From Heptranchias perlo (taxonomy: Eukaryota): a DNA stretch of 64,000 bases. The stretch covers positions 2,666,001 through 2,730,000 of the forward strand of contig NW_027139623.1 of NCBI RefSeq assembly GCF_035084215.1. Reading direction: 5' to 3'. The notes beneath the pieces are model-generated. The model worked only from the letters and a program-made list of their open reading frames with translations, searched no databases and was not told where the DNA came from. The translations under genes and the position numbers were made by a program. This document shows positions 1-64,000 of this stretch, piece after piece; the stretch's first letter is position 1; each line of letters opens with the position of its first letter.

Positions 1-723
1 TTACTATTTATTATGAGGTCTCAGTCCTGGCTCAATGAGTAACACTCTTCCTTTCAGCTTCAATTCCTTCCTTATCCAAATTCATAAAACTATAAAGCAT
101 GGATGTAACCGCATTAATCGTCACAAGTGGAAAGTGATAAGTTCATCTATCATTGCGACCATAGGGCAACTCAAGACTTGCCACACTAACACTGTAGTTG
201 CAATAGTCCTAAAAATAACAAGCCACATAGTGCAAATCGATTTCCTGTTCCCAGAAAAACCTTGGGAATCGCATTCATTTCCTGGCGAAAGACAGGAAAT
301 GGTAACGGAAACCAGCATAGGAAGTCCATTCGCTTCCCAGTGGCCAGCCGGAGAACCGTTGGTACTCCCCACTCTTGGCAGTGGAGATGGTCCCATTCAT
401 ACGATGATTTAATAACATTTCATTTGGAGAGACTAACCATAGAAAGAAACATTTTTAATAAATGTTTTAAATATTTACACATCAATGCAATCTTTTTTTT
501 GTTTTGTTTCATTTAGACGCTGACCTTAATCTACAAACGAAGCCGAGGAAAGTCTGCGTAAGTTACAAATAAACTTAGGGTTTATTTCTTAACTTTGATG
601 TTATCATTTATCTCGCTCATTCATGCTCTTACTAAGTTGATTCCAAATATTTGACCGTTTTCTCTCAGGATCTTTGTTCTTTGTTTAAAATCACAGTCGC
701 CTTGTCTCAACCTTTAATATTCA

Positions 724-939
724 TTGTAAACAATTTTACAACACCAAGTTATAGTCCAGAAATTTTATTTTAAATTCACAAGCTTTCGGAGGCTTCCTCC
801 TTCGTCAGGTGAACGATGTGACGAAGGAGGAAGCCTCCGAAAGCTTGTGAATTTAAAATAAAATTGCTGGACTATAACTTGGTGTTGTAAAATTGTTTAC
901 AATTGTCAACCCCAGTCCATCACCGGCATCTCCACATCA
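724..939. mobile_element. Non-autonomous Penelope-like mini element (inverted-repeat hairpin) carrying a hammerhead ribozyme
   Basis: Two inverted arms matching the terminal repeat of the Penelope element at 36540-38700; ~37-nt tail on the right arm; 11-bp TSD TTTAATATTCA at 713-723 and 940-950. Confidence 0.85.
775..813 (-). ncRNA. Minimal type I hammerhead ribozyme motif
   Basis: Minus strand reads UUCAC-CUGACGA-A-GGAGG-AAG-CCUCC-GAAA-GC-UU-GUGAA: stem I, CUGANGA core, stem II, GAAA, palindromic AAGCUU stem III. Confidence 0.75.
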
Positions 940-1639
940 TTTAATATTCACGAGACCAAATACATTTGCAATCATATTTCAATATGTCGTAAAAGGACTA
1001 CAGAAAGGTTGTCAATAGAGAGGAATAAATGGATCTTTTAAAAAGATTTGTTGAAAAGGATCCTCATTGGAACACGAATCTTTGAGGGGTGAGATGCAGC
1101 TTTGCTCCCCCTATAGGAAATGAAGGGCAAAAGCAGAGTTTAGTTCCCAAGATTGCATCTGCATACGTGTAAACATACTTCTGTGCACCTGACTGTAGAC
1201 TGTATATAGCCGTGAAGGGTTAGCTTTTGGTTTATGTGTGGAATATGCAGAGCATTGCTATGTAAACAAGACAATTTTCTATTGACCTCACTGATCCAGC
1301 GTGCGGGTTCCATGAGTTACACCCGCCATCTTTGAATCACACCTGGAATGATAAGTTGTCCCTTCTATTTCCCGATGCTGTCAGAAATAGGCATTGGAAC
1401 TTTCGACTTGGAGCGGGCGTAAAACGGGCGATCTGGGTTCGGTCGCCCGTTGTAAACTTCTCCCAATTTCCATTTCCATCGAAGTCGATCCCCTCTAATT
1501 TAGAAACGTCCTCCCGCTATGTGTTTCCAGATTTCCTGTTTCTCTGCTGGTAATCGCGGGACCTCCATGTTTTTACACAAACAGCATTACGTTGAAATGA
1601 TAACTTCATCTGAAAATAAAGAAAGTATCGACGCCGGTG

Positions 1640-2320
1640 AATAAGGCCACAAAAAGGCAAACCAAACACTGGGGTTCATTACTGGAGGGATAGAATTAAA
1701 AAGAAATGAAGTCAAATCTGTAAAGAGCCTTGGTTGTACCACACTTGGAGTATTGAGCCGAGTTCTGTTCTATAACCTGGAATATAACCTGGTGTTGTGC
1801 GACTCCTTACATTTATTATAAAAAGGATATAGATTCATTACAGTAGGTGCAAGAAAGATTCACAAGGCTGATACCAGAGCTGAGTGGGTCAACTCATCAA
1901 GAAAGGCTGAACAGACTGGGGCGCTTTTCTCCAGCAAAGAAAAGGCTGAGGGGTGACCAGATAGAGGCCTTTAAGATGATGATGAGGTAGCCATAGAGAT
2001 AATGTTTTCACTTGTGAGGGAGCCCAATACTAGATGTCATAAATATACGATAGTCACTAATGAATCCAATAGGTAATTCAGGAGAAACTTCTTTGTACAT
2101 GGTGAAATGTGGAACATGCTACCACAGGAATAGTTGAGGCAAATAGCATAGATGCATTTAAAGGGAAGCTAGATGGGCACACGAGGGAGAAAGGACTAGA
2201 AGGATATCCTGATAGCATTAGATGAAGTAGAGAGGGAGGAGGCTGGTGTGCAGCATAAACGCCTTCATAGAACTGTTGGGCCCAAAGGCCTGTTTCTGAG
2301 CTGTAGACTCGATGCAACCG
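1640..2320 (+). mobile_element. CR1 LINE 3' fragment (degenerate RT C-terminus and 3'UTR)
   Basis: Similar to the end of ORF2 and 3'UTR of the intact CR1 at 52-56 kb (PHLEY, RLRGD-type codons); interrupted by stops. Confidence 0.75.
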
Positions 2321-2784
2321 TTAGCAGACAGTCAAATCCTTTAGAGTGGCTCAACATTTCAGCTTAATGACCGCCCACTCGAACAACGCCGCTTTTATTA
2401 TTTTGCCGCCTTTTGCCGACATCCATCTGCTGATATAATTTCTCTGAACTGTTAACAGATTTTAAGCCGAACAATTGAACTTCTGACCAACTGCACCTTT
2501 CATTTCAGGGTCAGCGAAACATCGTCCGAACCTTCGGTGAGGAATCCACCACCTACGCAATGGTGAAGCGGTAGAAAATTTGGAGTTCTCCCCGGCACAA
2601 GGCGTGCCACCCTGAACAAGAGGTCCAGGGCCGAGCATTGTGATGGTCATTAGCAATTGACCCATTTCGATATCATCCAGAGTTGGTATTTGCATATAGC
2701 CATATATAGAAATGTAATCAATAGGAGATGTCCCACCTGTCTCCTGGTACTTAGTTTATTTCAAGTATCATTTAAACGATATTT

Positions 2785-3355
2785 TTGGAATATGGGAAAT
2801 AGGAATAGGCCATTCAGCCCTTCGAGCCTGCTCCACTATTCAATTAGATTAGGGCTGATCTGTACCTCAACCCCATTTACCCGTCTTTGCTCCATATCCC
2901 TTGATAACCTTATCGAACAAAAACCTATTGGGTGAGCGAGTTCCAGATTTCCACTAGCCTTTGTGTGAAAAGTGCGCCTGATTTTGCTCCTGAATGGCCT
3001 GGCTCTCATTTTCAGTTGATGTCTCCTTGTCTTGATTCCCTCACCAGAGGCAATAGTTTCTCCGTATCTACCCAATCAAATCCTTTAAACGTTTTAAACA
3101 CCTCGATTAGATCACCTCGTAACCTTCTAAGCTCAAACGAATACAAGACGAGTTTATGTAACCTGTCTTCATAATTTGGCCTATTAGCCCCGCCTTCATT
3201 CTGGTGAATCTGCGATGCATTCCCTCCAAGGTCAATATATCCTTCCTCAGGCATGGTGCCCAAAAGAGATGGCAGTTCTGCAGATGTGGTCTGACCAAGG
3301 CTCTGTACAACTGAAACATAACTTCCTGACCTTTGTATTGCAGTCCCTTCAGATA
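2785..3355 (-). mobile_element. CR1 LINE 3' fragment
   Basis: Minus-strand peptides LYRALVRPHL, LRKDILTLE, RRLRGDLIEVFK. Confidence 0.85.
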
Positions 3356-4249
3356 ATTGCGACTGAATCGCTGTTTCTACGTCGCCCGACCGCAAATTGT
3401 AGAATTGGTCCCCAGTCCATGAATTTTACTGGTCCATTCATCACATTATAGAGGGATGCACAATTTCGCGAAGGCTTTCGGCTCCTATCATTCTCCAGGA
3501 GGCTAAAAGCGACATTTTTAGTAAAATAAACTTTTTTTGTAACCCAGCACTTTAAAGAAGGGATCTCACCATGAGAAACGTAAAATAGGTTAGGAACATG
3601 CGTGAGCATCTTTGCTCCGTCCTTTACTGCTATTTTATTTCCTCAAGTAAGTGAAATCTACGCAGAATAAATTGGTGTAAAAGTGAGTAGATTAATGCTT
3701 TTACCGACTGATCGTTAACTATCACCTGAGCGGAGCACCGAAAGGAAAATCTGGCGCGATTGTTCTTCTTTCCATTGGAATTAATGTCGCTTTATTCCGT
3801 TCAAGCTGTGACATTCCCCGCCTCCGCTCCAGATTTTCCTCTCTGTGCTCCGCCCGGCCGATGCATAACGCCCAGAGAATAAGGATGAAAATCAATTGCG
3901 GTGTCACAGTGGGATCTTGGTTAACTTTGTGGCAGGGGGTTCATTGTTGCTGTTACGGGGTTTTTAAAAGCTTCATAAAGTCTTGTGTGTTTGTTTCTGA
4001 ATAAATGCAATGGTTTCACTGAAGTCTATTGACACAGCACTTGTGTTTGTGTCGTTACTGCGGGCCTTTTGTGATTGGATAGTTCAATAAACAAAAAAGC
4101 TCCGCATCCTAAGAGAAAGGAAAAAACTTACATAATATTTAACTGTTGACTCTTTTATATCGTCTACTCCTTTTCCTCCGTTTACAAACAGGACATGTCT
4201 CTACTAAACTCTCTTAAGGCTTTGCAACCCCATTTCCCCCACGTGCGCA

Positions 4250-6410
4250 CTCACGTGAGCACAATGGCTGTCACTCCGACCCAAGCCCATTATTACCAAC
4301 TCTTTTTGTTCTGGAACCCTTCTCTCCATCTTCTCCCCTTCCTGTCATCCAGTCATGCCACCTTTCATTTCTCCCATCTCATGTACTTCCTCCCACCCCA
4401 CAGTCCCTACGCCAACCCATCACTACCCCTCTGCCTTCCTTCTGCCGCCATCCCAGGCTTCAATTCCCTCTTGGATAAGCTCACAGTTGCCGTCTTTGCC
4501 TCACTGGGCAGTCTCCAAATGGTCCACCGAAGCGCTCATCACTACCTCCTCAGGAGCAGCGAGCACAACTGCCTCATCCTCATCTCTTGCTAACCTTCCC
4601 TCCCAGTGCATCCACTGGGGTTATAATCTTGCCAAACACCTTCCCCGCTCGATCACCTCAGACACGCCCCCACTGCTCATTTAGACTCTGCCAGTGGATC
4701 AGCAATCATCACCCTCTCCGACTTTCCCCTCCGAAATGACCGTTCACTCACCAACCAGGACCTCCGCATCCAAGACCTGATTGTGGGCGATTACATTGGC
4801 ATCATGGCTTTGACTGAAACTTGGCTCCAAGCTGGCGACATCTTGCCCCTGACTGAAGCCTCCCCACCTAACGATGCTTTCCACCACCTGCCCGGTACAA
4901 TCCGCCGGGGTGTCGGTGTATCCCTCATTAAAAAATCACACCTTGGTCTCCCCCCTACTCCTCTAGTCGAATCATAGAATCATAGAAAGGTTACAGCACG
5001 GAAGGAGGCCATTCAGCCTATCGAGTCCGCGCCGGCACCATTCAAGAGCAATCCAGCTAGTCCCACTCCCCCGCCCTTTCCCTGTACTTTCCCAAGTACA
5101 TTGTCCTCTTTCAAGCATCTCACCCTATTCCACCTTTTGCACTTATCCTTTAAAATCCTTGTTTTCTCACGTGCCGAAGACCGATCCCGATTTTCTCCCC
5201 GAGTTTTTCTCGCTTCTTTCCTCTCTCAGGATCAGCTTTGCGCGACTCCTCGTCCTCGGTGATTCCAATTATCACCTCAAATCACTTTGCCCCTCTCTCC
5301 TCTGATTTCACTGACTTTGCTGTCCTTATACACGCCATAAACCTCTCCCTCCATATTAACTCTCCTACCCATATTGTCGAACGTTCTATCTACATCTTTA
5401 CTCCCATGGTCCAAATCACAGATTAGTTAATCACCGACCTTTCCCTTGTATCCCGCACCACCTACACCCTCATGCCCCCTAACAACCCCACTGTTTTCCA
5501 TATCCGCCGATAAGGGGAGAAACTCTCTGCAATTCACTTGCAACTGCTTGGTCAAGCTCCTGTCTTCCTTCTTTTCCATTCACTAAAATGCTTCTGTTGC
5601 TGTCAATCTCCCAACCATCCTCCCACCGACAACTTTGATTCCCTTCACCCCAGTGAAACCTATACTCTCACCAACCCTGTTATGGCCCCATCTTCACTCC
5701 CTCAAGACCAAAGTGCACAGCCCTTGATCGTATCTGGTGCACAATTGGCTGGACCAAATCAAGCACTGTTAGGCACTGTTAGGCAGAACTCTCCTCTGCA
5801 AAAACTAAGATGACTCTGGAGAGCCAATTTATATTCAGTGGATCCTTCTGTCCACTACCAATCGTCTCCTTTAACCCTTATGCCCTACACCCTCCCCCAA
5901 CCTTCAACTCACCTCCAAAAACGAGTGAGGAACTCATGGAATTCTTTGTGACTAAGATTGAGACCATCCGTTCAGATGCGTCTGCCGTATTCCCCGTTCC
6001 CCTTTCCCACTAAACCAAACCTGCTCCCAGACTCCTCCTGCCCGAGCCCTGATGCCACGCCCTTCTCTACTGTCTTCTCCTACCCTCTCTCCGGGCTTAT
6101 CTTGTATATGGTTCCCACCACCTGCTCCCATTAAACTTGTGACCACCCAAATTCCCCAGCTCCCCCCATTCTAGCTGACATTGTAAATGGTTCCCTCTCC
6201 TCGGGTACTGTTCTATTCCCTTTCAAAACAGCAGCATTACCCCCTCCTCACAAAAATCCAGTCTCGACCATTTCCAACACCTCATTTCCAATTCCGCTAC
6301 CCTCTCAAAAGTCCGAGTATATGCTGTCACCAAACATACCCCTGCCCATCTCTCCAGCAATTCCATATTTGAATCCGTCCTATTAGATTTCTGCACATGC
6401 CACAGTCCTG
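4250..6410 (+). mobile_element. Degenerate L2-type LINE fragment (AP endonuclease to start of RT), with a CR1-type 3' tail fragment at ~4968-5085
   Basis: Pyrimidine-rich strand; peptides IMALTETWL, RRGVGV, FFVTKIETIR; frameshifted. Confidence 0.65.
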
Positions 6411-6689
6411 AAGTTGGGATGTGCTTCAACCATCGTTCCTGTTTCAGGTCGCCGTTCTTCGAACTCTCCCGTTATCAGTCACGTGGCTGTCGGTTGGACG
6501 GGACGAGAAATGCTCAGGCACATTGTAGCAGTAGCCGCCAAGAAATATTGCGAATCCTTGAGATTCAGAGGAAGTTCACGTGTTGCATAGATAATTGAGT
6601 CTCATTTCACTAAAACACCTTGAGGAGCTGCGGGTGGGAGCCGTTGAATTATAACCAGTGAAGACCGTTAGCTTTTTCTCGAGGTAAAG

Positions 6690-7105
6690 AAAGTCCTGCC
6701 TGTCCTGGTGTGCAACAATCCCCCATTATCACTACTGTATAGTTCTTGCATCTTTCTGTAATTTACCTGCAAATGTTCTCCTTTATCTCCTTCCCACTAT
6801 TTGGTGGCCTAAAGTATACACCCAATAGCGTAAATAGCTCCTCTACTATTCCTTAATTCTAACCAAATAGATTTTGTCTTTCACCCCTCAAATACATCAT
6901 ACCTTTCCAGTCCTCCAATAGATTCGTTGATCAATACTGCCCCCCACCCCCACTTCATTCTTTCCTCCTCTATCTTTCCTGAATACCTTCTTGCCAGGAA
7001 TATTATCCTCCCCTTCTTTGAAGCACTTCTCTGTTATTGCCACTAGATCATAGTCCCATATGGCGACTTGAGCCTGCATCTCACCAACTTTATTTACAAC
7101 GCTCC
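6690..7105 (-). mobile_element. CR1 LINE endonuclease fragment
   Basis: Peptide SVVNKVGEMQAQVAIWDYDLVAITE...VFRKDR resembles the ORF2 N-terminus near 53200. Confidence 0.75.
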
Positions 7106-7109
7106 CTGT

Positions 7110-9778
7110 GTTTTTTTTATTTATTCGCTCATGGGATGTGGGCGACGCTGGCGAGGCCGGCATTTATTGCCCATCCCTAATTGCCCTTGAGAAGGTGGTG
7201 GTGAACCGCCATCTTGAAACACTGCAGTCCGTCTGGTGGAGGTTCCCCCACAGTGCTGTTAGGAAGGGAGTTCCAGGATTTCGACCCAGCGACGATGAAG
7301 GAACGGCGATATATTTCCAAGTCGGGGTGGTGTGTGACTTGGAGGGAAACGTGCAGGTGGTGTTATTCCCATGTACCTGCTGCTCTTGTCTTTCTAGTTG
7401 CTAGAGGTCGTGGGTTTGGGTGGTGCTGTCGAAGAAGCCTTGACGAGTTGCTGCAGTGCATCCTGTGGATGGTACACACTGCAGCCACTGTGCGCCGGTG
7501 GTGAAGGGAGTGAATGTTGAGGATGGTGGATGGGGTGCCAATCAAGCGGGCTGCTTTGTCCTGGATGGTGTCGAGCTTCGTGAGTGTTGTTGGAGCTGCA
7601 CTCATCCAGGCAAGTGGAGAGTATTCCATCACACTCATGACTTGTGCCTTGTAGATGGTGGAAAGGCTATGGGGAGTCAGGAGGTTAGTCACCCGCTGCA
7701 GAATACCCAGTCTCTGACCTGCTCTTGTAGCCACAGTATTTATGTGGCTGGTCCATTTAAGTTTCTGGTCAATGGTGACCCCCAGGATGTTGATGGTGGG
7801 GGATTCGGCGATGGTAATGCCGTTGAATATCAAGGGGAGGTGGTTAGACTCTCTCTTGTTGGAGATGGTCATTGCCTGGCACTTGTCTGGCGTGAATGTT
7901 ACTTGCCACTTATGAGTCCAAGCATGGATGTTGTCCACGTCTTGCTGCATACGGTCTCGGACTGTTTCATTATTTGAGGGGTTGCCAATGGAACTGAACA
8001 CTGTGCAATCATCAGCGAACATCCCCATTTCTGACCTAATGATGGAAGGAAGATCATTGATGAAGCAGCTGAAGATGGTTGGGCCCAGCACACATCCCTG
8101 ATGAACTCCTGCAGGAATGCCCTGGGGCTGAGACGACTCGCCTCCAACAACCACTACCATCTTCCTTTGTGCTCGGTATGACTGCAGCCACTGGAGAGTT
8201 TTCCCCCTGATTCCCATTTACTTCAATTTTACTCGGGCTCCTTGGTGCCACACTCAGTCAAATGCTGCCTTGATGTCAAGGGCAGTCACTCTCACCTCAC
8301 CTCAGGAATTCAGCTCTTATGTCCATGTTTGGGCCAAGGCTGTAATGAGGTCTGGAGCCGAGTGGTCCTGGCAGAACCAAAACTGAGCATCGGTGAGCAG
8401 GTTATTGGTGAGTAAGTGCCGCTTGATAGCACTGTCGACGACACCTTCCATCACTTTGCTGATGATTGAGAGTGGACTGATGGGGCAGTAATTGACCGGA
8501 TTTGATTTGGCCTGCTTTTTGTGGACAGGACATACCTGGGCAATTTTCCACATTGTGGGGTAGATGCCAGTGTTGTAGCTGTACTGGAACAGCTTGGCTA
8601 GAGACGCAGCTAGTTCTGGAACACAAGTCTTCAGCGCTACAGCCGGGATGTTGTCGGGGCCCATAGCCTTTGCTGTATCCAGTGCACTCAGCCGTTTCTT
8701 AATATCACGTGGAGTGAATCGAGTTGGCTGAAGACTGGCTTCTGTGATGGTGGGGATATCGGGAGGAGGCTGAGATGGATTATCCACTCGGCACTTCTGG
8801 CTGAAGATGGTTGCAAACGCTTCAGCCTTGTCTTTTGCACTCACGTGCTGGACTCCGCCATCATTAAGAATGGGGATGTTAACAGAGCCTCCTCCTCCCG
8901 TTAGTTGTTTAATTGTCCACCACCATTCACGACTGGATGTGGCAGGACTGCAGAGCTTTGATCTGATCCGTTGGTTGTGGAATCGCTTAGCTCTGTCTAT
9001 AGCATGTTGCTTCCGCTGTTTAGCATGCATGTAGTCCTGAGTTGTAGCTTCACCAGGTTGGCACCTCATTTTTAGGTACGCCTGGTGCTGCTCCTGGCAT
9101 GCTCTTCTACACTCCTCATTGAACCAGGGTTGATCCCCTGGCTTGTTGGTAATGGTAGAGTGAGGAATATGCCAGGCCATGAGGTTACAGATTGTGCTGG
9201 AATACAATTCTGCTGCTGCTGATGGCCCACAGCGCCTCATGGATGCCCAGTTTTGAGCTGCTAGATCTGTTCTGAATCTATCCCATTTAGCACGGTGGTA
9301 GTGCCACACAACACGTTGGATGGTGTCCTCAGTGCGAAGACGGGATTTCATCTCCACGAGGACTGTGCGGTGGTCACTCCTACCAATACTGTCATGGACA
9401 GATGCATTTGCGACAGGTGGATTGGTGAGGACGAGGTCAAGTAAGTTTTTCCCTCGTGTTGGTTCGCTCACCAACTGCCGCAGGCCCAGCCTGGCAGCTA
9501 TGTCCTTCAGGACTCGGCCAGCTCGGTCAGTAGTGGCGCTACCCAGCCACTCTTGGTGATGGACATTGAAGTCGCCCACCCAGAGTACATTTTGTGCCCT
9601 TGCTACCCTCAGTGCTTCATCCAAGTGGTGCTCAACATGGAGGAGGACTGATTCATCAGCTGAGGGAGGACGGCAGATGGTAATCAGCAGGAGGTTTCCT
9701 TGCCCATGTTTGACCTGATGCCATGAGATTTCATGGATTCCAGAGTCAATGTTGAGGAATCCCAGGGCCACTCCCTGC
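7110..9778 (-). mobile_element. 5'-truncated non-LTR retrotransposon (APE + RT, CR1/L2-superclade), mildly disrupted ORF2
   Basis: ORFs 8317-10002 and 7363-8217 give APE motifs (WVGDFN, LDLVL, SDH) and RT motifs (QGCVLGP, FADD); A-rich 3' end at ~7110; frame broken near 8220-8317. Confidence 0.9.
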
Positions 9779-9784
9779 TTGGAT

Positions 9785-10085
9785 TCCAGTTGAAGGAGCT
9801 GTCCACGACCGACTGTTACCGAATGGCACATTCCAAGGTCCAGGAGTATGTTCTGAGGGACGCACTGAAGTGAGGTGCTGCCTACGTAAAGGTTCTTTGA
9901 GGAAAGGCGACCATGTAAGGACATGTCACTTTGTATGGTACAGAATGTATTAGAAGATATGTACTGTGTTTTGAATTGTAATAATGAGGTCCTGGTTTGC
10001 ACGATCTGTATTGTAATGTCTTGAACGGTAATTGTGACATTTTCATTGAAATGTGTGTATCATTAAATTTTATGAAATAAAGCAT
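9785..10085 (+). mobile_element. 3' end fragment of a Tx1/L1-like LINE
   Basis: Shares CACATTCCAAGGTCCAGGAG..GGACGCACTGAAG with 16630-16730 (AHSKVQEY..RDALK) and ends in TTTTATGAAATAAAA; clade assigned from recall. Confidence 0.55.
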
Positions 10086-10109
10086 ATTTTGAAATTTTAA
10101 TAAAATCTT

Positions 10110-11340
10110 GTGGCACAAATAGACCAATCACTAAAAGTAGCGACGCAGGTTTACAAAAAGGCGAGTCAAGCACTGAGGTTCAATTCTAGAGGGATAGAAT
10201 TGATAAACAAAGAAGTTATGTTCAACTTGTGTGGAGCCTTGGTTCGGCCGCACATGGATAATTGTGCACAGTCTGGTCTCCATATTATAGAAAGGATATA
10301 CAGGGATTGGAGAGGGTGCAAAAAAGATTCACAGGGATGATACCAGAACTGAGGGGATACCCTTATTCGGAAAGGCTGAACAGGCTGGGACACTTTTCTT
10401 TTGAAAAGAGAAGGCTGAGGGGTGACTTGATAGAGGTATTTAAGATAATGATAGAATTTTGTCGGGTAGATGTAGAGAAAATGCTTCCACTTGGGAGGGA
10501 GTATAAAATTAGAGGGAGTAAATATAAGACTGTCACTAATAAATCCAATATGGAATTCAGGTGAAACTTCTTTACCGAATGAGTGGTAAGAATGTGCAAT
10601 GCGCTACCACAAGGGTAGTTGAGGGAAATAACGTAGATGTATTTAAGGGGAAGCTAGATAAGCACAAGAGGCATGATGGAATATCGCATCCTGATAGGGT
10701 TAGATGGAGTAGGGAGGGAGGAGGCTCGTATGGGGCATACATGCTGGCATAAACAAGTTGGGCCGAATGGCCAGTTTCTGTGCTGTGGTTTTGAAGTAAC
10801 TCGATGGAACTCAATGTACTATTTTGAGGGTGGTGGAAGAGCAGAGGGACCTGGGGGCGCACATTCACAAATCTTTGAAGGTGGCAGGTCAAGTTGATAA
10901 GGTGGTTAAGCAAGCGGATGGGATACATGGGTTTGTAAAGAGGGGCATTGAATACACAAATATGGAAGTCATGTTAAACCTTTACAAAAGGCTGGTTAGG
11001 CCTCAGCTGGAGTATTGTGTACAGCACTGGGCACCACACTTTAAGAAGGATGTAAAGGCCTTGGAGAGGGTACAGAGGAGATTTACCAGTGTGATACCAG
11101 GGATGAGGGACTTCAGTTATGTGGAGAGACTGGAGAAGCTGGGCTTGTTCTCCTGAGAGCAGAAAAGGTTAAGGGGAGATCAAAAAGAGGTAATCAAAAT
11201 AATGAGGCGTTTTTATAGAGCAAATAGGGGTAATTAAATATTTGGATTGATAACCAGAGGTTACAATAATTGGCAAAACAACTAGAGTGGAAATAAGGAG
11301 AACATTTTTCACACGGAGTGTTGTTAAGCACTGCCTGAAA
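10110..11340 (+). mobile_element. Two adjacent CR1 LINE 3' fragments (10110-10800, 10824-11340)
   Basis: Peptides WSPYYRKDIQGLERVQKRFTGMIP, RDLG..KSLKVAGQV, LVRPQLEYCVQ. Confidence 0.85.
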
Positions 11341-11752
11341 AGATGGTGTCTCTTTTAGAGGCTGTCTTCGTGTCAACATTCATATTTTCACTGGGAAACT
11401 GCAGGAACAGAGTGAAACGGGTCAGCTTGTGTCCCTGGATTCAATGTATAATGTGGAGAAATCTATAAAATTTATAATTGAATCGGCAGCAGTGAACATG
11501 ATCAATACAATTATATGAAAACTGTAAATGAAGCGCTCATTGTTGGACCAGTCCTTTCTGAGCACAGCTTTTAACTTTATTCCTGAGAGAAGTCTCATTA
11601 AGACAAGGTTCTGAACTTTGAGAAGTTTGTGATATATCCACGTCATCATTTACATCGGAGTCAAAGCTGCTGATGTGGCCTGTTTGTTCAAATGACTGTA
11701 ACTAATAGCAATGATCAGGGGTATAACCGTGTCAGTGGAGATTTACCCCCTG

Positions 11753-11759
11753 TATAAAT
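11753..11759 (+). promoter_or_regulatory. Candidate TATA box of the GPR139-like gene
   Basis: TATAAAT ~90 bp upstream of ATG 11844. Confidence 0.4.
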
Positions 11760-11843
11760 CAGGGATCGCTGTAATGAATCCACACAGAGTGCCTGCCGGA
11801 GCTGCGGTTTCCAGGCCAACAGAAATCATTGCTTCTCACAGAA

Positions 11844-11913
11844 ATGGGATATTCAGTAATGTATCTGATAGAATGTATTTATTATCCAGTTCTCGCAGCC
11901 GTTGGAGTTCCAG
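11844..11913 (+). CDS. GPR139-like GPCR, coding exon 1
   Basis: MGYSVMYLIECIYYPVLAAVGVP followed by phase-1 donor G|GTAAG; joins exon 2 in frame to give GVPVNLVAIVIL (TM1). Confidence 0.85.
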
Positions 11914-12884
11914 GTAAGCCATTATCTCAGCTGTTCATGGTGTAAATCGGTATTAACTCTGCTGCTGTAGATGGCATTCTATTTTCTCCCGTCGTGTATT
12001 ACACAGTGGACTGTTCTGTCCTAAGTCTCTGCTCGTTTGGTCTTGGAGCAGCTGCATTACTTGCATTACGATCTTGTATATCCAACCGTGGCATTGTTAC
12101 TGGATTATTCTCTGTACTTAACTTATTAGAATCAGGTGTCTGGGCTCGGAGCTGGTCTCAGACCATCAGGAGTTGTTAACAGTTTCATGTTGTGGAATTA
12201 ACCTGTCCTGGAATATTTTTTCATCAATGTGTTTTCTGTGATTGATAATGAGACAGCTCACGGTCTCGGTGTTACAAGGAGGCAGCGCAATGTCCTCCCT
12301 CCACAATAACATGGTTCAGTTTAACTGGGAGTTCAACGTATTTATTGGTTATCACTGTTATGAAATATTATTTCATTCTGTTTGTATCTGACGCCGCATC
12401 AGATGTCTGGTTACTGAACTGTGTTTGCTGCTGATTCTTTCAATCTCATTCTCTGCTTCACTGTGGATGAATTTACTGTAAAATGCAATGTTTTGAGGTC
12501 ATGTTGCACTTCATCTGTTGAAATAATGAGCATTTCTATTTATCTGCAGATTATAAGCAGCAGCGGTGATGTTGGTGTTTTGTTAATTGAACAATGCCGC
12601 CATCTAACGCTGTACTTTATAATTACAGGAGAATGAATTTCAATTATTGTGAGAGGTGTGTCTGGAAGAGGCATTCGATTGTCTTTATTCCACGCATTGT
12701 AGATGAAGTGAACAGTGTAGGTGAACAGGTGGAACCTTGGATGATCTGTAGAAACATTAAACTGTTCACAGAGGCTTCAACATTTAACAAACTGACACTG
12801 AGAATAGAATCGTTGGAAAACGGGGCTGGTGAGGAGAAAACAGTCGCAGGATGTAAGGATTTACTAGGAAATGAAAGTGGGCAT

Positions 12885-13045
12885 TGAGAAAGAGTAGAGA
12901 CAGTGCGGAGAGATAGAGAGGAGCGATAGAGATCGCGACTGAGAAGGAAAACGAGAGGGACGGTGAGAAGGAAAGAGAGGAAGAGATAGACAGAGAGAGA
13001 AAAATGCACACACGGAGAACGAGAGAGGGGAGAGAGACAGAGCAG
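12885..13045 (+). repeat. GA-rich low-complexity tract (intronic)
   Basis: Imperfect (GA)n runs. Confidence 0.6.
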
Positions 13046-39759: not shown

Positions 39760-41770
39760 TAATTCCCAGTCCAAAATCACACCCAGTATCAGATTGAAAG
39801 GCACTGTGTCAATCTCATATTAGTTCAGCCTTAGCTACAAATTAAATACCAGATAGAACTGACACATGGTACCGATTGATAGATACAGAATCAATCACAA
39901 TAGTGTACCCCGAGATTCAAATTAAATACCAGCCCACAACTCACACACATTATGAGCTTAAAGATGCAGTATTCATGACAATATTGGACACTAAGATATA
40001 AATTAGATACCAGTTCAGATGTTGCCCATATTTGCATCACATATATGTCCAAAAATCTCATAGTGTCTGAATGAAATGTACAGTTTCAATTCCTTTACCG
40101 GAGACTGTGTTGCACATTAGATACAAGTCCAAAATTCTCATACAGTATCAGATTGAAAGATACAGTATCAATTCCATTAATGCAGACTGAGCTACACATC
40201 ACATACCAGTCTAAAAATCTCTGTGTCAGATTGAAAGATACAGTTTCGATTTGATTAGTACAGACTGACCCACACGTTACATACCAGCATACAAATCTCA
40301 CACAGTATCTGACTGAAAGATACAGTATCAATCCCATTAGTGCAGACTGAGCTGCACATTAGATACCAGTCCAGAAATCACATTCAGGGTCATGCTGAAA
40401 GATGCAGTTTGAATTCCATTTGTGCAGACTGAGCTACACAACAGACACCAGCCCAAAAATCTCAGTGTCAGATTGAAAGATACAGTATCAATTCCATTAG
40501 TGCAGATTGAGCTTCATATTATATATGGTCCAACATTCGAATACATTATCGTACTGAAAGATACAGTATCAATCCTATTCATGTTGACTAAGCTACACAT
40601 TGCAAACCAGTCCAATAATCAGATCAACTCATGCTGAAAGGTACGGCATCAATACCATTATTGCAGACTGAGTTATTCCTTACACACAAGTCCAAATACA
40701 GTACACAGTGTCAGACTGAAAGATACAGTATCAATCCCATTAATGCAGACTGAACTACACATTAAATACCAGTCCAAAAATCACACAGTGTCAGCTTGAA
40801 AGATAAAGTATCAATTCCACTAGCCCAGACTGAGCTACACAATAAATACCCGTCCAATAATTTCACAGTAAGGTATTGAAATGTACATTATCATTTAAAA
40901 TAGTATTCACAGAAATTAAGATATAATCCTACATCAAAACTCACAAACATTGTTTGATTAAAACAAAATCCAAAAGTGTATCCATAATTACAAATTAACG
41001 CTAGACAAAGGACCATGCATTAAAGACACAGTTTCATGCAACATACTGCAAACTGAAATAAAAATACAGAACGAATCCAGACTTGCACTTTGTCCCAGAG
41101 ATTGAGTTACAGAATGAATCCTACGCTGAGATATAATACCAGAGACTGACTGTCGCAGAATGAATCCCACACTCACAGGCAGCACCAGAGTCTGACAGAT
41201 TCAGAATGAATCCCACACTCACACACAGCACCAGAGACTGACAGATTCAGAATGAATCCCACACTCACACACAGTACCTGAGACTGACAGATACAGAGTA
41301 AATCCTACATTCACACACAGTACCAAAGACTGACAAATTCAGAATTAATCCCTCACTCACACACAGTACCAGAGACTGACAGATACAGAGTAAATCCCAC
41401 ACTCACATAAAGTACCGGAGACTGACAGATATATTATGAATCTCACACTCACACACAGTACCTGAGTCTGACAGATACAGAGTTAATCCTAAATTCACAC
41501 AGAGTACCAGAGACTGACAAATTCAGAATTATTCCCACAATCACACACAGTACCAGAGACTGACAAATTCAGAATTATTCCCACAATCACACACAGTACC
41601 GGAGACTGACAGATACAGAGTAAATCCCACACTCACATACAGTACTGGAGACTGACAGATATATTATGAATTTCACACTCACACACAGTACCAGAGACTG
41701 AAGAGAGAGAATTAATCTCAAACTCAGAGACAGTACTGGAGACTGACAGATAAAGAATGAATATACAGTC
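39760..41770. repeat. Compound satellite block (~80-bp array 39760-40890; 46-bp array 41080-41770)
   Basis: Same units as 32300-36110. Confidence 0.88.
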
Positions 41771-42535
41771 TGACATCTACTGGCCGGAAGTGAGAACTGT
41801 AACAGAGTGGAACAAATTCACATTGTCTGTCGTTGTGACAGATTCAGGACAAAGTGCAATGTGAGGAAATAGTTTCTCTCTGTAACTTCTACTCTCGTAT
41901 TTTTTCATATTTTGACAGTGAAATATTAAGACAATTGATTCAGAATAAAGTTTTTGTTTCACTCAAGCGATAGTTGTGAATTTGCCCCATTATATTTCAC
42001 TCGACATTGCGCAATATTTCTGTCTGATTTCTCAGGACACGATTTAGATTAATACAAATAAACCGAACTGAAACAGAAATAAAAACTGAGCACAAAGCTG
42101 GAAGTTTTAATGGCGACCGTCAAAGGTGAAAGGGATAAAATAGAGAGAAAAAAATACCAAAAATGCTGGAAAGACTCAGCAGGTCCGGCAGCATCTGTGG
42201 AGAAGGGAAGCTCGGGTTAACGGGTCAGGACTATGACCCTTCTACAGATCAGAAAGATTAATCCGACATAATTTAAATAAGGAACGGGAATCAGCAGAGG
42301 GAAAAACTTCAGAAAATCAATTAATTTCACTGAATCCGGACAATTGTGTCCAATATCCACAGTACAGATCAGGGGAAATAATAATACAAAGGGACAGAGT
42401 TAAATTCAACATTATGGGGGAAATAAATGAGCTTTAAAAGTATTTTTTAATATAAATTACACCCGTTTATGTTTTGGAAGCACGATCCCTCTGAACATCA
42501 TCAAATTCGGTTCCAGTCTTGGTGTTTCTGAATTA

Positions 42536-42604
42536 AGCGAACTGGGATTCAAACCTGTTGGAATTAACTGTTTGGAAGGCAGCTATACTCACCATTATAG
42601 CGCC
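42536..42604 (-). pseudogene. Degenerate tRNA-Gly(TCC) relic
   Basis: TTGGAAGGCAGCTATACTCACCATTATA aligns with the tRNA at 28399-28470; flanks (CATCAAATTCG, GGGAAATAAATGA) also homologous; acceptor and T arms broken. Confidence 0.65.
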
Positions 42605-42739
42605 TTAGTTCACTCAGAGGGAGAAATGGAGTGTTTCTGTGGAGTTTGGGTTTTGAGTTTCTGGTACTTTAATCACAGACAATAAATATTTCCCAAACAC
42701 CAGCCCCTGAACAGACACAACAAGCTGGTGGAATTTCTC

Positions 42740-43790
42740 ATTCATAAATATTAAATGAGAGGATGACAACAGAGAATAGGAAACGGTCAGGAAGATTTCA
42801 CAAGAACAATTGGGGAAGCAAAGAGGAACTACGAAATTAAATTATCAAGGAATATCAAAAGAAACAGTAAATTATTCTACAGATGCATAAATAAAACAAG
42901 GAAAATCAGAATAGCTTCAGTGCCACAAAGGGATGCACAAAATAAACTCAGTGGTAACGTCAGTGAAATGCCAGAAATATTGAATGATTACTTTTCCTCA
43001 GTATTTACCCGGGAGATTAACAGGGTGAACATGATATTAGAGGAAGAGGTCAATAAATATATCAAGACATTTAAGTTAGAAAGGGTGGTTAAACTCCTGG
43101 TCCAGATGGATTGCATCTGCACATATTAAATGAAGCAAGGGAAAAGATAGCAGAGGCACTGTTACATATATAGAAAAAATCATCACAAAAAGGAATAGTG
43201 CCAGAGGACTGGATGGCAGTTAATGTGATTCTTATAATTTAAAACAGGAGATCGAACAATTCCAGGGAACTATAGACCAGTTAACTAAAGGTCGGTGGTA
43301 GGAATGATCATGGAATCTTTTACTCAATGAAGCAATAGAAAAACATCTAGAAACCGAAAATATAATAAAGAATAGTCAGCATGGATTTCAGAAAGGGAAG
43401 GTTTAACAGTTTGGCAGAAGGTTTGACAGTTTAAATTACAGTTCACCATAACTTATCTGCTTATCAATTCTATTCCTCTCGAAATAAACCCCAGTGCTGT
43501 GTTTGCTTTCTGTGGCCTCATCAACCTGTGTTGCTACTTTTAATGATTTGTCAATCTGTACCCCTAAATCACTTTGCTCTTCTACACCATTTAGACTCTT
43601 ATTTTCCAAGCAGTGTTTGGCCTCCTTATTCCCCCGAGCAAAATGCACCACCTCACAACTTTCTATTTGGTAACTAAATGTCCATTTCCTCCGCCTTTCA
43701 GCAAGCTTATTAAATCTTCTTGTATTTTGTTGCATTCTTCCTCAGTTTAGGCTATACCCCCAAAATTAATTACAAGCATTTAATACAGCA
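42740..43790. mobile_element. Degenerate CR1 fragments (plus 42740-43400, minus 43435-43750); paralogous to ~56970-57950
   Basis: EILNDYFSSVFT, SQHGFQKG remnants; CEVVHF..EEQSDLGVQIDKSLKV on the minus strand. Confidence 0.7.
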
Positions 43791-44217
43791 TTCCAACTCA
43801 TGTTTGGTCCAACAAAATGTTCTCCATTCCCAGTTTCTCCAAATCCCACCCGTGCAATATAATGTGAAGAATGAGTTTATCTTCTGTCCCTCTCTCATCT
43901 GTAAACTTCAATGACCCGGGGTTTGGGGACATCTACTGGCCGGAAGCAGAACTGCAAGAGTTCGGAACAAATTGCTGAAACCGGACAATGTGCAGTGTGA
44001 GCGTGTTTGTGATTGGTGGCAGATACTAAATCTGATTGGATATCTGAAGAAACCAATCAGAGAGTGAAAGTAAATGTTTTGTGTCCTCACGCCCAATCGT
44101 CCAATCACAATCATTGCCTTCTCCCATCCCTCATTACCATAGGGCTGTGGGGCTGCCTATTTAATCCGAGCTCGGAGCGGATTTGGGTCATTTCTGGGTC
44201 TGAAATTGAGTTTGAAA

Positions 44218-44592
44218 ATGCCTGAGGACAAGAAAGCAGCTCCCAAGAAGGGCGCCAAGAAAACCTTGAGTAAAGCACCAGCCAAGGGCGGCAAGAAGCG
44301 GAGAAAGTCGAGGAAGGAGAGTTACTCCATCTACGTCTACAAAGTGATGAAGCAGGTTCACCCCGACACCGGCATCTCCTCCAAGGCCATGAGCATCATG
44401 AACTCCTTTGTGAACGATATTTTCGAGCGCATCGCGAGTGAGGCTTCCCGCCTGGCCCATTATAATAAACGGGCGACCATCAGCTCCCGGGAGATCCAGA
44501 CCGCCGTGCGCCTGCTGCTGCCCGGGGAACTGGCCAAGCACGCCGTGTCGGAAGGGACAAAGGCGGTGACCAAGTACACCAGCTCCAAGTAA
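44218..44592 (+). CDS. H2B: Histone H2B (replication-dependent)
   Basis: [12 protein letters not shown]...[26 protein letters not shown]...TKYTSSK; intronless; CCAAT boxes and TATTTAA upstream; 3' stem-loop. Confidence 0.98.
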
Positions 44593-44627
44593 AACTCCAC
44601 AATGTACTGAAAAAAAATAAACACAAA

Positions 44628-44643
44628 GGCTCTTTTAAGAGCC
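44628..44643 (+). terminator. Histone 3' stem-loop (H2B)
   Basis: GGCTCT-TTTA-AGAGCC followed by ACCCA. Confidence 0.95.
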
Positions 44644-45548
44644 ACCCACAGTCTCTCTGAAGACGCTGTATCGACACCTCTGTATGGAATCATTTTACTG
44701 TAGATAGTTTGATACTAACTGTCTCTCTATAACTCTTGTGCTTTTGTAATTTCTCTTGAAATCTGGAAGATTCTCATAATCACAGCCCGGTTTAATCTGT
44801 GTGTCGCTTTTTTATTTAGTCCCAATAAACAAAAACATGTCCCGGATCCTCTTATTCCCGTTCATATCCCGCATCTGCCCCTTCAGAGTCGTTTTAAGGC
44901 GGTGGTTTCGACTTCAGTCATTTCTTTCTCCTTTTCTCGCTTGTTTGTTCATTATTCGCGAATATCACTTTCAGAACCGCAATCCTTTTAAAGCAGCAAC
45001 CCTGAAAGGGACTTCACACCGAGTACAGAATAATCTAAAGGCTCTGTCAAAGTTCGACTTCTTACACCAGGAGTCTCAGCTCCGGTTTCGATCGCGCTGC
45101 AGCTCCTGTGAACAGGGATCAATCCACAATCTGTGGTTTGTTACTTTTACAAAGATTGAGCTGGAATCTGTCCCGTTACAAAATGGGACTTTATTCCCGC
45201 CCGATTGAAAGCGAACGGTGAAAGAAGGCGGATTTTAACCGGATTGTAAAAGATTCTGGAAGTTGTGACGGGAAATGTGGAAAAACAGAGTAAAACGAGA
45301 GAAATTATTCAACTTTTGTCTTAAGGCGACATTATTTACTGAATCCGCTTCTTGTGTTACAAATATATTGGCGGGCTTTTCAAATTTCAAAAAAACGGTT
45401 CACTTCGGGATTTTCCGCCTTTTCTCATTGCCGGCTGTTGATTGGTGAATAAAACAGCTCTCTGATTGGTCTGTTCGTTCAACCAATGAGATTGAGAAGA
45501 GATAGACCAATCACAATTTCCCCCACTGTACTCCTCCAGAAGGTATAA

Positions 45549-45998
<450 letters not shown>

Positions 45999-46028
45999 AG
46001 CGACCAAGATTTAATCTGATAACCCAAA

Positions 46029-46044
46029 GGCTCTTTTCAGAGCC
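46029..46044 (+). terminator. Histone 3' stem-loop (H2A)
   Basis: GGCTCT-TTTC-AGAGCC, ACCCA, purine-rich HDE GAAAGGGCTG. Confidence 0.95.
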
Positions 46045-46544
46045 ACCCACTGTATCTATGAAAGGGCTGGTCACTGTCTATGGGCTCAGGAATTAACTTC
46101 AAAAGGACTTGATTCTGATTCCAGAAACTAACAATAACTTGTTAAACACAAATGATCCATATCGGTCTGTTGCACGACTCGCTTCCGGACCGCAGATGTC
46201 GCCAACCTCCAATAGATTGAAATTTGCAGTTTGTCTGGTGAATGAGACAAAATACCAGAACCGTCAGAATTGTTAACTGGGCGGGTGGGATAGAGAAATA
46301 CCAGAGTCGCTTATTATCACAGTTCCGTCCTCGGATAACACAGGCTCAGTCTGTTATTTTACCCAGATTTGTACAAGAGATGCTGACTAATGTGCTGTTT
46401 ATTGTATCAGCGATTGCTGAATTAAGAATGTGAGTGAAATTTGTGTTTGGATGTGAGTGAGGTATTTATTCTGTCCATGTCCGTCTGAAATCAGCTCCCA
46501 CCCATTGACACATTTCACATTTCAGCAAATTTCTCACGGCCCTG

Positions 46545-46656
46545 CCATTTCAACCCAGGAGATCACAGCTCTTTCCATCGCCGATTGGGTGGCTCTGAAA
46601 AGAGCCTTTGTTGCACTTGGTGCTGAAGCCGGGTCGGGTTTAGGCGCGCTCCCCGC
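46545..46656 (-). pseudogene. Histone H3 3' remnant (last ~5 codons, 3'UTR, stem-loop 46591-46606, HDE)
   Basis: Near-identical to ~61425-61537; homology stops abruptly at 46656. Confidence 0.88.
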
Positions 46657-47359
46657 CTGTTTACATCCAATAACAAATAGGGAGATATTCCATTCAAATT
46701 GCTAACCACAGTGGAGTGACAGAAGATGCAGTCTCATCTCTCAATGATATTATTTCAGAGACAGACACATTATTAATCCCACTCTCAGGGACAGTGTCAC
46801 ACATTAAACCCTCTCTTGCATGTTGTACCCTCTGTAATCTTGCAGCTCAGTATTACTCTCAGCAACCGAGTTTCACTCCGATTGAAATAAACTGGGTCTG
46901 TAGCTGTCAGATATTAATCCTACTCGGTCCCAGCAAATACACCGACTCCCACTTTCCTCCCATGTTTCTCCAGGATTGGTTTGAGGAATCCTCCCTCCTG
47001 TTTCGGAGTCACACGTTATATTATCAGTAAAGAGTACAAGAATGAACAGAATCCATTAGCTCATTCCACAGCCGCCCACTTTAATAATGAAAGGCTCTTT
47101 ACCATCAAAAGATACCGAGAGAAACAGCAGGGATGGAAACATCTAGTTTAATAGTTAGAGATTGTAAAGTCAGTCTGGATTCCAGCGTTAGGCACTGGTG
47201 GAATCCCATCTGTTTTCCATTCTGGTGCCTGTTCCTGCACTGCCTGTGGACCCCATTCCCTCTGACCTTTCCCCCAGACCCACTTCCTTTGCTCAGACTC
47301 GGAAAAATTCCAATTGGGGAAAGTTTCCATCGATTTTTGTATTGGGAATTCAACCAGAT

Positions 47360-47746
47360 ATCTGCGCATGCGTGACTCAGCCCCGCCCCCAGCGCTGGTT
47401 GTTGGTGAGCAGAAGAGCGCATGCGCGCTGCCCTCCCCCAGCTCGGCCTGTGGGCGCCATTCCCTCAGTGAGCGGAAGAAGATGGTTTAAAACAGCCGGG
47501 AATGGAGAGATCACGGCCCCCGGGGGAAGGGAGCAAAGAGCAGCCTCGTTACAGCAGCTCATCGCTTCGGGACCGTGTCCGCAGATGGGCTCAGAGATCG
47601 GCATTGAGTCCGGGGGAAGGTCAGGGGGAGTCCCGGGGCTGTTTGTAAGAGGCGGAGTGGATCAGGAACTGGTCCCGGAACATGGAGTGAGCGGGGGAAG
47701 GGAGAGGTCATTCTCGGGCTGTGTGTGTCCAGGGTGTGTCCAGGGT
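47360..47746 (+). promoter_or_regulatory. CpG promoter module with candidate first exon (copy 2)
   Basis: Near-identical to 31070-31446; donor CAGG|GTAAG at 47745. Confidence 0.55.
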
Positions 47747-48599
47747 AAGGGGGACAGAATGGGAAGAACCTGCTATTTAAAATCATTGCTGCTTTCTCTC
47801 CCCAAATCAGTGGTGAATGTTCCTGGTTTAGTTCCAGTCTCACCCTGTTTATTGGTATTGGACAGTGAAGAGTGGAAACAGAGCCGGACAGTAAGGATGT
47901 GGGGAGTTATACAAAGAGCATCTATTGCAGGCATCAGGTGAGAAGTGTGAAGGACACATTTTAAACAACGGCTGTTTTCTTTCGATTGAACGGTTATTCC
48001 CCTGGTAGAGGGAGTTAGAAACCTGACCTCGACAAAGGTCCCCGCCCCATCGGGTAGTCCCATTCTTGGACCAGTGGAGTTGTGTCTGGATGTCACTAAA
48101 TTGTTGTAAAACAGTCCAACATACCTGGTGTGCAGAAGCTGAGTGCTGCAGTACTGCAGTGGAGTCAGACACTGACACTGTTTGTATCGCTGATTTACAT
48201 TTATGAACATTCAAAATAATTATTAACAGATATTAAACTGATCACTTCTGTATTTTCTACCTCACCTGTCCTTGAGTTAGCAGATATACGTTTCTTTCGA
48301 CAGGCAAGCCCTTGAAGGAGCCAGAATAAATGTGATGTTTGCTCCACCTGAGGCACAAGGAACAGTGCAGCCAGCTCCTTCTCACACACAGTAAGTACAT
48401 TATCACACACACAGAGCACAGAGTCACAGACAGGTCATCAGTTCCACAGTCTCAGACAGCAGAATTACTCAGTCCCACAATGATCCCAAGTTCCAGAGAC
48501 ACATTTTCAATCCACAGTCAAACAGAGCAGGTGAGGCAGACACTGTTCCATTTCCCCCGAACTCAGACCCACTGACAGGGAGATACAAAAATCCAAGTC

Positions 48600-51500
48600 C
48601 AAAATCACACTCTCAGATTGTCTATATCACAAAGGGGCAACTTTAGCCATGAATTAAATACCAGATAGAAATCACACATGGTACCCGATTGAAAGGTACA
48701 GAATGAATCCCAATAATGTTCCTCGAGATTCCTTTTGAATTTGAGCCCAGAACTCTCACACACATGTGAGTTTAATACATACAGTATCCATTCAAATAGT
48801 GTACCATTCAAATACAATTTGCTGGTGCAAAACTCACGTACAGTATCAGATTGAGAAATGCTGTGACAGTGTAACCTGAGAAACAAATTAGATACTAGTT
48901 TGTAACACTCTTGGTATGAGATTTAAAGATACAGTATCAATTCTGTTCGTCCAGACTGAGATACACATTACACATGAGTCCAAAAATCTTATAAAATATA
49001 ATTTAAAGTTACAGTATCAATTCCTTTAGTGCAGACTGATCTACACATTATATACCAATTCACCATATCATTTTGAAAGATTCATTATCATTCACAACAG
49101 TAATCACAGAAATACACATTTAATACTAGTCCAAAAAGCACACAAATTATCTGATTAAAACCTCCAGCATCAAATCCTAAAGTGTATCCATTTTGACCAA
49201 TTAAATAATGTGAAAATCTATTTAAACATTAAGACATTAAAGCTACTGTATTGAACGCCATAATGTAATCTGAGAGAATAATTGCATACAGATACAGAAT
49301 GAATCTCACACTCAGATACAGTACAGAGACACAGACACAGAATGAATCCCACACTCACCATACTGTACCAGAGACTGACAGATGCAGAAGGAATCCCAAA
49401 CTCACATACAGTACTAGAGGTTGCCAGACATAAATTCAATCCCACACTCAAGTATGGTACAAGAGATGACAGATACAGAATGAATCCCACACTCACACAC
49501 AGCACCAGAGGATGACAGATACAGAATGAATCCCACACTCACACACAGCACCAGAGAATGACAGATACAGAATGAATCCCAAACTCACACACAATACCAA
49601 GAGATTGACAGATACAGAATTAATCCCACACTCACACACAGCACCAGAGAATGACAGAAACAGAATGAATCCCACACTCACACACAGTACCAAGAGATTG
49701 ACAGATACAGAATGAATCCCACACTCACACACAGTACCAGAGATTCACAGGTACAGAATTAATCCCACACTCACACACAGTACCAGAGACTGACAGATAC
49801 AGAATGAATCCCACACTCACACACAGTACCAGAGTCTGACAGATACAGAATGAATCCCACACTCAAACACAGTACCAGAGACTGACAGATACAGAATGAA
49901 TCCCACACTCAAACACAGTACCAGAGACTGACAGATACAGAATGAATCCCACACTCAAACACAGTACCAGAGACTGACAGATACAGAATGAATCCCACAC
50001 TCACACACAGTACCAGAGACTGACAGATACAGAATGAATCCCACACTCACACACAGTACCAGAGACTGACAGATACAGAATCAATCCCACACTAACATAC
50101 ATTATGAGAAACTGCTGATATGGAAATAATTCAACACCCACACACAGTACTGGAGAATGTATATACAGAATGAATCCCACAGAGAAATAGAGTACCAGAG
50201 AGTGACAGATACAGCATGAATCCCAAACTCACATGCAGTACCAGAAACTGAGAGATGCAAAGTGAATCTCACAGTCACCTACATTAGTGCAGGCTGAGGT
50301 ACACATTACGTACCAGTCCAAAAATCTCAGTGTCAGATTGAAAGATACGGTATCAATTCCGTTAGTGTAGACTGAGCTGCACATTATAAACCACTACAAC
50401 AAAACTGATACAGATTCAGACTGAAATATATAGTATTCTATTCATGCAGACTGAGCTCCACATTATATACAAGTTCAAAAATGATACTATCATTGTGAGT
50501 TTAAAGATGCAGTATTCATGCCAATATTGTACCGAGATACAAATTAGATACCAGTTCAGATGTTTCCCAAATTTGACTCACATATTTGTCCAGAAACCTC
50601 ATGGACTCAGAATGAAATGTACAGTTTCAATTCCTTTACTGCAGACTGAGGTACACATTAGATACCAGTCCAAAAATCTCAGTCTCAGTTTGAAAGATAC
50701 AGGATCAATTCCATTCGTGCAGTTTGAGCCACACATTGTATACAGTCCAAAATTCGCATTAGGTATCGTACTGAATGATACAGTATCAATCACATTAGTG
50801 CAGACTGAGGTACACAACAAATACCAGTCCAATAATTTCACAGCAAAAGATTGAAATGTACATTATCTTCACAGAGATTAAGATGGAATCCTACAACAAA
50901 ACTCACACACGTTGTTTGGTTAAAACAAATTCAAAAGTGTATCCATATTTACAAATTAATGCTAGACAAAAGATTTGCATATATTAATGAATTAAAGATA
51001 CAGTTTCAAGCATCATACTGTAACCTGAAATAAGAATACAGAACGAATCCAGACTTGCACTTTGCCCAGAGACTGAGTTACAGAATTAATCCCCCACTGA
51101 GATAAAATACCAGAGACTGACTGTCACAGAATGAATCCCACACACACAGATAGAACCAGAGATTGACAAATACAGAATGAATCTCACACTCACACACAGT
51201 ACCAGAGACTGACAGATACAGAATGAATCCCACACTCACACACAGTAACAGAGACTGACAGATATAGAATGAATCCCACACTCACACACAGTACCAGAGA
51301 CTGAGAGATGCAGAATGAATCCCACACTCACACACAGTACCAGGGACTGACTGATACAGAATGAATCCCACACTCACACACAGGACCAGAGACTGACAGA
51401 TACAGAATGAATCTCACACTCACATACAGTACCAGAGACTGACAGATAGAGAATGAATCCCAAACTCACACACAGTACCAGAGACTGACAAATACAGAAT

Positions 51501-51895
51501 GAATCCCACAATCACATACAGTACCAGAGACTGACAGATATAGAATGAATTTCACACTCACATACAGTACCAGAGACTGACAGATTGAGAATGAATCCCA
51601 CACTCACACACAGTACCAGAGAGTGATAGATACAGAATGAATCCCACACTCGCAGATGGCACCAGAGACTGACAGATACAGAATGAATCCCACACTCACA
51701 CGCAGTACCAGTGACTGACAGAGACAGAATGAATCCCACACTCACACACAGTACCTCAGACTGTCAAATAGAGAATGAATCCCACACTCACAGACAGTAC
51801 CAGAGATTGACAGATACAGAATGAATCCCACACTCACAGATTGGACTGGAGACTGACAGATACAGAATGAATATCACACTCACATACTGACTGAC
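48600..51895. repeat. Compound satellite block (46-bp arrays 49280-50275 and 51050-51895; ~80-bp arrays 48600-49090 and 50280-50860)
   Basis: Most homogeneous 46-mer copies at 49700-50080. Confidence 0.9.
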
Positions 51896-52099
51896 ATCTA
51901 CTGGCCATAAGTGAGAACTGTAACAGAGTGGAACAAATTCACATTATCTGTCGTTGTTGCAGATTCAGGACAATGTGCAATGTGCGGAAATAGTTTCTCT
52001 CTGTAACTTCAACACTCTTATTTTTTCATATTTTGTCAGTGAAAAATTAGACAATTGATTCAACGTAATTTAAAAGGGGTAACTAAGCTAAGGCAAGTC

Positions 52100-53050
52100 A
52101 TGGCAGCAGACCTCGCACCCGTGATATGCTCCTCCTGCAAGATGTGGGAAGTCATGGACACTACCAGTGTCCCTGCCGACCATGTGTGCGGGAAGTGTGT
52201 CCACCTGCAGCTACTGACCGATCGTATCTCGGAGCTGGAGCTGCGGGTGGACTCACTGTGGAGCATCCGCGATGCAGAGAAACTCGTGGATAGCACGTTT
52301 AGCGAGTTGGTCACACCGCAGGTAAAGGGTATACAGGCAGGAAGTGAATGGGTGACCACCAGGAAGAGTAAGAGGTGCAGGCAGGTAGTGCAGGGGTCCC
52401 CTGTGGCCATCCCCCTCTCAAACAGATATGCCACTTTGGATGCTGTTGGGGGGGATGACTTATCAGGGGAAGGCAGCAGCAGCCAACTTCCTGGCACCAC
52501 GGGTAGCTCTGCTGCACAGGCTGGGAGGAAAAAGAGTGGCAGAGCTATAGTGATAGGGGACTCAATTGTAAGGGGAATAGACAGGCGTTTCTGCGGCCAC
52601 AACCGAGACTCCAGGATGGTGTGTTGCCTCCCTGGTGCAAGGATCAAGGATGTCTCGGAGCGGCTACAGAACATTTTGGAGGGGGAGGGCGAACAGCCAG
52701 CTGTCGTGGTGCACATAGGCACCAACGATATAGGTAAAAAAGGGGATGAGGTCCTAAAAGCAGAATATAGGGAGTTAGGAGGTAAATTAAAAAATAGGAC
52801 CTCAAAGGTAGTAATCTCAGGATTGCTGCCAGTGCCACGTGCTAGTCAGAGTAGAAATAGGAGGATATTTCAAATGAATACGTGGCTAGAGGAATGGTGC
52901 AAGGGGGAGGGATTCAAATTCCTGGGACACTGGAAACGGTTCTGGGGGAGGTGGGACCAGTACAAACCGGATGGTCTGCACCTGGGCAGGGCCGGGACCG
53001 CTGTCCTAGGAGGAGTGTTTGCTAGTGCTGTTGGGGAGGGTTTAAACTAA
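52100..53050 (+). CDS. CR1 ORF1p (zinc finger/leucine zipper + SGNH esterase)
   Basis: ATG 52100; CSSC..CGKC finger, heptad leucines, VIGDSIV, HIGTND, DGLH. Confidence 0.93.
   Translation: MAADLAPVICSSCKMWEVMDTTSVPADHVCGKCVHLQLLTDRISELELRVDSLWSIRDAEKLVDSTFSELVTPQVKGIQAGSEWVTTRKSKRCRQVVQGSPVAIPLSNRYATLDAVGGDDLSGEGSSSQLPGTTGSSAAQAGRKKSGRAIVIGDSIVRGIDRRFCGHNRDSRMVCCLPGARIKDVSERLQNILEGEGEQPAVVVHIGTNDIGKKGDEVLKAEYRELGGKLKNRTSKVVISGLLPVPRASQSRNRRIFQMNTWLEEWCKGEGFKFLGHWKRFWGRWDQYKPDGLHLGRAGTAVLGGVFASAVGEGLN
53038..53050 (+). other. Candidate -1 programmed ribosomal frameshift site G_GGU_UUA_AAC_UAA
   Basis: X_XXY_YYZ heptamers phased to ORF1 codons; -1 frame open from 53026 through all of ORF2. 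Confidence 0.65.
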
Positions 53051-55989
53051 AGTGGCAGGGGGTTGGGAACCTGAGCAGGGAGAGAGAGGAAAGCGTAACA
53101 GGAAGGGACAGAAGGTATGGAGTAATAGGTAAAGTGTTAAAAAAGGAAAAAGCAGGAACTAAGCGTCACAAAACAGATTTGAAAGTTCTTTATCTGAATG
53201 CACGTAGCATTCGTAATAAAATGGACGAGTTAACGGCACAAATAACTACGTATGGGTATGATCTTGTGGCCATTACAGAAACATGGCTGCAGGGTGACAA
53301 CGACTGGGAATTAAATATGCCAGGGTATTTAACAATCAGGAAGGACAGGCAGGAAGGAAGGGGAGGCGAGGTGGCTATGTTAATAAAGGAAGGAATCACT
53401 GTAATACAGAGAAATGATATTGGGACAAAGCATCAAGATAATGAAACAGTTTGGGTGGAGATAAGGAATAATAAGGGGAAAAAAACATTAGTGGGCGTAG
53501 TATATAGGCCTCCTAATAGTTGCAACTCTGCTGGAAGAAGTATTAATCAGGAAATAGTCGGGGCATGTAATAAGGGAACAGCCATAATTATGGGGGATTT
53601 TAATTATCATATTAACTGGACAAATCAAATTGGGCAGAGCAGCCTTGAGGACGAGTTCATCGAGTGCATCAGGGATGGATTTCTTGAGCAGTACGTAACT
53701 GATCCTACAAGGGGGCAGGCAACCTTGGACCTGGTCCTGTGTAATGAGTCAGGATTAATTAATAATGTCCTAGTTAAGGATCCCCTTGGAACGAGCGACC
53801 ACAACATGGTTGAATTCCATATCCAATTAGAGGGTGAGAAGGTTGATTCTCAAACAAGCGTACTGAGCTTGAATAAAGGAGACTATGATGGTATGAGAGC
53901 GGAATTGATTAAAGTGGACTGGGAAAATAGATTAAAGGGTAAGACGGTACATGAGCAGTGGTGTTCATTTAGGGAGTTATTTTACAACTTTCAAAATAAA
54001 TATATTCCACTGAGGAAAAAAGGGTGTAAAAGAAATGACAGCCATCCGTGGCTAAGTAAAGAAATCAAGGATAGTATCCGACTAAAAACAAGGACATATA
54101 AGGTAGCCAAACTTAGTGGGAGGATAGAAGATTGGGAATTCTTCAAAAGACAGCAAAAAGTAACTAAAGGATTGATTAAGAAAGGGAAGTTAGATTATGA
54201 AAAGAAATTAGCAAAAAATATAAAAACAGATAGCAAGAGTTTCTATAGTTATATAAAAAGAAAAAGGGTGGCTAAGGCAAACATAGGTCCCTTAGAGGAT
54301 GAGACCGGGAAATTAATGGTGGGAAACATGGAGATGGCAAAAATGCTGAACAAATATTTTGTTTCAGTCTTTACAGTAGAGGACACTAAGAATATCCCAA
54401 CACTGGACAAACAGGGGACTCTCGGGGGGGAGGAGCTAAATACGATTAAAATCACTCAGGAGATGGTACTCAGTAAAATAATGGGACTCAAGGCGGATAA
54501 ATCCCCTGGACCTGATGGCTTCCATCCTAGGGTCTTGAGGGAAGTGGCAGTAGGGATTGTGGATGCTTTGGTGATAGTTTTCCAAAATTCCCTGGACTCA
54601 GGAGAGGTCCCGGCAGATTGGAAAACTGCTAATGTAACACCGTTATTTAAAAAGGGTAGTAGGCAGAAGGCTGGAAATTATAGGCCAGTTAGCTTAACAT
54701 CTGTGGTGGGTAAAATTTTGGAGTCTATTATTAAGGAGACAGTAACGGAACATTTAGATAAGCATAATTTAATAGGACAAAGTCAGCATGGCTTTATGAA
54801 GGGGAAGTCATGTCTGACAAATTTGCTTGAGTTCTTCGAGGATATAACGTATAGGGTGGATAAAGGGGAACCAGTGGACATAGTGTATTTAGACTTCCAG
54901 AAGGCATTCGACAAGGTGCCACATAAAAGATTATTACTTAAGATAAAAAATCACGGGATTGGGGGTAATATTCTGGCATGGGTGGAGGATTGGTTATCGA
55001 ACAGGAAGCAGAGAGTTGGGATAAATGGTTCATTTTCGGACTGGCAACCAGTAACCAGTGGTGTTCCACAGGGGTCGGTGCTGGGTCCCCAACTCTTTAC
55101 AATCTATATTAACGATTTGGAGGAGGGGACCGAGTGCAACATATCAAAATTTGCAGATGATACAAAGATGGGAGGGAAAGTAGAGAGTGAGGAGGACATA
55201 AAAAACCTGCAAGGGGATATAGACAGGCTGGGTGAGTGGGCGGAGATTTGGCAGATGCAATATAATATTGGAAAATGTGAGGTTATGCACTTTGGCAGGA
55301 AAAATCAGAGAGCAAGTTATTTTCTTAATGGCGAGAGACTGGAAAGTACTGCAGTACAAAGGGATCTGGGGGTCCTAGTGCAAGAAAATCAAAAAGTTGG
55401 TATGCAGGTGCAGCAGGTGATCAAGAAAGCCAACGGAATGTTGGCTTTTATTGCTAGGGGGATAGAATATAAAAACAAGGAGGTATTGCTGCAGTTATAT
55501 AAGGTATTGGTGAGACCGCACCTGGAATACTGCATACAGTTTTGGTCTCCATACTTAAGAAAAGACATACTTGCTCTCGAGGCAGTACAAAGAAGGTTCA
55601 CTCGGTTAATCCCGGGGATGAGGGGGCGGACATATGAGGAGAGGTTGAGTAGATTGGGACTCTACTCATTGGAGTTCAGAAGAATGAGAGGCGATCTTAT
55701 TGAAACATATAAGATTGTGAAGGGGCTTGATCGGGTGGATGCAGTAAGGATGTTCCCAAAGATGGGTGAAACTAGAACTAGGGGGCATAATCTTAGAATA
55801 AGGGGCTGCTCTTTCAAAACTGAGATGAGGAGAAACTTCTTCACTCAGAGGGTGGTAGGTCTGTGGAATTTGCTGCCCCAGGAAGCTGTGGAAGGTACAT
55901 CATTAGATAAATTTAAAACAGAAATAGACAGTTTCCTAGAAGTAAAGGGAATTAGGGGTTATGGGGAGCGGGCAGGAAATTGGACATGA
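53047..55989 (+). CDS. CR1 ORF2p (AP endonuclease + reverse transcriptase), no ATG before endonuclease motif I
   Basis: Uninterrupted frame: YLNARS, AITETWL, MGDFN, SDH, QHGF, DFQKAFD, PQGSVLGP, FADD, RPHLEY; start given is the first codon after the proposed frameshift. Confidence 0.93.
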   Translation, partial: LKWQGVGNLSREREESVTGRDRRYGVIGKVLKKEKAGTKRHKTDLKVLYLNARSIRNKMDELTAQITTYGYDLVAITETWLQGDNDWELNMPGYLTIRKDRQEGRGGEVAMLIKEGITVIQRNDIGTKHQDNETVWVEIRNNKGKKTLVGVVYRPPNSCNSAGRSINQEIVGACNKGTAIIMGDFNYHINWTNQIGQSSLEDEFIECIRDGFLEQYVTDPTRGQATLDLVLCNESGLINNVLVKDPLGTSDHNMVEFHIQLEGEKVDSQTSVLSLNKGDYDGMRAELIKVDWENRLKGKTVHEQWCSFRELFYNFQNKYIPLRKKGCKRNDSHPWLSKEIKDSIRLKTRTYKVAKLSGRIEDWEFFKRQQKVTKGLIKKGKLDYEKKLAKNIKTDSKSFYSYIKRKRVAKANIGPLEDETGKLMVGNMEMAKMLNKYFVSVFTVEDTKNIPTLDKQGTLGGEELNTIKITQEMVLSKIMGLKADKSPGPDGFHPRVLREVAVGIVDALVIVFQNSLDSGEVPADWKTANVTPLFKKGSRQKAGNYRPVSLTSVVGKILESIIKETVTEHLDKHNLIGQSQHGFMKGKSCLTNLLEFFEDITYRVDKGEPVDIVYLDFQKAFDKVPHKRLLLKIKNHGIGGNILAWVEDWLSNRKQRVGINGSFSDWQPVTSGVPQGSVLGPQLFTIYINDLEEGTECNISKFADDTKMGGKVESEEDIKNLQGDIDRLGEWAEIWQMQYNIGKCEVMHFGRKNQRASYFLNGERLESTAVQRDLGVLVQENQKVGMQVQQVIKKANGMLAFIARGIEYKNKEVLLQLYKVLVRPHLEYCIQFWSPYLRKDILALEAVQRRFTRLIPGMRGRTYEERLSRLGLYSLEFRRMRGDLIETYKIVKGLDRVDAVRMFPKMGETRTRGHNLRIRGCSFKTEMRRNFFTQRVVGLWNLLPQEAVEGTSLDKFKTEIDSFLEVKGIRGYGERAGNWT

Positions 55990-56744
55990 AGCTGAGTTCG
56001 GATCGGTCAATGCCCTGTGGGTGGAGGAGAGGGCCCAGGGGCTGTGTGGCCGGGTCCTGCTCCGACTTCTTGTGTTCTTTAGATTTGTGGTTGGGATCAG
56101 ATCAGCCATGATCTTATTGAATGGCGGAGCAGGCTCGAGGGGCCGATTGGCCTACTCCTGCTCCAATTTCTTATGTTCTTATGTTCTTATTCGAAAGTTG
56201 CCCCATTATATTTCACTCTGCATAGCGCAATATTTCTGTCTGATTTCTCAGGACAGGATTTATATTAATTCAAATAAACCGAACTGAAACACAAATAAAA
56301 ACTGAGCGCAAATCTGGAAGTTTCAGTGGCGACCGTCAAAAGTGAAAGGGATAAAGTATAGAAAAAATTAAAACCGAAAATGCTGGACTCAGCAGGTCCG
56401 GCAGCATCTTTGGAGAAGGGAAGCTCGGGTTAACGGTTCAGGACAATGACCCTTCAATCGATGAGAAAGGTTAATCCGACATAATTTAAATAAGGAACGG
56501 GAATCAGCAGAGGGAAAGACTTCATAAAATCAATTCATTTCACTGAATCCGGGCAATTGTGTCCCGTATCCACTGTACAGATCAGGGGAAATAATAATAC
56601 AAAGGAACAGTTAAATTCAACGTTATGTGGGAAATAAATGAATTATAAATGTATTTGTATATAAATTAGACCCGTTTGTGTTTTGGAAACACTATCCCTC
56701 TGAACATCATCCAATTCGGTTCCAGTCTTGGTGTTTCTGAATTC

Positions 56745-56813
56745 AGCGTGCTGGGATTCAAACCTGTTGGAATTAACTGCTTGAAAGGCAGCTCTACTCA
56801 ACATTATAGCGCC
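56745..56813 (-). pseudogene. Degenerate tRNA-Gly relic (copy 2)
   Basis: Paralog of 42536-42604. Confidence 0.6.
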
Positions 56814-58415
56814 TTATTTCACTCATAGGGATTGTTTCTGTGGAGTTTCGGACTGAATTGCTCCCTTTTGTCTTTCTCGCACTTTAATCATAGACAATAA
56901 ATATTTCCCAAACATCAGCCCCTGAACAGACACAACAAGCTGGTGGAATTTCTCATTCATAGATATTAAATAAGAGGATGGCAAAAGCGAAAAGGAAGAG
57001 GTTAGGAAGAAGTCACAAAAACAATTAGGGAAGCAAACAGGAACCAGGAAATCAAATTATCAAGGAATATAAAATGAAATATTAAATTATTCCACAGACA
57101 CAAAAATAACAGAAGGAAAATCAGAATATCTGAGTGCCACTTAGGGATTCACAAGATAAACTCACAGATAAGGTCAGCAACGGCAGAAACATTGAATTAT
57201 TATTTTGCCTCAGTATTTACCCGAGAGATTAACAGGGTGAATATGATATTAGAGGAAGGGGTCAATAAAGATATCAAGACATTTAAGTTAGAAAGGGTGG
57301 TGAAACTGGTCCAGATAGGTTGCATCCGTGCATATTATAAGAAGCTAGGGAAGAGATAGCAGAGGCACTGTTACATATATAGAAAAAATCATCACAAAAA
57401 GGAATAGTGCCAGAGGACTGGATGACAGTTAATGTGATTCTTATATTTTAAAACAGGAGATAGAACAAGTCCAGGGAACTAAAGGTCGGTGGTAGGAGTG
57501 ATCATGGAATATTTTACTCAATGATGCAATAGAAAAACATCTCGAAACCGAAAATATAATAAAGAAAAGTCAGCACGGATTTCAGAAAGGGAAGGTTTAA
57601 CAGTTTGGCAGAAGGTTTGACAGTTTAAATTACAGTTCAACATAACTTATCTGCTTTTCAATTCTATTCCTCTAGAAATAAACGCCAGTGCTGTGTTTGC
57701 TTTCTGTGGCCTCATCAACCTGTGTTGCTACTTTTAATGATTTGTCAATCTGTACCCCTAAATCCCTTTGCTCTTCTACCCTATTTTGACTCTTATTTTC
57801 CAAGCAGTATTTGGCCTCCTTATTCCCCCGAGCAAAATGCACCACCTCACACCTTTCTATATGGAAATTCAATGACCATTTACACGGCCTTTCAGCAAGC
57901 TTATTAAAGACTTCTTTTTTGTCGCAGTCTTCAGCGGTATAGACAAGGACCCCTAAATTAATCACAAGAATTTAACACAGCATTACAACTGACGTTTGAT
58001 CTAACAAAATGCAACTCGCCTCCATTCCGAGTTTTTATAAATCCCACCCGTGCAATATAATGTGAGGAATGAGTTTATCTTCTGTCCCTCTCTCATCTGT
58101 AAACTTCAATGACCCGGGGTTTGGGGACATCTACTGGCCGGAAGCAGAACTGCAACAGTTCGGAACAAATTGCTGAAACCGGACAATGTGCAGTGTGAGC
58201 GTGTTTGTGATTGGTGGCAGGTATCAAATCTGATTGGATATCTGATGAAACCAATCAGAGAGTGAAAGTAAATGTTTTGTGTCCTCACGCCCAATCGTCC
58301 AATCACAATCATTGCCTTCCCCCATCCCTCATTACCATAGGGCTGTGGGGCTGCCTATTTAATCCGAGCTCGGAGCGGATTTGGGTCATTTCTGGGTCTG
58401 AAATTGAGTTTGAAA

Positions 58416-58790
58416 ATGCCTGAGGACAAGAAAGCAGCTCCCAAGAAGGGCGCCAAGAAAACCTTGAGTAAAGCACCAGCCAAGGGCGGCAAGAAGCGGA
58501 GAAAGTCGAGGAAGGAGAGTTACTCCATCTACGTCTACAAAGTGATGAAGCAGGTTCACCCCGACACCGGCATCTCCTCCAAGGCCATGAGCATCATGAA
58601 CTCCTTTGTGAACGATATTTTCGAGCGCATCGCCGGTGAGGCTTCCCGCCTGGCTCATTACAACAAGCGGGCGACCATCAGTTCCCGGGAGATCCAGACC
58701 GCCGTGCGCCTGCTGCTGCCCGGAGAACTGGCCAAGCACGCCGTGTCGGAAGGGACAAAGGCGGTGACCAAGTACACCAGCTCCAAGTAA
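58416..58790 (+). CDS. H2B: Histone H2B (replication-dependent)
   Basis: Intact 124-aa H2B; differs from the 44218 copy at ERIAGE vs ERIASE. Confidence 0.98.
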
Positions 58791-58827
58791 AACTCAACAA
58801 TGTACTGAAAAAAAACCTAAACACAAA

Positions 58828-58843
58828 GGCTCTTTTAAGAGCC
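58828..58843 (+). terminator. Histone 3' stem-loop (H2B)
   Basis: GGCTCTTTTAAGAGCC + ACCCA. Confidence 0.95.
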
Positions 58844-59778
58844 ACCCACAGTCTCTCTGAAGACGCTGTACCGACACCTCTGTATGGAATCATTTTACTG
58901 TAGATAGTTTGATACTAACTGTCTCTATAACTCATGTGCTTTTCTAATTTCTCTTGAAATCTGGAAGACTCTCATAATCACTGCCCGGTATAATCTGTGT
59001 GGCGCTTTTTTATTTAGTCCCAATAAACAAAAACGTGTCCCTGATCCTCTCATTCCCGTTCATATTCCGCCCCTTCCCCGCATCTGTCCCTTCAGAGCCG
59101 TTTTAAGGCGGTGGATTAGATTTCAGTCATTTCTTTCTCCTTTTTACGTTTCTTTGTTCATTTTTCGGGAATATCACTTTCAGAACCGCAATCCTTTGTA
59201 AAGCAGCAACACTGAAAGGGACTTCACACCGAGTCCAGAATAGTCTAAAGGCTCTGTCACTGTTCGACTTCTTACACCAGGAGTCTCGGCTCCGGTTTCG
59301 ATCGCGCTGCAGCTCCTGTGAACAGGGATCAATCCACAATCTGTGGTTTGTTACTTTTACAAAGATTGAGCTGGAATCTGTCCCGTTACAAAATGGGACT
59401 TTATTCCCGCCCGATTAAAAGCGAACGGTGAATGAAGCGGGATTTTAACCGGATTGTAAAAGATTCTGGATGTTGTGACGGGAAATGTGGAATAAAGAGT
59501 AAAAGGAGAGAGATTTTTAAATCTTTGTCTTTACGCGACATTATTAACTAAATCCGCTTCTTGTGTTACAAATATATTGGCGGGCTTTTCAAATTTGAAA
59601 AAACGGTTCAGTTCGGTTTTTTCCGCCCTTTTCTCATTGCCGGCTATTGATTGGTGATTGGGCTGTTCATTGAACCAATGAGTTTGAGAACAGATGAACC
59701 AATCACAAGTGCCCCCACTGCACTCCTCCAGAGGGTATAAGAAGGGCGAGTGCGGGAGGATTTCTTCATTCTTTGTGA

Positions 59779-60189
<411 letters not shown>

Positions 60190-60219
60190 AGCGGCCAAGA
60201 TTTAATCTGATAACCCAAA

Positions 60220-60235
60220 GGCTCTTTTCAGAGCC
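60220..60235 (+). terminator. Histone 3' stem-loop (H2A)
   Basis: GGCTCTTTTCAGAGCC + ACCCA. Confidence 0.95.
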
Positions 60236-61471
60236 ACCCACTGTATCGATGAAAGGGCTGGTTACTCTATGAACGGAGTTGGAAATTAATTTAAAAATAA
60301 ACAATCTGTTTCAGTTCTGGTGATTTTACGTTCCTTGATTCCGATTCTAGATCTAACTGCCTTCCATTAGTTAGAAACTAACGATATCTTCTTAAATACA
60401 AATGATCTGTTGCAGTACTCGCTTCCGGACAGTAGATGTCGCCAACCTCCAATAGTTTGAAATTTGCAGATTGTATCGGAAATGAGACACAAAATAATCA
60501 GTTCATTAAACTGGGCGGGTGGGATACAGAAATACCAGGTCAGTTTGATCATCGGCAACAAGAGGCACTCTATTGTGTTCCGGCCATTATTGTAAGTGTG
60601 ATTTACAGTCTCATCCTCCCACAACACTTACTCGGTCTGACTTCCATTTCCCAGACTTGTCCGCCAGAAGGTGACGGATGTGTTGATTATTGTGTCAGCG
60701 ATTGCTGAATCAGTGAATGAAATGTATCCGTTATTGGCTGTGAGAGGGATTTATTCTGTCCCTGGCAGTCTGTTCCTGTGTCAGTGACGAGTACCGCAGT
60801 GAATGTGACACTAAGTTTTACACTGATTCGACAGCTGGAGAGGGATAATAGACAAACTTCATTTGATCCGAGTCTGGTTCTTTAGAGGTTAAAATATTTC
60901 CAACAGAGCCAAGCTGATACTATATCGGAAATGAGAACTTGCATTTATTATACTTTGCACGAGTGCCCGAGCCTCTCCCTGTGCATATGTCCCAGTTAAA
61001 TTGACACTGGGGATGTGGATACCTGATGTGAAAGAGTAGGATCGAAATCAGATCTTTCTGTACCTGTTTGCCAGCACTTTCCCTGTTCAAATGTGGCACT
61101 GGAAGTGATGATGGGACTCAGTCTGCGCTGTATGAGTGGAATTCACCTCCCTCCAATCCTGGGTGTGATGTGTGAAAATTAAACTGTGTCCGTTTCAAAT
61201 TCCTGCTGTTGGTTAGTCTGGAATTGTCACCCTTGTCTGTTTGTGTAAATTGAACACTGCTACTTTACCTGCCCGAAACTTCACAGATCAGCTCTACTCC
61301 GAACTCTCTCTGGTGTTATAACGGGCGATATGAACAGTTTACAAATACGAGTCGTGCCCGCCTGACATCCGCTCCCTCCCTTCATGAATTTCCCGTTTTA
61401 GTATATTTTTACCTGCACTATCGCACCATTTCAACCCAGGAGATCACAGCTCTTTCCATCGCCGATTTGGT

Positions 61472-61487
61472 GGCTCTGAAAAGAGCC
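61472..61487 (-). terminator. Histone 3' stem-loop (H3)
   Basis: GGCTCTTTTCAGAGCC on the minus strand; HDE GAAAGAGCTGT downstream. Confidence 0.95.
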
Positions 61488-61520
61488 TTTGTTGCACTTG
61501 GTGCTGAAGCCGGGTCGGGT

Positions 61521-62000
<480 letters not shown>

Positions 62001-62787
62001 TTATAAAGTGTCTAAGGGGATCCGCCCCTGGCCTGTGATTTGCTGACGTCCAACACCCTATCAGGGAGTGACCGTCCCGGGACTGTGATTCGCAGGTTTG
62101 TACCGAGCTCTGACAGTCAGACCGAAACGGCGGGAGATATTGGGCCCCAATTGGCTGAGCTGAAATTAATCATCAATTTCAAAAAGCCCGCCAATTTCAG
62201 AACATCAAATAACAGTTTCAAGAAAATCTCATTTCCCTCCATCAGTTTAAGAATCCCTCTCTTTATAATCTCCATTATTTCCTACTCATCTCAAATCTCA
62301 GGCTGTTTCACATTCCGGTTCATTCTCTGATCTGTCTGTAAACGGGCGGGAATAAAGCCCCAGTCATTGCTTTCCGTAACGGGACAAAGTCCAGCTTCAA
62401 TTTCAAAAATCCCGCCAGTTCCGGCCCGGTGAACCGCTCCTCAAACAGAAACTTCATATCGAACTGATAATTGAATGAGGGCAGGAAATAAAGACCGAGC
62501 AGAGAGGACACAGCGGGAGAGGGAGTGAGGCGGGATTTTACTCTGAGCGGAGAATGTAATGTCTGGGGAAAGAGTCTGTATCACCGCCTGTTCATTTATA
62601 CCGTGAAAGCGGGAATTCCGCTCCTTCTCTCGGGATGGCCGAGAACCCCGGCCGTTGTTTCTGATCTCCCTGTACCGAGTGTTGGGGAATCTCCCCATAC
62701 TAATTAAATATCGGAAACTGATTCCCCACCCCGAGATCTTTCCTCTTCCCGTTCCCAGGTCAGTGCTCTCTCTGTGAGGCGGTGGGT

Positions 62788-62803
62788 GGCTCTTAGAAGA
62801 GCC
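62788..62803 (-). terminator. Histone 3' stem-loop (H4)
   Basis: GGCTCT-TCTA-AGAGCC + ACCCA on the minus strand. Confidence 0.93.
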
Positions 62804-62838
62804 TTTGTTTTGTGTCCGGTTTGAAAGGGTCGAGTTGT

Positions 62839-63159
<321 letters not shown>

Positions 63160-63235
63160 TCACTCAAATCGCTGCTGAATGAAAAACGAACTTCTGCTGC
63201 TTCCGCTTTTATGCAGCCTGCCCCGACCTGACTGA

Positions 63236-63298
63236 CCCTTGGTGTTGTAAAATTGTTTACAATTGTCAACCCCAGTCCATCACCGGCATCTCCACATC
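63236..63298. mobile_element. Penelope terminal fragment (tail only) inserted in the H4 promoter
   Basis: Matches 878-938; flanked by duplicated CTGACTGA at 63228-63235 and 63299-63306. Confidence 0.85.
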
Positions 63299-63314
63299 CT
63301 GACTGAAACAGACA

Positions 63315-63505
63315 CAGGGAGGGGAGGAGACAGAGTGAGATATTAAACAGAGAGGGGAGGAGACAGAGTGAGATATTAAACAGAGAGGGGAGGAGACAGA
63401 GTGAGATATTAAACAGAGAGGGGAGGAGACAGAGTGAGATATTAAACAGGGAAGGGAGGAGACAGAGTGAGATATTAAACAGGGAGGGGAGGAGAGAGTC
63501 AGAGT
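63315..63505. repeat. 33-bp minisatellite, ~5.5 copies, upstream of H4
   Basis: Unit GGGAGGAGACAGAGTGAGATATTAAACAGAGAG. Confidence 0.93.
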
Positions 63506-64000
63506 GACGGACAGAGCGGAGAGCGGCCTCTGATCTTCCAGCTCCACCTCCAGCTTTCTCCACCCGCCAATTTCAAACCGTTTCTCGATAATAGAACCGA
63601 AACACAGCGCTCCGCACAAACCCTTACAGACTCGGGCTTCATATTCAAGGATTCCCAGAAACCCGGAGCTTTTAAATAAGCCCCGTTACAATTAACAGTC
63701 AGTAATATTCCTGCCGAAATACAGTCCCTTCTCTAACAAGTCAACCCGCCTCCTTCCATTTCAGTCCCAGACCCGATTCGATCTCCCCACACATCCCCTC
63801 CCAGACGGGTTCAGCAGTTTACAAACACTTCATTCCAGCTGATTTGGAGAATCTCATGTGTTGGGGTTTAAATTGTGATAGCGGCGGATCTCCGCCAGTT
63901 TTACCCTGTCACAGACTCGCGCCCTGAATCTGTGAGAAAAAATGAACTGGGACTGGAGCCGAACACACGCCAGTTCCAGTGAGGCCCGGCCCGGACATCC

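Follow-up and report, generated by a model that had tools for sequence, protein, structure and literature searches.

The CR1 retrotransposon in the 64,000-nucleotide stretch of Heptranchias perlo DNA analyzed here (the window) is best understood as producing its second open reading frame by programmed -1 ribosomal frameshifting at the heptamer U_UUA_AAC, a reading to which we assign a probability of roughly 0.8 and by which a fusion protein of 1296 amino acids is predicted. The heptamer is conserved in phase with ORF1, and ORF2 lies one base back without a usable start, so that ribosomes are likely to slip into the -1 frame. This interpretation had been put forward in an initial annotation of the locus; it is supported by sequence comparison, and the tests that the annotation had named for its own refutation were run computationally and none of them went against it. 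No earlier report of CR1 frameshifting was found in the literature searched, a search that did not extend to the original CR1 papers. The route by which LINEs translate ORF2 has been studied chiefly in L1 and SART1. If the present reading is true, the fusion would covalently tie a membrane-binding esterase to the reverse transcriptase and fix the ratio of both proteins, and ORF2 annotations that begin at a late ATG would need correction.

Organization of the element

The features of the element are summarized in Table 1. It had been described as intact, and this holds for both reading frames but not for the element as a whole, which is 5'-truncated at about 52059; approximately 300 additional upstream bases are common to all eight copies inspected. 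The esterase in ORF1 is matched by Pfam PF13472 (E 3.8e-13) and by PDB 4C1B (E 1.2e-43), and ORF2 shows a match to the LINE-1 endonuclease besides those to PF03372 and PF00078. The junction strongly resembles rows of a published consensus library that are labelled CR1. CR1 elements typically terminate 3' in a short tandem repeat, and here the CTTATGTT units at 56170-56191 form the 3' end of the element. Note that the CR1 family of the window is young and abundant.

Table 1. Features of the CR1 element at the ORF1/ORF2 junction and beyond, in window coordinates.
Feature	Position	Strand	Remarks
5' UTR remnant	52059..52099	+	alignment of copies to the window begins only at ~52059
ORF1, 316 aa + TAA	52100..53050	+	N-terminal Cys motifs and SGNH/GDSL esterase; C-terminus Leu-Asn-stop
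-1 frame stop TAG	53023..53025	+	5 codons ahead of U_UUA_AAC
Overlapping heptamer G_GGU_UUA, lineage-specific	53038..53044	+	4/20 representatives, all shark families
Slippery heptamer U_UUA_AAC, predicted -1 shift site	53041..53047	+	18/20 representatives
ORF2 as entered by the predicted -1 shift, APE endonuclease and reverse transcriptase	53047..55989	+	PF03372, PF00078
ORF1 stop, adjoins heptamer	53048..53050	+	TAG 15/20, TAA 4/20, TGA 1/20
Variable linker, open in -1 frame only	53051..53190	+	39-95 codons, 15 families
G-run GGGGG (53058-53062) + GGG, candidate 3' stimulator	53058..53067	+	begins 11 nt past heptamer
Endonuclease motif I YLNARS	53191..53208	+	its Asn = N14 of LINE-1 endonuclease in alignment
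3' UTR, terminal short tandem CTTATGTT units	55990..56191	+	read from sequence

Both heptamers proposed in the initial annotation, G_GGU_UUA and U_UUA_AAC, were confirmed to lie in X_XXY_YYZ phase with ORF1, and the -1 frame was likewise found to be open from 53026 to 55989 (987 amino acids). Its first ATG, at 53221 (Met66), is indeed located 3' of YLNARS, and the Pfam Exo_endo_phos match begins at residue 58, ahead of this methionine. As computed from the frames, a -1 shift at AAC gives the expected product of 1296 amino acids. Since the upstream TAG closes the -1 frame, a productive shift is confined to the last codons of ORF1; the number of open -1 codons upstream of the heptamer is 1-5 in 10 of 15 families and 13-37 in the remaining five.

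Conservation of the heptamer

For the comparison, loci were counted only if their ORF1 stop fell near the homologous place, and 123 were kept. From 23 clusters we set aside L072, which is decayed, L090, which belongs to the same family as L062, and L132, a member of another clade without the heptamer, leaving 20 family representatives. Many of these are single decayed copies, and as the representatives are related, the counts are not independent trials. TTTAAAC directly precedes the ORF1 stop in 18 of the 20 (19 of 23 clusters if none is set aside), and U_UUA_AAC is identical in shark, bird-like and more distant relatives, with one relative carrying G_UUA_AAC instead. Of 1980 upstream codon positions in the same representatives, 8 carry a strict in-phase heptamer, as compared to 18 of 20 ORF1 ends. 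No heptamer variant reaching at least 5% was seen in four sequencing runs. In the published consensus library 17 of 20 motif matches were judged by eye to lie at the ORF1 end, in a motif-led search without a denominator; no UGA-type junction was found in the library rows searched for it, and searches of viral contigs and of genome contigs gave no result.

As judged from codon usage, the constraint at the heptamer is on the bases, beyond the need of the protein. The final leucine codon is TTA in 18 of 19 cases and the asparagine codon AAC in all 19, at a background use of 15% and 35%, respectively, and synonymous changes, which would have counted against the reading if common in intact relatives, are thus not common. 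Neighbouring conserved His, Leu and Gly residues show mixed codons, eight different codons supply the first U of the heptamer with their third base, and silent positions near the junction are saturated, with a third-position identity between groups of 0.22-0.30. G_GGU_UUA, present and in phase in the window, was rejected as a general second slip site, as it is restricted to four representatives.

The ORF1 ending '..ALN*', mentioned in the initial annotation for other vertebrate CR1 elements, proved to be real: among 170 homologues, defined as ORF1 proteins whose end falls near the homologous place, 147 end in LN, two of them with a preceding Glu whose codon cannot supply the first U. The distance from LN to the DGLHL motif is variable among the homologues, and the ZfL2-1 esterase, which is active, has I302 as its last residue and no LN. 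From these proteins we conclude that LN is tied to the stop and not to the esterase fold.

Linker and start codons of ORF2

Linker counts refer to 15 of the 20 representatives, with five omitted in which motif I is truncated or out of frame. Over approximately 800 codons, these linkers contain 3 stops in the -1 frame, but 52 in the 0 frame and 61 in the +1 frame. Thirty of 32 copies from the window's family lack an ATG ahead of motif I, as do 7 of the 15 representatives, the other 8 representatives having some ATG within the linker. The -1 ORF2 is thus open from the site and without a start of its own in the window's family, with a linker ATG in some relatives. No conserved ATG or near-cognate start was found among the family representatives, and GTG 53134, TTG 53179 and ATG 53221 were all rejected as conserved starts. 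The GTG, previously named as a possible origin of ORF2, varies in related organisms (53136 G>T), as does the ATG (53223 G>A).

Downstream sequences and proposed mechanism

Downstream of the stop, five positions each have G in 17-19 of 19 sequences, and two of them are third positions of the -1 frame. GGGGG begins at +11 in 13 of 20 representatives, in 17 of 20 its start falls between +8 and +13, and these bases make the G-run a candidate 3' stimulator. The weak hairpin at 53056-53073 suggested earlier for this role did not hold up, with a z-score of -0.41 versus shuffled sequences and no counterpart common to the relatives. No conserved stem-loop or pseudoknot was found 5-9 nt downstream of the heptamer (z -1.86 to +2.29 in 15 families, folded without explicit pseudoknots), a G-quadruplex fold was predicted for only 6 of the 15 families, and neither a local nor a covarying partner of the G-run was detected. 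A C-rich stretch of ORF1 approximately 650 nt upstream is recurrent among the best duplexes with the G-run; it was rejected as a long-range partner, as a permutation test over 11 families (p 0.40) gave cognate pairs no advantage over swapped ones.

We propose that a minority of ribosomes would slip one base back at U_UUA_AAC through tandem slippage of the P-site tRNA on UUA and the A-site tRNA on AAC, yielding the predicted esterase-endonuclease-reverse transcriptase fusion, and that a low slip rate would result in a high ratio of ORF1p to ORF2p. The G-run, then at the leading edge of the ribosome, may stimulate the shift as the site of a bound protein or as a G-quadruplex, and the stop adjoining the heptamer may do so in addition or instead. 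More speculative, and on balance doubtful, is the extension that an ancient clade of esterase CR1 elements, comprising families of sharks and birds and invertebrate-associated ones, expresses its polymerase as part of a Gag-Pol-like fusion via this one invariant heptamer and a stimulator of a new natural kind. The stimulator would be a run of unpaired G bases, 11 nt downstream, acting via a bound protein, either a host G-run binder or ORF1p, or via a G-quadruplex, and it would allow host or element to tune the output of ORF2.

Alternative explanations

The main rival is termination-reinitiation, which we consider unlikely. In this case ribosomes that have terminated on ORF1 would begin again close by, in the ORF2 frame and at either AUG or a non-AUG codon; ORF2p would be a protein of its own, carrying the linker at its N-terminus, and the conserved bases would be a reinitiation signal. 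L1 and SART1 are described as using this mechanism (PMC2881922, PMC5009743), which likewise predicts an open linker. An in-frame ATG within 25 nt of the stop is lacking in the window but present in 5 of 20 representatives, including an overlapping UAAUG in one shark family, and a motif-led search without a denominator found TAATG at the junction in three library families. However, the codon overlapping the stop is AAG, ACT, GTA or ATG across four sister shark families, so that a stop-start overlap is not conserved. The upstream motif UGGGA, the mark of TURBS-type reinitiation, was rejected for want of a common distance among the 20 representatives, being missing within 130 nt in 8 and scattered in the others. 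Reinitiation also leaves unexplained why the conserved bases are an exact in-phase XXX-YYY-Z.

It is improbable that the C-terminal Leu-Asn reflects a need of the ORF1 protein while ORF2 is reached by another route, such as internal initiation or a subgenomic or spliced RNA. An alignment of 47 ORF1 proteins shows no variation at L315 and N316, in favor of such a need, and the sequencing data consist of contigs, which show no RNA ends or strands; contigs from seven runs listed no splice-like joint over the junction, and absence cannot be shown from such data. Nevertheless, the codon choice is fixed and not the residue alone, the ZfL2-1 esterase functions without LN, the G-run lies outside ORF1, and a conserved internal start is lacking. 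That sequencing or decay has artificially split a single fused ORF can practically be dismissed. A few sister-family copies, which carry a run of G of altered length upstream, do read as one frame, two of them with 1290 amino acids, but they differ only in this G homopolymer, and all 40 scored copies from the window's family retain the split -1 layout, as do distant families. The junction is not a product of decay because these 40 genomic copies are identical over 401 nt (52900-53300), and the artefact is refuted by this copy-level identity.

Comparison with known systems

The element shares its two ORFs, with an esterase in ORF1 and APE and reverse transcriptase domains in ORF2, with the canonical vertebrate CR1 of the esterase-ORF1 type, and the junction motif with the corresponding library families (PMC13343379). 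CR1-group elements are described there as the dominant retrotransposon in most vertebrates, and the words frameshift, slippery, overlap, start codon and translation are absent from that paper. In human L1 and silkworm SART1 the LINE RNA is also bicistronic and translation of ORF2 depends on that of ORF1, but these elements reinitiate to produce a separate ORF2p (PMC2881922), whereas CR1 has a predicted slip site and no conserved start. A -1 frameshift is stated in a review to be needed for ORF2 of TRE5-A and TRE3-A from Dictyostelium, likewise non-LTR elements of the APE type, although host and element group differ (PMC5911963).

U_UUA_AAC counts as one of the heptamers most prone to shifting and is identical to the site used at the ORF1a/1b junction of the nidovirus IBV, and the G_UUA_AAC of one CR1 relative fits the G_UU(A) exception that equine arteritis virus represents (PMC5009743). 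The logic of fusing a structural protein to a polymerase is similar to that of nidoviruses and of retroviral gag-pol (PMC5009743), but CR1 is a cellular retrotransposon without LTRs or protease and, unlike most viral -1 sites, has no conserved 3' hairpin or pseudoknot. A closer parallel to the G-run may be the -2/-1 frameshift in PRRSV nsp2, which is trans-activated via CCCANCUCC by a protein-bound stimulator 11 nt 3' of the site, with the same spacing and a short conserved run of bases without RNA structure (PMC5009743). The PRRSV run is C-rich and that of CR1 G-rich. As G-quadruplexes were not yet known as natural frameshift stimulators according to the 2016 review (PMC5009743), the CR1 G-run presents a directly testable candidate.

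The CR1 element and its two reading frames

The window carries a CR1-type LINE whose features are listed below. Its initial annotation as an intact CR1 LINE is correct for both reading frames, but the copy itself is 5'-truncated at about 52059. Sharks and rays are the source of the best-matching named ORF1 proteins (up to 76%), which makes a cartilaginous fish the probable host.

Coordinates of the element and of other repeats in the window
Feature	Position	Strand	Remarks
ORF1	52100-53050	+	316 aa; matches to the GDSL esterase family and to the solved ZfL2-1 ORF1 esterase
ORF2	53026-55989	+	-1 frame, open; matches to APE endonuclease and RT families
Heptamer G_GGU_UUA	53038-53044	+	in ORF1 phase
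Heptamer U_UUA_AAC	53041-53047	+	in ORF1 phase, directly before the ORF1 stop
Motif I (YLNARS)	53191-53208	+	endonuclease motif
Tandem array	51100-51890		directly 5' of the element; ~60-nt units with CACACA, read from the sequence
Distant LINE ORF2 match	7156-9810	-	24% over 920 aa
Decayed CR1-like ORF2 fragments			many, at about 15 further places

The phase of both heptamers was verified in the window sequence; slipping into the -1 frame on the second of them yields a computed product of 1296 aa. As had been proposed, the ORF2 frame has its first ATG too far downstream for a complete endonuclease: this codon encodes Met66, eight residues past the asparagine aligned to N14 of the LINE-1 endonuclease, a residue important for activity.

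Among 811 candidates from the same genome 40 were scored, and because all 40 were 100% identical over 52900-53300, across the junction, the layout is not an artefact. For this young family the split two-frame arrangement is the usual condition. In a sister family, a length change in the upstream G homopolymer has fused the frames of scattered copies, which are sporadic. Such sister-family copies (L173 and L174, with a fused frame of 1290 aa, and also L160, L161 and L165) have an altered G homopolymer just 5' of the heptamer and one continuous frame, which may reflect assembly error or slippage.

Conservation of the junction

Loci from the same genome and from metagenomes were collected with a profile that left out the last 11 residues of ORF1. 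The 123 with an ORF1 stop near the homologous place formed 23 clusters, of which 19 have TTTAAAC before the stop; of the other four, two are decayed copies, one reads G_UUA_AAC and the last belongs to a different clade. In 20 representatives the heptamer is found at the ORF1 end in 18, versus 8 of 1980 background positions, and its three silent positions are T in 19/20, A in 20/20 and C in 20/20. When the shark, bird/reptile-like and third groups, labels that reflect our reading of protein ends, are compared, identity at third positions is 0.22-0.30. Synonymous changes, which would speak against the proposal, are rare: leucine is TTA in 18/19 (background 15%) and asparagine AAC in 19/19 (background 35%), and conserved His, Leu and Gly residues close by show mixed codon use. 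Contigs from four runs and four organisms, mapped at 80% identity and hence biased toward similar copies, had variants of at least 5% at 53032, 53036, 53037 and 53050-53052, and none at that threshold within 53038-53049 or 53053-53070. In the consensus library of PMC13343379, the motif followed by TAA or TAG stands at the ORF1 end in 17 of 20 matches, judged by eye in a motif-led count without denominator; row codes with the junction were read as alligator, crocodile, bowfin, bullfrog, elephant shark, coelacanth, rays and sharks. At sequence level, the junction is a genuine recoding-like signal of deep conservation, carried by an ordinary copy of CR1.

Protein searches yielded 233 ORF1-like proteins, with named sources among sharks, rays, coelacanth, a teleost, frogs, turtles and squamates; 186 extend to the esterase C-terminal motif and 170 stop near the homologous place. 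The Leu-Asn ending initially proposed for other vertebrate CR1 ORF1s is present in 147 of these 170. In a more distant set Leu-Asn is kept though its distance from the DGLHL motif, 26 residues elsewhere, rises to about 32; it therefore tracks the stop rather than the fold. In zebrafish, the active ZfL2-1 esterase terminates at I302, according to PMC3905857. The residue preceding Leu-Asn has ten identities among 34 dereplicated ends, each encodable with a final U, a test that is weak alone, as position -7 likewise lacks non-encodable residues; Glu, which is not encodable in this way, occurs there in 2 of the 147 proteins. One distant ORF1 protein group (P0133-P0207) has SH3-like Pfam matches alongside the esterase and retains the Leu-Asn end. 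Two ORF1 homologues with bacterial labels in NCBI, P0006 and P0216, are probably animal DNA within bacterial assemblies.

Probable frameshifting and possible reinitiation

The linker from the stop to motif I spans 39-95 codons and is scarcely alignable. Across 15 families its -1 frame, fully open in 13, contains 3 stops; the other two frames contain 52 and 61. On the 5' side the -1 frame is shut within 1-5 codons in 10 of the 15, leaving the heptamer as nearly the sole entry point. The ORF2 frame would thus appear to be used from the junction onward. No conserved start was found in the linker, where near-cognate codons are scattered among representatives; GTG 53134 and ATG 53221 both vary among relatives and were discarded as conserved starts. 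An ATG before motif I is absent in 30/32 window-family copies and 7/15 representatives.

Programmed -1 frameshifting is, in our estimate with a probability of roughly 0.8, the best explanation of the junction. Reinitiation is also compatible with an open linker and is used by L1 and SART1, according to PMC2881922 and PMC5009743. An in-frame ATG lies near the stop in 5 of the 20 representatives, once as UAAUG, and TAATG occurs at the junction in three families of the PMC13343379 library; reinitiation may therefore contribute in some lineages, but it does not account for the exact match of the invariant bases to an in-phase slip site. In one shark family (loci L148, L157 and L170) the heptamer is accompanied by a UAAUG that overlaps the stop of ORF1 and lies in the ORF2 frame, and both mechanisms could operate. 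The heptamer is missing from esterase-ORF1 elements of a different clade (L132 around 3689, L129 around 743, L113 around 2946). In L132, the one informative copy, ORF1 ends in UGA-CUG with the endonuclease motif about 70 codons on in the same frame, making it a candidate for stop-codon readthrough as a route to the same fusion; three guessed motifs for a UGA-type junction matched no rows of the consensus library.

A possible stimulator and comparison with known systems

The hairpin at 53056-53073, initially put forward as stimulator, failed tests of both conservation and stability. A run of five G is conserved, with G in 17-19 of 19 at each position, two of them third positions of the -1 frame; it starts exactly 11 nt past the heptamer in 13/20 representatives and at +8 to +13 in 17/20. 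No local pairing partner of the run is shared across the families folded; an upstream C-rich stretch recurs, but without covariation, and was rejected as partner. For 6 of 15 families the fold predicted is a G-quadruplex. The spacing equals the 11 nt between shift site and protein-binding motif in PRRSV, as given in PMC5009743. Because the run is conserved while the hairpin fails and partner and covariation are lacking, and given this equal spacing, we suggest, as the least certain step, that the shift would be stimulated at the leading edge of the ribosome by an element that is either unpaired or of G4 type.

Full-text literature searches did not turn up a frameshifting proposal for CR1; an earlier suggestion in the first publications on chicken and turtle CR1 or in Repbase is quite possible. 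The Dictyostelium elements TRE5-A and TRE3-A are stated in PMC5911963 to need a -1 frameshift, and -1 frameshifting is therefore not new to non-LTR elements.
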